This document shows positions 1 through 64,000 of a stretch of DNA of 64,000 nt, in pieces. Position 1 is the stretch's first letter. Each line of letters begins with the position of its first letter. The stretch lies in contig OZ244621.1 of the NCBI GenBank assembly GCA_965218425.1, positions 2,944,001-3,008,000 of the forward strand, in the 5' to 3' direction. A program made the translations under genes and the position numbers. The stretch comes from an uncultured Candidatus Binatia bacterium (lineage in GTDB: Bacteria > Desulfobacterota > Binatia > UBA9968 > CAXXLF01). The notes beneath the pieces are model-generated. The model saw only the letters and a program-made list of their open reading frames with translations. It searched no databases and was not told the origin of the DNA.

Positions 1-27
1 GGCGATTCTCGGTCTTGTTGGTTGCAT
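1..27 (-). CDS. 5' end of a gene running off the window edge (MQPTRPRIA...)
   Basis: ATG at 27 on the minus strand, preceded by GGAGG SD, just downstream of the dienelactone hydrolase stop; only 9 codons visible. Confidence 0.5.
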
Positions 28-49
28 GGTTTTGTTCCTCCAACGTAGA

Positions 50-721
50 TTATTTCAAGGTTTCGTCAAAGAACTCCAGGGTCCTCTGAAACGCATCCAT
101 GGCCGAGTCGGGACGATAGACATGGGGAGTTGTATGGCGATGAAAGCCGTGGGGCGCGCCCGGGTAGACCTTCATGTCCAGGCTCTTTCCCAACCTCTCC
201 ATGGCCGGCCTGAACTTTTCGACGGCCCAGGCGGTAATGTTCTTGTCCTCTTCCCCAAAGTTGCCCATTACCGGGGCCTGCAGGCTTGTGAGGAGCTCAA
301 GATTTTCGATCCTTCCATAAAAGACGACACAGGCGCTCATCTTTTGCGGGAATAGACAGGCGGCCCTGAGAGCGAAGCCTCCTCCCATACAGAAGCCAAT
401 GACCCCCGTTTTCCCGGAAGAATAAGGTCTCGATTCGAGGTAGCGGATCCCTGCGTCGATCTTTGTCTTGAATGCCTCTTCTGTTACCTTGTCCCTCAAG
501 GGCCGTCCATCCTCCATCCCATTGGCGGTCTTTCCCTCGAACAAATCCACTGCCAATGCCACATAGCCCGCATTCGACAAACTCCTCGCTACATCCTTTA
601 TGTAATCCACCAGTCCCATGACCTCATGGATTACAATAACGGCTGGTCCTCTGCGCTGGCCATCAGGTGTAAACTCATACCCGAGGATCGTCTCATTGAG
701 TTGAACGGTTGCTTCAGCCAA
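50..721 (-). CDS. Dienelactone hydrolase family protein
   Basis: HE-x-x-G motif (IHEVMG), nucleophile elbow GFCMGG, catalytic His in APHGF; TTG start with AGAGG upstream. Confidence 0.9.
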   Translation of the reverse strand: MAEATVQLNETILGYEFTPDGQRRGPAVIVIHEVMGLVDYIKDVARSLSNAGYVALAVDLFEGKTANGMEDGRPLRDKVTEEAFKTKIDAGIRYLESRPYSSGKTGVIGFCMGGGFALRAACLFPQKMSACVVFYGRIENLELLTSLQAPVMGNFGEEDKNITAWAVEKFRPAMERLGKSLDMKVYPGAPHGFHRHTTPHVYRPDSAMDAFQRTLEFFDETLK

Positions 722-964
722 GGAAACCTCTTTTCTATGAGCTGCCAGAGTTATCTAATGTGCTCTTTAGGTGGTTGTCAAGGAGATGTATTGGGCCACC
801 ACATTTTGCACTCTTCGGGTGTTTGCTCTATTAGAAACTGCACAGGCGACTTCAACTCCAATCCCCAATGGGGCCGCTCGCGGTTATACCACAACGGCCA
901 CGGGATCAACTCGCGGTTAAAGAAGGCATGCCGCTGTCATCGTAAGGACCGTCTTTAAAGCTCT

Positions 965-1915
965 ATGCGCGCTTTAGTTTGGAATGGCCGGAAATTGTGT
1001 TTTGAGCGATCCCATCCCACACCGGAGACGGATGACCGAACGGCCCTGGTTCAGGTGCTCCTGGCCGGTATCTGCTCCACGGACCTCCAGATATTTAAAG
1101 GGTATATGGGTTTTCAAGGCATTCCGGGCCATGAATTTGTGGGGGAGGTCAAGGAAGGCCCTGGGGAGTTGGTTGGCAAAAGGGTGGCGGGAGAAATCAA
1201 TTTTGCCTGTGGTCGTTGTGAGTTTTGTCTTCGGGGGCTTGGACGCCATTGCGCCCAACGCAAGGTCATGGGAATCCTCGGCGCCGATGGCAGCTTTGCT
1301 GAATATATGAGTGTCCCGGTCCAGAACCTGCTCCTTGTGCCTGAAAGCTTGTCCAACGAGGAGGCCGTATTTACAGAGCCCCTGGCGGCGGCCTTTGAGA
1401 TTTCGGAACAGGTTCAGCTCAAGTCTACGGATGATGTGCTGGTGTTGGGCGATGGAAAGCTCGGCCTCCTCTGTGCTCAGGCGTTACGACTGACCGGGGC
1501 CCGCGTGAACTTGCTCGGAAAACATGAAAACAAAGTCTCCCTGCTTAAGGGCATGGGAATTCACACGATTATGCTCTCCGACTGGAAACCCCGCCAGTTC
1601 GACATGGTTGTTGAAGCCACCGGCTCCAGCTCAGGTCTCAAGATGGCGTTGGAGACTGTACGGCCACGTGGCACCCTTGTCCTTAAGAGCACCCTGGCCG
1701 AGCCACATACCCTATCCCTAGCTCCGCTTGTGATCAACGAGGTCACGGTTGTGGGTTCCCGTTGCGGCCCTTTCCTGCCGGCCCTTCAGGCCTTGGCCAA
1801 GAAAAGAGTTGAAGTGACGCCGCTGATCGATGGGATTTATTCTCTGAATGACGGAGCGCAGGCCGTTGCCCATGCGGCACAATCCGGTGCGTTAAAGGTC
1901 CTCTTGCGTAATTGA
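965..1915 (+). CDS. Zinc-dependent medium-chain alcohol dehydrogenase (MDR family)
   Basis: GICSTD, GHEFVG, structural Zn C-x2-C-x2-C-x7-C, Rossmann GDGKLG. Confidence 0.9.
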   Translation: MRALVWNGRKLCFERSHPTPETDDRTALVQVLLAGICSTDLQIFKGYMGFQGIPGHEFVGEVKEGPGELVGKRVAGEINFACGRCEFCLRGLGRHCAQRKVMGILGADGSFAEYMSVPVQNLLLVPESLSNEEAVFTEPLAAAFEISEQVQLKSTDDVLVLGDGKLGLLCAQALRLTGARVNLLGKHENKVSLLKGMGIHTIMLSDWKPRQFDMVVEATGSSSGLKMALETVRPRGTLVLKSTLAEPHTLSLAPLVINEVTVVGSRCGPFLPALQALAKKRVEVTPLIDGIYSLNDGAQAVAHAAQSGALKVLLRN

Positions 1916-2028
1916 AAATAGGTCGAGCCACCCACGTTCACTACAAGCAGCCTTGTCACCAAAGCAAGAATAGGGTTATAGAGTAGGGCCGGGCCGTAGC
2001 TTCATCTACGCCAAGGAGGATACTCATA

Positions 2029-2742
2029 ATGGACGCTTTTGAGGATCATTGCTGGAAAGACGTGGTGAGCCAGGAAGTGCTGGAGATTTACAAGCCCTAC
2101 CAGAGAAAAACCTACGTGGGTGAAAGGGCGGCACTGCTGGCCGTTGATCTTTACAACCTTGTTTATGAGGGGGGTCCCAAGCCCGTGCATGAGGTGGTCA
2201 AAGAGCACAAGAGTTCCTGCGGGATTCACGCCTACGACGCCGTCAAGCCCATTCAGGGGTTGTTGGCCATGGCGCGCTCCAAAGGGATCCCAATCATTTA
2301 TACCACCAGCGAGACGCGCAAGGAGGCCAAGCCAAAGACCGTGCACGCAACCAACCGGCGGGTGGACGAAATCGGCCAGAGCGCCTACGAGATCTATCAC
2401 GATTTCAAGCCGGAGACGGGTGACCTGATCATTTACAAGGAACGGGCCAGCGGTTTTTTCGGTACGTCTTTGATTGCCCACCTGACCCGCATGGGTATCG
2501 GTTCACTCATCGTGTGCGGCGAGACCACGAGCGGTTGCGTTCGCGCCAGTGTGGTGGATGCCTATTCCTATGGATTTCACACGGTGACGGTTGAGGAATG
2601 CTGCTTTGATCGAAGCCTTCTTTCCCACAAGGTGAACCTCTTCGATCTGCATCACAAGTACTCGGACGTCATGCATTTGGACGAAGTCGGAATGTGGTTT
2701 AAGGAACAAAAAAACATCACAGGGAAGGTAAAATTGGGATGA
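2029..2742 (+). CDS. Isochorismatase-family cysteine hydrolase (maleamate amidohydrolase / N-carbamoylsarcosine amidase-like)
   Basis: Asp-Lys-Cys triad: AVDL, KERASGF, GETTSGCVRASVVDA; AGGAGG SD. Confidence 0.85.
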   Translation: MDAFEDHCWKDVVSQEVLEIYKPYQRKTYVGERAALLAVDLYNLVYEGGPKPVHEVVKEHKSSCGIHAYDAVKPIQGLLAMARSKGIPIIYTTSETRKEAKPKTVHATNRRVDEIGQSAYEIYHDFKPETGDLIIYKERASGFFGTSLIAHLTRMGIGSLIVCGETTSGCVRASVVDAYSYGFHTVTVEECCFDRSLLSHKVNLFDLHHKYSDVMHLDEVGMWFKEQKNITGKVKLG

Positions 2743-5018
2743 GAGGGGTCACCCGGAACAATCGGCGGTCGAAACCGAGTCTCATCGGTCGCGGCATTGC
2801 GCGCGTGGACGGCCTGAGCAAAGTCACAGGAAAATGCCGATACTCAGCGGACGTGCAGCGTCCGGATGCCCTATGGGGAGGCTTCGTTCGCAGCCCCTTC
2901 TCCCATGCGCGCATCTTGCACCTCGATGCGACCCGAGCCCGCGCCCTACCAGGCGTCAAAGCGGTGGTCACCGGCAAGGATGTCGCACCACGCTTGGAAG
3001 GGATCTCTCTTCGGGACATGCCTGTACTCGCCCGTGACCGGGTGCGGTACATTGGAGAAAAGGTGGCCGCTATTGCCGCGGTGGACAAAGACGCCCTCGA
3101 AGAGGCATCGTCGTTGGTGGACGTGGAATATGAGGAAATGCCGGCTGTTTTCGATCCCCTGGAAGCGATGGAGCCCGACGCCCCCGTCCTCCATCCTGAT
3201 TATGCCGCCTATCAGGGCCCCAATAAAGTTGACTCTCTTAAGAACGTTCAATCCATCGAGGAGGCCGCCAAGGGCGATATCGTTCAGGGCTTCGCCGAGT
3301 CCGATCAGATTTTTGAAGACACCTATCGCACCCAGGCGGTGCATCAGGCGTTCATTGAACCCAGGGCGGGTGTTGTGGAAATCGACGAAGAAGGCCGTAT
3401 ATCGGTGTGGCATTGTCACCAAGCCCCGTTCAACGTGCGGAAGTGGTTGGCCGCCCATACCGGACTGCCTCAAGAAAAGATCGTGGTGCACTCGGTGGCC
3501 ACAGGTGGATCTTTTGGAGGCAAAGAAGGTTATCACGACGTCCTTTGCACCTATTATTTGGCATGTGCCGCCGGCAAGCCGGTGAAGTTTGTATCAAGCT
3601 ATTCGGAGGAACTCCTCGATGGTGAACCGCGACATTCCGCAGTGGCGGTGATTCGCTCGGGGGTCAAGAGGGATGGCAGGCTATGGGCATGGGAGGGTAA
3701 GATTTTTTACAACGGCGGGGCTTATGCGGCACGCACCCCGAGGAACGGCCTCAATGGCACCTATCAATTGGCCGGTTCCTACCGAACTCCCCACGTAAGA
3801 ATAGAAGGAAAGATCGTCTATACCAATCAGGTGCCCTGCGGTTATTTCCGGGCACCCGGGGAAGTCTCAACTCTCTTTGCGGTGGAGAGCCATATGGACG
3901 GGATCGCACAGGTCCTTGGGTTAGATCCTTTAGAGTTCCGCCTGTTGAACGCCATCAGAGAAGGGGACACCAAAGCAACTGGAAGTCTGCTGCGCGACAC
4001 CCGCGCCAAGGAAGTGTTGCAGCGAATACAGGAAATTTGTCGGAGGCGCAGGCCCACGTCTTCTCTCAAAACAAAGTGCCCGAGTGTTTCAGTGGGACGG
4101 GGCATGAGCTTTGGTGACCGGCACATTGGACTTGGGGAGTGCAACGTCGAGTTGTTCTTGCAGCCCGATGGATCGCTGCGCCTGGTCAACGCGGTGCGAG
4201 ACGTGGGGGTTGGCGCTCACACGATGCACCGACAAATTGCCGCGGAAGTTCTCGGAGTGGAACCGCAACGGGTGGCCATCGATGTCAGGGGAACCGATAC
4301 GGGCCCTTACGATGACGGCGTCAGAGCCCAGCGCGGAGTGTACATTGAGGGCCACGCCGTTTCTCGTGCGGCGGCTTCGCTTATGGAATTCCTGCTGAAG
4401 CGCGCTGCCGAATATTGGCAGGTGAAGGAGGACAGGGTTCTGTGGGAGCGGGGGCGGGCATTCCTTAAAGGTCCCCAAAAAAAGTCTTTGTCTCTACGTG
4501 ATCTGGCCCGAATTTCCAGAAACGAAACCCTCTGTGGACATGGACGTTTTGAGTCCGATTATCCCGATTTTCATTGTTTTCAATCCATGGCCGCGGACGT
4601 AGAAGTGGATCGAGAGACCGGTCAGGTCCGCGTTCGACAAATTCATTTTGCAGTGGATGTGACGAAGATCATCAACCCAATTACGCACCAGGGGCAAATC
4701 GATGGCGCCGTGACTCAGGGCCTGGGCTTTACGCTCATGGAACACATGGTCGTTGATGATGGGCGGGTTACGACACTCAGCTTGGGTGACTACAAGATCC
4801 CTACCGTCTCCGACGTGCCGCCTTGCGCCACTTCTCTCGTGAAGGCTAGGGAAGGGCCTGGGCCATTTCAGGCAAAGGCGGTGGCTGAGGTAGGCATTGG
4901 AATCACGGCTCCCGCTATCGCCAACGCGGTTTATAACGCCACCGGCGTGAGAATCACGGAACTGCCAATCACTTCCGAGAAGATCCTCAAGGGGCTGAAA
5001 GAGAGTGGAGCGAAATAA
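2739..5018 (+). CDS. Xanthine dehydrogenase-family molybdopterin-binding large subunit
   Basis: RVDGLSKVTG, FIEPRAG, GGSFGGK, FRAPG, GQIDGAVTQG, catalytic Glu in AKAVAE; ATGA overlap with the upstream amidase. Confidence 0.9.
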   Translation: MRGVTRNNRRSKPSLIGRGIARVDGLSKVTGKCRYSADVQRPDALWGGFVRSPFSHARILHLDATRARALPGVKAVVTGKDVAPRLEGISLRDMPVLARDRVRYIGEKVAAIAAVDKDALEEASSLVDVEYEEMPAVFDPLEAMEPDAPVLHPDYAAYQGPNKVDSLKNVQSIEEAAKGDIVQGFAESDQIFEDTYRTQAVHQAFIEPRAGVVEIDEEGRISVWHCHQAPFNVRKWLAAHTGLPQEKIVVHSVATGGSFGGKEGYHDVLCTYYLACAAGKPVKFVSSYSEELLDGEPRHSAVAVIRSGVKRDGRLWAWEGKIFYNGGAYAARTPRNGLNGTYQLAGSYRTPHVRIEGKIVYTNQVPCGYFRAPGEVSTLFAVESHMDGIAQVLGLDPLEFRLLNAIREGDTKATGSLLRDTRAKEVLQRIQEICRRRRPTSSLKTKCPSVSVGRGMSFGDRHIGLGECNVELFLQPDGSLRLVNAVRDVGVGAHTMHRQIAAEVLGVEPQRVAIDVRGTDTGPYDDGVRAQRGVYIEGHAVSRAAASLMEFLLKRAAEYWQVKEDRVLWERGRAFLKGPQKKSLSLRDLARISRNETLCGHGRFESDYPDFHCFQSMAADVEVDRETGQVRVRQIHFAVDVTKIINPITHQGQIDGAVTQGLGFTLMEHMVVDDGRVTTLSLGDYKIPTVSDVPPCATSLVKAREGPGPFQAKAVAEVGIGITAPAIANAVYNATGVRITELPITSEKILKGLKESGAK

Positions 5019-5264
5019 TTTACCCCGAACCACAGAACGCCCCGGGCGCGAGCCCTGGGATGAATGTTCCGAACTTCCCCGCAGGCAAGCGCCCCCAAAG
5101 CCAGGGCCGTAATTCCGTGGTGCGGGGTTTACCTCCGGCGGAGTAGGCAAAGAGGGCGCTTCGGTGGATTTCGCCAAAGAAATGAAGGAGAACAGAGGTG
5201 TAAACCGCGGAAGCTTCATTGGCGCGGGCCGCGGGGTTAGGTATGAGAGTCATGGAGGGTTTCA

Positions 5265-6752
5265 ATGGCGGAAGCTTCATCCGGTCGTAAAGTAGGAACG
5301 GTTTCTTCAAATCAGGACCTTCGGACATGGCTCCACCAGGTGGAGGCCCTGGGAGAGCTAAAGGTTATTAGCGGTGCTCACTGGGACTTGGAGATCGGAG
5401 TCCTCAGCGAAGTTGTTGAACGGTCGCGCCGTGGACCGGCCGTGCTCTTTGACTCTGTCCCAGGATACCCTAAAGGCTACCGTATACTCGTCAATAGCCT
5501 TGGCTCCATCCGGCGGATTGCCCTTAGCCTGGGTCTTCCCTTGGAGATACCCCTCGTTGAGCTCATGGTGCGCTGGCGGGAAAAGCTCAAGAGTCTCAAA
5601 CCTGTCCCTGTTCGCACTGTGACCGATGGTCCAGTAATGAAGAACGCCTTAACCGGGCAGGCGGTGGATCTCTATAAACTTCCTACCCCTAAATGGCACG
5701 AGCACGATGGCGGACGGTATTTGGGGACGGCGTGCGCCGTTGCCACGATGGATCCAGAGGAGGGATGGGTCAATGTAGGGACCTATAGGATGATGATACT
5801 GGATGAGAAGCGGGCGGGGCTTTACATCTCTCCCGGCAAACACGGTCGCCTTCATCGAGAGAAATGGTTCGCTAGTAAAAGGCCTATGCCTGTGGCCGTT
5901 TCCCTAGGCCATGATCCCCTCATGTTTTTGGTTAGCAGTATCGATGTCCCCTACGGAACCTGTGAGTACGATTATGCCGGTGGAATCAAGGGTACGCCGG
6001 TTGAAGTACTGAAAGGTCCCATAACGGGTCTCCCCATACCGGCCCAGGCGGAAATTGTTCTGGAGGGTTTTGTTCATCCTGACAAGGCTCTTCCTGAAGG
6101 ACCCTTCGGAGAGTGGACAGGATACTACGCGAGCGCCGTGCGTGATGAACCCTTCATGGAGGTAGCCGGACTTTACTGTCGAAATGATCCTATTATCCTG
6201 GGCGCTCCTCCCTTACGGCCTCCCACGGCAGAGAACCTGTGGAGGGCCTTTCTCTCCTCGGCTCAAATATGGGAGTTCCTAGAACGCAGCGGCGTGCCTG
6301 ATGTCACGGGTGTTTGGTGCCATGAGGCTGGGGCGGCAAAGCTTTTCATTGTGGTGGCCATCAAGCAGAGATACGCCGGCCACGCAAAGCAGGCGGCTAT
6401 TGCAGCCTCCCAGGGCAGCCAGGCCGGGGCCTATCTGGGTCGCTATGTAGTGGTAGTGGATGAGGATATTGACGCCATGAATCTGGAAGAGGTGATCTGG
6501 GCCATGTGTACCCGGGCTGAGCCGGCCAGAGACATTGACGTCGTGCGGCAATGCTGGAGCGGTCCGTTAGACCCTCTTCTTAGCCCTCAGCAGCGAGAGG
6601 CACGGGAGTATTTCAACTCCCGCGCCATTATTGACGCTACCCGGCCTTTTCATTGGAAGGAGCATTTCCCTCGCGTTTCGCAGTCTAGCCCAGAGACAAG
6701 GAATAGTGTGTTGACCAAATGGAGGCAGTTGGTGGACGAACTCACCCTATAA
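5265..6752 (+). CDS. UbiD-family prenyl-FMN decarboxylase
   Basis: DGGRY, NVGTYR, EGPFGEWTGYY, VVVVDEDID, IIDATRP motifs. Confidence 0.9.
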   Translation: MAEASSGRKVGTVSSNQDLRTWLHQVEALGELKVISGAHWDLEIGVLSEVVERSRRGPAVLFDSVPGYPKGYRILVNSLGSIRRIALSLGLPLEIPLVELMVRWREKLKSLKPVPVRTVTDGPVMKNALTGQAVDLYKLPTPKWHEHDGGRYLGTACAVATMDPEEGWVNVGTYRMMILDEKRAGLYISPGKHGRLHREKWFASKRPMPVAVSLGHDPLMFLVSSIDVPYGTCEYDYAGGIKGTPVEVLKGPITGLPIPAQAEIVLEGFVHPDKALPEGPFGEWTGYYASAVRDEPFMEVAGLYCRNDPIILGAPPLRPPTAENLWRAFLSSAQIWEFLERSGVPDVTGVWCHEAGAAKLFIVVAIKQRYAGHAKQAAIAASQGSQAGAYLGRYVVVVDEDIDAMNLEEVIWAMCTRAEPARDIDVVRQCWSGPLDPLLSPQQREAREYFNSRAIIDATRPFHWKEHFPRVSQSSPETRNSVLTKWRQLVDELTL

Positions 6753-6802
6753 ATTCGCCCTGGCCAATCTATATCGGAGAATATTATTTTGCGGAGCATA
6801 CA

Positions 6803-6831
6803 TTGACAGACGTCCCGTGAAATCGTATACA
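6803..6831 (+). promoter_or_regulatory. Putative sigma70 promoter of the ABC operon
   Basis: TTGACA-N17-TATACA, about 50 nt upstream of the AGGAGG/ATG at 6884. Confidence 0.5.
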
Positions 6832-6883
6832 GCGACGGCCTATACTATCGAATTTTAAGATTCTATTTCTTAGGAGGTCAAAT

Positions 6884-7851
6884 ATGAGACGCGTTCTATT
6901 ACGTGTCCTGTTTTTCGGCTTTCTGAGTCTGGCGCTAAAGTCCGCGATTGTACCTACCGCTTCGGCTGCAGGACCTATAAAGGTACGCCTGGGCGGGGTA
7001 GCCAAGTGGTCGGCAAGTGGATGGATTGCACAACTGGGGGCAAGACAGGGTTACTTTCTTAAGCATGGGTTGGCCCCGGAAATCACCTGGACCTATAAGC
7101 AGGAGGAAGCTTTACTGGGCAAATCCATCGATATCTCGAGCTACGAGCCAGGTCGACTTCTGCTGAACCACAGTCGCGGAGGTAAGGTCCAGGGCATCGG
7201 CGTGCAACAAAAAAACCGGGTTTTGCCATTGTAGCGCGCCCCGAAATTAAATCGCTGAAAGACTTGGAGGGGAAGGTCATGGCAGTGTCCGCGGTTCCTG
7301 GAGGCGACCAGATGGTGGTGCTGACCAATATCCAGATAAAGCACGGCATCAAATTGACCTATCGGAAGATTGGGGGATCGCCTCAGCGCTTAGCGGCGGT
7401 GTCAAACAAACTTGCCGATGCGGCACCCATCATGACGCCGATTCATCTTAGGGCCAAAAAGATGGGATTAAACATTTTAGTGCCTCCGGAGACCATGGAA
7501 TACCCCTGGCTTTCCTACAATGTTCGACAAGAGTGGTTGGGTAAGAATCGGGACGTGGCGGCGCGGTTATTGAGGGCGTTAAACGATACCATTGAATGGA
7601 TGTACGATCCGGCCAATGAACGGTCGTTGAAGAAATTCATCCACGGGACTCTTAGAAAACCCACGGACGAGTTGGTCAACATAGGCTATGATTTCAATAT
7701 CAAGAATCGGAACCTTGATTTGAGGGGATACCAGGAGAAAGAAATGGAGTTCCTGGCCAAAGGTCTGGAAGCGGCCGGGGTGATCGCCAAGGGATACGAT
7801 TGGCGGCGCGCGGTGGATAATTCATTGGTTCGAGAGGCCCTCGGAAAATGA
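6884..7851 (+). pseudogene. NitT/TauT (NMT1/THI5-like) ABC substrate-binding protein, split by a 1-nt frameshift
   Basis: Signal peptide; GYFLKHGL; adding one A to the A7 run (7209-7215) joins the frames through QQKKPGFAIVARPEIKSLKDLEGK into ORF 7264-7851. May be an assembly error. Confidence 0.8.
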
Positions 7852-8674
7852 AGGCTAGCCAGATCGCGGTAGATGTTCAAGACGACCATGTTGTTGCCCC
7901 GCTAGGTAAACGGGGGGAGGAGTTTTTCCGCCCAATTAGGCCATTATCTTGCCAGCCTCGCCTTTGGGGCGGTGGTGTGGGAAGTCATTGGACATTTTGT
8001 GTCTCCTCTTTTCTTTGCCCCCCTCTCTAAGGTTCTAGTGGCTCTGTGGAATTTGATTGTCACAGGGGAGCTCTGGGGGGCACGCCTCGATCACATTCAC
8101 CGAGCTCAGCGTGGGTTATTCCCTGGCGGTCATTGTGGGCTTGTGCGGCGGCATTGCTACGAGCTTGAGTAAGACGGTTAAGAAACTCTTCGACCCATGG
8201 TTAACCTTTATCTACTTAACCCCCTATGTGGCTTTCACTCCCCTGTTGATCATCGCCCTTGGCTTAGGGGTCGCTCCCAAGATGGCCATCGCTTTTATTG
8301 GGTCTCTTATTCCAATCTGGTGGAACACCCAACTAGGCCTTTTGTCTACCGAACCCGCCATGATTGAAGTTGCAAGGGCTTTCGGTGCGAGCAGATCCCA
8401 GGTCGTGTACCTCGTCATGTTTCGGTTTGCGGTGCCGTCCTTCCTGGTGGGTCTTCGCTTGGGTTTTTCCAGAGCGCTAATCGGTGTGATCGTGACGGAG
8501 TTTATGGCGTCCACACGGGGTCTGGGATTTCTCATTGACGACGCGGGTAGCTGGTTGTTACCGGACGTGCTGCTGGCCGGGGTTCTCGTCATCGGGTTGT
8601 TCTCGATCTGTGTCGTAGAGTTTTTAAAATGGTTGGAAACCAAGCTCGCTCCATGGGGCTTGCGGGCATTGTAG
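7848..8674 (+). pseudogene. NitT/TauT ABC permease with two 1-nt frameshifts
   Basis: Removing one G from each G6 run (7912-7917, 8075-8080) gives one ORF: ...LAFGAVVWEVIG...PLSKV...GELWGHASITF...EVARAFGAS (EAA loop)...GLGFLI. Confidence 0.8.
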
Positions 8675-8819
8675 GGGCTCCGGGACCCGCCTAAGGAGCC
8701 TAATGCGACGTTACTGCACGAATCCCGTGCCTCGTATAGGTGGGTCTGAGCGCGACGTAGGCGTCCAAAGACGCATCATGGCAACCGGCGGTGGCGGTAC
8801 GAAGGATTGAGATCGTATT

Positions 8820-9611
8820 ATGGCCTTTCTTGAAGTGAACAGCGTGGGTGTACAGTTTGATACCGGTATGGGGACGGTAGAGGCGGTGCGAGAGGCCCGC
8901 CTTGAGGTCCAAAAAGGAGAATTCGTATGTGTTGTGGGTCCCAGTGGATGCGGCAAGACCACTCTGTTGCGTGTGATCTCCGGTCTGATTACGGCCAACC
9001 GGGGAGTTGTCACATTGAACGGCGAGCCCGTGACTCAACCACGCAAGGAGATGGGTTTTGTATTCCAAGCGGATTCTCTTTTCCCTTGGTCAACGGTCGA
9101 GGATAACATCACCTTTGGGCTTAGAATTCAGCACCGGCCCTTGGCGGAGCGTCGGTCCGTAGCGCGACGGCTTATCGACATGGTTGGGCTCAAAGGATTT
9201 GAACGCCGATTTCCGCATGAGCTCTCCGGAGGGATGAAGCAAAGGGTTAACCTGGCTAGGGGACTGGCCATCGACCCTCAGATTCTCCTCATGGACGAAC
9301 CCCTAGCAGCCCTGGACGCCCAAACGAGGGAACTGATGCAGATCGAATTGCAAGATATATGCGTCAAGGCCGGAAAGACCGTTCTGTTCGTCACCCATCA
9401 GATTGACGAGGCGGTCTGTCTTGCGGATCGTGTGATTGTAATGTCAGCCAGGCCATCCGTGGTTAAACAGGCCTTGCACATTGACATCAAGCGGCCACGA
9501 GCACTCGGGGTCAAACGCACTCCTGAATTCAATGCCTATGTGGATCAGATATGGCGCCAGATAGAGAGTGATGCGAAGGAGGCACTTGCAAGTTCGGAGG
9601 CTTTGCCATAG
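8820..9611 (+). CDS. NitT/TauT-family ABC transporter ATP-binding protein
   Basis: Walker A GPSGCGKT, signature LSGGMKQR, Walker B LLMDEP, VTH. Confidence 0.93.
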   Translation: MAFLEVNSVGVQFDTGMGTVEAVREARLEVQKGEFVCVVGPSGCGKTTLLRVISGLITANRGVVTLNGEPVTQPRKEMGFVFQADSLFPWSTVEDNITFGLRIQHRPLAERRSVARRLIDMVGLKGFERRFPHELSGGMKQRVNLARGLAIDPQILLMDEPLAALDAQTRELMQIELQDICVKAGKTVLFVTHQIDEAVCLADRVIVMSARPSVVKQALHIDIKRPRALGVKRTPEFNAYVDQIWRQIESDAKEALASSEALP

Positions 9612-9652
9612 CTTGCATAGCCCTTCGGACCTCGAGCCGCCCTGCGCCCCCC

Positions 9653-10150
9653 TCAAACCGTCCATAGTTCCCAGAGCCACCCTTCGATCCACGGAGTGTG
9701 GAGCACCATCTCGAATAATCCGTACATGAAGCTGCCTACCAGCAATGGAATAATGAGGGTAATCAACCATCGTTCGTGGGCATGGAATCTTAAGTAGAGT
9801 AGAGAAAACAGAGGTATTGCGATCAACATTCCGATGGTCAGAATGGTCAACAGAAAACCCACCAGCCAGGCCCAGATCTCAATGCTCCTCCAGCGCAGCA
9901 CAGCGGGGTCCTCCTCTCCTAAAATGCCAATGTCCATGGATTGCTCTGCCGCCTGGGTCTGCGGAGAATAGAGAGACCTCCATAGTTCTCGAACCACGTA
10001 AAACGAGAGTAAAACGATGCCCACCGCCACGAGACTCAAGGGAAAGAGCCTTGCGGAAAAGGGCCATGATTGAGCCTGCCATCCAAGGAAGAGCAACGTG
10101 ATGATACACACCACGGGAAATAACAATGGTAATTTCAGCATAGGGGTCAT
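9653..10150 (-). CDS. Tripartite tricarboxylate transporter TctB-like small membrane protein
   Basis: Four or five hydrophobic segments, ARLFP motif, overlaps the tctA stop. Confidence 0.75.
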   Translation of the reverse strand: MTPMLKLPLLFPVVCIITLLFLGWQAQSWPFSARLFPLSLVAVGIVLLSFYVVRELWRSLYSPQTQAAEQSMDIGILGEEDPAVLRWRSIEIWAWLVGFLLTILTIGMLIAIPLFSLLYLRFHAHERWLITLIIPLLVGSFMYGLFEMVLHTPWIEGWLWELWTV

Positions 10151-11649
10151 GCGTTGGCGCGCTCCAATTTGGCCCTTTGCCGACGTTCCTCAAACACTGG
10201 ATACAACAAAGTCCCCACGATCAACGCCATGATGAGGAGGAACCAAGGACGGTAGAGCCACGTGAGCCCGTATAGGTTCAGAGTAATGAAAAAACGGTTT
10301 TCTAAGATGGGTCCTAGAACGAAGCCCAGAATGAACGGCGGTCGTGGCCACCCCCAGAGTTTCATGAAGAAGCCGGCCACGCTGAAAAACATCAAAGTGT
10401 AAAGATCGCCTGCAGCTCCATTCCAACTAAAAGCAGCAAGAAAGATGACCGGAATGATGGAGGCAATGACCCAAGCATAGGGTAGGAAAACCACCCTGAC
10501 CAGGAAATTGGTGGCGGCCAGGCAAAGGCCTGTGCCAACGATGTTGGCTATGGCGAGGCTCCAGATGATGGTGAAGGTCAGGTCCAGATGGGTGGTCATC
10601 ATATCCCGTCCCGGCGTAATACCCAGAGAAATCAGGACGGACAGCAGCAATACCATGGACAGACTCCCGGGAATTCCAAAGGCTATGGTGGGGATCAGTG
10701 ACCCCCCGTCCTTGGAGTTGTTGGCGCTCTCGGGAGCGATGACGCCACGCACATCACCTTTGCCGAAGTTCTCCCGGTCCGGGCATGTCTGAAGCGCGTG
10801 TCCATAGGCAAGCCAGTCCACTACGCTGGAGCCCAGTCCGGGAATAAATCCAACCAGGATTCCCAGGGACGAACAGCGGAACACCAGGGTCCAGTTCTTC
10901 AGGACGTCGATGGCGCCCTGAAGTTGGTTGCGTAGCAGATTGGTGGGAGGTGGAAGGCGTGAAATGCTAGTTCTACCGATGGCGAGTGACATCAGCTCGG
11001 GTATGCCGAAAAGCCCAAGGGCAAGTAGGCCAGTGGGTATGCCCTCGATCAAATACATTTGACTAAAGGTGTAACGTTCGATTCCGATGGTCATCTCTAT
11101 ACCCACGGTGGCGAGCATCATGCCCAGCACCCCCATGGTGATGCCTCTAAGTGGGGTGTTGCCGCTCAAGACCGACACCATGGTGATGCCCCAGAGCCCC
11201 AGTGCGAAGAACTCCGGAGATTGTAAGAGCAGAACCAGGGGACGCAGAATTTGCAGGCCCAAAGCTAGAACCAGGGCTCCAATCACCCCGCCGATGGCGG
11301 AGGCGGTGTAGGCCGCTCCCAACGCGCGTGCGGCTTCACCCTTTTTAGCCATGGCATGGCCGTCGAGGATTGTCGCCTGGGAGCCGGCGGTACCTGGGAC
11401 GCCCAGGAGAACGGAGGATACCGTGTCGCTGGTGGTGGTTACGGCGAATAAGCCGATGATGAGCGCAAAGGCAGCTTCTGCTCCGAGGTTGAGCAGAAGC
11501 GGGAAAAGAATGATAAAGGCGGTGATGCCCCCTATGCCTGGGATCGCCCCAAAGATAAGGCCCACCACCACCCCGATCAAAAGGAAACCGAAGGTAGGCC
11601 AGCTCAGGACCGCAAGGAAGCCAGAAAGGGAAGCCTCAAAAACCGACAT
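10147..11649 (-). CDS. tctA: Tripartite tricarboxylate transporter permease TctA
   Basis: GAIPGIG, VPGTAGSQATILDG, APESANNSKDGGSLIPTIAFGIPGS family signatures. Confidence 0.9.
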   Translation of the reverse strand: MSVFEASLSGFLAVLSWPTFGFLLIGVVVGLIFGAIPGIGGITAFIILFPLLLNLGAEAAFALIIGLFAVTTTSDTVSSVLLGVPGTAGSQATILDGHAMAKKGEAARALGAAYTASAIGGVIGALVLALGLQILRPLVLLLQSPEFFALGLWGITMVSVLSGNTPLRGITMGVLGMMLATVGIEMTIGIERYTFSQMYLIEGIPTGLLALGLFGIPELMSLAIGRTSISRLPPPTNLLRNQLQGAIDVLKNWTLVFRCSSLGILVGFIPGLGSSVVDWLAYGHALQTCPDRENFGKGDVRGVIAPESANNSKDGGSLIPTIAFGIPGSLSMVLLLSVLISLGITPGRDMMTTHLDLTFTIIWSLAIANIVGTGLCLAATNFLVRVVFLPYAWVIASIIPVIFLAAFSWNGAAGDLYTLMFFSVAGFFMKLWGWPRPPFILGFVLGPILENRFFITLNLYGLTWLYRPWFLLIMALIVGTLLYPVFEERRQRAKLERANA

Positions 11650-11766
11650 CTCGGATCCACTCTTCCCCGACCTGACGGCCGGTTCCCCGTAAATTTCTTC
11701 CGGATATGCCGACCTGATTCATTTCACGAAACTGCAGGTAAAAGGTGTGTCACTCGGCTTAAGCTT

Positions 11767-12786
11767 TTAGCTTCGCCCACCCTTGAGCAACTTCTTCAGT
11801 TGGTCTTTATCCTTTTGGGGCATCCCCAGGAATTCCGTGACGATCCGATGAGCCTTTTCAGGTGCAAGATATTCGATTAGAAATTGTTGTTTTCTTGCTT
11901 TCTTCACTAGCCCGGGGTCCTCTAGGGCTTTTTTTAGCGAGACCCGCAAAAAATCCAGTCTGTCCCTGGGCACACCCGGAGGGGCCAAAAGAGACCAGCC
12001 TACTCGCCCTATATCAATCCATACATTAAAGGGTGCGGGGATGTCTTTAATAACCTCGTTTAGAGTGGGTACATCTGGTACCGCGGGATGGCGGTTTTGC
12101 CCAACAGTGAGGAGGGGTACGACAATGCCGTCTTTTATGGCCGACACATATGAGGACGCGGGAAAAAGCGTCACGTCGACTTCCCCGCTCAGTATGGCCT
12201 GCCGCACGGCGGAGCTCCCTGAGTACCCTGAGACGAACTGCAAGTTGAGATCCATGATTTTCTTTAGTGCGACACCGTTGAAATGAACGTTACCTCCGGG
12301 CCGAGTTAAACCATAACGAATATTATCGGCACGCTTTAGATCCTGTATGGATTTGAACCGCTTCTTATAAGCCATGAGGGTGAGATTGGTGGGGCTCACC
12401 ACACCGACAAAGGATAACTCGGTAAATTTGAAGCGTATATTTGGCTGACCGCTGACGATATTAAGGGACTGTGTAGAGCCGAGATGAAAGGCCAGTCTCA
12501 ACCCGTCTCGTTTGGCCTTGTTATATAAGTAATTGAAGGCAAAGGTTCCGCCGCCTCCCGGCCGATTCTGAAGCACGATCTTGGCGCCCATATGCTTCGC
12601 CAGGAAGGGCCCCACCAGCCGTGAAAGCCGATCAGTGGAACCTCCGGGTGTGGCTCCGATCATCCAAATGATGGTCTTACCATTGTAAAAAGCTTTGGCC
12701 TTGGACATGTCCGCCCCCTGGCTAAGGCCGGTTTGGGCGAAAAATACAAAAACCCAAGTAACGATAATAAAAGACAGTCGATTCAT
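11767..12786 (-). CDS. tctC: TctC/Bug-family substrate-binding protein
   Basis: Signal peptide, PGGSTD..R, NRPGGGG, YSGSS, PDVPTLNE. Confidence 0.88.
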   Translation of the reverse strand: MNRLSFIIVTWVFVFFAQTGLSQGADMSKAKAFYNGKTIIWMIGATPGGSTDRLSRLVGPFLAKHMGAKIVLQNRPGGGGTFAFNYLYNKAKRDGLRLAFHLGSTQSLNIVSGQPNIRFKFTELSFVGVVSPTNLTLMAYKKRFKSIQDLKRADNIRYGLTRPGGNVHFNGVALKKIMDLNLQFVSGYSGSSAVRQAILSGEVDVTLFPASSYVSAIKDGIVVPLLTVGQNRHPAVPDVPTLNEVIKDIPAPFNVWIDIGRVGWSLLAPPGVPRDRLDFLRVSLKKALEDPGLVKKARKQQFLIEYLAPEKAHRIVTEFLGMPQKDKDQLKKLLKGGRS

Positions 12787-12951
12787 GGTCTCTTCCTCCT
12801 AGATCGATTCAGCGCCTCTCGGAACTGTAGCGGCTACCCCTAGCAAAGTGCTCCGTGTAATGTCAAGGCTTTAAGGAGTTTGGGGGCATACTTAATTTGA
12901 TAGGCTCTGATGAGTATTGCGTGGTCGGTCTGTAAGTGTTAAGGGCAATTT

Positions 12952-14238
12952 TTAACCGGTAGAGGTGTGAGGTTTGGGGGATGCCAGATCTCTTTGATGC
13001 CAGGCCATACTAAGCTGGAGGGACAGGTACGAAATTACGAAGGAAATGAGACCCACGACAAACGCCCATCTGTAAGACCCCGTGAGGTCGTAGACATAGC
13101 CGCCAAACCAGGCTCCCAAGGCCATTCCTAGGCCGAAACTGATCTCGAGAAAGCCGTAAATGGTTCCAATCTTGTTCCCTGCGAAGATATCCGCAATGGT
13201 GGCGGCGGAGACGGGGTTCCCGGCGCTGTGGCCGATGCCAAAGAGAATAGCGAAGGCATAGGCGAACCAATGGGGAGTACCGGGGCTGACCGCCAGCAGG
13301 AAGGCAAGACCCAATGCGCTGATAACAGTTGAAATGCCATAGGCCTGGGTTCGGCCAAGACGATCCGAAACGTATCCCCATATCATTGTGCCACCGAAAC
13401 GCATCAAGCCAATCATGCCAAAGATGGAAGCGCTGACGATTTTTTCGAATCCCTGGTGCACCAGGTATGCCACCGCGTGGGTGGAAAACATGGCCACGCC
13501 CGTGCCCAGCGCTAGGTGACTTAATGTAATGGTCCAAAATGGAAAGGAGCCGGTCGCCGATCCCATGGTCCATTGGCGTCGACCCTGAAGGTTTCGTGAG
13601 AGTCCATGGGTGTGCGGGTTCGGCGGTTGTGCGGCGCCGTCCGGAAACTGGCCCATCTCATGAGGGCTTCGACGCTGAAAGTAGGCATTGGCGGGTACCA
13701 CGGTAATCAAGCCCAGGCCCGCCATAACCATAAACGCGGCGCGCCAACCGAATTGGGTGATGAGGAGTTGGGCCAACGGAACGAGGATCAGCGCGCCGAG
13801 ACCCATTCCCATGGTGGCAATACCCACCGCCGTTCCGCGCCGACGTACAAACCAGTGGGAGATCAGCGCGCTTTGACTGACAAAACCCAGCCCCGCTTGA
13901 CCCACTCCAGCCAGGAGCCCATAGGAAAAGTATAGCTGCCAAATTGAATGGCTTAGGCTCGAAAGGAGGAGACCGATGCCGATAAGACCACCTCCAACGG
14001 GCATGAGAATCCGTGGACCGAAGCGGTCGAAGGACCAACCGGTGAGTGGGGAAGCAATGGCATAGACCACAGCGTTGACCGAAGCGATGCTGGCCGCAGT
14101 GGCATAGGACCAATGGAATTCATCGATCAACGCAAGGTAGAAAACACTGAAGGATCCGATCACTCCGCGTAGAAAAACCATGTTCACAAAGCAGAGGGTG
14201 AGGATCACGTAGCCGTAAAAGAAGCGTGAGGGCATCAT
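12952..14238 (-). CDS. MFS transporter (OFA/MCT-like)
   Basis: About 12 TM segments, motif A GWSFDRFGPR and GYVSDRLGR, WFVRRRGTA. Confidence 0.88.
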   Translation of the reverse strand: MMPSRFFYGYVILTLCFVNMVFLRGVIGSFSVFYLALIDEFHWSYATAASIASVNAVVYAIASPLTGWSFDRFGPRILMPVGGGLIGIGLLLSSLSHSIWQLYFSYGLLAGVGQAGLGFVSQSALISHWFVRRRGTAVGIATMGMGLGALILVPLAQLLITQFGWRAAFMVMAGLGLITVVPANAYFQRRSPHEMGQFPDGAAQPPNPHTHGLSRNLQGRRQWTMGSATGSFPFWTITLSHLALGTGVAMFSTHAVAYLVHQGFEKIVSASIFGMIGLMRFGGTMIWGYVSDRLGRTQAYGISTVISALGLAFLLAVSPGTPHWFAYAFAILFGIGHSAGNPVSAATIADIFAGNKIGTIYGFLEISFGLGMALGAWFGGYVYDLTGSYRWAFVVGLISFVISYLSLQLSMAWHQRDLASPKPHTSTG

Positions 14239-14351
14239 TCCAAACTTTTACACAGGTATGCGGGGGAATCAAAATTACCGTTTGGAGTCAGATGAAGAAT
14301 AGTGGGAATGGAAAATCCGCCCAAGCGGAGGATGGGAAGAGTTGAATCCGA

Positions 14352-14873
14352 TTATTGAATAGGCTGAACCGCGAGGATTTTGACTTCAAAGGTCAAGGTC
14401 TTCCCCGCCAGTGGGTGGTTCAAGTTGAGAACTACCGTTTCGTCTTTGATTTCATGCACCCGCACTGGCATGGATCGCCCCCGGGGACTTCTCGCCACCA
14501 TCTGGGCACCCACCTTTAGCAGTTCCGCCGGAATGTTTTTGCGGGGCACCTCTTGAAATGCCTCAGGATTCATCTTGCCGTAAGCGTCATCGGGCTTGAC
14601 CTCAATGGTTTTTTCGTCACCCACTTTCATTCCATTGAGTCCATTTTCCAGCCCCGGGATGATATCGCCCTTGCCGTGAGTGTACTTGAAGGGATTACCG
14701 CCCTTATTGGATTCGATCTGTTTTCCCTTCTCATCAAGTAGGGTGTATTCGATACTGACCTGAGCCCCGTCCTTAATTTTATCCTTTTTCGCTTGGGCAC
14801 CTACTGTAGAAATGGCAAAATAAGGTGTCAACAACGCCATAATTAAAACGTAAAAGAATGTTGATCCTTTCAT
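14352..14873 (-). CDS. FKBP-type peptidyl-prolyl isomerase (SlyD/SlpA-like) with N-terminal signal peptide
   Basis: VSIEYTL, IIPGLENGL, PDDAYG, IF domain, NLNHPLAGKTLTFEV; hydrophobic N-terminus ending AQA. Confidence 0.85.
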   Translation of the reverse strand: MKGSTFFYVLIMALLTPYFAISTVGAQAKKDKIKDGAQVSIEYTLLDEKGKQIESNKGGNPFKYTHGKGDIIPGLENGLNGMKVGDEKTIEVKPDDAYGKMNPEAFQEVPRKNIPAELLKVGAQMVARSPRGRSMPVRVHEIKDETVVLNLNHPLAGKTLTFEVKILAVQPIQ

Positions 14874-14895
14874 GGTCACCCTCCGATAAATAAAA

Positions 14896-14936
14896 AGAGG
14901 CCGCAGAAACCCGAAAACGGAATTCCCGCGGCCTCT
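14896..14936 (-). terminator. Long hairpin with U-rich tail directly upstream of the FKBP RBS
   Basis: AGAGGCCGC...GCGGCCTCT inverted repeat followed on the minus strand by TTTTATTT. Confidence 0.6.
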
Positions 14937-15145
14937 CGATAAGGTTTAATTTAATGCCCGATTTGTAACAAGCATGCACCTTCTCCCCCCATAACCACAA
15001 TCATCTGCAGGTGGCGGTCTGACTCGCGTCCAATGCCAATCTTGACCATCTCAGTGGAGCCATTGCCGCGGTATTGAGCGATTTGACATCTACAGTAACC
15101 CCATGGGACATTTAAAGATCGAAGTATTATCCATAACAGGGCTCT

Positions 15146-15500
15146 ATGATCACCTTTCAAGACATCGTGGCGGCACGCGAACACATTCGTAAAACCATCT
15201 CCTGTCACCTTGTGCCTATTCCGAAACCATCAGTCGGATGACTGCCAGCAGCGTCTTCTTCAAGTTGGAAAACCTGCAGATGACAGGTTCATTCAAAGAG
15301 AGGGGTGCTCTCAATCGTCTTGCGGCTCTGTCCCAGGAGGAGAAAAACAGGGGCGAATATTCTTGATATCAGTCATGCAAGGAGTTGGGCTTGGCGAAAC
15401 CGAAGTTGAACTGACTCTAGAGACAACAGGCTGAGACCAAATCCATCAAATCACTCAGACCCTTGGGAAGGACGGCTTTCGAACCAGCCGACCACACTAG
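15146..15500 (+). pseudogene. ilvA: Threonine ammonia-lyase (IlvA/TdcB type with ACT domain) remnant with large internal deletion
   Basis: MITFQDIVAAREHI, frameshift, FKLENLQMTGSFKERGALN (PLP-lysine motif) joined directly to ACT-domain GANILDISHAR...LGETEVELTLETTG*DQI...GF. Confidence 0.85.
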
Positions 15501-15551
15501 AATCAATTGGCATTTTGCCAGGATTCAAAATCCAAATTTGAAGGGTAGACA

Positions 15552-16343
15552 ATGAAAAGGATAAAGCGCTTGACCCTGGTGTTTCTTTGCTCAGTCATAA
15601 TGGCGTGGGGTTGTGGTGGCGATAAAAAGGAGCCTCCTCCCCAAAAGAGTTCGGCGCCTTCGGCAACTCCATCGGTAGAGCGGTCAGAGGGATACCAGAC
15701 CGTCAACGTGGCCGACGGAGGGACCATTTCCGGCAAGGTGATGTTCACGGAGGATTGGAAGCCCGTGGTGATGCCGGTGGCCAAGGACCAACAGGTCTGC
15801 GGGAAGACTCAGCAGGATCCTTCCTTGGTTCTTGGTGGTCAGGGAGGGGTACGCAATGCCTTGGTACAAATCACCGATATCCGAAAGGGAAAGGGTTTAG
15901 GAGGATTGCGGCCGGTGTTGGATCAAAAGGCTTGCAGATTCAGGCCCCATGTGTTGGTTGTCCCTGCTGGGACCGCCGTGGAAATTTTGAACAGTGACGG
16001 GATCCTGCACAACGTTCACTCCTTTAGCAAGAAGAACGCCCCTTTTAACAAGGCGCAGCCGAAATTTCGGAAAAAAATAACCCACGCCTTTACAGATGCA
16101 GAGATCGTCCCCATTAAGTGTGATGTCCATAGCTGGATGAGCGGTTGGATCGTGGTGTCGGAGCATCCCTATTACGAGGTAACCTCAGAGGGAGGTGAAT
16201 ATGAACTGGCGGACGTTCCTCCAGGCAAGTACACCGTGGAGATTTGGCACGAGAGACTTGGAAAGCAAACGAAGAGCGTCTCTGTGGAGCCCGGCGGCAA
16301 TGTGAAACTCGATTTCGAGCTCTCTCAATTGAAAAGTTCATGA
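15552..16343 (+). CDS. Lipoprotein with cupredoxin-like and carboxypeptidase-regulatory-like domains
   Basis: Lipobox AWGC; DQKACRFRPHV, NSDGILHNVH, KCDVHSWM, VPPGKYTVEIWHE. Confidence 0.75.
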   Translation: MKRIKRLTLVFLCSVIMAWGCGGDKKEPPPQKSSAPSATPSVERSEGYQTVNVADGGTISGKVMFTEDWKPVVMPVAKDQQVCGKTQQDPSLVLGGQGGVRNALVQITDIRKGKGLGGLRPVLDQKACRFRPHVLVVPAGTAVEILNSDGILHNVHSFSKKNAPFNKAQPKFRKKITHAFTDAEIVPIKCDVHSWMSGWIVVSEHPYYEVTSEGGEYELADVPPGKYTVEIWHERLGKQTKSVSVEPGGNVKLDFELSQLKSS

Positions 16344-16350
16344 GTTAAAT

Positions 16351-16857
16351 GTGGATGTTCTAGCGCACGGGCTATGGGGTGGGGCGGGATTTTTGAGCCG
16401 CGGTGGAAAAGCGTTTGCCGCCGCCTTTGTCCTGGGGTTGGCTCCGGATCTCCTCTCCTTCGGTCTGTTTCACCTGACCCATCCCCAATGGATCAGTCAA
16501 CGGATCCTGGGAGAAGTTTCTGGGCCGCCTCCTATTGCGATCCTTCCAGAATTTGTTTTTTATGCCTACAATCTAACTCATAGCCTAGTGCTGTGGTCTG
16601 TCCTCTTTGCACTAATCTGGATCTATCGACGACGTCCACCGTGGGTTTTCCTGGCATGGGGAATACACATCCTATGCGATATCCCCACTCATAGTTCCGT
16701 GTATTTCCCAACTCCGTTCCTATGGCCCTTACCTACCCCCTTTGTCCAGGGATTTTCCTGGGCCACACGGTGGTTCATGGCAACGAATTACGCAGCGCTT
16801 CTTTTGGTCTACGTAACCTTGCTGGTATATCGCCACAGAGTGATTGCCAGGGGGTGA
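16351..16857 (+). CDS. Membrane-bound metal-dependent hydrolase (YdjM-like)
   Basis: MD.LAHGL, APDL, THSL, HILCD motifs with TM segments. Confidence 0.7.
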   Translation: MDVLAHGLWGGAGFLSRGGKAFAAAFVLGLAPDLLSFGLFHLTHPQWISQRILGEVSGPPPIAILPEFVFYAYNLTHSLVLWSVLFALIWIYRRRPPWVFLAWGIHILCDIPTHSSVYFPTPFLWPLPTPFVQGFSWATRWFMATNYAALLLVYVTLLVYRHRVIARG

Positions 16858-17022
16858 CCCCGAACCTTGGTTCTCCTCGGTGAACGAGTCTTCAGGTCGT
16901 GAGCGACAGGTTGGTGGATATCCGAAGCTGCACGTTCGATGCCCATGCCCTTCATCCTCATTCCCTTCGTCGCACAGCGGTTTCGGGGCGCAGGGGGCCT
17001 GGGACGAAGAAGGGGGGATATC
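16858..17022. repeat. Dispersed repeat family, copy A (~160 bp)
   Basis: Aligns almost without gaps to the reverse complement of 58871-59037; core GAAGCT.C.CGTTCGATGCCCA.GCCCTTCATCCT. Confidence 0.85.
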
Positions 17023-17094
17023 TTAATGCGCGGTGAAAGCGAGATGTTGCCTTTGAGGGTATGATAAATTTCGCGGGTTAAAAAATGGTTCTGA

Positions 17095-18490
17095 TTAGGA
17101 TGCTTTGGAAGGCCTGATCTCGCGTTGAAAAGCAGACATGAGAAGGGCCAGGGTGGCAATGAGTAGCACAACGTAGAAGGTCTCATGAAAGGCGCTCAAA
17201 AAAGACGAACTAGCGAAGTCCTAGCCAAGCCTGGAACCGTGGCTACCTTCGAGATGAAACGCGAGGCGGGGATTGAAAAAGCTTCCAAGGAGGGCAACGC
17301 CGAATATGTCTCCCGGGTGCCTCATGGTGGCGTAAATTCCACCTGAGATCCCCAGCCGGTCCATGGAGATGGAGCTCAAGACTGCAGTTAGGTTCGGTGA
17401 TCGATAGAGGGCGCGGGCTGTACCGAGAACAACCAAGCGGACGACAATGCCCAGGGTGGAGGAGTTCTCGTCCAGGGATGTCATAGAATACAGGCCGGCA
17501 CACAAGAGAAACATGAAGACCCCCGATGGCCATTTTGCGCCGAAACGATCCGTCAATACCCCGCCCGCCATTCCCCCGAAAACCATCGATATGGCTAGCG
17601 GTAAAAGGAGAAGCCCCACCGCTTCAGCCGAAACCTGAAGAGCTTGCACGAGATAAAGGGCATCAAGAACAAGACACTGAACATGATCATGTTGCTTAAA
17701 AGATTTCCTGCCTGGGCAACGGCGAAGACCTGATTGCCGAAAAGGCTCAAATCGAGCATGGGGTTGGCCGCGCGCCTTTCGATCATCACGAAGGCGAGGG
17801 CGAGCAGTGCGCAGAGAAACAACAGAACCACCACGCTTGGTGAAGACCATCCCATCTCTTTGGCTCTGTGGGTGGCTAGCATAAGGGAGGCTATGGATAC
17901 AAAAAACAAGACCGATCCAGGAACGTCGATGTGGACTGTTTTAGAAGCCACAGATCTGCCTTTAATACCGTAACTAGTGAAGAGTCCGAAGATGCCAACG
18001 GGGACATTGAAGAGGAAGACGGCCCTCCAGCCGTACAGGCCGCCCAGCATGGGGCCCAGGGAGAGGGAGGTTCCGACGACGATGGCCTGCAGGCCAATGG
18101 CCCTCCCTCTTTGTTGCGGCGGAAAGGATGAGGTGACGATGCCCGGGCCATTGGAAATGATCATGGCGGCTCCCATGGCTTGCAAAACCCTGAAGCCGAT
18201 CAGCCATGCTACGGACTGAACGAGGCCGCAAATGAGTGAGAAGAAAGTAAAGACCACAAATCCCACGGTGTGTAGTCTCAATTGGCCCAGCAGATCCCCC
18301 AGCCTGCCGAAGTTGATAGGGTGCTGGAGGTGGTCAGAAGGTACCCAAGGACGACCCACTGGGCGCTTCGAATGTCGGTTTGGAAGCCATCGGTAATGTA
18401 GAGGAGGGCTACGTTGGTGATGGTGAGACCGCTGGTGGTTAGGAACACGCCCGCGGACACAATGGAGAATACAAGCCACCGTCGAACCAT
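17095..18490 (-). pseudogene. DHA2 (EmrB/QacA) MFS drug transporter pseudogene
   Basis: Homology spread over three frames (ITNVAL..WVVLGYLL / GRLGDLLG..RVLQAMG..GPMLGG..WRAVFLFNVPVG / GVLTDRFG); in-frame TAG at 17221 before the last TM helix (SAFHETFYVVLLIA). Confidence 0.85.
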
Positions 18491-18584
18491 GAAGCTCCCT
18501 TCGGAATCGCCGAGTTAGAATATCCTACCCGAAGCGGTTGCGTTAGGTAGCAACCCACACCGTCTATGCGCTGCAATGAGGGTA

Positions 18585-19619
18585 TCAGGGGGAGGAGGAT
18601 TTTTTGAGCAGGAGAAGAGAGAACCACTCGTTGGGATCGGTGAAGTGCTCAGCCGTCGCAAAGTCGAAGAATTGCAGATGCTTTTGAAGTTCCAAGGGGT
18701 CAAATTTTCGGCTGATCTCCACCAGAATCTTCTCCTCTTTTTCCCACAGGAATGATGTCCCGTGAGAAGGAAACTTTATCTCTTGATCCTGGGTGGAGAC
18801 TGAGCACATTTCCACACGTTGCCGCTCCAGGTTGTAGCGCGAGTGGAAGCGCATCTTGTTGAGAGCGAAGTTGCTCTGGAGAAGCCGGTTGATGTTCTCA
18901 AATACGTTGAGGATAAATTCCGCAGTTACACCCTGGGAATCGTTGTAGGCCCTCTGGATGACATCCACATCCTTGACCCGATCCACCCCGAGGAGCAAGT
19001 AGTCTCGAGGTCCCATGGAATCGGAGAGCTGTTGAAAGAATCGAATAAATTGAGGCTGGGTGAAGTTCCCTATGGTACTACCCAAAATTATAAATAGAGT
19101 CGGCAGGCTCTTTTCAATGCTCTCCATTCCCCCTTCAAATTGAGCCTGTAATCCATGAAAGACCAGTTCCGGAAACTGTTCACGGATCACCTCTCTGGAT
19201 ACCACCAATCCCGTGGGACTGACATCCAGGGGGGCGAAGATTCCGCCTTGCCTTTGTCGGGCCTGTTCCTTCAACAGGTGCAGGGTCTTCTTAGAAAAAC
19301 CCGCTCCCAACTCGACGATACACTCCACCGGTGCCAGGGCGATGATTCGCTCGGCTTCCTTTTCCAGCATGGAGTTCTCGGTTCGAGTAGGATAGTACTC
19401 GGGAAGCTCGCAGATCTGTTCAAACAGTTGGGAGCCCTTTTCATCGTAAAGGTTGTGGGCCTCCAACCAGCGGGGTTGGTCAAACAGGGTTCTCAGGATC
19501 GAAATGGAGGGGTCTTTAGCTACATGGTTCCCGTCCAAGCTCCATATGGATGGCTCCAGGAGATGCCAGAGATGACGTTGAGCTGGGGCAAAAATGTTTG
19601 GCAACGTTTGTGATTCCAT
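18585..19619 (-). CDS. egtD: L-histidine N-alpha-methyltransferase (EgtD / Methyltransf_33)
   Basis: LYDEKGSQLFEQICELPEYYPTRTE, VELGAG, GSTIGNF, AYNDSQGVTAEF, EISRKF. Confidence 0.85.
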   Translation of the reverse strand: MESQTLPNIFAPAQRHLWHLLEPSIWSLDGNHVAKDPSISILRTLFDQPRWLEAHNLYDEKGSQLFEQICELPEYYPTRTENSMLEKEAERIIALAPVECIVELGAGFSKKTLHLLKEQARQRQGGIFAPLDVSPTGLVVSREVIREQFPELVFHGLQAQFEGGMESIEKSLPTLFIILGSTIGNFTQPQFIRFFQQLSDSMGPRDYLLLGVDRVKDVDVIQRAYNDSQGVTAEFILNVFENINRLLQSNFALNKMRFHSRYNLERQRVEMCSVSTQDQEIKFPSHGTSFLWEKEEKILVEISRKFDPLELQKHLQFFDFATAEHFTDPNEWFSLLLLKKSSSP

Positions 19620-19731
19620 AGATTATCCGATGGTGCGAGCAGAGCTCGTGGGATGATGGAGTAGAATCAGCAGTTGGGTAACCTTAGAGTGGATTGGCCC
19701 ATTATTCAAGGGTAAAATTAATCGTGAGAAT

Positions 19732-20232
19732 CTATTTTGCCAAGGACCACGAATCGTTTGGATCATCAATGGCCACTTGAGAGTGTGAAGGGTATTGGAG
19801 ATTAATACGTAGGATCACGAACATCGAAAGGGGGGCTGAAGGGGGTATGGACCTTCCCGTCAGCACTATTTTGGAGAGGTTCTTTTCGATGCACTGAACC
19901 GCTTCTTCTGCGTTGGCCGATTTGGCGATAAAGGGACGACCGGAAATCATTCCCTCTTCGTTTTTTGCCGCTGCCGCGATCAAGAAAACGATGGGGGTAT
20001 TCTTGAGAGTCTCATCTGCGATGATATTGGAGGCGATCTCGCCTCCATCCATATCGGGTATGACGATGTCGAGCAGGATAAGGTCTGGCTTAAATTTCTT
20101 GGCGGCTGCCAGTGCCATTTCACCTCGGTTCTCGTCTCTCACCTCGTAGGTGCCCGTTTTTTCCAGATAGAGCTTTAGCACGCGGGTAAAGCCTGGCTCG
20201 TCGTCGACAAGGAGGATCCGCTTTTTCGTCAT
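19732..20232 (-). CDS. Single-domain response regulator (REC), possibly degenerate
   Basis: ILLVDDE, PDLILLD (phospho-acceptor Asp), DMDG; the usual T/S and KP positions read FLIA and AKS; non-conserved-looking tail. Confidence 0.7.
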   Translation of the reverse strand: MTKKRILLVDDEPGFTRVLKLYLEKTGTYEVRDENRGEMALAAAKKFKPDLILLDIVIPDMDGGEIASNIIADETLKNTPIVFLIAAAAKNEEGMISGRPFIAKSANAEEAVQCIEKNLSKIVLTGRSIPPSAPLSMFVILRINLQYPSHSQVAIDDPNDSWSLAK

Positions 20233-20299
20233 TATGATGTCGCGTGCTGATGCGCGCGTCCCGGGCGTGTATGGATCGTTGGAAACCTAGGAGTAAGTG

Positions 20300-20315
20300 A
20301 GCACAAGTTGTGCCA
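20300..20315 (-). promoter_or_regulatory. Putative sigma54 (-24/-12) promoter of the response regulator
   Basis: TGGCAC-AACTT-GTGCT with correct GG/GC spacing, about 70 nt upstream of the ATG. Confidence 0.5.
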
Positions 20316-20546
20316 AATGGGGTGCCTCCCCGTGCCTGAAAAAAATATTGTTGGGCCGAAGGTTTCTTATGATGATCGACCCCAGGGTTCGTTGGTCCAC
20401 CAGGAACGCGGTTTCGAAACACTGCCCGGAGTGACGAATTTTGTCTCGATGGGTTGAGTGTGGTCTTGGATGTTTTTTGCAGGACTTACTTGGGGGAATC
20501 CTAGGGGGGCAAAACGGCCTGGGTAGCCGGTGACGCCGGCTTAGGA

Positions 20547-21284
20547 TTATTTACAAGCCGAGACAAATACGGAGAAGATTTTTCTTTGGGGGAGGTTTTT
20601 CTCCATGAGGTACTCGGGGTGCCACTGAACTCCGAGGACGAAGCGATGATCCTTGCTTTCAATGCCTTCGATGATTCCATCTTCCGCGGTGGCATTGACG
20701 ATTAAACCCTTGCCGGGTTCCTTGACCGCCTGGTGATGGGTGGTATTCACATTGATGGCTTTTCGGCCCACGATTCGATGAAGTTTCGTCTTAGGTAAAA
20801 TGGTGATGGAATGGCTGCTCTGGCTTTTTGGGGTTTTCTGCTCATGTTCTAGGGTATGGGGAACTTGCGTGGAGATATCCTGGTAAAGGGATCCGCCCAG
20901 AACCACGTTGATGGCCTGTTGGCCTGCGCACACCCCGAGGATCGGAAGGTCGCGCACCAGAGCCAAACCGATCAACTCAAGCTCAAATTGCGTTCGCTCT
21001 TTTTTTATCTCTCTAATCGACTCTAGGGGATTCTCGCCATACAAAATCGGATGGATGTCAAAGTTTCCTCCCGTCACCAGGATTCCATCGAGACCATCCA
21101 AGGCCCTTTTCAATGTTCTTCGTGAAAGAATAGGGGAGAGGACCATGGGGATCCCTCCCCCATTGAGGACCGCTTGGTCGTATCGATGTGACAAAAGGAG
21201 GTTCAAGTCGTTAAGATCGGCGCCGGTTTCACCGGTTCCGATGTCAGGTGTAACGCCAATGATGGGTTGTTCGCCCCGTTTCAC
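20547..21284 (-). CDS. Peptidase C26 / gamma-glutamyl-gamma-aminobutyrate hydrolase (PuuD-like)
   Basis: PIIGVT, LVTGG.DI.P..YG, LGVCAGQQ, HHQAV, GVQWHPE. Confidence 0.88.
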   Translation of the reverse strand: MKRGEQPIIGVTPDIGTGETGADLNDLNLLLSHRYDQAVLNGGGIPMVLSPILSRRTLKRALDGLDGILVTGGNFDIHPILYGENPLESIREIKKERTQFELELIGLALVRDLPILGVCAGQQAINVVLGGSLYQDISTQVPHTLEHEQKTPKSQSSHSITILPKTKLHRIVGRKAINVNTTHHQAVKEPGKGLIVNATAEDGIIEGIESKDHRFVLGVQWHPEYLMEKNLPQRKIFSVFVSACK

Positions 21285-21389
21285 TAGCAGGGTCCCTCTC
21301 GTTTGATGGTTGAGTTTCCCAAAAGAGTACGATGATCGATTGAACCCCCTATGAGCCGCCGCTGATGGCGTCAGGTTTAAGGGAGTCTT

Positions 21390-23429
21390 TCAAGGTTTGT
21401 TGTCATAGAGTTCTTTGTAGATCCAATAGTTGCGCAGGACGAGTTTTACGTAGCCGCGAGTTTCCCGATAGGGTATTCGCTCGATGAACTCCTCTTCATC
21501 CAGGGAAGCAAATCTTTTTTCCCAGCGATTCACAGGACGTCTGCCGGCATTATATGCGGCGAGGGCTTTTGCCAGGCTGTTTGGATACTTTTCACGGAGC
21601 CCCTTGAGGTGGTGAATTCCCAGCTTGAGATTCAAATCCGGGTCGAAGAATTTCTCCGGTCCGGAATACCTGAGGCCCATGTTCGCTGCTTCACGGCCGG
21701 CGGTCGAAGGGATAAGTTGCATCAGACCCAATGCGGACGCCGGAGAAACGGCGTCCGGATCAAAAAGGCTTTCCTGCCGGATCAGCGCCAAGATCAAATA
21801 GGGATCCAATCCTCTCTGTTCCGATTCTTTTTTTATGATGTCCCAATAGGCGAGCGGATAGCGATACCGTTTTGACTCTTTAGAGGACGCACCGAACTGT
21901 ATAGCCAAGGTGACGCTACGGTCGTAGCCTCTATTGCGCGCGTACTGCTCCATCAGCATCATCCTGAATTTAGAGTCCTTGCCGATCTGGTCTCTGACTC
22001 GATCCAATTCGGCCACTGCGAATCGATGGAGCGATAGTTCGGATAGCTTCTGCGCGCGCGAAAGATGAAAGGAAAGGTCTTCATTGGTTGGAACCGTGAG
22101 GTTGGGTGGAGGCTGACCGGTGAGCGGTTGTCTATTATCCACCAATTCTCCCAGCCTGAGCAGCGCCTTCCTTGAAGGGCCCTTGTAGTAAGTATCGCCG
22201 GTTCGACTCAAAATTCGCCGGTAAAAGCCTTTTGCCTCCTCTTGATTGCCCAAACGTTCGGCGGTTTTTGCCTGCCAGAAGCGGGCGCCGGTCCTGAAAT
22301 GCTCGGGGTACTTGCCCGTGGCGATAACTTTAAAAGCAGCGTGTGCCGCGTTGTAGTCTGCTGCGAGGTAATGAATCCAAGCCAATCTCCAGGCCGCCTG
22401 AGCCCGCCAACGACTGCGGGGGAATTTCCCAGGAAAATCGCGATAGATTCTTATGGCCTCGGATGGGACCTTTAGTGATTCGTAGATGCGACCTCTAGCG
22501 AATTCAGCGTGATCAATATTCGGGTTCTCCGGGTAACGCTCCCCCAGCTTTTTAAATCCGGTGAGGGCCTCCCGGTTCATGCCCTGATTCCAAAGGATTT
22601 CTGCGATGCGGTGGAAGGCATCGGAGGCTTGCGGTGTTTGTGGATACTCCCGCACCATCTGATTCAGAACTTCTTTTTCTTGATTCCTTTTGCGTGCCCT
22701 GCGGTACACCTCGGCGAGGCCCGTGAGGGAGGAAAGCCGGACGTTTTTACTTGAATCCTGACCTGGCAGGGCTCGGTAAATTTTTTCTGCTTCGGAGTAG
22801 TTCAGCTCACCCAGAAGGATTTCGGCCTCTCTTAATAAGGGACCGAGTTTCTTCGCTCCTAAGAGGTCTGGAAATTGTTTCCGGAGTTTTCGCGCCTCTT
22901 TTTTTGCCTTGCCGGCCCATGGGGATAGGGGGAAAGTGGCCCGTAATCTTTGGTAGGACTGGAAGGCAGGTTGTGGATCCCCTTGTTCCGCGTAGGTCTG
23001 GCCGAGGAGGTAAAGGGCCTCGGTGAACAACTGTTCTCCAACCTTTTTCGAGCCAAGGGAATTGAGTAACGCGACGGACTGATTAAGTTTCTTTTCTTTG
23101 AGGGCAATCTTTGCAAGATGGAAGTTTGTGTCGTGGAGCCAAACACTGCGGGGAAAATTATTTTTAAGCCGTCCAAAGTAGTCTCGAGCCTGGTCAAAGG
23201 AATCTTGGGAAAAGGAAATGAGCCCGAGAAAGTAGAGGTTGTAGTCTTCTAGAATGTTTTTTTGTTCCAGAGATTCTCGAAAGAGGGGCTCAGCTTCGGT
23301 GTGTTTTTCTTGCTCTAGAAGAACATAAGCTCTAGAGAATGGATCCTGCAGAGGGCTCGCTGCCGAGTCGATCAGGCCAGGATGTGTCAGCCAGAAAAGA
23401 TGGACGAGAAGGACCAACACCTTGTTCAT
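21390..23429 (-). CDS. slt: Soluble lytic murein transglycosylase with TPR repeats
   Basis: C-terminal SLT motifs IRQES, GLMQL, AAYNAG, ETRGYVK; helical TPR-like N-terminus; signal peptide. Confidence 0.88.
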   Translation of the reverse strand: MNKVLVLLVHLFWLTHPGLIDSAASPLQDPFSRAYVLLEQEKHTEAEPLFRESLEQKNILEDYNLYFLGLISFSQDSFDQARDYFGRLKNNFPRSVWLHDTNFHLAKIALKEKKLNQSVALLNSLGSKKVGEQLFTEALYLLGQTYAEQGDPQPAFQSYQRLRATFPLSPWAGKAKKEARKLRKQFPDLLGAKKLGPLLREAEILLGELNYSEAEKIYRALPGQDSSKNVRLSSLTGLAEVYRRARKRNQEKEVLNQMVREYPQTPQASDAFHRIAEILWNQGMNREALTGFKKLGERYPENPNIDHAEFARGRIYESLKVPSEAIRIYRDFPGKFPRSRWRAQAAWRLAWIHYLAADYNAAHAAFKVIATGKYPEHFRTGARFWQAKTAERLGNQEEAKGFYRRILSRTGDTYYKGPSRKALLRLGELVDNRQPLTGQPPPNLTVPTNEDLSFHLSRAQKLSELSLHRFAVAELDRVRDQIGKDSKFRMMLMEQYARNRGYDRSVTLAIQFGASSKESKRYRYPLAYWDIIKKESEQRGLDPYLILALIRQESLFDPDAVSPASALGLMQLIPSTAGREAANMGLRYSGPEKFFDPDLNLKLGIHHLKGLREKYPNSLAKALAAYNAGRRPVNRWEKRFASLDEEEFIERIPYRETRGYVKLVLRNYWIYKELYDNKP

Positions 23430-23521
23430 GACTTGATTAAAAGCTTAACGGAGTAACAGTAGGAATTCAACCCTGTGGAATGAATTACCTCGAAATTTAT
23501 GCTATGGGATTCCAAAGAGGC

Positions 23522-24220
23522 ATGGCAGTGGTGGATACGATTGCTGAGAATATCCGAAGAGTGATGGCAACCATTCACCGGGCGGCAGAGCGAAGTGGAA
23601 GAGAGCCTAATGAGATCAGGCTCCTGGCGGCCTCCAAGACGCAGGATGTCGAAAAGGTTCGAGCCGCCGCGGAGGCTGGGATTCGCCTCTTCGGAGAGAA
23701 CTATGTCCAGGAGGTGAAAGAAAAAAAGGATGCTCTCGGGGAATCCGTAGAGTGGCACATGATCGGCCATCTCCAAAGAAACAAATCTAAAGTAGCCATT
23801 GGATCGTTTTCTCTGATTCAATCTTTGGACGGCATCGAATTGGCTACGGTGCTGGACAAGGAGGGCAAGAAGTTGGGAAAGCAGGTGAGGGCTTTCGTGG
23901 AAGTCAATCTTGCCAAGGAAGAGTCAAAGAGTGGGGTGAGCGAGGAGGATCTGATGCCGCTGCTAAAAAAGGTGGGCACGTGCTCTCATTTAAAGGTGGA
24001 GGGGTTAATGGTTATTCCGCCTCCCCGAGAAGACCCCGAAGAGGCTCGTCCTTTTTTTCGGAAGTTACGAGAGTTGAAACAATCGTTGGAAAAATTAGCA
24101 ATTCCTAACGTGGACCTGAAAGAGCTTTCCATGGGTATGACCCATGATTTTCCCGTTGCCATAGAGGAGGGATCCACCATCGTTCGCGTCGGTACAGCCA
24201 TCTTTGGACAGAGGACATAG
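23522..24220 (+). CDS. yggS: PLP homeostasis protein YggS
   Basis: AASKT, FGENYVQE, HMIGHLQRNK, LSMGMT.D, VRVGTAIFG. Confidence 0.93.
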   Translation: MAVVDTIAENIRRVMATIHRAAERSGREPNEIRLLAASKTQDVEKVRAAAEAGIRLFGENYVQEVKEKKDALGESVEWHMIGHLQRNKSKVAIGSFSLIQSLDGIELATVLDKEGKKLGKQVRAFVEVNLAKEESKSGVSEEDLMPLLKKVGTCSHLKVEGLMVIPPPREDPEEARPFFRKLRELKQSLEKLAIPNVDLKELSMGMTHDFPVAIEEGSTIVRVGTAIFGQRT

Positions 24221-24232
24221 TAATAAAAGCAT

Positions 24233-24532
24233 ATGTTTTTGTTAGCGAATCTACTGGAGGCCCTGGCGGCGGTTCTAAACCTGTTCCTCACCCTGTACAT
24301 GTGGCTCATTATTGCCAGGGCAGTGGTTTCCTGGGTAAGTCCGGACCCCTACAACACCATCGTGCGAATCCTCTACCTCACCACCGAACCCGTGCTTTAC
24401 CGGGTGCGACGGGCCTTCCCCCTAAATGCCGGGGGAATTGATTTCTCTCCTATTATTGTTTTTGTGGTCATCATTTTTCTTCAACGTTTCCTCGTGCAGT
24501 CCCTCTACGACATGGCCGGTACGCTTAAATAA
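24233..24532 (+). CDS. yggT: YggT family membrane protein
   Basis: VSWVSPDPYN..V..L...TEP.L, GGIDFSP; follows yggS. Confidence 0.9.
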   Translation: MFLLANLLEALAAVLNLFLTLYMWLIIARAVVSWVSPDPYNTIVRILYLTTEPVLYRVRRAFPLNAGGIDFSPIIVFVVIIFLQRFLVQSLYDMAGTLK

Positions 24533-24559
24533 AGAGTTGGCAGGACGCAGTAGGCAGCG

Positions 24560-24632
24560 GGCAATGAGTCTTTGAATATCTGAGGCTTAACGTTCGATGC
24601 CCGCGCCCTTCACCCTCATTCCCCTCGTCGAA
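24560..24632. repeat. Dispersed repeat family, partial copy B
   Basis: GAATATCTGAGGCTTAACGTTCGATGCCCGCGCCCTTCACCCTCATTCCCCTCGTCG matches the core of copies A and C. Confidence 0.8.
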
Positions 24633-24750
24633 GCTTGAGTTTCCGCCGACCACGGCTCAGGCCGTAGTCAGTCAGCTCTCTTTTGGTTCCAGGCCCCTGA
24701 GGTCGTCGCAGTGAGAAATATAAAATTTAAGGTTGTGGGGGGAAAAGATT

Positions 24751-24837
24751 TGGTGCGAGGAGGGGGACTTGAACCCCCACGCCATCGCTGGCACTAGCCC
24801 CTCAAACTAGCGCGTCTGCCGGTTCCGCCATCCTCGC
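24751..24837 (-). tRNA. tRNA-Leu (GAG)
   Basis: GCGAGGA acceptor stem, anticodon loop TTGAGGG, long variable arm, GGTTCAAGTCC T-arm, encoded CCA; usual position after secG. Confidence 0.95.
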
Positions 24838-24887
24838 ATGTACAAGCCAACAGGTAGGTTAGGATTTTATACTGCCAAAGCCCGAGG

Positions 24888-25250
24888 TCAAGGGCCAGGA
24901 GGTTCCGTTTTGACTGGTTGCGGGGCAGAGGCCGCCGGTGTATCCGCCTTCTCCTGGGTAGTCGTTGGTGGGGCTTGCTGGCCAGCGGGGGGAGAAATGG
25001 AGTCGAAGATACTGGAGGTGGGTGCCTTGCCGGTAAAATATCCCAGGGTGAGCGACGTCAGCATGAAAACAATTGCCATTGCGGTAGTGAGGCGGGTTAA
25101 GAAGTTTCCAGCCCCGCTACTCCCAAAGATAGTAGAGCTGGATCCTCCAAACACGGCCCCCATTTCCGCTCCTCTGCCAGTCTGTATGAGCACAACCAAA
25201 ATCAATCCTAAGCTCACGATGATATGAACCGCAACAATGAAGGTAATCAC
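24888..25250 (-). CDS. secG: Preprotein translocase subunit SecG
   Basis: LIQTGRGAEMGAVFGG...FLTRLT; downstream of tpiA. Confidence 0.93.
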   Translation of the reverse strand: MITFIVAVHIIVSLGLILVVLIQTGRGAEMGAVFGGSSSTIFGSSGAGNFLTRLTTAMAIVFMLTSLTLGYFTGKAPTSSIFDSISPPAGQQAPPTTTQEKADTPAASAPQPVKTEPPGP

Positions 25251-25262
25251 TTTTTTTGCTCC

Positions 25263-26039
25263 CTAGACTCCACCCGTCTTTACCTCAGAAAAACCGCGAA
25301 TGATCTTCAGGAAATCAATTGCTTTGAGGCTTGCGCCGCCTACCAGAAGGCCGTTCACGTCTGATTCTCTTGCCAGCTCCGCTGTGTTTTCTGGCCGTAC
25401 GCTACCACCATAAAGGAGTCGATTGTCCATGACGTTGTTTTTTCCAAACGGCTGACTCATGCAATTTCGAATCCACTGGTGGGCTTCCCTAACCTGGGCC
25501 GCTGTGGCGTGATGACCTGTGCCGATGGCCCAGACAGGTTCATAAGCGATTGTGATTTTGTCTATAGCATTTTTCCCTACTCCCTTCAACGCGGCTTGAA
25601 TTTGACGGGAGAGGACGGTTTGCATCTTTCCATTCTTTCGTTCTTTTAGGGTCTCGCCGACGCAAAGGATTGGTAAAAGCGCCGTGTTCAGCGCCGCTAG
25701 TATCTTTTTTGCAACCATCACGTCGCTTTCAAGGAATATATGACGCCGTTCTGAATGACCGATGATGACATATTTACAACCAGACTCCTTGATCATCTTT
25801 GGGCTGATCTCGCCGGTGAAGGCGCCCGATTCCGCCCAGTGGACGTTTTGAGCGGCGAGCCGGATTTTTGATGTTTTGGTTATTCCGGCCACGGTGGCCA
25901 AGGCAGTGAAGGGTGGGGTCAACACCACCTCCACGCGACGAACATTTTTCATCCCACGGTAAACCCCCCGAGCGAGCCTAAGGGATTCGGCCGCGGTACC
26001 GTTCATTTTCCAATTACCTACCACCAGCGGCGTTTTCAT
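25263..26039 (-). CDS. tpiA: Triosephosphate isomerase
   Basis: GNWKMN, GHSERR, AYEPVWAIGTG, YGGSV, LVGGASL; true start at MKTPL (26039). Confidence 0.96.
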   Translation of the reverse strand: MKTPLVVGNWKMNGTAAESLRLARGVYRGMKNVRRVEVVLTPPFTALATVAGITKTSKIRLAAQNVHWAESGAFTGEISPKMIKESGCKYVIIGHSERRHIFLESDVMVAKKILAALNTALLPILCVGETLKERKNGKMQTVLSRQIQAALKGVGKNAIDKITIAYEPVWAIGTGHHATAAQVREAHQWIRNCMSQPFGKNNVMDNRLLYGGSVRPENTAELARESDVNGLLVGGASLKAIDFLKIIRGFSEVKTGGV

Positions 26040-27217
26040 GAATTTCCTTCCAGTGCGAGGACGCCGGGGAGGCTTTTCCCCTCGAGAAACTCCAGAGTGG
26101 CTCCACCGCCGGTTGAGAGATGGGTCATCTTGTCCGCCACCCCGGCCTTTGCAACGGCCGCCACAGTGTCCCCTCCGGCTATAATACTGATGGCGCCACA
26201 TCCCGCTAAGGATCGTGCTACGGCTAGCGTTCCGCCGCTGAATGGCTCGTTTTCAAACAGGCCCAAGGGACCGTTCCAAAGCACGGTCTTGGATTCGCCA
26301 ATGGCTTGGACGAAAGAGGCGACGGTCTTTGGACCGATGTCCAATCCCATGGAGTCTTCAGGAATGTTCAGCCCTAAGACTACAGTCCCATGGCCGCTCT
26401 CGGGCTCATCTGTAACCACGTGATCTGTGGGGAGGAGAAAGCGAACCTTTCGATCCGCTGCCTGCTCCATGAGATCCTTTGCCAGGCAGAGACGGTCGTT
26501 TTCCACCAGGGACTTGCCAATGGCTGCGCCTCGGGCCTTTAGGAACGTGTAGGCCATGCCTCCGCCTATAATAAAGCTATCCACCTTCGGGAGCAGGTTC
26601 CGTATGACTCCAATCTTGTCGGAGACCTTGGCTCCGCCAAGGATTGCACTGAAGGGTCTACTGGGTGAAGCGAGTACGCCGCCTAAATAATCCAGCTCTT
26701 TTTTAAAAAGAACCCCCGCTGCTTTTTCATGAAAGAATTTAACCATACCCTCCGTGGAGGCGTGGGCCCGATGGGCGGTCCCGAAGGCGTCGTTTACGTA
26801 TACCTCGGCCAGCGAAGCGAGGGCCTTTGAAAAGTCCGGATCATTGGCTTCTTCCTCGGGGTGAAAACGCAAGTTTTCTAACAAGACCACTTTTGGCCTG
26901 GCTGCGTCAGCCACCGCCTTCTCGACTTGGGGGCCGATACAATCCGCCGCCCATGCTACAGGTGAATCGAGTGCGTTTTCCAAATAATCTCGAACCGGAG
27001 CCAGACTCCATTGAGCCGCAATTTTGCCCCCGGGTCTTCCCATATGAGAGGCTACGATAATTTTTTTCGCTTGAGCTACGAGGAATTGCAGTGTGGGAAG
27101 CGTGCTGTCGATGCGGTGCGTTTCAGAGATTTTTCCATTCTTGAGAGGAACGTTGAAATCCACTCGCACAAAAATATTTTTATCCTTGAGACTGAGCCCT
27201 TCGAGAGCGTGAATCAT
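26036..27217 (-). CDS. pgk: Phosphoglycerate kinase
   Basis: RVDFNVP, LENLRF, DAFGTAHRAHAS, GGAKVSDK, STGGGA. Confidence 0.97.
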   Translation of the reverse strand: MIHALEGLSLKDKNIFVRVDFNVPLKNGKISETHRIDSTLPTLQFLVAQAKKIIVASHMGRPGGKIAAQWSLAPVRDYLENALDSPVAWAADCIGPQVEKAVADAARPKVVLLENLRFHPEEEANDPDFSKALASLAEVYVNDAFGTAHRAHASTEGMVKFFHEKAAGVLFKKELDYLGGVLASPSRPFSAILGGAKVSDKIGVIRNLLPKVDSFIIGGGMAYTFLKARGAAIGKSLVENDRLCLAKDLMEQAADRKVRFLLPTDHVVTDEPESGHGTVVLGLNIPEDSMGLDIGPKTVASFVQAIGESKTVLWNGPLGLFENEPFSGGTLAVARSLAGCGAISIIAGGDTVAAVAKAGVADKMTHLSTGGGATLEFLEGKSLPGVLALEGNS

Positions 27218-27266
27218 ACTCGAACTCTTCCTGCTTGAAGCGTTTGATTTGTTCCACGACGGATTA

Positions 27267-27294
27267 TTGATTGACTAACTACAGCGATTATAAT
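27267..27294 (+). promoter_or_regulatory. Putative sigma70 promoter of the tol-pal operon
   Basis: TTGATT-N16-TATAAT upstream of tolQ. Confidence 0.45.
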
Positions 27295-27324
27295 ACTTTT
27301 TCAATTGATTTGTTGGAATTCGTT

Positions 27325-28065
27325 ATGCCTTCCTTTTCGTCTATTCAACTTTTTGCGCAGACAGGCTTGTCAGCGACCCAGGAACAGGGGATCTGGGATC
27401 TAGTGGCGGGATCGGGACCCGTCGTTCAGATGGTCCTTTATATTCTGGTGCTCTTTTCAGTGGTCAGCTGGGGAATTATGTTCTACAAGTTCCGCCAGGT
27501 CCGTGCGGCAAGAATGCAATCAGAGAGGTTCATTGCTATCTTCTGGGACAGCAAGGATCTCTCCACCATCCATGAAACGAGTACGGAGTTGATCATGAGT
27601 CCCGTGGCGCAGGTCTTCCGCGCTGGATATGAAGAGATGCTGCGGTTTTCCCGTATAAAAGACGAGAAATCTCAAGGGGAAAAAATAACAACGGAGTTAG
27701 GAGGTGTGGAAAACGTGGGTCGAGCCATGAAGCGGGCCACCACTGTGGAGATCACAAAGCTCGAAAAAGCTTTGATCTTTCTTGCTACAACTTCCGGAAC
27801 CACGCCGTTTATAGGGTTGTTCGGTACCGTTTGGGGAATTATGAATGCATTTCGGGGCCTCAGCGCGACCCACACCTCTAGCATTCAAGCTGTTGCTCCC
27901 GGCATTGCGGAGGCTCTTGTCGCTACCGCCGCCGGATTGGCCGCTGCCATTCCCGCCCTCATGGCCTACAATCATTTTGCCCAGAAAATCAGAGTTCTCA
28001 CTTCCGACATGGACAACTTCTCCCATGAGTTTTTGAACATAGCAGAGCGACACTTCGTCGCATAA
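27325..28065 (+). CDS. tolQ: TolQ
   Basis: PFIGLFGTVWGIM, APGIAEALVATAAGL; first gene of the tol-pal cluster. Confidence 0.92.
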   Translation: MPSFSSIQLFAQTGLSATQEQGIWDLVAGSGPVVQMVLYILVLFSVVSWGIMFYKFRQVRAARMQSERFIAIFWDSKDLSTIHETSTELIMSPVAQVFRAGYEEMLRFSRIKDEKSQGEKITTELGGVENVGRAMKRATTVEITKLEKALIFLATTSGTTPFIGLFGTVWGIMNAFRGLSATHTSSIQAVAPGIAEALVATAAGLAAAIPALMAYNHFAQKIRVLTSDMDNFSHEFLNIAERHFVA

Positions 28066-28111
28066 CTTGATTTCATCACATAATTTGTAAGGATTAGAAA
28101 GGGAGTTGAGT

Positions 28112-28534
28112 ATGGCTACCGATTTTTCCTCCCGGCGAGATGGAACCGCCATTTCGCAAATTAACGTAACACCCTTTGTTGACGTAATGCTGGTACTCCT
28201 GGTGATTTTCATGGTCACGGCACCCATCCTCCAGCAGGGGGTGCAGGTGAACTTGCCGGAGGCCAAGGCCGGAGCCGTTGCGGGGAAGGACGAACCCTTG
28301 GTGGTGTCCATTACGGAGAAGGGAAAGGTCTACCTCAATGATAATCAGATCAGGCTAGCTGAACTGAAAATAAAGCTTCAAGCCATTAGACAGATCCAGA
28401 AAGGCAAGGAGGTGTTCCTTAGGGCAGACAGAAGCGTTCCCTACGGAGTGGTTATGAAGGCCATTGCAACAATAAAAGAAGCAGGTATCGTTAAACTTGG
28501 AATGATTACCCAACCTCCACCCACCAGGAGCTAG
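28112..28534 (+). CDS. tolR: TolR
   Basis: INVTPFVDVMLVLLVIFMVTAP, RAD..VPYG.V. Confidence 0.92.
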   Translation: MATDFSSRRDGTAISQINVTPFVDVMLVLLVIFMVTAPILQQGVQVNLPEAKAGAVAGKDEPLVVSITEKGKVYLNDNQIRLAELKIKLQAIRQIQKGKEVFLRADRSVPYGVVMKAIATIKEAGIVKLGMITQPPPTRS

Positions 28535-28537
28535 GCT

Positions 28538-29506
28538 GTGCTATTCCGATCTCTGCTGAATGAAGAAGGGGAGCAAGAGGAAGCCTCACTTCCCCCTTCA
28601 TCTGAAGATGAAAAGGGTGGATTGTGGCGGTGGATCCTCTTTTCTGGAGCCCTCCACTTCGCTATCGTTGCGATATTCCTGCTGGTGCCCCACACTCCTT
28701 TTTCAAGGACCATAAGCTATCCGGTTTATACGGTTGAATTGGTGGGGGGAGAAAAAATCGGCGGTGGTACCCAGGTCGCTGCCGTCAAAACACCGCCCGC
28801 CACAAAGAAAAAAGCCAAGCCGGTCAAGACCCAACCAACTAAGGTTAAAAAGAAGGCCGCTCCGCCGCCTGTAAAAGTAAAAAAAACAGCAAAGAGAATA
28901 GACGCACCGGCGGTGAAACTCGTTAAAAAGCCAATAAAACGGAAAAAGCTAGGAAAAAAGGTCACTCGGAGGCCAACTCGAAAAGTGCATAACAGAATCA
29001 TCAGCGCGGAAATAAAAAAAACCGAAAGAACCCCAGAGAAGGAAGGAATCTCTGAGCAAGCCCGTGAAAAAATGATCCTGGCGGCCGTGGAAAGAGTTAA
29101 ACTACGGGCCGAGACACAACGGGCGAAAAAAGAGAAATCCGGTGCCATGGGGGATCCGAAATCAGGTGGAGGGGCAGTTGGGCCTGGGAAAAACGGTCGT
29201 GGCGGTGGACTCCTTAAGGGATTTGAGTTCTTGGTCTATCGGAACAGAATGCTACACTTGATCAAGGAGCAGTGGACATGGGTGGGGAAGTTATCTGATT
29301 TGGAAGTTACCGTCCGATTTGGAATTCTGGAGAATGGCGAAGTGAATGGGCTCCGGGTGGTTGAGGCCTCTGGAGATCCTACCTATGACGATTCCGTGCT
29401 GCGGGCTATGCGAAAGGCCGCCCCTTTGCCGCCGCCTCCGGATGATTATCGTAAGGACTTTATGAACGTGGAGTTGACATTCCGACTGAAAGATTTGAGA
29501 GGGTAG
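28538..29506 (+). CDS. tolA: TolA/TonB-family protein
   Basis: TM anchor S-x3-H (SGALH), Lys/Pro-rich linker, C-terminal SGD.TYD.SV.RA...PLPPPP; position between tolR and tolB. Confidence 0.85.
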   Translation: MLFRSLLNEEGEQEEASLPPSSEDEKGGLWRWILFSGALHFAIVAIFLLVPHTPFSRTISYPVYTVELVGGEKIGGGTQVAAVKTPPATKKKAKPVKTQPTKVKKKAAPPPVKVKKTAKRIDAPAVKLVKKPIKRKKLGKKVTRRPTRKVHNRIISAEIKKTERTPEKEGISEQAREKMILAAVERVKLRAETQRAKKEKSGAMGDPKSGGGAVGPGKNGRGGGLLKGFEFLVYRNRMLHLIKEQWTWVGKLSDLEVTVRFGILENGEVNGLRVVEASGDPTYDDSVLRAMRKAAPLPPPPDDYRKDFMNVELTFRLKDLRG

Positions 29507-29510
29507 AAGC

Positions 29511-30833
29511 TTGGTCCAAAAGTATTTTCTGATGGTTGCTGTTGCCGTTGTCTTGCTGGGTCTTGGTCCCTTTCAGCTTCAGGGCCAGGTCAGGGGATTG
29601 ATTGTTGGGCCGGGGGCCGAGCGGTTCCCCATAGCGGTTCCGCTGCCCAAAAATCTCGGGCCACAAATGAACGATGGAAAATACTCACGGGGAATGGCGG
29701 ATATTGTGGCTCGCGACTTGGAGCTCTCGGGATGGTTCAAGGTGCTGGATCGGTCGGCATACATTGAAGATTCGCGCCGGACGGGAACGGCATTGGGCCG
29801 TTTTGATTTTCGCGATTGGTCCACCATAGGGGCAGAAGCGTTGGTCAAGGGAGGATTCGAGGTAAGAGAAGAGAGCATCGTTGCGGAATTTCGGCTCTTT
29901 GATGTTTATCGTCGACGTCAGATCGTTGGGAAAAGATACACGGCAGAGATCAAGAATTTCCGCAGGATTGCACACAAGTTCGTTGACGAGATCATTTATC
30001 AATTCACCGGTGAGCGAGGAGTTTTTGACACGCGCATTGCCTATGTTTCCACGGGGGGCGGGCGATTTAAGGAAATCTATGTGGCCAACATGGATGGGAC
30101 GGAAAGAGTTCGGTTGACGAAAAATCGTACCATTAACCTCTCTCCTTCCTGGTCCCCCAACGGCCGTACGTTACTTTATACTTCATTCAAGGAAGGCAAG
30201 CCTAGGGTTTATCAGCGTGATCTCTACTCCGGCAAGGATTCGATGTTTTCCTCTCGTACAGGACTCAATCTGGGTGGTAGCTGGTCAGCCGATGGAAAAA
30301 CCATCGCCCTGTCCCTCGAACGTCGTGGCAACGTTGATGTTTACCTGCTGGATCGATCTGGAAGAATCGTGAAGAGGCTTACCAAAAATCCTGGAATCGA
30401 CGTGTCTCCTTCCTGGTCTCCCGAAGGGGACCGATTGGTTTTCGTTTCCAATCGCAACGGCAGCCCCCAACTTTATATTAAGGATCTTGCCAACGGAGAA
30501 ACCAAGCGCCTAACCTACGTGGGTGGGTATAACACCTCCCCCGAGTGGTCGGCCAAGGTGGATAAGATCGTCTATACAGGGCGGTCGGGTGGTCGCTTTA
30601 ATATATTTACCATCGATACAAAGGGTGGGGACCCAAAGATGTTGACTACGAATTCCGGTAATAATGAGGACCCATCCTGGTCACCTGATGGGAGGTACAT
30701 CGTCTTTAGCTCCAATAGGAATGGTCGATACAATCTTTACGTCATGCGAGCCACCGGGGAGAATCAACGAAGATTGACAGTTTCGCCAGGAGATGATACA
30801 AATCCTTCGTGGTCCCCTCGACGATTGGATTAG
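29511..30833 (+). CDS. tolB: TolB beta-propeller protein
   Basis: TRIAYV, repeated PD40 motifs (SPSWSP.G), N-terminal TolB domain. Confidence 0.93.
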   Translation: MVQKYFLMVAVAVVLLGLGPFQLQGQVRGLIVGPGAERFPIAVPLPKNLGPQMNDGKYSRGMADIVARDLELSGWFKVLDRSAYIEDSRRTGTALGRFDFRDWSTIGAEALVKGGFEVREESIVAEFRLFDVYRRRQIVGKRYTAEIKNFRRIAHKFVDEIIYQFTGERGVFDTRIAYVSTGGGRFKEIYVANMDGTERVRLTKNRTINLSPSWSPNGRTLLYTSFKEGKPRVYQRDLYSGKDSMFSSRTGLNLGGSWSADGKTIALSLERRGNVDVYLLDRSGRIVKRLTKNPGIDVSPSWSPEGDRLVFVSNRNGSPQLYIKDLANGETKRLTYVGGYNTSPEWSAKVDKIVYTGRSGGRFNIFTIDTKGGDPKMLTTNSGNNEDPSWSPDGRYIVFSSNRNGRYNLYVMRATGENQRRLTVSPGDDTNPSWSPRRLD

Positions 30834-30859
30834 GAGGTCACCAGGTTAAGGAGGAAACG

Positions 30860-31456
30860 ATGAGCATCCGGTGGGTCTCCCCTCTGAACAATCTTGTCCT
30901 AGCAAGCTTGGTCTTTCTGATGGGGTGCGCGCTCAACCCCGCAGGTAAGCCTTCGGCCTCGTCTCAGCAAGGCAGTGATGGGGGGCAAACTCAAAATTCT
31001 CCCACTGGCCTTCGAAGCGGTCAAGTGACAGAATCCGCACAGTCTTCCAGTCTTGAGGCTTTCCGTAAAGGTCAAGAGGTCCCCCCGGCCTCGCGCAGGA
31101 GTGCCTCCAGTCCTTTAAGGGATATTTACTTTGACTTCAATCGCTACTCCCTTCAGCCAGAGGCTCGTCAAACTCTAAAAGCCAATGCCAATTGGCTGAA
31201 GAATAATCCAACCAGGCGAATTGAAATTGAGGGCCACGCTGATGATCGGGGAACCAATGAATATAACCTGGCCCTTGGTGCTAACAGAGCGCAGGCGGCA
31301 AAAGACTACTTGGCCACTCTAGGGATCGCCTCAGATCGATTGTCGACCATAAGTTACGGCGAGGAGTTGCCGGTTTGCAAGGGGCAAGGGGAGTCGTGTT
31401 GGCAGAAGAACCGGCGCGCCCATTTCGTCATTTTTTCCTTAGGGCCCTCTTCCTGA
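30860..31456 (+). CDS. pal: Peptidoglycan-associated lipoprotein Pal
   Basis: Lipobox LMGC; IYFDF, IEGHADDRGTNEYNLALG, SYGEE, NRR. Confidence 0.93.
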   Translation: MSIRWVSPLNNLVLASLVFLMGCALNPAGKPSASSQQGSDGGQTQNSPTGLRSGQVTESAQSSSLEAFRKGQEVPPASRRSASSPLRDIYFDFNRYSLQPEARQTLKANANWLKNNPTRRIEIEGHADDRGTNEYNLALGANRAQAAKDYLATLGIASDRLSTISYGEELPVCKGQGESCWQKNRRAHFVIFSLGPSS

Positions 31457-31615
31457 CGTCATTGTCTACGTGAATCTCCATCGCGTGAACTTTCCGGGTC
31501 GTGTTTACCCGTACCACAGATCGCCCTATCCGTGAATGCGGGAAGGAACGTTGCGGGCAACTTGCAAGGGCAGTGCCACAATGCCACGGGCGTGAGCCCG
31601 TGGTACGGGGTTTAC

Positions 31616-32479
31616 ATGAACTGGCTCTCTCCCATTTTCATAATCATTACCGGTATGCTGCTGTGGGGATGTGTTACCCCACAAGAAATGATCCTTGTTG
31701 ACAGGGAACAACAGAAACTGAAGTTTGACGGCGTTCAATTCCGTAAGGACCTTGATGGGATCCGCACACACCTGGCCGATACACAGGCGACCCTTCAGGA
31801 AATCCAAGGCCAACTGAATGGGTTGACGGAGAAACAGGCGGAAGTGCGTTATCAGATGGATCGTCGGTTAAGCAATTCCGCTCGCGCGGGGGATGAAAAG
31901 GTCAAGGAGTTGGAAATTCTTGTAGCCGGGATGAACGATGAGATCAAGGCGCAGGGTATACTTCTGAAGGCTCGGGAAGAAGAGTTTAGTGTGCTACGAG
32001 AGGCGGTTCTGCGAGCCACAGGCGGGACGCCAGCATTGGCTCCTTTACGGACCACGAAGCCCGTTGCCACGGGGGTCAAACCCGCAGGGCCAAGTCAGGT
32101 GGACAATGGACGTTTTGCCTATGAGGAAGCCTGGAAGTCTCTAGAGCGAAAAAATTACCGGGAAGCAATTGCCCGATTAAATGAGTTTTTGAGGAATCAT
32201 CCACGGAGCGAATATGCCGACAACGCCCAGTATTGGATAGGGGAAAGCTACTACGCTTTAAGGGAATTCGATCAGGCCATTCTTGAATTTGACGCGGTTC
32301 GGCGAAAATACCCGGGTGGAGAAAAAGTGCCGGCTGCGCTGCTCAAGCAGGGCTTCGCCTTTGCGGAACTGGGAGATAAAGTCGACGCCCGTCTCATCCT
32401 CCAGGAGCTCATCGCCCGATACCCACAGTCAAAAGAGGCGGTGAAGGCAGAAGAAAAGGTAAAGGCCCTGGAATCGTAA
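31616..32479 (+). CDS. cpoB: Tol-pal system protein YbgF/CpoB
   Basis: Lipobox LWGC, coiled coil, TPR ADNAQYWIGESYY, KVPAALLK. Confidence 0.9.
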   Translation: MNWLSPIFIIITGMLLWGCVTPQEMILVDREQQKLKFDGVQFRKDLDGIRTHLADTQATLQEIQGQLNGLTEKQAEVRYQMDRRLSNSARAGDEKVKELEILVAGMNDEIKAQGILLKAREEEFSVLREAVLRATGGTPALAPLRTTKPVATGVKPAGPSQVDNGRFAYEEAWKSLERKNYREAIARLNEFLRNHPRSEYADNAQYWIGESYYALREFDQAILEFDAVRRKYPGGEKVPAALLKQGFAFAELGDKVDARLILQELIARYPQSKEAVKAEEKVKALES

Positions 32480-32816
32480 TTCCTCGAGGATCCTGAATCC
32501 CAACGTCCCGTCTCTTCAACAGCTTCCTGTTGGTAGTTGTCGGCAACTATCCATGGCGGAAGCCCCCTCGGCTCAAAGGCGAAGGTTTGCCTTACGGGGC
32601 GTTTGAAAATCAGGGCAACTCAAGGGAGTGTCCCCCTAGTGGGCAGGCACAGAGACCTGGAGGTTGTGTCCGGTTGCATGCCGGCCCGTCGGATACAGTC
32701 CCATGGGTCTCTCTGGGCCCGCGACGGTAAGCTTGGATAGAGCGAAGGGTGCGGCTAATTGGATTGCTGGGTGGTTCAATTGGTTAACGACTAGCGGAAT
32801 CATCGATGAAACGATC

Positions 32817-33773
32817 ATGGAGATCCTCCGCCATATAGAAAACCGTCCACTTGCGTTTCCCAGGCCCATATTGACCATGGGGAACTTTGACGGTCTTCAC
32901 TTGGGCCATCAATCCCTGTTGCGGCAGTTGTGTCAGGAAGCGAAAGATCTGGGTGGCTCTTCAGTGGTGCTCACTTTTGAGCCCCACCCTTTGAAAATCC
33001 TGGCACCCACACGAGCCCCCAAATTGTTGTTGACCCACAAAGACAAAATGCTTCTCCTCCAATCCAAGGGTGTGGATGTCGTGATTATTCAAGAGTTCAA
33101 TTCTGCCTTTGCAATGTTAGAGGCAGAGGCATTTGTCAGGCGTTATCTTGTGGAAGGGTTAAAGGTGCATCGGATCTGGGTGGGGAAGGGATTCCGGTTT
33201 GGCCGAGGAAGACGAGGAAACGTGGAAACCTTAACGGAATTTGGAAAGAAATGCGGATACGGAGTTAAGATCATTGAGCCCATCTTGGATGAAGGTCAAC
33301 GGATTAGCAGCACTCGCATTCGAGCACTCATTGAAGAGGGCCATGTCCATCAAGTCAACCGGTTTCTTGGGCGGTGTCATTTTGTCTCGGGCCGCGTGGT
33401 CAAAGGCCATCAGAGGGGAAAGGCCCTGGGTTTTCCCACAGCGAATATCTCCACACGCACTGAAGTGCTTCCACCAGATGGGGTCTATGCAACTTTTTTC
33501 TGGGTCCAGGGCCGTCGCTGGTCGAGCGTTACCAGCCTGGGGAGCAATCCCACCTTTGGAGACGGACCGCGGACCCTTGAAACCTATCTTTTCGATTTTG
33601 ATGGGGACCTTTATGATCAGTCGATTCGGTTGTCCTTTGTTAAACGAATTCGGCAACAGATGAAATTTTCCTCTCCCGAACTTCTTATTGCCCAGATGCA
33701 CGAGGACGTCCTACAGGCTCGGGAAGCCCTGGGGAGGGCGGAAGGCAGCGAATTGGCGGAGTTCGGAACTTAG
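32817..33773 (+). CDS. ribF: Bifunctional riboflavin kinase/FAD synthetase
   Basis: GNFDGLHLGHQ, TFEPHP, ISSTRIR, GFPTAN. Confidence 0.95.
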   Translation: MEILRHIENRPLAFPRPILTMGNFDGLHLGHQSLLRQLCQEAKDLGGSSVVLTFEPHPLKILAPTRAPKLLLTHKDKMLLLQSKGVDVVIIQEFNSAFAMLEAEAFVRRYLVEGLKVHRIWVGKGFRFGRGRRGNVETLTEFGKKCGYGVKIIEPILDEGQRISSTRIRALIEEGHVHQVNRFLGRCHFVSGRVVKGHQRGKALGFPTANISTRTEVLPPDGVYATFFWVQGRRWSSVTSLGSNPTFGDGPRTLETYLFDFDGDLYDQSIRLSFVKRIRQQMKFSSPELLIAQMHEDVLQAREALGRAEGSELAEFGT

Positions 33774-33959
33774 TTTCTCATCCACAAAGGCTCGACAGTC
33801 CGAATCCAAACATGTTTTCCCGTTCGCCAAGGCTTCGGGGAAGCCTCGGAAACCTTAGCGTGGGAGGATTGCACGCCAAGACTCCCCGGAGGACGGATCT
33901 GTCCTTGGCTGAACCGATGCCACAACGAGAAAAAGTAGGCGGATTACAGCATGGAGCAG

Positions 33960-34190
33960 GAAAATCTAAATTTGGAAAACCCAGGCTGAGCCGTGGACTT
34001 CTAACTGGTTGCTGTTTTGTAATCCCGTGTCCGAATTACTGCCTGGTGCCAGCTGCTAACTGCCAGATGGTTTTGTTTCGTGCCTTGCGTCTCTGCGGTT
34101 ATATTCTTAAAAGGATGTCTTTCTGTGTCCATCCGCGTAAATCTGCGGTTAATAGCTTTTTTGAGGCTTTGCGCCTTTGCGCGAGGGGAA
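33960..34190. repeat. Intergenic mosaic of 7-bp and ~9-bp tandem repeats
   Basis: actgcct-ggtgcca-gctgcta-actgcca; atccgcgtaaatctgcggttaa; ctttgcgcctttgcgcgag. Confidence 0.6.
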
Positions 34191-34218
34191 AATCTCGAAT
34201 ATCTTTGGTTACAATTAT

Positions 34219-35334
34219 ATGACCACCCATGGCGCCATAGTGCGAGACGAATACGCTGGGATGCGATTGGATACTTTCCTGGCGCAACGTTATCTCGACT
34301 CCGGGGAAGGGCCCTCGTTAATGGAACTTCACACTCAAGGAGATGACGACATTTCCATTGGTCCGGTGCCGGACGAGGTGGGCCCCTCATTAGATTTAAG
34401 CCGGTCTGCCGTGCAAAAACTCATTGCGGGAGGACAGGTGACCATCAATGGCCACAGGACCAAGGCTAGCGCACGACTGAAGTCGGGTGATCGTGTGGAG
34501 GTTAATTGGAATCCGCCTGTACCCTCGAAGGTCGGTCCTGAACCTCTCAATGTCCCAATTCTCCATGAGGATGAGGATCTCATCGTCGTCAATAAGCCCC
34601 CGGGAATGGTGGTTCATCCGGCCGCCGGCAATCCTCGGGGTACTTTGGTCAACGCCCTTCTTCATCACTGTCCCAATCTGCCGGGGATCGGAGGAGAACG
34701 ACGCCCCGGAATTGTCCACAGGTTGGACAAGGAAACCTCGGGCGTCATGGTAGTTGCCAAGCATGAAAAACCGTTCCGTCACCTCTCGCTCCAGTTTAAA
34801 GATCGGCGAGTCACTAAGGAGTATTCCGCCTTTGTATGGGGTCGGGTGGACCAAGAAGAGGGAGTCATTGATCGTCCCATAGGCCGACATCGTAGCGATC
34901 GCAAGAGGATGTCCAGCTTGCACTCACTCCCCCATTCGAGAAGCGCGGTGACGGAATGGGAGGTGGAAAATTCCTTTGGCCTGCCCTCTTCACGGGGTCC
35001 ACTGGTTTGGGTGACGTGGCTGCGCGTAAGACCCCATACCGGACGAACCCATCAGATTCGGGTGCATCTGGCGGATCAAGGGCTCCCTGTGGTAAGGGAC
35101 AAGGTCTATGGCAGGAACAAACAGGGGACTCTAAAAGATGACGACACAGCCATTGCCAGGATCGCTAATTTTCCACGACAGGCGCTCCATGCTGAAAGAC
35201 TCAGTTTGATCCATCCGAGAACGGAGCGTTCGCAGGTATTCACAGCTCCCTGGTTTGAGGATATGAAAGATCTATGCGAAATTTTGAAACAACGTTGCGT
35301 TGAAAAAACAATGGAAAAATACTACAAGGGTTGA
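34219..35334 (+). CDS. rluD: RluA/RluD-family 23S rRNA pseudouridine synthase
   Basis: S4-like RLD..LA, VNKPPGMVVHP, GIVHRLDKETSG, TGRTHQIRVH, RQALHA. Confidence 0.92.
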   Translation: MTTHGAIVRDEYAGMRLDTFLAQRYLDSGEGPSLMELHTQGDDDISIGPVPDEVGPSLDLSRSAVQKLIAGGQVTINGHRTKASARLKSGDRVEVNWNPPVPSKVGPEPLNVPILHEDEDLIVVNKPPGMVVHPAAGNPRGTLVNALLHHCPNLPGIGGERRPGIVHRLDKETSGVMVVAKHEKPFRHLSLQFKDRRVTKEYSAFVWGRVDQEEGVIDRPIGRHRSDRKRMSSLHSLPHSRSAVTEWEVENSFGLPSSRGPLVWVTWLRVRPHTGRTHQIRVHLADQGLPVVRDKVYGRNKQGTLKDDDTAIARIANFPRQALHAERLSLIHPRTERSQVFTAPWFEDMKDLCEILKQRCVEKTMEKYYKG

Positions 35335-35359
35335 CAAGGAGTTTGATTTTTCCTAAGGT
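35331..35359 (+). promoter_or_regulatory. Putative sigma70 promoter of rho
   Basis: TTGACA-N17-TAAGGT overlapping the rluD stop, about 400 nt upstream of the rho ATG. Confidence 0.55.
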
Positions 35360-35760
35360 GAATTTTATCGCCCATTCCGTGGAATTAATCCCGCATAAAA
35401 ATTATCATCACAGGTTCCGACATTTATATTTGATTTAAGTATTAGAATAAAGATTCACGTCCGGAACAGAATTCTTGTTGATATGAGATGCCGCAACTGC
35501 CCCAAGGCTTCCTGCTAGACGATTAAGGTTGTCGTAAAATTCTTCGGGATCGTGCATCAATTTGACTCAATTTGTTGGCGGCACAAGAGTTCCGGGGCGG
35601 TTTAGACGGGTTAGGAGATTCACCCCGCCCCCTTTTTCTATAGGTCCAGCGCGAGTATGGGGATGAAATCCAGCCAAATTCCATTTTGAGAAACGCGTTT
35701 CCTATCCAAGATTAAATTGTTACGAGGTGTACATTGAGAGGTGAAAAGAGAGGTGTTTCC

Positions 35761-37059
35761 ATGGCCAGTGCGAGAAGCCGAGCCGAATCGGAGATCACGG
35801 AACAAAACGGATTGAATCTGACTTTCCTCAAAGGGAAGAAAATCAGTGAATTAGCGCAGATCGGAAAGACCTTTAGTATCGATGGCGCCGCCAACATGCG
35901 CAGGCAAGAACTCATCTTCGCCATCCTTCAAGCGCAGACCGAGAAAAACGGGTTCATATGTGGCGAGGGGGTGCTTGAGACACTTCCTGACGGCTTCGGT
36001 TTTCTACGTGCTCCCGACTATAACTATCTCCCGGGCCCTGATGACATCTATGTGTCTCCCAGTCAGATCCGACGCTTTGGTCTTCGCACCGGGGATATTA
36101 TTTCCGGTCAGATTCGACCTCCTAAAGAAGGGGAGCGGTACTTCGCCTTGCTCAAGGTTGAATCCATCAACTACGAAGATCCCGACAAGGCACGGGAGAA
36201 GATCTTATTCGACAACCTCATTCCTTTGTATCCGGATGCTCGGTTGCAGCTGGAATATGTTCCGGACGAATACACGACCCGCATCACGGACCTGTTGACC
36301 CCCATTGGGAAGGGACAAAGGGGCCTGATTGTGGCAGCCCCTAGAACCGGCAAGACGATGATGTTGCAAAACCTTGCCAAGGCCATTGCCATCAACCACG
36401 AAGAGGTGGCTCTCATCGTCCTGCTGATTGACGAGCGTCCTGAAGAAGTGACCGATATGCAGCGTTCCGTGAAAGGCGAGGTGGTGAGTTCCACATTCGA
36501 TGAACCGGCCACACGGCATGTACAGGTTGCTGAAATGGTGATTGAGAAAGCCAAGCGCCTGGTGGAACATGGACGTGACGTTGTGGTCCTCTTGGACAGC
36601 ATCACACGCCTTGCCAGGGCCTACAACACAGTGGTCCCACCAAGCGGGAAAATCCTATCCGGCGGAGTGGACTCCAACGCATTGCATAAGCCGAAAAAGT
36701 TTTTTGGCGCGGCCCGAAATATAGAGGATGGGGGGAGCCTCACCATTATTGCTACCGCGCTTATCGATACAGGGAGCCGCATGGATGAGGTGATTTTTGA
36801 AGAGTTTAAAGGGACAGGTAACATGGAGCTGCATTTGGACCGCCGACTCATGGACAAACGGGTATTTCCCGCATTGGATATCAACAAGTCGGGAACCAGG
36901 AAAGAAGAACTCCTAATTTCACGGGAAGATCTCAATCGAATCTGGATCCTGCGCAAGGTTTTGTCTCAGCTAAGCGTAGTAGAAGCCATGGAGTTCTTGT
37001 TGGACAAGATCAGGGGGACCAAAAATAACAAGGAGTTCCTCGATGCCATGAATCAATGA
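35761..37059 (+). CDS. rho: Transcription termination factor Rho
   Basis: [54 protein letters not shown]. Confidence 0.98.
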
Positions 37060-37310
37060 GCCCCCCTTACCCTTCCGACCCGCTCAAATCCCCGATACCT
37101 CTTGCAGCAGCATCCAATTTTTGCTAAAAGCCCAACATCGCTGAGTTTTTTCCTTCCCCCGGTAAGGGGGCAAGAGCCTATTGTAATTCCAGGCCGTGCA
37201 GCGCTTAGACATGCGGTTGGCGGGCCCTCGCCACCCCTCCCATGGCCACGGATGGATAGAAAAATAGAAAAGAAGGGAGATTAACCTAGGACAATGAAGG
37301 GTTGGAATTT

Positions 37311-38114
37311 ATGACTGAAGTTTCTATGAAGCTGCTTTTGGAGGCCGGGGTTCATTTCGGACACCAGACGAGTCGTTGGAACCCTAAAATGAAACCCTAC
37401 ATCTTTGGGGCCCGTAATGGGATTCATATCGTTGATCTGCAGCAAACCGTAAAGATGTTTTACGATGTGTATGGCTTTGTCCGTGATATGGCCGCCACAG
37501 GAGGGCAGATCCTGTTTGTAGGCACCAAAACACAAGCCCAGGATGCCATCAAAGAAGAAGCCTCACGCTGTGGTATGCATTATGTCTATCACCGGTGGCT
37601 CGGAGGTACTCTCACGAATTTTCAAACCCTACGACAGAGCATCGAACGGCTCAAGAAAATCACTGAGATGGAAAGTGACTCTAAAATTATTGACGCTTTG
37701 ACGAAAAAAGAGTTGTTGGGTCTCAGCCGGGAAAAGGAAAAGTTAGAACGGTTCCTAGGGGGAATCAAAGGCATAAAGAAACTGCCAGACGCCATTTTTG
37801 TCATTGATCCAAAGCAGGAAGCAATCGCGGTTCGAGAGGCGAGAAAGTTGGGGATTCCCGTGGTTGCCGTCATTGACACGGATTGCGATCCGGATTTGGT
37901 GGATTACAAAGTGCCGGGTAACGATGATGCCATTCGCGCCATCCGCCTCTTTTGTAGTGCGGTGGCTGACGCTGTGAACGAGGGAAAAACCATATACGAG
38001 CAAGCCACAGCGGCCCAGGAAAAGGGAGAGACCTCGGAGCAGGCACCCGCGCCCGACCCTCGGCCTGTGGAGGCCCAAACCAGCGAGATTCCAGTGGTGG
38101 GGAAGAGTCAGTAA
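37311..38114 (+). CDS. rpsB: 30S ribosomal protein S2
   Basis: [36 protein letters not shown]. Confidence 0.98.
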
Positions 38115-38116
38115 AG

Positions 38117-38722
38117 ATGGAGATCAGCGCTGCATCGGTGAGAGAGCTTCGGGAAAAGACCGGGGCCGGCATGATGGATTGCAAGAAGGCCCTGTTAGAA
38201 TCGGCGGGAGATATGGAGAAGGCAGTGGACCATCTGCGTCAGAAGGGTCTCGCGCTGGCATCTCGGAAAGAGGGAAGGGTAGCCGCTGAGGGTTTGGTGG
38301 GTTCTTACATCCACGGGGGAGGTAAAATCGGAGTCTTGGTTGAGCTCAATTGCGAAACGGACTTCGTGGCTCGTACTCCTGAGTTCCAAAATCTTCTAAA
38401 GGATGTGGCGATGCAGATCGCCGCTGCCAATCCAAAGTATATTCGCCGGGAAGACGTACCAGGGGATGAGCTGGAGCGAGAGCGCCAAATCTTTGACCAG
38501 CAAGCGATTGAGTCGGGTAAGCCGGAAAAAGTCGTGGGCAAGATCGTGGATGGGAAGATAGAACGCTTCTATTCTGAGGTTTGCCTCCTGGAGCAGGAAT
38601 ATATCAAGGATCCTGACCGACGGGTGGGGGATCTCATCAAGGATATCGTGGCCCGGCTGGGTGAGAATGTTCAGGTGAGGCGGTTCACGCGCTTCCACAT
38701 CGGGGAAGGGGTCCCGGGGTAA
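38117..38722 (+). CDS. tsf: Elongation factor Ts (short form)
   Basis: [26 protein letters not shown]; 201 aa. Confidence 0.97.
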
Positions 38723-38745
38723 TCGTCAAATCGAGCGGAGCATCG

Positions 38746-39477
38746 ATGGGCAGTAGGAGCCTCAAGTATAAGCGTGTTATTTTAAAGGTTACTGGAGAGG
38801 TTCTTGCCGGGGTACAAAAGCATGGAATTGACGGCTCCACCCTACGCGACTTTGCCAAAGAGATTAAAGAGGTCCATGAGCTGGGATGTGAGATAGCCCT
38901 GGTCATGGGAGGGGGAAACATCCTGCGCGGCGCCAAAGCGAGCGAGGAGGGGATGGATCGCGCCAGCGCCGACTACATGGGGATGTTGGCGACGGTTATT
39001 AATAGTCTGGCCCTACAGGACGCGCTGGAGAAAATTGATGTCTCAACCCGTGTGATGTCCGCCATCGAGATGCGCCAGGTGGCCGAACCCTACATTCGTC
39101 GACGGGCGGTGCGCCACATCGAAAAGCGTCGAGTTGTCATTCTTGCCGGAGGAACCGGTAATCCTTATTTCACTACCGACACAACAGCAAGCCTTCGTGC
39201 CATGGAGGTGGGGGCAGAAGTGATTCTCAAAGCAACCAAGGTTCAAGGGGTCTATGACGCGGACCCGTTGAAGACTACTCAAGCCAAGATGTACAGCGAA
39301 GTGAGTCATATGGAGTTGCTGAGAAAAGAGTTGAAGGTCATGGATGCCACCGCCGTATCCCTGTGCATGGACAATCAACTACCCATCGTGGTCTTTAATA
39401 TTCTGGAAAAGGGGAATATCAAAAGGGTCATCTCAGGTGACGCTATCGGGACCCTTGTGACCATGGAGAACAGATGA
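38746..39477 (+). CDS. pyrH: UMP kinase
   Basis: [24 protein letters not shown]. Confidence 0.97.
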
Positions 39478-40031
39478 ACGAACCCTTTTTTGCCGATCTG
39501 CAAAAAGAATTCGATAAAACGGTGACTGCTTTCCGCAAGGATCTCGCGAAGGTGCGCACTGGGCGGGCTTCCACAGCCCTGCTCGAGGGAATGATAGTGG
39601 ACTACTATGGAACGCCAACACCCTTGAATCAACTGGGCAACCTCTCGGTCCCTGAACCTCGCCTTTTGGTAATTCAAGCCTACGATCAATCTGCCATGGG
39701 CAACATTGAGAAGGCAATCCTCAAAGCGGATTTGGGGTTGAACCCCAATAATGATGGCAAGGTGATTCGTATCCCCGTTCCCGAATTGAGTGAGGAACGG
39801 AGGAAAGAACTGGTCAAGCACGTCAAAAAGGTTGCCGAGGAATTCCGAGTCTCCGTGCGCAACCATCGACGCGTCATGATCGACAAGATCAAGGACATGC
39901 AAAAGAGCAAAGAAATTACTGAGGACGATCTCAAGCATAGCCAGGAACGAATTCAGAAGTTGACGGACGACTTTATCGGCCGCATCGACAAGGTGCTCAA
40001 GAGCAAAGAAGACGAGATAATGGAGGTTTGA
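39474..40031 (+). CDS. frr: Ribosome recycling factor
   Basis: [22 protein letters not shown]. Confidence 0.97.
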
Positions 40032-40067
40032 TCCTCCAAGCTTCCTTCCCACCTTTCCACATACAAA

Positions 40068-40805
40068 ATGAATCTTCAGGGCTTAGACAAAAATCGGTTG
40101 CCCAAGCATGTGGCGATTATTATGGATGGCAACGGTCGTTGGGCAAAATTGCGGGGAAAGAGCCGAATCGAGGGTCACCGGATAGGTAAGTCTTCGGTAC
40201 GTGTGGTTGTGGAGTTGAGCCGAAAATTGGGTATCTCTTACCTTTCCTTATACGCCTTTTCGGCGGAAAATTGGCAACGCCCTAGAGAAGAAGTGGGTGC
40301 GTTGATGGAGATACTGGAACGCTACCTTTCCGATGAACAGGAAAGAATGATGCGAAACGGTGTGCGGCTCCTGGCCATTGGTGAGCGGGATCGGCTCCCG
40401 GGTTCGGTACAGCGGATTTTGGACTACATTATTGAAAAAACAAAGAACAATACCATGATTACGGTCATCCTGGCATTGAGTTATAGCGGACAGGACGATG
40501 TCGTAAAAATGGTCAGAAAGATCGCGCACGAGGTAAAAGCAGGACGTTGGGAACCCGAAGATATAAACGCGGAAATTATCTCAGCTCATACGGAGACGGG
40601 TGTGATTCCAAATCCGGATTTACTCATACGAACCAGTGGGGAGATGCGGATCAGCAATTTTTTCCTCTGGCAGATCCCCTATGCGGAACTTTATTTTACC
40701 CCCACCCTTTGGCCTGACTTTCGAGAGACCCAATACATCCAGGCATTGATTGAGTTCCAACGACGTCAGCGGAGATTCGGGGGGATCGATGAGCGGCAAC
40801 TTTAG
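40068..40805 (+). CDS. uppS: Undecaprenyl diphosphate synthase
   Basis: HVAIIMDGNGRWA, YAFS.ENW.RP, IRTSGEMRISNF. Confidence 0.96.
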   Translation: MNLQGLDKNRLPKHVAIIMDGNGRWAKLRGKSRIEGHRIGKSSVRVVVELSRKLGISYLSLYAFSAENWQRPREEVGALMEILERYLSDEQERMMRNGVRLLAIGERDRLPGSVQRILDYIIEKTKNNTMITVILALSYSGQDDVVKMVRKIAHEVKAGRWEPEDINAEIISAHTETGVIPNPDLLIRTSGEMRISNFFLWQIPYAELYFTPTLWPDFRETQYIQALIEFQRRQRRFGGIDERQL

Positions 40806-40841
40806 GGATCGCCTCACAGCGGCTCCGAGCCTGGCCCGGTG

Positions 40842-41639
40842 ATGCGGACTAGGGTGATCACAGCCCTGGTGGGGCTACCCCTCCTGATCCTCATGGTAGC
40901 CTTCGGTCACCGTTGGCATTTATTTTCTTCGTTTATTTTTATTTTTACCGTTGGCGCCTTGGGGGAATACTTCTTCATGGCTTTCCCCCACCAGGGAAAG
41001 AGGAGATTTCTGGGAATAGGTTTCGGTATTCTTGTTTCACTGATGATTTTTATCCCGGCAGTGGCGGAACCTGGATTGTTCCTGGCCTTCGTGTTGGTGG
41101 GGCTGTTTTCAAGCTTTCTTTTGTTTAGTGGAAACCTGGAGGATCGGTATCAAAGCCTGGGTTGGACTTTGCTAGGGGTGTTGTACGTAGGTTTTTTATT
41201 TCCCCATTTCGTTTTGATCCATCGAGGACCCGCGGGAATGATGTGGGTTTTCTGGCTGCTGCTGACGGTGTTCCTGTCGGATACGGCCGCCTATATTGCC
41301 GGGATTGCCTTGGGTAAAAGAAAGTTGTATCCTCAGGTAAGCCCAGCAAAGACCGTCGAGGGCGCCATCGGCGCATTACTCATTAGCGTTGCGGTGGGGA
41401 CATTGGCCGGGCGTCTAATGCTTCCCAATCTGTGCTGGTTTGAAGCGGTCCTGCTTTCCCTGGTGGTGGGATTGCTCGCACAAGTGGGAGATTTGGTAGA
41501 GTCAGGGATCAAAAGGGTGTTCTCAGTAAAAGACTCAGGACGGTTTCTTCCGGGACATGGGGGGCTTTTGGATCGGATCGATAGTCTTATTTTTCCCGCT
41601 GTATTCATTGCCCACTATACTCGACTACATTCCCTATGA
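40842..41639 (+). CDS. cdsA: Phosphatidate cytidylyltransferase
   Basis: SDTAAY, SP.KT.EG, GDLVES..KR...VKDSG..LPGHGG.LDR.DS. Confidence 0.95.
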   Translation: MRTRVITALVGLPLLILMVAFGHRWHLFSSFIFIFTVGALGEYFFMAFPHQGKRRFLGIGFGILVSLMIFIPAVAEPGLFLAFVLVGLFSSFLLFSGNLEDRYQSLGWTLLGVLYVGFLFPHFVLIHRGPAGMMWVFWLLLTVFLSDTAAYIAGIALGKRKLYPQVSPAKTVEGAIGALLISVAVGTLAGRLMLPNLCWFEAVLLSLVVGLLAQVGDLVESGIKRVFSVKDSGRFLPGHGGLLDRIDSLIFPAVFIAHYTRLHSL

Positions 41640-42808
41640 AATCCATTGCTATTCTGGGCTCCACGGGGTCCATCGGGGTCAGTACCCTCAAGTTGGTTCG
41701 AAGCTTTCCAGACAGGTTCCGGGCTCGAGGTTTAGTGGCGGGTAGAAACATTGAGAGGTTGGCGGAACAGACTGTGGAGTTCTCCCCTGAATGGGTGAGT
41801 ATCGGGAAGAAGGAAGACGTCCCCCGTTTGCAAGCCCTGTTGGGAAAACGAAAGACAGAGATCCTGTGGGGGGAAGAGGGTGCAAAAACCATAGCCGCAG
41901 CGCCGGAGGTGGATGTGGTGATCGCCGCAATTGTGGGTGGCGCGGGTTTGGTCCCTACCCTAGCGGCGGTTCAAGCGGGAAAAGAGGTTGGTCTGGCCAA
42001 TAAGGAAACCCTTGTCATGGCGGGGGAGATCTTTGTGCGTGAGGCAAGGCAGAGGGGTTCGAAGCTTCTTCCCGTGGACAGTGAGCATAGCGCTATCTTT
42101 CAGTGTCTTCAAGGTCATCGGAAGGAGGATGTTGACCGTATTATCCTTACAGCTTCCGGAGGGCCTTTTCTGCGTACCGCACTCAAGACTTTGGACCATG
42201 TAACAGTGAAGCAGGCGTTAAAACACCCCAATTGGAAAATGGGACCGAAAATAACCATTGATTCGGCGACCATGATGAATAAGGGGTTGGAAGTGGTGGA
42301 GGCGCGGTGGTTGTTCGATATGGAACCTGATCGGGTAGAGGTTGTCATCCACCCCGAAAGCATCGTTCACTCCATGGTACGGTACCAAGATGGCACAGTT
42401 ATTGCTCAATTAGGGATACCGGATATGCAAATTCCCATTGCCTATGCCCTGTCATGCCCCTATCGCCTAAAGATGAACCTTCCACCACTGAATTTGACAC
42501 AAAAGGGTAGACTTAATTTTCTCCCGGTGGAAAAAAAGAGGTATCCGGCCCTTGATTTGGCCTATGAAGCCCTAGCGGTGGGAGGGACCATGCCGGCGGT
42601 TCTCAATGCGGCCAATGAGGTGGCCGTGGGGGCTTTCTTGGACAAGCGCATCGGATTTCGCGATATTCATCGATTGATCGAGAGGACCACAGGGGCTCAC
42701 TCTTGGACACACCCCCAGGATATTGCGAAGATCCTTGAGGTGGATCGTTGGGCCCGGGATCATACAGCAGCTTTTGTAAATGACGGGCTGAAGGAGAACA
42801 GAAGATGA
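41636..42808 (+). CDS. dxr: 1-deoxy-D-xylulose 5-phosphate reductoisomerase
   Basis: LGSTGSIG, LANKE, PVDSEHSAIFQ, HPNWKMG.KITIDSAT. Confidence 0.97.
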   Translation: MKSIAILGSTGSIGVSTLKLVRSFPDRFRARGLVAGRNIERLAEQTVEFSPEWVSIGKKEDVPRLQALLGKRKTEILWGEEGAKTIAAAPEVDVVIAAIVGGAGLVPTLAAVQAGKEVGLANKETLVMAGEIFVREARQRGSKLLPVDSEHSAIFQCLQGHRKEDVDRIILTASGGPFLRTALKTLDHVTVKQALKHPNWKMGPKITIDSATMMNKGLEVVEARWLFDMEPDRVEVVIHPESIVHSMVRYQDGTVIAQLGIPDMQIPIAYALSCPYRLKMNLPPLNLTQKGRLNFLPVEKKRYPALDLAYEALAVGGTMPAVLNAANEVAVGAFLDKRIGFRDIHRLIERTTGAHSWTHPQDIAKILEVDRWARDHTAAFVNDGLKENRR

Positions 42809-43875
42809 TGAGTGTTACCTACGCGGTGGTGTCGGCCATAATCGCGCTAGGGATATTGATTGTATTCCACGAATTGGGTCACTTCCTTGTGGCAAAAAAG
42901 AGCGGGGTTGGGGTGTTGACCTTCTCCATCGGGTTCGGTCCTAAAATATTTGGAAGAAAAGTGGGGGAAACCGAATACGCGGTCAGTGCCTTCCCCTTGG
43001 GCGGGTATGTCAAAATGGTTGGAGAAGACCCCGATCAAGAGGTTCAGGCGGTCGACCACGAACGATCGTTTTCTAATCAAAGCTTGGCCAAGCGCTCAAC
43101 CATAGTCGCAGCTGGGCCGGTTTTTAATTTTATTCTTTCGATTTTAGTTTTTACCAGTATTTTCGTGTTCTTTGGGATGCCCGTCCTCACGACGCAAATT
43201 GGTGGTGTGGAGCCAAATTCTCCGGCGGATCGGGCCGGCCTGCAGAAAGGGGATCGTATCCTGTCCATCGGTACCCAGGCGGTAGAAAAGTGGGAAGACC
43301 TTTCCATGCAAATCAAGGAGAGTAACGGGAAACCCATGGTGCTTCGTGTGGAACGAGATGGCAGGCAGATGGATATTTCGGTTCAGCCCACAGAGAGGGT
43401 GGGGAAAACGGTTTTTGGCGAAGATACCACCTATTGGGTGGTTGGAATTGCCAGCGCTGTGGCCATCCAGAAGAGCAATCCCTGGATGGGGTTGTGGCAG
43501 GGATTTTATAAAACGGGTGAGTATTCCGTTCTGACGCTCGTGGCCCTCTTTAAAATGGTGACCGGAGATATCTCGCCCAAAAATCTGGGAGGACCTCTAC
43601 TCATCGCTCAACTTGCAGGTGAGCAGGCCCGTCAGGGTGTGTGGAACTTCCTATTTTTCGTTGCCATTTTGAGTGTAAATCTGGGTGTGTTGAATCTATT
43701 GCCAATTCCTATCCTTGACGGGGGGCATCTCTTCTTCTTCCTTCTGGAAGGGATGCGAGGCCGGCCGGTGGAACTCAGGCACCGTGAGAAAGCGCAACAG
43801 GTTGGGGTCTTTTTGTTGATCCTGATCATGATCTACGCTTTCTATAACGACATTGCGAGATTCTTTGAAGGTTAG
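42805..43875 (+). CDS. rseP: RIP metalloprotease RseP
   Basis: HELGH, GGYVKM, PDZ domain, NLLPIPILDGGH. Confidence 0.95.
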   Translation: MMSVTYAVVSAIIALGILIVFHELGHFLVAKKSGVGVLTFSIGFGPKIFGRKVGETEYAVSAFPLGGYVKMVGEDPDQEVQAVDHERSFSNQSLAKRSTIVAAGPVFNFILSILVFTSIFVFFGMPVLTTQIGGVEPNSPADRAGLQKGDRILSIGTQAVEKWEDLSMQIKESNGKPMVLRVERDGRQMDISVQPTERVGKTVFGEDTTYWVVGIASAVAIQKSNPWMGLWQGFYKTGEYSVLTLVALFKMVTGDISPKNLGGPLLIAQLAGEQARQGVWNFLFFVAILSVNLGVLNLLPIPILDGGHLFFFLLEGMRGRPVELRHREKAQQVGVFLLILIMIYAFYNDIARFFEG

Positions 43876-44134
43876 TCCTGGCTCGAAATCAATCAGGCGG
43901 AGAAAACAATTCTGACGAGCCCGGGACCTGAACGAAAAGCCCCGGGTAACTTAGATGAGGAATTCACCTCAAATTTATTGACCGAAATGTAATCGATATG
44001 TCGGCAACCCGCGCGCCGTTGGTCAAAGAATGTATCCGGATTGATTCTTTCTGTTGGATCGGGGTTAGCCGTCGGTTCTTGGTCCTCATTGTTCAGTTCG
44101 ATCGTTCTTTCAGCCTTACGCTGCTTGTGCTTTT

Positions 44135-44878
44135 ATGATTATTCTCGGGCTAGACACTTCCACAAGCGCGGCAAGCGTGGCCCTCATAGAAGATGGGAAA
44201 CTCATACTGGAAGATGTTCGTAGGGGGAACGCCAAGGGGCAAAAACCCACGGCTTTGATTCCCAGGGCCAACCACGCTGAAACCCTTCTTCCATCAGTGG
44301 AAGAACTTTTGAAAAACTCTGATCGTTCCTGGGAGCAGATCTCCGCTCTTGCTGTGGCCATCGGACCAGGTTCATTCACCGGTCTCAGGATAGGCCTTAG
44401 TACCGTGAAAGGTCTAGCCTATGGTTGGGATGTTCCCGTAATAGGGGTTCCCACGCTCCTGGCCGTGGCGGCACGTGTGACCGGTTGGACTGGATTGATT
44501 TGTCCACTTCTAGATGCGCGAAAGAAGGAAGTTTATACCGCTTTGTTCCGCACAAAGGAAGGCAGTGGGCCAGAACGCCTCACAGAGGACCTGGTTTGCT
44601 CGCCTGACCACATTTTTCAACATATGCAATCTCTTGGCGGAGAGGCGTACCTTATGATTGGGGATGGGACTGAAGTCTATGAAGGTTTGATTAAAGAGTA
44701 TTTTGGAGAAACGGTACTGGTTACCCAAGGAGACTCTTATCCCTCCATTGCCTATTCAGTGGCATCCATCGCAGAGCAGAGGTTGAGGAGGGGGGAATTG
44801 GATTCGCCGGACTCGCTAGTCCCCCTCTATTTAAGACCCTCCGAGGCGGAGCTCAAGTTGGTGTCCCGTAAAGGTTAA
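44135..44878 (+). CDS. tsaB: tRNA t6A biosynthesis protein TsaB
   Basis: LGLDTS, GPGSFTGLRIG, DARKKEVY, P.YLR. Confidence 0.94.
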   Translation: MIILGLDTSTSAASVALIEDGKLILEDVRRGNAKGQKPTALIPRANHAETLLPSVEELLKNSDRSWEQISALAVAIGPGSFTGLRIGLSTVKGLAYGWDVPVIGVPTLLAVAARVTGWTGLICPLLDARKKEVYTALFRTKEGSGPERLTEDLVCSPDHIFQHMQSLGGEAYLMIGDGTEVYEGLIKEYFGETVLVTQGDSYPSIAYSVASIAEQRLRRGELDSPDSLVPLYLRPSEAELKLVSRKG

Positions 44879-44940
44879 ATCCAGCAAATACGGCTTGGAA
44901 AGAGCCGTAATGGCTAGGATTTCAACCCTACGCAGCGTCG

Positions 44941-44969
44941 TTGACAAAATAGCTGGCGTGGGATAAATT
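44941..44969 (+). promoter_or_regulatory. Putative sigma70 promoter of DUF465-ilvBN
   Basis: TTGACA-N17-TAAATT. Confidence 0.55.
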
Positions 44970-45005
44970 CTCAGCTTCTGAGTCTGCATGTTAAGGAGGC
45001 CCTTC

Positions 45006-45248
45006 ATGGATCAGACTGAAGAAAGGCTTATCATTCCATTATTGGATAAGGACCCGGAGTTAAGAAGGTATTACGAAGAGCACCAGGACCTGGAAAACAA
45101 GCTCATGGCGTTTCAAAACCGGTCGTATCTATCGCCGGATGAGGAGATAGAGAAAAAGAAACTTCAGAAACTCAAGCTTGTGGGCAAAGACAAGATGATG
45201 GAGATAGTGAGTAAGTACCGTCAGACGGAGGCCCGGAAAGAGACTTAA
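45006..45248 (+). CDS. DUF465/YdcH-like small coiled-coil protein
   Basis: AGGAGG SD; EEHQDLE...LSP.EE.EKK.LQK.KL..KD; stop overlaps the ilvB start. Confidence 0.75.
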   Translation: MDQTEERLIIPLLDKDPELRRYYEEHQDLENKLMAFQNRSYLSPDEEIEKKKLQKLKLVGKDKMMEIVSKYRQTEARKET

Positions 45249-47041
45249 TGAAAAAAAATGGGTCCGAAATATTCGTAGAGATGCTCAAGCGCGAAGGGGT
45301 CAACGTTGTCTTTGGTATCCCTGGCGGTGTCGTGCTTAAAATCTTTGACGTCCTTCATCAGCAGAAAGACGTTGAAGTCATACTCACACGCCATGAGCAA
45401 GGGGCTGCCCACATGGCTGAAGGATACGCCAAGGCGACCGGTAAACCGGGGGTGGCATTGGTGACCTCGGGTCCAGGCATGACTAACATTGTCACTGGAT
45501 TGGCGGACGCATTTATGGATTCCGTCCCCCTGGTGGCCTTTACGGGTCAGGTTTCCACCCATCTAATCGGCAACGATGCTTTCCAAGAGGCGGACAACGT
45601 AGGCATTAGCAGACCATGCACCAAGCACAACGTCCTGGTCAAGGATGTAGGGGATCTCGCTGCAAACATTAAAGATGCCTTTCACATAGCCACCACTGGT
45701 CGACCGGGCCCCGTACTGGTGGACATTCCCAAGGATGTCAGTACCGATAGGACCGAGTTCAAATACCCGGAAAAGGTAAACCTACCAGGATATAACCCTA
45801 CCCTTGAAGGGAATAAGCATCAGATCAAGCAGGCCGCTGATGAGATCCTTAAGGCAAAGCGGCCGGTTCTCTACGTGGGGGGCGGGGCAATTTTTTCCGA
45901 TGCGGCCCCTGAGCTTTTAGAGCTGGCTGAGCTGACTCAGATCCCGGTCAATATGACCCTCATGGGTTTGGGATCGTTCCCTGGCACCCATCCGCTTTCA
46001 ATGGGGATGCTGGGGATGCACGGAGGTTATTGGGCAAACAAAGCGATGCACGAGGCGGACCTGCTCATTGCGGTGGGCGCGCGCTTTGATGATCGTGTCA
46101 CTGGAAACGTTGCCGGCTTTTCGCCCGGGGCCCGAGTCATTCATATCGATATCGATCCGACTTCCATCAAGAAGACAGTGAATGCCCATATCCCCATCGT
46201 CGGCGATGTGAAGGCCGTGTTGCGGCAGCTCAATGTCATGCTGCGTTCCCTGGACGGCGACCAGAAGGCTGTAAAGCAGCGGACGGAGGGATGGCTAAAA
46301 CAAATCCAGGGATGGAGACAATCTTTTCCCTTGAAGTATTCCCAAGACGCGAAGATTACCAAACCGCAGTACGTCATCGAAAAGCTCTATGAGCAAACCA
46401 AGAATCAGGCCATCGTGGTTACGGATGTGGGCCAACATCAGATGTGGGCCGCCCAGTATTTCAAAGGGGCGAGTTCAAGGACCTTTCTCACGTCGGGCGG
46501 GCTGGGAACCATGGGATTCGGTTTCCCGGCAGCCCTGGGTGCACAAAAGGCTTTCCCTGAAAAGACCGTGCTCTGTGTGACCAGCGAGGGGAGCTTCCAG
46601 ATGAACCTGCAGGAGCTGGCAGTGGCTCAGATCTATAAATTGCCGGTAAAAATCGCTCTGCTCAACAACCAGTGCCACGGTATGGTGAGGCAATGGCAGG
46701 ATCTGTTCTATGAAGGGCGGTACGCCTCGAGTCAGCTCGGGAACGTGCCCGACTTTGCAAAGCTGGCCGAGGCCTATGGGATCCTGGGACTGCGGGCTTC
46801 CAAGCCTTCGGAAGTGCAACCGCTGATCCGCGAAGGTTTGAAGCACAAGGGGCCGGTCCTGATGGACTTTCAAGTGGATCCCTTTGAGAGTTGTTATCCC
46901 ATGATCCCCGCTGGTGCGGCGCACAATGAAATGTACTTGGAAGACCCGCCTGAAATGAGAAGGGCCCAAAAAGGTGCACCAGCCAAGAAGAAGACCGAGG
47001 AGGAGGAGGAAGAAGAAGGGGAAGGGATTCTTCCCGCCTAA
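45248..47041 (+). CDS. ilvB: Acetolactate synthase large subunit
   Basis: RHEQGA.HMA.GYA, TSGPG.TN, DAFQE, RFDDRVT, GQHQMW, GGLGTMGFG. Confidence 0.96.
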   Translation: MKKNGSEIFVEMLKREGVNVVFGIPGGVVLKIFDVLHQQKDVEVILTRHEQGAAHMAEGYAKATGKPGVALVTSGPGMTNIVTGLADAFMDSVPLVAFTGQVSTHLIGNDAFQEADNVGISRPCTKHNVLVKDVGDLAANIKDAFHIATTGRPGPVLVDIPKDVSTDRTEFKYPEKVNLPGYNPTLEGNKHQIKQAADEILKAKRPVLYVGGGAIFSDAAPELLELAELTQIPVNMTLMGLGSFPGTHPLSMGMLGMHGGYWANKAMHEADLLIAVGARFDDRVTGNVAGFSPGARVIHIDIDPTSIKKTVNAHIPIVGDVKAVLRQLNVMLRSLDGDQKAVKQRTEGWLKQIQGWRQSFPLKYSQDAKITKPQYVIEKLYEQTKNQAIVVTDVGQHQMWAAQYFKGASSRTFLTSGGLGTMGFGFPAALGAQKAFPEKTVLCVTSEGSFQMNLQELAVAQIYKLPVKIALLNNQCHGMVRQWQDLFYEGRYASSQLGNVPDFAKLAEAYGILGLRASKPSEVQPLIREGLKHKGPVLMDFQVDPFESCYPMIPAGAAHNEMYLEDPPEMRRAQKGAPAKKKTEEEEEEEGEGILPA

Positions 47042-47053
47042 TCTCCGCCTGGC

Positions 47054-47572
47054 ATGGAACATATCATTTCAACTCTGGTAGAAAACAAGTTCGGTGTCTT
47101 GGCGCGCGTTGCGGGTCTGTTTAGTGCGCGGGGCTACAACATTGAAGCCCTTTCCGTTGCGCCCACCATGGAACCGTCCACTTCTATGATCACCATCGTC
47201 ACCGAGGGGGACGACCGCATCATCGAGCAGATCATCAAGCAGTTGAATAAGGTCATCGAGGTTCTCAAGGTAGTGGACCTGACCGAGGCGGATTTTGTGG
47301 AGAGAGAAACGGCGTTGATCAAAATCAATGCGAAGCCTGAACATCGCGACGAAGCCATTCGGATCTGTGAGATATTTAGGGCCAAGATCGTAGATTCCAC
47401 ACCCCAAACCTATACCATTGAGATTACTGGAGATCAGGACAAGATCCGAGCCATCATTAATCTGCTCCGCCCCCTGGGCATCAAGGAACTTGTGCGGACC
47501 GGCCGAGTGGCCATTGCCCGCGAAGCCGCCAGGGTGGCTCCCCGACACGAGCTCCAAGGCGCCAAGGCCTGA
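47054..47572 (+). CDS. ilvN: Acetolactate synthase small subunit
   Basis: LVENKFGVLARV.GLFSARGYNI, KQLNK, ELVRTG. Confidence 0.95.
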   Translation: MEHIISTLVENKFGVLARVAGLFSARGYNIEALSVAPTMEPSTSMITIVTEGDDRIIEQIIKQLNKVIEVLKVVDLTEADFVERETALIKINAKPEHRDEAIRICEIFRAKIVDSTPQTYTIEITGDQDKIRAIINLLRPLGIKELVRTGRVAIAREAARVAPRHELQGAKA

Positions 47573-47585
47573 GTCTTCGGAATAG

Positions 47586-47702
47586 GTGTTAAGTGTAAAG
47601 TGTTAAGTTCGCAGGTCAGGGAAGAAATTCCAAGCCGAAAACCTGATGGTCGTTGACACTCAATTCTTTTCTTAACGCTAAAGACTCAACTCTCAACGCT
47701 TT
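47586..47702. repeat. Inverted pair of 7-bp tandem repeats
   Basis: gtgttaa-gtgtaaa-gtgttaa followed about 60 nt later by the complementary cttaacg-ctaaaga-ctcaact-ctcaacg. Confidence 0.6.
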
Positions 47703-48234
47703 CTTCGCTGCTTTTTGCGTTTTCTTTGCGCCTTAGTCCTGCCGAAGGATAGAGCTTACTTGTTCTTACGGGAGTTGCCGTCCCCTCGCTCCGGTGGCTC
47801 CTCAGCGGGAAGCCTTAGCTGCTCGTTGAGGGCAGCGCCGAAACTCGCTTCGCTCAAACAGTTGACCCTTCTTTTCCTCAGCTTCGCAGAGGCGTCCGGC
47901 GCCTCAGAGCCAACCCCCGCTCAGGCACGCCCGCTCCCTTTGCATCGGTGGTGGGCTGAGGAGGGCTTGCTGAGCGGAACCTGGACGGAGCAGCGGGCAA
48001 CCCAGGGAGGTCGGCGTCGCATGAGCGCCGGAGTCGGCTCAAGGGGAATCTGAGATCGAGAGGGTTCGTGCGGGCGCTGGCTCGGTGGGCCGTTGCGGGA
48101 GGTCCGTGGAGGGAAGGAAGCCCCCGAAGCCCAGAGTGATAGGAATGGAGAATGTGCAAGCGTCATCTCCTCCAATCGGACCTGGTCAAAGATACAACTT
48201 GCGCCGCACTTTTTGGTACGCGCCTCACCGCAGG

Positions 48235-48264
48235 TTGACAGGGTGGGCATGGGGCAGATATCCT
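48235..48264 (+). promoter_or_regulatory. Putative sigma70 promoter of ilvC
   Basis: TTGACA-N18-TATCCT, about 30 nt before the ilvC ATG. Confidence 0.45.
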
Positions 48265-48289
48265 TAAAGCAATCATTAGAGGAGGATAA

Positions 48290-49309
<1,020 letters not shown>

Positions 49310-49387
49310 ACAAACCCTCAGGGTCAAGTGGTGGGCAATCGGTATGAATTGAAAGTCTATGGACGGTTGCCTGGAAACTAGCAGCCG

Positions 49388-50041
49388 GTGGTAAATGGTT
49401 TAAGGATTAAATTGAGAATCGCGAGAGAAGGTTATCCATGGATACTTGCCGCGGGCATTCTTGCCCTGGTTGCGCTTTTGATCGGCTGGAATGGGATGGG
49501 CGGAATTCTTATTTTGTTCGCCTTGAGTTTCGCCGGTTTTTTTCGGGATCCGGAAAGAACCCCTCCGGCCGGCGATGGTCTTGTCCTGGCTCCCGCTGAT
49601 GGTAAGGTTGTAGCCGTTGTAAAGGAGCCGGAGGAAGGAAAAGAAGGGGAAGGAGCAACCACGAGGGTCAGCATATTTCTGTCCCTGTTTGATGTTCATG
49701 TGAATCGTGCTCCTATCAAAGGAGCGGTAGAAAAGGTACAATATCAACCCGGAAAGTTTCACGCCGCCTATCGGGACGATGCATCCCAGGCCAACGAGCA
49801 GAATGCCGTTCGGCTGGTTGACTCCATGGGTAAGAGTTTGAATGTTGTGCAGATCGCGGGCCTAGTGGCTAGACGCATCATCTGTTACGTGAAAGAGGGG
49901 GAGACATTGGAAAGGGGCCAGCGATTCGGTTTGATCATGTTTGGGTCGCGGGTGGATCTGTTTATGCCTCCAGCTTCCAGGGTGGAGATTGCCGAGGGGC
50001 AAAGGGTGAAGGCTGGAGAGACCATTATAGGAAGGCTTTGA
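49388..50041 (+). CDS. psd: Phosphatidylserine decarboxylase proenzyme
   Basis: FFRDPER, APADG, DVHVNRAP, autocleavage FGSRVD. Confidence 0.93.
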   Translation: MVNGLRIKLRIAREGYPWILAAGILALVALLIGWNGMGGILILFALSFAGFFRDPERTPPAGDGLVLAPADGKVVAVVKEPEEGKEGEGATTRVSIFLSLFDVHVNRAPIKGAVEKVQYQPGKFHAAYRDDASQANEQNAVRLVDSMGKSLNVVQIAGLVARRIICYVKEGETLERGQRFGLIMFGSRVDLFMPPASRVEIAEGQRVKAGETIIGRL

Positions 50042-50892
50042 TGAATCGGAATAGCGAGCTCGAAGAAGAAAAACTATCCCTGCGCGGAGTCCGACTTCTA
50101 CCCCGCAAGGGATTGGGACGCGGAGCCTTTAAACGGAAGGTGCCCTCGGCTCAGTTGAAGAAAGGCATTTTTCTGATTCCAAGTCTATTTACCACTGGAA
50201 ACCTCTTTTGCGGCTTCTTCTCCATGATCGCAGCCATAGAAGGTCAGTTCCTACAGGCCGCCGTTCTCATCGTTCTGGCTCACCTGCTGGACGGTCTCGA
50301 CGGAGCGATTGCGCGTGTTACCAAGACTACAAGCCAGTTTGGCGTGGAATTCGATTCGTTGGCGGATCTGATCTCCTTCGGTGTCGCACCCGCGATGCTG
50401 GCGTATTTTTGGGCGCTTTCCCCCTTGGGGATCTGGGGGTGGTTGGCTGCGAGCCTTTACGTGATTTGCGGTGCTCTCAGGCTTGCCCGCTTTAACGTTC
50501 AGGCCGGTACCGTGGAAAAGACCCATTTTATTGGGCTGCCTATTCCGGCGGCGGCGGAAATGGTTGTGGCTACGTCCCTCATGTACCAGTTTCTTGGCGG
50601 GGCCGCGGCCTTCCATAAACCGATTATCTTGCTCCTGGTGATCTATGGGCTTGCCGGGTTGATGGTGAGCAATTTCCGGTATATGAGTTTGAGGCAATTG
50701 GACCTGAAAAGGAGGCATCCCTTCTGGTTGTTGCTTTCTGCCATCTTACTCATTAAATTGAGTATTGCGGAGCCGCAGATCATGTTGTTTAGTGTATTTC
50801 TTTTATATACCCTATCGGGACCGCTCTTGGGGCTCTTCTCGATATTCAATCGGGGGAGGGAGAAGAGAGGGGAACACGCAGAGTCACTATAA
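50041..50892 (+). CDS. pssA: CDP-diacylglycerol-serine O-phosphatidyltransferase
   Basis: DGLDG.IAR...S.FG.EFDSLAD..SFG, RLARFN, F.GLPIP. Confidence 0.93.
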   Translation: MNRNSELEEEKLSLRGVRLLPRKGLGRGAFKRKVPSAQLKKGIFLIPSLFTTGNLFCGFFSMIAAIEGQFLQAAVLIVLAHLLDGLDGAIARVTKTTSQFGVEFDSLADLISFGVAPAMLAYFWALSPLGIWGWLAASLYVICGALRLARFNVQAGTVEKTHFIGLPIPAAAEMVVATSLMYQFLGGAAAFHKPIILLLVIYGLAGLMVSNFRYMSLRQLDLKRRHPFWLLLSAILLIKLSIAEPQIMLFSVFLLYTLSGPLLGLFSIFNRGREKRGEHAESL

Positions 50893-50919
50893 CTCCCTTT
50901 CCATGTTCGAATTTTGATG

Positions 50920-50953
50920 ACTCCCGTTGGCCCCGCCGCGGGAGTTTTTGTTT
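50920..50953 (+). terminator. Intrinsic-terminator-like hairpin immediately upstream of leuA
   Basis: ACTCCCG...CGGGAGT stem followed by TTTTGTTT. Confidence 0.65.
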
Positions 50954-50967
50954 ACGGAGGCCTGTAG

Positions 50968-52536
50968 ATGTCAGAAAAAGATGTGAACGATTCGAGTGTA
51001 AGGATCTTCGATACAACGCTGAGGGATGGAGAGCAATCTCCCGGCGCCAGCATGAACGTGGATGAAAAAGTCCTTCTTGCACGCCAGCTCGACAAGCTTG
51101 GAGTGGACGTCATTGAGGCGGGATTTGCCGCATCGTCAGAGGGGGATTTTGATTCCGTGGAACGGGTCGCCAAAGAGGTCAAAAGGCCCATTGTGCTCAG
51201 TCTAGCACGGGCGCAGGAAGGGGATATCAAAAAGGCCATCAAGGCGGTAGACAAAGCCGAGCAGCCTGGAATTCATATTTTTATTGCCACTTCGGACATC
51301 CATTTGAAGCACAAGCTTCGGATGTCCCGCAGTGAAGTTTTGGATGCCGCGTCCTATGCCATCAGCTACGCCAAGAAACATATTGATTATATTGAGTTTT
51401 CCGCTGAAGATGCCTCCCGGAGCGAACCCGATTTTCTAGTTCAGGTTTTTGCCGAGGCTATTCGAGCGGGGGCGAAAACCCTCAATGTGCCCGACACCAC
51501 AGGATACGCAATTCCTTCAGAGTTTGGCTCGCTGATGCGTCACCTCATAGACCGTACGGGGGGCTCGAATCAGGTCACCTGGAGTGCCCATTGTCATAAC
51601 GATCTGGGATTGGCCGTGGCCAACTCCTTGGCTGCCGTGGCCAATGGGGCCAGGCAAGTGGAGTGCACAATCAACGGTATTGGAGAACGTGCGGGAAATA
51701 CCTCTCTGGAAGAGGTGGTGATGGCCCTCAAGACGAGGAAGAGTCTGTTCGGCGTGGATACCCGTGTGATCACCGAGCAGATCTATCCCACCTCCCGCCT
51801 GTTGTCACAGGTTACGGGGATTCCCATCCCCATCAATAAACCCATCGTGGGCGACAATGCCTTTGCCCATGAGGCGGGCATCCATCAGGATGGAATCCTT
51901 AAAGAAAAGATCACCTATGAAATCATGATGCCGGAGACCATTGGCATTAGCGGGAACCGCCTGGTCATGGGAAAACATTCAGGACGGCATGCCTTCGACG
52001 ATCGGCTTAAGGAAATGGGTTTTAATCTCGATAAAGAGGATCTGAACAGGGCATTTCTCCGATTTAAGGAGCTGGCTGATAAAAAGAAGGAAGTCTACGA
52101 TGAGGATATCGAAGCCATCGTGGCGGAGGAGGTGCTCAGGCTCCCGGGACGTCCTGACCGATATGAACTCCTGTACCTCAATGTGAACTCAAGCTCCAAT
52201 GGGATTCCTTCAGCCTCCGTGAAGATGCGGGTGGACGGTCAAGAAGCCACGGATCACGGAACGGGAGATGGGGTTGTGGATGCCTGCTACAAGAGTATTT
52301 CCAAGATCACAGGCTCGCGTGCTAGCCTCGTGCGTTATTCGGTCAAAGCCATTACCGGAGGGACCGACGCCCAAGGTGAAGTCTCCTGTCTAATCGAGGA
52401 CGGTTTTGTGCGGGTCACGGGAAAGGGATCGCATACCGATATTATCATGGCCAGCGCCCTGGCTTATATCAATGCGTTGAATAGGCTTGAGTATCGAAAT
52501 CACTACCGGCAGTTGGTGGAAAGGCAAGGACCATGA
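50968..52536 (+). CDS. leuA: 2-isopropylmalate synthase
   Basis: FDTTLRDGEQSPG, HCHNDLG, GIGERAGN, HEAGIHQDG; C-terminal regulatory domain. Confidence 0.96.
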   Translation: MSEKDVNDSSVRIFDTTLRDGEQSPGASMNVDEKVLLARQLDKLGVDVIEAGFAASSEGDFDSVERVAKEVKRPIVLSLARAQEGDIKKAIKAVDKAEQPGIHIFIATSDIHLKHKLRMSRSEVLDAASYAISYAKKHIDYIEFSAEDASRSEPDFLVQVFAEAIRAGAKTLNVPDTTGYAIPSEFGSLMRHLIDRTGGSNQVTWSAHCHNDLGLAVANSLAAVANGARQVECTINGIGERAGNTSLEEVVMALKTRKSLFGVDTRVITEQIYPTSRLLSQVTGIPIPINKPIVGDNAFAHEAGIHQDGILKEKITYEIMMPETIGISGNRLVMGKHSGRHAFDDRLKEMGFNLDKEDLNRAFLRFKELADKKKEVYDEDIEAIVAEEVLRLPGRPDRYELLYLNVNSSSNGIPSASVKMRVDGQEATDHGTGDGVVDACYKSISKITGSRASLVRYSVKAITGGTDAQGEVSCLIEDGFVRVTGKGSHTDIIMASALAYINALNRLEYRNHYRQLVERQGP

Positions 52537-53621
52537 GTTACCGGATTACGGTTCTTGCGGGGGATGGCATTGGACCAGAGGTGGTTAGGGAAGGGAGCGA
52601 AGTCCTTAGCCAAGCGGCTTCCATCTATGGATTCCAGGTCGAGTACCAGGAAGGATTGGTCGGGGGGGCCTCCATTGATGCCACGGGTCAACCTTTGACG
52701 GGTCCGGTCCTGAATATGGCAAAGGAAAGCCATGGGGTTCTCTTGGGGGCAATGGGAGGACCCAGATGGGACGGGTTGGATTACTCGGTTCGACCGGAGC
52801 GCGCATTGCTAGCGTTACGCCGCGAATTGGGTCTGTTTGCCAATCTACGACCGGTGAAACTCTTTTCGGCTTTGGCCTCAGCTTCAACGCTTAAGAAAGA
52901 AGTGGTTGAGGGTACAGATCTGTTGGTGGTACGGGAATTAACCGGTGGAATTTATTTCGGCGAACCCAAAGGAGTGACCAGGCTCCCCGAGGGGACCGAG
53001 CGCGGCGTGAACACGTTGATCTACACCTCCCCCGAGATCGAACGCATCAGCCGGGTGGCCTTTGAAGCCGCGCGACGCCGAAGGAAACAGGTTCTCTCGG
53101 TGGATAAGGCCAATGTCCTTGAGGTTACTGAGTTGTGGCGCAGGGTCGTCACTAGGGTGCACAAGGAGGGGGGCTTTGAGGACATCCAGCTTGAACATAT
53201 GCTCGTGGATAACTGTGCCATGCAACTCATCAGAAATCCCAAACAGTTTGATGTGATCGTTACGACCAATATGTTTGGCGATATTTTGAGTGACGAAGCC
53301 GCCATGCTGACGGGTTCCATTGGAATGCTGCCGTCTGCCAGCATAGGAGGAAAAGTGGGGATGTATGAACCCGTCCACGGAAGCGCTCCTGACATCGCCG
53401 GGAAAGATATGGCGAATCCCCTAGCCACTATTTTGACCGTCGCTCTCATGCTGCGTCATTCCCTGGATCAGGGAGACGCCGCCGAGCGTATTGAGAAGGC
53501 GGTGGGGGACGTTCTCAACGAGGGGTACCGGACGGCGGATATCCAAGAACAGGGTTGTCGCTTGATCGGGTGCAAAGAGATGGGAAGGCTGGTCAGGGAA
53601 AGAATTCAAAGAGCAGGATAA
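52533..53621 (+). CDS. leuB: 3-isopropylmalate dehydrogenase
   Basis: GDGIGPEV, RELTGGIYFG, NMFGDILSD, EPVHGSAPDIAGK. Confidence 0.96.
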   Translation: MSYRITVLAGDGIGPEVVREGSEVLSQAASIYGFQVEYQEGLVGGASIDATGQPLTGPVLNMAKESHGVLLGAMGGPRWDGLDYSVRPERALLALRRELGLFANLRPVKLFSALASASTLKKEVVEGTDLLVVRELTGGIYFGEPKGVTRLPEGTERGVNTLIYTSPEIERISRVAFEAARRRRKQVLSVDKANVLEVTELWRRVVTRVHKEGGFEDIQLEHMLVDNCAMQLIRNPKQFDVIVTTNMFGDILSDEAAMLTGSIGMLPSASIGGKVGMYEPVHGSAPDIAGKDMANPLATILTVALMLRHSLDQGDAAERIEKAVGDVLNEGYRTADIQEQGCRLIGCKEMGRLVRERIQRAG

Positions 53622-53644
53622 ATGATTCAGCGGGGTTTTGTGCA

Positions 53645-54667
53645 GTGAAGAAAAAGGAATACCGTGTTGCAGTGGTGGGAGCCACAGGGGCTGTTGGGGA
53701 ACAGATCCGCGAGGTCTTGGAAGAGCGGCTCTTCCCTGTCGAAGAGCTTCGACTCTTGGCATCCAAGAAATCTGCGGGCCGCACGCTCCCGTTCCGCCGC
53801 AAGAACGTTTGTGTGATGGAACTACGGGAGGACTCGTTTCAAGACATGGACTTGGCCCTTTTTTCGGCGGGCGGGGATGTCAGCGCCAAGTTCGCCCCTC
53901 TAGCGGCTGAAGCGGGTGCGGTTGTGGTGGACAATACTTCCCGCTTCCGCATGGATGCCGATATCCCCCTGGTGGTGCCCGAGGTCAACGCCAACGATAT
54001 CGCCCTATACAGGAATCGAGGGATCGTGGCGAACCCCAATTGCTCCACTATTCAAATGGTGGTTGCACTAAAACCCATTTATGATGCCGTTGGCATCCGA
54101 AGAGTGGTGGTTTCCTCTTATCAGTCGGTATCCGGTGCCGGCAGAATGGCCATGGAAGAACTGAGCCGACAGTCCATTGCCCTGTTCAATGGGCGGGAGC
54201 TCACAAAAGAAAAATTCCCTCATCAGATCGCGTTCAACTGCATCCCCCATATCGACGCCTTTTTGGACAATGGTTACACCAAGGAAGAAATGAAGATGGT
54301 CAATGAGACCCGTAAGATTCTCAATGATCCTTCCATAGGCATGACAGCCACGGCGGTGCGAGTTCCGGTCTTCTGCGGCCACTCGGAGTCCGTGAATGTG
54401 GAAACGGAGAGAAAATTGACAGTGGATGAAGTCAAGGATCTCCTCCGGAAGTCGCCGGGGATCCTTCTCTGTGATGATCCGGAGGCGGAGGTTTATCCCA
54501 TGGCGATCGATACGGTGGGGCAGGATGCGACCATGGTGGGGCGGGTCCGGGAGGATGATTCAGTTCCCAACGGTATAAACCTCTGGATTGTGGCCGACAA
54601 CCTTCGCAAAGGCGCTGCCTTGAACGCCGTGCAAATCGCCGAGATCTTGATCAGGGACCATCTCTGA
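53645..54667 (+). CDS. asd: Aspartate-semialdehyde dehydrogenase
   Basis: VVGATGAVG, ANPNCSTIQ, YQSVSGAG, DNLRKGAA.NA. Confidence 0.96.
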   Translation: MKKKEYRVAVVGATGAVGEQIREVLEERLFPVEELRLLASKKSAGRTLPFRRKNVCVMELREDSFQDMDLALFSAGGDVSAKFAPLAAEAGAVVVDNTSRFRMDADIPLVVPEVNANDIALYRNRGIVANPNCSTIQMVVALKPIYDAVGIRRVVVSSYQSVSGAGRMAMEELSRQSIALFNGRELTKEKFPHQIAFNCIPHIDAFLDNGYTKEEMKMVNETRKILNDPSIGMTATAVRVPVFCGHSESVNVETERKLTVDEVKDLLRKSPGILLCDDPEAEVYPMAIDTVGQDATMVGRVREDDSVPNGINLWIVADNLRKGAALNAVQIAEILIRDHL

Positions 54668-54807
54668 GCCAAGAGTTTCTACGGGGTACACCCCCATACC
54701 CCTCACCGGTAATCCTTTTCATTAAACGTCAGGTCTGCAGCGGAGATCCATGGGGTATCTAAGAGGCCTGTTGTCAAGTCTACATCCAGTGAACTATCCT
54801 GTGAATT

Positions 54808-55539
54808 ATGAACATCAAGCTCACCATAGAGTACGATGGAACGGATTATCATGGCTGGCAGGTTCAATCCAATGGTAAGACCATTCAGGAGGTATTGGAG
54901 CACGCTCTGAGTGAGATCCTCCGTGAAAATGTTCGGCTCAACGGCTCAGGTCGCACCGATGCTGGGGTCCATGCCCTGGGACAGGTGGCCAACTTTATCT
55001 GTAACCGTGAAATAGATCTCTGGAGACTGCAAAGAGGGCTCAACGGATTGACCTCCGCGGACATCGTGGTGAAAAACGTGGAATCGGTTTCCGATACCTT
55101 CGATGCCAGACGCGATGCGCGTAAGCGAGTTTATGAATATAGAATTTGGAACCACCCCTGGCCCTCGGTCTTTGACCGCCGATTTTCATACCATATGCAC
55201 CATCCTCTTGACCTGTCAGCCATGGTGGATTCCATTAAAGTTCTGGAAGGGGAGCATGATTTTTCGTCCTTTCAGGCTTCGGGATGTGACGCGGCTCGCC
55301 CCGTACGGAGGGTCTACCGTAACGCCCTGGAGACGAGGGGAGATTTCCTTGTTTACCGCATCGAGGCAAGCGCCTATTTGAGGCATATGGTACGTAACAT
55401 CGTGGGCACCTTCATGGAAGTGGGTCGAGGGGAGCGTCGTCCCACCGAAATGGCTGGGCTCCTCAGTGCCAAAGACCGAACAAAAGCGGGTCCCACCGCA
55501 CCCCCCCAAGGTTTGTTTCTTGTTGAAGTGGAGTATTAA
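54808..55539 (+). CDS. truA: tRNA pseudouridine(38-40) synthase
   Basis: YDGT.YHGWQ, GRTDAGVHA.GQV, MVRNIVG, TAPPQGL. Confidence 0.96.
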   Translation: MNIKLTIEYDGTDYHGWQVQSNGKTIQEVLEHALSEILRENVRLNGSGRTDAGVHALGQVANFICNREIDLWRLQRGLNGLTSADIVVKNVESVSDTFDARRDARKRVYEYRIWNHPWPSVFDRRFSYHMHHPLDLSAMVDSIKVLEGEHDFSSFQASGCDAARPVRRVYRNALETRGDFLVYRIEASAYLRHMVRNIVGTFMEVGRGERRPTEMAGLLSAKDRTKAGPTAPPQGLFLVEVEY

Positions 55540-55549
55540 ATCGGAGAAA

Positions 55550-55805
55550 GATCACTCGCGCGAAGACGCAAAGCGACTCATTAGTGACGGGTGCTGAGGG
55601 CTGAGTGAAGAGGGATGAGAATCGAGAATGGAGGATTGAAGATCGAAATAGGGCTGAAAGAGAGATCCGGACGCTATGCGCTGTGCTATTTGCCATTTTT
55701 CGCCTGCGAGAATCGGCGAAAATCCGCGGTTAAGTTATCGGAAGGTCAGTCGTCTGCGTTGATCTGAGGCTGATGACTCTTTGCGCACTGGGTGTCTTGG
55801 CGCCG
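55550..55805. repeat. Intergenic mosaic of 7-bp and ~9-bp tandem repeats
   Basis: ctcgcgcgaagacgcaaag; gagaatc-gagaatg-gaggatt-gaagatc; ctatgcg-ctgtgct; aatcggcgaaatccgcggttaa. Confidence 0.6.
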
Positions 55806-55874
55806 AAAGCTTTGTTGTAAAAGTAAGCCGCGGCTGGATTCAACTCTTAGGGTCCTAACTGAGGTTTCCCAAAC

Positions 55875-57053
55875 ATGAGGAAGATTCTCCTCGTATTTGC
55901 CACCCTTGTTGTTTTTCTCGTGGCGGTCTTTTTCGCTCAACTCCGTTTAGGGTTCGTGAGCGCACTTTTCATTTGGGATTTTCTGGAGCAAAACGGGGAA
56001 AAGAAACCCCATAGTATGGCCTTGTCTTGGGTAAGCTCAAACCCAACAGTCAGTCGTTTGTCCCTCCCTGTAGGGGACAGAGAGATTAAGGCCGACCTCT
56101 ATTACGTTCAAGACAAGGAAAAAAGGGCCGCCATCCTCCTGACTCACGGAATCATTGCAACCGGCAAGGACGATCCCCGTCTCGTTCGCTTTGCCTCCTC
56201 ACTGGCAAGGGCCGGGTTTATTGTCCTGATCCCTGAAATAAAAGGAATGAAGTCTCTTCGCCTCCTTCTTAGCGATGTGGATGACATCGTTGCCTCATTC
56301 CGCTTTCTCGCTTCTCTGGGTGATCAAGTGGACGTAGACAAAATGGGACTTCTGGGTTTCAGCCTCGGTGCAGGGCCCACCGCGATGGCAGCATCTCACC
56401 CCTCAGTTCGGTCCCAGGTAGAATTTCTCGTCTTGTTTGGTGGTTATTTTGATCCGATCAATGTGATCCGTTTTGTCACCACTGGTTCTTACGAGTATCG
56501 GGGCGAGGAGGGAAAGCACAAACCAGAGCCCTATGGGAAAAAGGTCTTTTTTCTCAACAACCTGGATTATGTGGAGAGCGAGCAGGATCAAAGAACCCTA
56601 AAGGAAATCTTTACCGACGAAGCCTTGAAAAGGAATAAGACGACGAAGGAATTTCGTCCTCTGCTTCGTCCACTCAGTCCAGAGGGGTTGGCCCTTTATG
56701 AGCTTTTAATCAATGAGGATCCGAAACGGGTGGAAGGGCTTATCCGGAGAACGGATCGGAGGTTTCAGGATTATCTCGACCAGATATCGATGGTTCGGGT
56801 CATTCCCTCGGTAGAAGCCCATCTGATCATTGGCCATGGAACCAGTGATCCTCTTGTGCCCTACACGGAAAGCCTCAGGCTAGCAGACGCGGTGAAAGAT
56901 AAAGGCAAAGTTCATCTTGCGATCCTAAACCTCTTTGCCCACGTGGATCCCTCCCAAAAGAGATACTCCATCAAGGATTATTTAACCGTCCATCTCCCTT
57001 CCATATTTCATTTCTATTTGCTGATTTACGACCTCCTGAGCCAGCAGCATTGA
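55875..57053 (+). CDS. Membrane-anchored alpha/beta hydrolase fold protein
   Basis: N-terminal TM, LTHG, nucleophile GFSLG, HGTSDPLVP, AHVD. Confidence 0.75.
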   Translation: MRKILLVFATLVVFLVAVFFAQLRLGFVSALFIWDFLEQNGEKKPHSMALSWVSSNPTVSRLSLPVGDREIKADLYYVQDKEKRAAILLTHGIIATGKDDPRLVRFASSLARAGFIVLIPEIKGMKSLRLLLSDVDDIVASFRFLASLGDQVDVDKMGLLGFSLGAGPTAMAASHPSVRSQVEFLVLFGGYFDPINVIRFVTTGSYEYRGEEGKHKPEPYGKKVFFLNNLDYVESEQDQRTLKEIFTDEALKRNKTTKEFRPLLRPLSPEGLALYELLINEDPKRVEGLIRRTDRRFQDYLDQISMVRVIPSVEAHLIIGHGTSDPLVPYTESLRLADAVKDKGKVHLAILNLFAHVDPSQKRYSIKDYLTVHLPSIFHFYLLIYDLLSQQH

Positions 57054-57284
57054 ATGGGCTCGGTGACACCCGGCTCTTCCCTTCGGAGTCGCGAAAAAAT
57101 CCACCTGTTTGGACATTCACAGTCCAATCTGTGGCTGTAGTTGACGCCCACGTGGGCAAAATTTCCTGGGTAGGATTCTTGCATCCATTTCACAGTAATC
57201 CAAGGGGCACTCTACGTTACTTTAGAGTACTGTTTGTCATAGATTGGAGTAATTACGTAGCGTTGGAATAAGGAGGAAGGTCCG

Positions 57285-57383
57285 ATGATGGTACGATACA
57301 AAAGTGGTTTTATACCGCTAGGCATGGGAGCGGTTCTCACCGCTCTGGTTGTTTCTAGCTGCACTACCATCGATAGCGACTGA
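57285..57383 (+). CDS. Possible 32-aa lipoprotein-signal micro-ORF or truncated lipoprotein
   Basis: AGGAGG SD; MMVRYKSGFIPLGMGAVLTALVVSSCTTIDSD*; lipobox-like VSSC. Confidence 0.4.
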   Translation: MMVRYKSGFIPLGMGAVLTALVVSSCTTIDSD

Positions 57384-57605
57384 CAAAAAAGGACAAGCAA
57401 AGTCAAAATTTGTGATTTATGGTAATGAGTTCCGATTGCCACGTGGCGCAGGCTTTCCTTAAAAGCTGATCTCCTGACTTTTCCAGTGAAAATCTCCCGG
57501 TGTTACGGTAAGGTTCCTCCGAATCGAGGATGCTATCTCGCAAATGGGCGGAGTTCCCGGGGAGTTCCCGGGTGTCGGCGGAGGCTGGCTTCGGGTGCGT
57601 TTGTT

Positions 57606-58667
57606 CTAACTGAAAAGCTGGAGCTGGTTGTTTAGCGGTGATCTGAATGCCGCCGTCGAAAGCGTTGGTCGTTTGCCGGATATCCCCGCTCTGCGACAGG
57701 CCGCGGAGAAAAGTGAGGCTATCTGATCAGCGAAAATTCCTTCACCTTTCATCCGTGTTTTAAACCTGGGATCGTTCAAGTGACCGCCACGAATGGCACG
57801 GATTCGGTTCAACACTTTTTCCTTCCTATCCGGGAAATGCTCAGTCAACCAATCCTCGAAAAGTTTCTTGACGGCATGGGGGAGTCTCAAGATCACATAG
57901 TTTGCAGACTTTGCTCCAGCCGCCGTCGCGGCTTTTACGATTGAGGGCAGTTCATGGTCGGTGAGTCCCGGGATCACCGGAGCTACCATGACACCAGTTG
58001 GGATACCGGCTCCACTGAGAATGCGGATTGCGTCGAGACGTCGAGCAGGCTGCGAGGCGCGAGGCTCCATATGGCGAGCTAAGCTGCTGTCCAGTGTGGT
58101 GATGGATAGAAACACGGCCGCCGTGTTGTGCAGGGCTAGCTCTCCTAGCAGGTCAAGGTCGCGTGTCACCAGATGGTTCTTGGTGATTATGATCACCGGG
58201 TTTCGGAACTCGGCCAATACCTTGAGGCAACTCCGGGTGAGCTTCAGGTGTCGCTCACCCGGTTGATACGGATCCGTCACTCCGCTGATAGCGAGGACCT
58301 GGGGTTTCCAATGTTTCGATGACAGTTCCCGTCGAAGCAGTTCTGCAGCGGCTCCCTTCACCAGGATATTCGTTTCGAAATCGAGACCTGCGGAAAAGCC
58401 CAGATACTCATGGCTTGGGCGGGCGTAGCAGTAGATACACCCATGCTCGCAACCCCGATAGGGATTGATGCTTGCATCGAAACCCACGTCTGGGCTGTCG
58501 TTGGTGGTTATGATGGAATGGGAAGTGTCCTTGCGAAAGTGCGTGTTGGGTTTTGGATCGTCCGGGCGGGATTGGCCGTGGTCGGGGACAGACCAAAGGG
58601 TTTCGAACCGATTGGGCGGGTTGTCACGGGCTCCCCGGCCATGGATTGGGTGTTGCTTTGCTGCCAT
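57606..58667 (-). CDS. PA0069/SplB-like radical SAM protein
   Basis: GRGA..NP.NRF, SPDVGFD.SINPYRGCEHGCIYCYARP (CxxxCxxC), TDPYQP.E, C-terminal QLQLF. Confidence 0.9.
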   Translation of the reverse strand: MAAKQHPIHGRGARDNPPNRFETLWSVPDHGQSRPDDPKPNTHFRKDTSHSIITTNDSPDVGFDASINPYRGCEHGCIYCYARPSHEYLGFSAGLDFETNILVKGAAAELLRRELSSKHWKPQVLAISGVTDPYQPGERHLKLTRSCLKVLAEFRNPVIIITKNHLVTRDLDLLGELALHNTAAVFLSITTLDSSLARHMEPRASQPARRLDAIRILSGAGIPTGVMVAPVIPGLTDHELPSIVKAATAAGAKSANYVILRLPHAVKKLFEDWLTEHFPDRKEKVLNRIRAIRGGHLNDPRFKTRMKGEGIFADQIASLFSAACRRAGISGKRPTLSTAAFRSPLNNQLQLFS

Positions 58668-58870
58668 TGATTGACTCGGTAAAATATTCGCTTAATCTTC
58701 GTCTAATACCAGGGGAATGTCAAGGGATTTTCGGTCCAAAGAATCGCTCCCTGAAAAGTGGCGGAGATAAGGCTCGGGGGCTCGCCCCTCAGCGGGAGCC
58801 GATGGGCCGCTGCCTCGAGACCCCGTCGATGTGATCCGGTATGCCGTTGTGACTTGAAACTCCAGTATCG

Positions 58871-59037
58871 GACGTCTCCCTTTCTTCGGTGCAAGCCCCC
58901 TTCGCCCTAAAACCGCAGGTCGACGAGGGGGAGCAAGGATGAAGGGCGTGGGCATCGAACGCGTAGCTTCAAATATTCACAAGTTTATTGCCCACGACCT
59001 GAGCACTCGTTCCCTGAAGAGGACCATTGCTCGTGGG
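58871..59037. repeat. Dispersed repeat family, copy C (inverted relative to A)
   Basis: Reverse complement aligns to 16858-17022 with a single 1-nt gap. Confidence 0.85.
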
Positions 59038-59183
59038 CCTGTCTGTTCGATTGAGCTCGGTTCGAAGCTTTCAGCGGGAGCGGACGGTGTGCTGTTGGAA
59101 TCCCAGATGAGAATATAATAGATTAAAAAATTCATTGAGCTGAACTCAAAGAAGCCGATCTATACCGATAGGATCAACAGGTC

Positions 59184-59891
59184 GTGAGTCTAAAAGATAA
59201 GGTTGCTTTAATTACCGGAGGTGGACGTGGGATCGGAAAGGCGGTGGCTCTTGCCTACGCCCGCGAGGGGGCGAAGCTAGCGATTTGTGCCCGAACCGAG
59301 GCCGAGGTTGAACGATCCGCAGAGAAGATCCGGGCCCTTGGATCGGAGTGCATTGGACTTGTTTGTGATGTTTCAGTGGAAGATTCGGTGGAGAGGATGA
59401 TGAAAAACCTGGAGAATCGTTTTGGCAGGGTGGATGTTTTGGTTAACAATGCTGGGGTGATGACCCGACCTGTCTCTTTGGCGCAGCTAGAGGTGAGAAA
59501 ATGGGACTATACATTAGCGGTGAATCTGCGGGGGAACTTCCTGGTGACCCGTATGGTTCTGCCGCTCATGTTTCGGCAAAAGACGGGTTCCATTATCAAT
59601 GTCTCTTCGACCATTGGGCGGGGCGCCTATGCCAATTTCGCAGCCTATGCCGTCTCTAAGTGGGGGATCGAGGGTCTCACTCAGACCCTGGCGGCGGAGG
59701 TCAAGTCCCATGGGATCCGTGTGAACACGGTGGATCCAGGCTATGTCGCGACCAAACTCACTGGATACACGGGGAGCGCGCCAGAATCGGTTACAGAGGT
59801 TTTTGTCTTCCTGGCCAGTGACGAGTCCTGTGCATTGAGTGCAAGGATGTTGAGTTCGTCCAACTGGAAATCTCAGATCAAGCAAAAGTAG
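59184..59891 (+). CDS. Short-chain dehydrogenase/reductase
   Basis: TGGGRGIG, NNAG, NVSS, YAVSK. Confidence 0.92.
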   Translation: MSLKDKVALITGGGRGIGKAVALAYAREGAKLAICARTEAEVERSAEKIRALGSECIGLVCDVSVEDSVERMMKNLENRFGRVDVLVNNAGVMTRPVSLAQLEVRKWDYTLAVNLRGNFLVTRMVLPLMFRQKTGSIINVSSTIGRGAYANFAAYAVSKWGIEGLTQTLAAEVKSHGIRVNTVDPGYVATKLTGYTGSAPESVTEVFVFLASDESCALSARMLSSSNWKSQIKQK

Positions 59892-59896
59892 CGGAT

Positions 59897-60133
59897 TTAC
59901 GACAGGCCCAAAAGCTCCTCGATCCTGGCCTGATCAAAGCCGATAACGGCATCTCCGTCGATAAGGGTGACGGGTGTGCTCTGGTACCCCATGCCGAGCA
60001 GCTCCTTCAGCGCCTGCTGATCCTCACGAACGTTCTTGTCCACGAATTCGACGCCCTTTTGAGAAAGAAACTCCTTCTCTGTGTTACAGGGCCCTCACCC
60101 CGGTTGGCTAAATACGATCACTGATTTGGCCAT
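59897..60133 (-). CDS. Glutaredoxin/NrdH-redoxin-like selenoprotein (UGPC), 78 aa
   Basis: MAKSVIVFSQPG-U-GPC-NTEKEFLSQKGVEFVDKNV...STPVTLIDG..VIGFD; TGA (60095-60097) sits at the first Cys of CxxC; SD GGGGG; SECIS-like hairpin right after the UGA. Confidence 0.88.
60052..60094 (-). promoter_or_regulatory. Putative bacterial SECIS element
   Basis: After UGA: lower stem GCCCU/AGGGC, upper stem GAGAAGG/CUUUCUC, apical loop AGUUU starting 22 nt after the UGA. Confidence 0.7.
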
Positions 60134-60491
60134 GGCCGTTTCCCCCTTAATTATGATACCGGAGGCACTCTAGCCCCGATCCAATTAAATTGCCAGTCCA
60201 AAAGGAGGGCCTGACCCGCGGAACCTTAAGCCGGCCAAGTCCCTGAATGAGCCCCTCCGGGCCGTTGGGAGCCCGCCTGACTGGTCACATTTGCTGACTT
60301 CGCGCACAAAGTCGGTTTTCGAGTTATCCTCTGAGATTGGTTCGGCTCGGAGCTGGCAGATCGCCGGAAAACCGACAAATCTCCACGAAAATTCGGAATC
60401 TATTGTATCCCCTGACAGTGGCTTTGTGGTATCCTGATCTTTAAAGAGCAAAGGATTCTATTGTGCGATTGAGGCAAGGAGGGTAGGACCT

Positions 60492-61100
60492 ATGATGAGG
60501 CTTTATCATTTTCCAACTTCAACCAATTCCCGGAAGGTGCGGATTACCCTGATAGAGAAGGGGTTGGAATTCGAGCGGGTTAAAATTGATCTAACAAAGA
60601 AAGAGCATAAAAATCCTGATTATTTGAAAATACATCCTTTCGGCCAGGTGCCGGCATTGGATGACCACGGATTCATTGTTTATGATTCAACCATTATCAA
60701 TGAATACCTTGAGGACGAGTATCCACATCCACCTCTTATGCCAGAAGATTCCGACGGTAGGGCTCGGGCCCGCATGATGGAAGATTTTCGAGACAATCAT
60801 TTTAATCCCCCATTCTTGGAACTCATTCACGAGGTTGCTTATAAAACCGAGCAAGAAAGAGACGCAAGAGTGGTTGAGAGGTCCAAGGCGAAAATCATTG
60901 TTTGCTTTGATCGTATTGAGACGGAATTGGAAGGCCGGGAATATCTGGCCGGGACCTTTAGCCTCGCCGATATCGCTTTCATGCCCAACGTTGCTCTCAT
61001 AGAGCGCTTCGATATCCCCGTTGATCCTAAGTTGACCAATATGCTCGCCTGGATGGCGCGTCTTAAGTCCAGGTCGAGCTTTGCGAAATCTGCTACATAA
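60492..61100 (+). CDS. Glutathione S-transferase family protein
   Basis: STNSRKV, IHPFGQVPAL, DSTIINEYL, YLAG.FSLADI. Confidence 0.92.
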   Translation: MMRLYHFPTSTNSRKVRITLIEKGLEFERVKIDLTKKEHKNPDYLKIHPFGQVPALDDHGFIVYDSTIINEYLEDEYPHPPLMPEDSDGRARARMMEDFRDNHFNPPFLELIHEVAYKTEQERDARVVERSKAKIIVCFDRIETELEGREYLAGTFSLADIAFMPNVALIERFDIPVDPKLTNMLAWMARLKSRSSFAKSAT

Positions 61101-61115
61101 AGCAGTGAGATCAGG

Positions 61116-61811
61116 TTGAGCATCCTCACTGCCTGGCTGGTTCACTTCTATACTGCGCTTGGGGCCCTTCTAGCGTTGGTGGCCCTTTTCTTTGCTCGAG
61201 AGGCAAATTTCCAGGCGGTCTGTTGGCTCATGGCCCTTGCGGTCTTCATAGATGCCACAGACGGAACCTTGGCCCGCAGCTTCCGTGTGAAAGAGATCCT
61301 TCCCTGGTTTGATGGCGACCGCCTGGACGATATCGTAGACTATCTCAACTATGTTCTCGTGCCCTGTGTTTTTATGATGGAGGCCCGACTCCTTCCGGAG
61401 CGTGATTCCCTTTGGTTGGCAGGGCTTCCACTTCTTGCCAGTGCGTATGGATTTTGCCACAAAGAGGCTAAATCCGCAGATCACTTTTTTCTCGGCTTTC
61501 CTTCCTATTGGAACGTTGTGGCTTTCTACTTCTTTGTTCTTAGAACCCCACTTTGGGTCAATGGTTTTTTGGTTATCTTCTTTTCCGCTCTGGTTTTCGT
61601 CCCTATCAAGTATCTCTATCCAAGCCGTAGCCCCATCCTTCGCCGTCTTACAGTCACCCTAGGCGCCCTCTGGGGGATCCTGGTCCTGCTAATAATTTAC
61701 AGTCTTCCTGAGCCCTCCACGTTTCTAGTTTTCTGCTCCTTATACTTTCCCACCTATTATCTGCTGATGTCGTTTTGGCTGGAAATCGCAAGGCGCAGCT
61801 CCGCATTCTAG
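61116..61811 (+). CDS. Phosphatidylcholine synthase-like CDP-alcohol phosphatidyltransferase
   Basis: VHFYTALG, IDATDGTLAR, DG..LDDIVDYLNYV, ASAYGF, F.GFPSYWN. Confidence 0.8.
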   Translation: MSILTAWLVHFYTALGALLALVALFFAREANFQAVCWLMALAVFIDATDGTLARSFRVKEILPWFDGDRLDDIVDYLNYVLVPCVFMMEARLLPERDSLWLAGLPLLASAYGFCHKEAKSADHFFLGFPSYWNVVAFYFFVLRTPLWVNGFLVIFFSALVFVPIKYLYPSRSPILRRLTVTLGALWGILVLLIIYSLPEPSTFLVFCSLYFPTYYLLMSFWLEIARRSSAF

Positions 61812-61893
61812 CAACCGAGAATTCCCAATCAGGCCCTTTGCTTAGTCAAGTGTCATCGGCTAGAATCTAGCCCACCACTGGTTGGAGGGAAAC

Positions 61894-63345
61894 ATGAGCT
61901 GGACCATGCAAAGAAGAGCATCCAGGCTTCGACTTTCGGTTGCTGTGCTGGTGGGCACTCTAGTTTTAAGCCCCTTTCGTAGCGATACCGCTGAACTGTT
62001 CGAATCGAGCAGGCCAAAATTTATCTTTATATTTTTAGCGGATGGGGCGGGGATCAATCACCTTGAAGTCACGCGAATATACAACGAGCATGTTCATAAT
62101 AAAGGGTTTAATATTACGGATCGAGTATTCAACGAGGGATACCTTGGTTTCCTGACAACCCACTCTGCGGATTCGCTTGCCTCGGATTCCACGGCTTCAG
62201 CCACTGCCCTTGCGAACGGATGTAAGGCCAACAATCGAGTGGTGGGGATGTGTGCTAACGGTTACAAGTCTGCATCCGTGCTGGAGGTGGCAAGGGGACA
62301 AGGAATGAAAGTTGGAATCGTAACGAATTCAAAAGTCTATGATGCGACCATTGCCGCCTTCAGCACCCATGTCCTTAGTAGAAACTACTATGACGAGATC
62401 TGTGATGCATTTTTAGGCCTCGAACCGGACGTTCTAATGGGTGGTGGGAGGGATCGTTTCCTGCCAAAAGGTGTTGCAGGCAGTCGGAGGAAGGATGACA
62501 AGAATGTCATCCGGCTGTTTAAGGAGAAAGGCTATACCTACGTCTCCGATAAAAAGGGTCTTGAGGAGTCGAACGGATCCAAAGTCCTGGGACTGTTCAG
62601 TTTGGGGGATATGAGCCTGGAAATGGATCGTAAGAAAGACCAGGAGCCTTCCGTCTTTGACATGACCCGAAAGGCTCTGAATATACTTCAAAGGAATTCG
62701 GATAATGGCTTTGTTCTGCTTGTGGAGACTGAAAACATTGACAATGCCTCTCACCAGTCGGATGTGGCTTCTCTAATCCATGATCTTCGCGAGTTCGACG
62801 GCGCTGTGGGCCATGCCTATGATTTCTATCTGAAGCACCCGCGAGAGACCCTCATACTTGTCACCTCCGACCACGAAACCGGCGGGCTTGCCTTTACGAG
62901 GGCTGCCAGTCGAGTAAAAAAGTCGAAAAAAGGCCGCGCCCGGCGGTTTAATCCCACTGTAAAGAGCCTGGAAAAAATCCATGGGATTCCCATATCCATT
63001 AATCGCGCGCTGAAGATACTGGGAAAGCGGCCCACTTCCGAAGATGTGGATAGGCTCATGGCGGAACAATACAAGGGATTCCATCTTGCTCCCGAGCTCA
63101 AAGAAGCGCTGATCACAAAAAGAAAGTCCCTTGGCCCCACATTTTATTCCAGGATAAGGGGTGCCGCGCTAGGAGCCATGGTGGCCGACAATACCCAAGC
63201 CTACTGGCTCGGCCGCGGTCATACCAATCAACCCGTTTTTGTGGGAGCACTGGGTGCGGGGGCTCATCGTTTCAGCGGCTACCAGGACAACACGCGATTC
63301 GCCGGCCATCTGTTTTCAGTCCTTGGGGCCGAAGACCCGCCCTAG
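61894..63345 (+). CDS. Alkaline phosphatase (PhoA family)
   Basis: Signal peptide; LADGAG, catalytic DST.SATA, MGGG, ID.ASH, TSDHETGG, GHT. Confidence 0.88.
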   Translation: MSWTMQRRASRLRLSVAVLVGTLVLSPFRSDTAELFESSRPKFIFIFLADGAGINHLEVTRIYNEHVHNKGFNITDRVFNEGYLGFLTTHSADSLASDSTASATALANGCKANNRVVGMCANGYKSASVLEVARGQGMKVGIVTNSKVYDATIAAFSTHVLSRNYYDEICDAFLGLEPDVLMGGGRDRFLPKGVAGSRRKDDKNVIRLFKEKGYTYVSDKKGLEESNGSKVLGLFSLGDMSLEMDRKKDQEPSVFDMTRKALNILQRNSDNGFVLLVETENIDNASHQSDVASLIHDLREFDGAVGHAYDFYLKHPRETLILVTSDHETGGLAFTRAASRVKKSKKGRARRFNPTVKSLEKIHGIPISINRALKILGKRPTSEDVDRLMAEQYKGFHLAPELKEALITKRKSLGPTFYSRIRGAALGAMVADNTQAYWLGRGHTNQPVFVGALGAGAHRFSGYQDNTRFAGHLFSVLGAEDPP

Positions 63346-63854
63346 GGCCGATTTTTTCCGCCTTCTTGGGCGGCCTCGAGAATGGATTGCGCGATGGCCG
63401 GGTAACACCCGCAGCGGCAAATATTTCCCTTCATCCATTCCGCAATTTGCTCATAACTAGGAGATGGGTTCTGAAGCAGGAGCGCCTTGGCCGCCATCAA
63501 CTGTCCAGGAGTGCAATACCCGCACTGGGCCCCTACGTTTCGGATAAACGCGGTCTGGAGTGGATCCAGGTGTTCCCCAACGGCTAAACCTTCGATGGTG
63601 GTGACGGATCGTTGATGCGCTTCGAAGGCCAGATAACTACAGGAGCTGATGGGCTGGCCATCCACCAGGACCGTGCAAGCCCCACACACCTGGGATTCAC
63701 AGGAACGCTTGGTGCCCGTGAGCCCCACCCGTTCCCTCAGGAAGTCCAGCAGAACTTCCTCTGCCGGCACCGGTCCACTCCACGGTTTCCCGTTGATGCT
63801 CAGCGATACCTCAATGGACTGAAGCGTCCCGAGGTCGTCCAATTTATCTTCCAC
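63342..63854 (-). CDS. (2Fe-2S)-binding small subunit of a Mo-hydroxylase (CoxS-like)
   Basis: GTKRSC...CGACTV, QCGYCTPG, GNICRCG.Y. Confidence 0.92.
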   Translation of the reverse strand: MEDKLDDLGTLQSIEVSLSINGKPWSGPVPAEEVLLDFLRERVGLTGTKRSCESQVCGACTVLVDGQPISSCSYLAFEAHQRSVTTIEGLAVGEHLDPLQTAFIRNVGAQCGYCTPGQLMAAKALLLQNPSPSYEQIAEWMKGNICRCGCYPAIAQSILEAAQEGGKNRP

Positions 63855-64000
63855 GTCCCGATTCCCTTCCACTTTGGACTGATTGGTTCAAGGCATTTTT
63901 CAGTAGCACACAGGTGACATGAATCTTGTAATCTGATGAGCCCAGAAGATCATCAATGGGCTGCAGTTGGTCCGCGAGATACGGTTTTGCCTCGGCCATG
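63844..64000 (-). CDS. C-terminal end of an FAD-binding medium subunit (CoxM-like), truncated by the window edge
   Basis: ...LQPIDDLLGSSDYKIHVTCVLLKNAL...*; overlaps the start of the 2Fe-2S subunit gene. Confidence 0.75.
   Translation of the reverse strand, partial: MAEAKPYLADQLQPIDDLLGSSDYKIHVTCVLLKNALNQSVQSGRESGRGR

Follow-up and report, generated by a model that had tools for sequence, protein, structure and literature searches.

Glutaredoxins with selenocysteine (Sec, U) in the first position of a UxxC active site are listed as an 'experimentally verified' selenoprotein family in Table 1 of a 2026 review (PMC13188914). Grx1 of Clostridium (Alkaliphilus) oremlandii OhILAs (cGrx1) is described as a native selenoprotein, of which the solved form carries Cys13 and Cys16 (PMC7642778). 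A U13C construct of cGrx1 is named in a second paper, according to which Grx1 resolves MsrA (PMC4479559), and both sources describe glutathione as its reductant. For BC3987 of Bacillus cereus a [ST]-x3-C-x2-C motif is given; Thr8, Gln9 and Thr53 are reported to stabilise its buried thiolate, and the protein has been placed near the Cp9-type thioredoxins, which shuttle between thioredoxin reductase (TrxR) and peroxiredoxin (PMC3720550). Here we describe a member of the known, experimentally verified Sec-glutaredoxin family, encoded in a 64,000-nucleotide stretch of DNA (the window) of an uncultured Candidatus Binatia bacterium.

A first-pass annotation of the window had proposed that a redoxin of 78 residues was missing from the list of open reading frames owing to a TGA at codon 13, without stating a strand. 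Translation of the minus strand bore this out. When TGA is read as U, a frame of 78 codons is obtained (Table 1), the only internal TGA of which is codon 13, in the context S-Q-P-G-U-G-P-C, and the frame is not among the entries of the standard list of open reading frames (at least 50 aa). Starts in frame 3' of the TGA yield stubs of 48 or 31 residues only. Of the six frames, only this one looks coding: its hexamer score is 0.32, where called genes have a median of 0.38 and the other five frames score at most 0.13; the plus-strand frame of the same interval is not protein-like. A purine run, AAGGGGGAA, lies just 5' of the ATG, in agreement with the good Shine-Dalgarno sequence that had been claimed. 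Assembled contigs from three runs of three studies, one of which may be the source of this DNA, span the TGA codon without difference; a fourth, diverged contig shows differences nearby, with the TGA unchanged. As contigs from several studies agree at the codon, the TGA is not a sequencing error. The gene is intact, its apparent stop codon very likely standing for Sec.

Table 1. Features of the Sec-glutaredoxin locus, with positions in the window.
Feature	Position	Strand	Basis or occurrence
Sec-glutaredoxin-like gene, 78 aa, ATG (at 60133) to TAA (ending at 59897)	59897..60133	-	translation; Pfam Glutaredoxin match; 7c10 match; structure model
In-frame TGA at codon 13 (60097-60095), opening the U-G-P-C site, presumed Sec	60095..60097	-	conserved; aligns with Cys13 of 7c10 (natively U13)
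Codon 16 (TGT), resolving Cys16	60086..60088	-	invariant in alignment A2
Shine-Dalgarno-like purine run	60139..60147	-	sequence; similar runs also upstream of orthologues
bSECIS upper stem-loop, GAGAAGG (60079-60073), AGUUU (60072-60068), CUUUCUC (60067-60061), +16 to +34, GU at +24/+25	60061..60079	-	folding, codon conservation, covariation
Lower stem enclosing the upper stem, GCCCU (60092-60088) with AGGGC (60057-60053), +3 to +7 with +38 to +42	60053..60092	-	folding; 73.8% of cells paired, partly conserved
SDR oxidoreductase, convergent, not co-transcribed	59184..59891	+	nearby in 18/64 loci
Glutathione S-transferase (GST), divergent	60492..61100	+	nearby in 10/64 loci

The protein, with Cys in place of U, matched the Pfam Glutaredoxin family (PF00462) with 42.9 bits against a gathering cut-off of 22.9, and its best match in the PDB was 7c10, a structure of cGrx1 (E 1.3e-19), with 40 of 77 residues identical (~52%). 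Position 13 (C or U), Cys16 and Pro54 are invariant in alignment A2 (25 rows). An AlphaFold model of the Cys form (pLDDT 93.5) has four strands and three helices, with a helix beginning at residue 14; as modelled, the protein would adopt a thioredoxin fold in which UxxC opens helix 1 and the conserved proline is present. Ser9, Gln10 and Thr53 are the equivalents of Thr8, Gln9 and Thr53 of BC3987. None of the NCBIfam models reached its cut-off. YruB (TIGR02196, 66.1 bits, cut-off 88.55) and NrdH (TIGR02194, 53.0 bits, cut-off 85.75) gave the best scores, and Uxx-star (NF041212) gave 40.8 bits, with a cut-off of 66. Accordingly, YruB-family membership was rejected on the score, NrdH proper on the score and on the lack of a class Ib ribonucleotide reductase large subunit in the genome, and Uxx-star on the score and on the lack of a C-terminal Sec. 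The earlier description 'glutaredoxin/NrdH-like' therefore stands for the fold and fails for NrdH, whereas its statement that UxxC glutaredoxin-like selenoproteins exist agrees with Table 1 of the review (PMC13188914).

Right after the TGA, a two-stem hairpin had been proposed as a bacterial SECIS element (bSECIS). Both stems and the AGUUU loop were found as described; the loop position of '+22' is right as the length of the spacer (22 nt) and wrong as its start, since the loop begins at +23 and its GU occupies +24/+25. The bSECIS model, as given in PMC13188914, calls for a loop of 3-9 nt, a stem of 4-16 bp, a G in loop positions 1-2, a distance of 16-37 nt from the UGA and an MFE of at most -7.5. 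With a 5-nt loop, 7 bp, a 22-nt spacer and -15.4 kcal/mol for the 45-nt region, the hairpin lies within all of these constraints. The 45-nt fold had a z-score of -2.67 and none of 200 shuffles was equally good; the z-score falls with the length folded, to -1.92 (53 nt), -1.37 (78 nt) and -0.41 (108 nt). In the MFE fold an extra A-U pair in the upper hairpin leaves a GUU loop, and this hairpin alone (8 bp) gave -7.0. Filters for start codon, length and a loose SECIS were passed by 4,378 of the 144,691 in-frame TGA junctions of the whole genome. Hence the hairpin alone is weak evidence, and conservation carries the case.

In a set of 34 distinct close sequences, the codon for Leu23 is CTT in 33, that for Ser24 TCT in 33 and that for Glu21 GAG in all 34, with other Leu codons free to vary in the same sequences. 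At least six of the seven pairs together with the GU at +24/+25 were retained in 36/36 close and 25/29 distant TGA forms (one of the latter a partial second match) and in 0/14 Cys forms. When the same peptide was randomly recoded with synonymous codons (20,000 draws), the full stem with GU arose in 0.4% and at least six pairs in 6%. When 64 TGA forms were aligned without gaps, 97.3% of cells of the upper stem were paired, all slid controls being lower, and five of the seven pairs showed changes on both sides; the shuffle control for this covariation ignores relatedness and is inflated, as kin are not independent. Selection on the upper stem at the RNA level is thus real: its synonymous sites are frozen, its pairs covary and none of the 14 Cys forms keeps it. 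Of the proposed two-stem element, then, the upper stem is conserved and the lower one only in part (Table 1). As a separate observation, most of the SECIS hairpin survives in a Cys-form homologue (TGT; L069:1483-1740, genome G114) and all of it in a TGG-form homologue (L163, genome G331), which likely reflects recent loss of Sec or, in the TGG case, an error.

The genome that holds the window (G000; 4.46 Mb, one contig, 97% complete) encodes the complete Sec machinery, in keeping with the first-pass inference that the organism decodes Sec. In profile searches selA (592 bits), selB (413), selD (378) and tRNA-Sec (76.5) all scored above the curated cut-offs; they form one 11-kb cluster (G000:C1:1,300,977-1,311,984), in which selD itself carries one in-frame TGA. 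ARAGORN called the tRNA as SeC(tca). Within the order, a full-length orthologue with 64-99% identity and a single TGA was present in 57 of 61 genomes (G000 included). Of the other four, one has a fragment that bears the TGA and lies where a contig ends; in three fragmented drafts there was no close match. The TGA was codon 13 in 30/30 loci checked, and the stop codons of the orthologues vary. The selA gene was found in 58 of the 61 genomes; three TGA-bearing drafts in which it was not found (G005, G021 and G047; 210-440 contigs) probably have assembly gaps there. Outside the order (201 genomes of the class, 151 of the phylum) only distant homologues were seen, in both TGA and Cys forms; a search for selA in the 201 genomes of the class was positive for 151. 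Of the codon differences from the congener G001, 16 are synonymous and 4 non-synonymous; the gene is thus under purifying selection. Absence of Sec machinery from a complete genome and TGC or TGT in relatives had been named beforehand as findings that would speak against Sec; the machinery is present, close relatives keep the TGA and Cys homologues are more distant.

Further copies of the Sec-glutaredoxin domain were observed within the data set. In L175 and L176 (genomes G027 and G009) it is fused to a C-terminal domain of ~175 aa. One genome holds five more paralogues, spread over two stretches of 10 kb in which redox and membrane genes abound (L173 and L174, on G059:C66 and C9), and in L172 (G005:C137) a paralogue lies upstream of genes for arsenate reductase and for an ACR3 arsenite exporter.

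Two other readings of the TGA have to be weighed. A reassignment of UGA under code 4 or 25, to Trp or Gly, is implied by 14 database entries: in the best 120 of 361 database matches, position 13 was W in 13, G in one, R in one and C in four, two differed, none had U, and 99 were stubs of fewer than 70 residues without the active site. However, among the 2,000 called genes with the best scores 702 (35%) end in UGA, and the sole tRNA with a UCA anticodon in G000 is tRNA-Sec, which together exclude such recoding; the nucleophile would, moreover, be lost. We therefore give this reading practically no chance, and the W and G entries are best read as code switches made by gene callers. That UGA is a normal stop (702/2,000 genes), and that likely nonsense TGAs were met elsewhere in our scan for Sec genes, would also fit a pseudogene, in which the TGA arose by nonsense mutation or sequencing error. 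Yet the same TGA occurs in 57 of 61 genomes, purifying selection acts 3' of it, the SECIS is conserved and contigs of other studies agree, which makes a pseudogene exceedingly improbable. We hold with great confidence that the active-site UGA is read as Sec and that the protein uses a dithiol-type redox mechanism, the machinery, the Sec insertion and the chemistry of U13 and Cys16 being taken jointly.

The genes around the locus do not point to a partner. The commonest neighbour is a large opposite-strand open reading frame (21 of 64 loci); all of the commonest neighbours lie on the opposite strand and are patchy, and none was conserved across the order in the 64 loci (best 21/64). With no order-wide neighbour, the context names no substrate. 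A phosphatidylcholine-synthase-like gene (window 61116-61811, plus strand) accompanies the GST in 10/64 loci. In L071 (genome G186), a distant U-P-F-C homologue lies between a flavodiiron protein gene and genes for a TrxR-like protein and desulfoferrodoxin.

The frame, the TGA, the hairpin and selA, selB, selC and selD in the genome are the observed starting point of the mechanism that we propose for this stand-alone glutaredoxin-like protein of 78 residues, which is predicted to reduce protein disulfides. By analogy with established SelB biology, SelB-GTP-Sec-tRNA would almost certainly bind the GU-loop hairpin (+16 to +34) and insert Sec at codon 13. As in cGrx1 and BC3987, the U13 selenolate would then very probably attack a disulfide or a sulfenic acid of the target, and Cys16, with Ser9, Gln10 and Thr53, would resolve the adduct to give a selenenyl-sulfide. 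Our best guess is a general antioxidant role of a housekeeping kind, in which the protein would supply, for instance, peroxiredoxins or Msr enzymes and not one dedicated neighbour; the many peroxiredoxin-like proteins of the genome are likely clients. Re-reduction might, on balance, be performed by the single predicted TrxB.

This reading has to be weighed against two others. On the TrxR side, trxB is present, BC3987 is matched both in the [ST]-x3-U-x2-C motif and in Thr53, and three distant homologues (L069, L070 and L071; 43-51% identity) are located directly before TrxR-like genes. The same selenoprotein may instead be a true glutathione-dependent glutaredoxin like cGrx1, possibly serving MsrA or the neighbouring GST, a reading that rivals the reductant step only. 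Its closest characterised relative, Grx1, is described as recycled by glutathione, gshB, Grx3 and Grx4 are present in the genome, the divergent neighbour is a GST (adjacent in 10/64 loci), and besides two Cys MsrA genes the genome holds an MsrA-like gene with TGA. However, the G-G motif, which has a role in glutathione binding and is present in Grx3 of this genome, is replaced here by G-F-D, and no glutathione reductase scored above cut-off with the one model used (best 264, TIGR01424 cut-off 606). The MsrA-like TGA gene, being present in only 2 of 61 genomes, cannot be an order-wide partner. We regard glutathione as a possible, although the less probable, reductant. An NrdH-type electron donor dedicated to ribonucleotide reductase would account for the weak TIGR02194 match (53 bits) and for the near-universal presence in the order, as expected of a core function, but the score is below the 85.75-bit cut-off, the recurring neighbour clusters of the 64 loci include no nrdHIEF context, the only PF02867 match, a class II NrdJ, is encoded far from the locus, and two strong-scoring thioredoxin-family genes could serve NrdJ. 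Such a donor is improbable, and the general reductase recycled by TrxB is the reading that we slightly prefer.

That other genes of this genome would be mis-called was likewise expected by the first-pass annotation, and our own genome scan, in which candidates were picked by eye from filtered lists of in-frame TGAs, yielded at least 27 candidate Sec genes in G000, including the Sec-glutaredoxin gene and selD. All 24 candidates that were read through (24/24) match a Pfam or NCBIfam family: GrdA, GrdB, PrdB-like, four OsmC-like/AhpD/CMD proteins, seven peroxiredoxin/redoxin/deiodinase-like proteins, two DsbA-like proteins, GST, DUF3179, DUF411, MsrA-like, a PRK06370 flavoprotein and MetE-like. 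Two candidates (1602771 and 4140079) look broken, and no Sec-type molybdopterin oxidoreductase was seen in G000. The MetE-like gene (PF01717; G000:C1:4424978-4426102, plus strand; loci L114-L129) has a conserved hairpin and carries its TGA at the cysteine of H-x-C, a zinc ligand in MetE; the TGA occurs in 15 of 148 matches, which are exactly the 15 closest, and in 0 of the 133 others. In the PRK06370 flavoprotein disulfide reductase (G000:C1:2282203-2283573, plus strand; loci L145-L157) the TGA replaces the second, active-site Cys of C-V-N-x-G-C; the TGA is present in 4 of 13 matches, which fall into two separate subgroups. Two identical DUF411 genes with U-G-C-C (G000:C1:3295250-3295723, minus strand, and 4453736-4454209, plus strand; one copy scanned) apparently lie within a duplicated stretch of ~11 kb. 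The MetE-like, PRK06370 and DUF411 families are absent from Table 1 of PMC13188914. Four TGA genes, for DUF3179, the flavoprotein, a GrdB-like protein (with U-G-T-S instead of UxxC) and GrdA, are clustered at G000:C1:2280110-2289587. The MsrA-like gene, related to VPGU type 2 (G000:C1:1984590-1985222, plus strand; L102/L178), is located ~6 kb from a Cys MsrA gene.

The gene itself is ordinary; what lifts it above routine is its conservation across the order and the large candidate selenoproteome of an oxygen-respiring lineage. With its relatives in the databases being mostly stubs or W/G forms, none with U in the best 120 of 361 matches, a near-universal gene of an uncultured order has been invisible, gene callers usually cutting it short. 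The 64 aligned SECIS sequences, whose proteins are as little as 38% identical, form a clean natural data set with pairs that covary, an invariant G-A-G-U core and, in addition, Cys revertants. The haem-copper oxidase subunit I of G000 is full-length (645 bits, just under the cut-off of 670.75), and matches were found in 18 of 21 genomes. According to the review, selenoproteins are seldom kept by aerobic bacteria, and the largest selenoproteomes reach 57 and 63 (PMC13188914); against this rarity stands a genome in which a haem-copper oxidase subunit I accompanies at least 27 candidate selenoproteins. The abstract of the Binatota paper describes every order as aerobic and methylotrophic, and the text of PMC8262859 holds no word beginning with 'selen'. 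Our literature search, which did not cover Deng et al. 2026, found no paper on Binatia selenoproteins. Tentatively, this Binatia order may be an unrecognised selenium-rich, oxygen-respiring lineage with a Sec-redoxin as a core gene, a candidate selenoproteome of at least 27 genes without a Sec formate dehydrogenase, and an antioxidant network run on selenium, although we would not call this probable. If so, the Sec-glutaredoxin would be the universal marker of the lineage and its hub reductant, contrary to the view that selenoproteins are rare in aerobes.

Compared with known systems, the UXX-star proteins (NF041212, NF041114 and NF041211), a label that we take to denote a second Sec near the C-terminus, share the glutaredoxin-like fold and the Sec and match weakly in HMM searches; unlike them, our protein remains below cut-off and ends with a TAA, with no Sec near its C-terminus. 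From NrdH-redoxins and from the YruB family, both below cut-off, it differs in having neither C-V-Q-C nor an nrdHIEF operon. With BC3987 (3zij/3zit; E 3.4e-11) it shares the [ST]-Q-P-x-C-x-P-C site, the Thr53 in S-T-P and a stand-alone gene, whereas BC3987 and the clostridial Cp9-type proteins use Cys instead of Sec and the Cp9 gene, unlike ours, sits between genes for TrxR and peroxiredoxin. It resembles the Sec-glutaredoxin family (PF00462, UxxC) in passing PF00462, in its single UxxC Sec and in a bSECIS right after the UGA, and differs in reaching no NCBIfam cut-off and in the absence of U from the best 120 database matches. The nearest system is cGrx1 (7c10/7c12/7c13). Its active site reads U-P-H-C, compared with U-G-P-C here and U-P-P-C in the translated loci of family f3; unlike cGrx1, our protein belongs to a host with a haem-copper oxidase subunit I and has no Sec-MsrA partner co-occurring across the order. 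In length class, fold, U13 and C16 the two proteins are alike, at ~52% identity, and both hold the K-E-F-L-S helix and the G-F-D motif.
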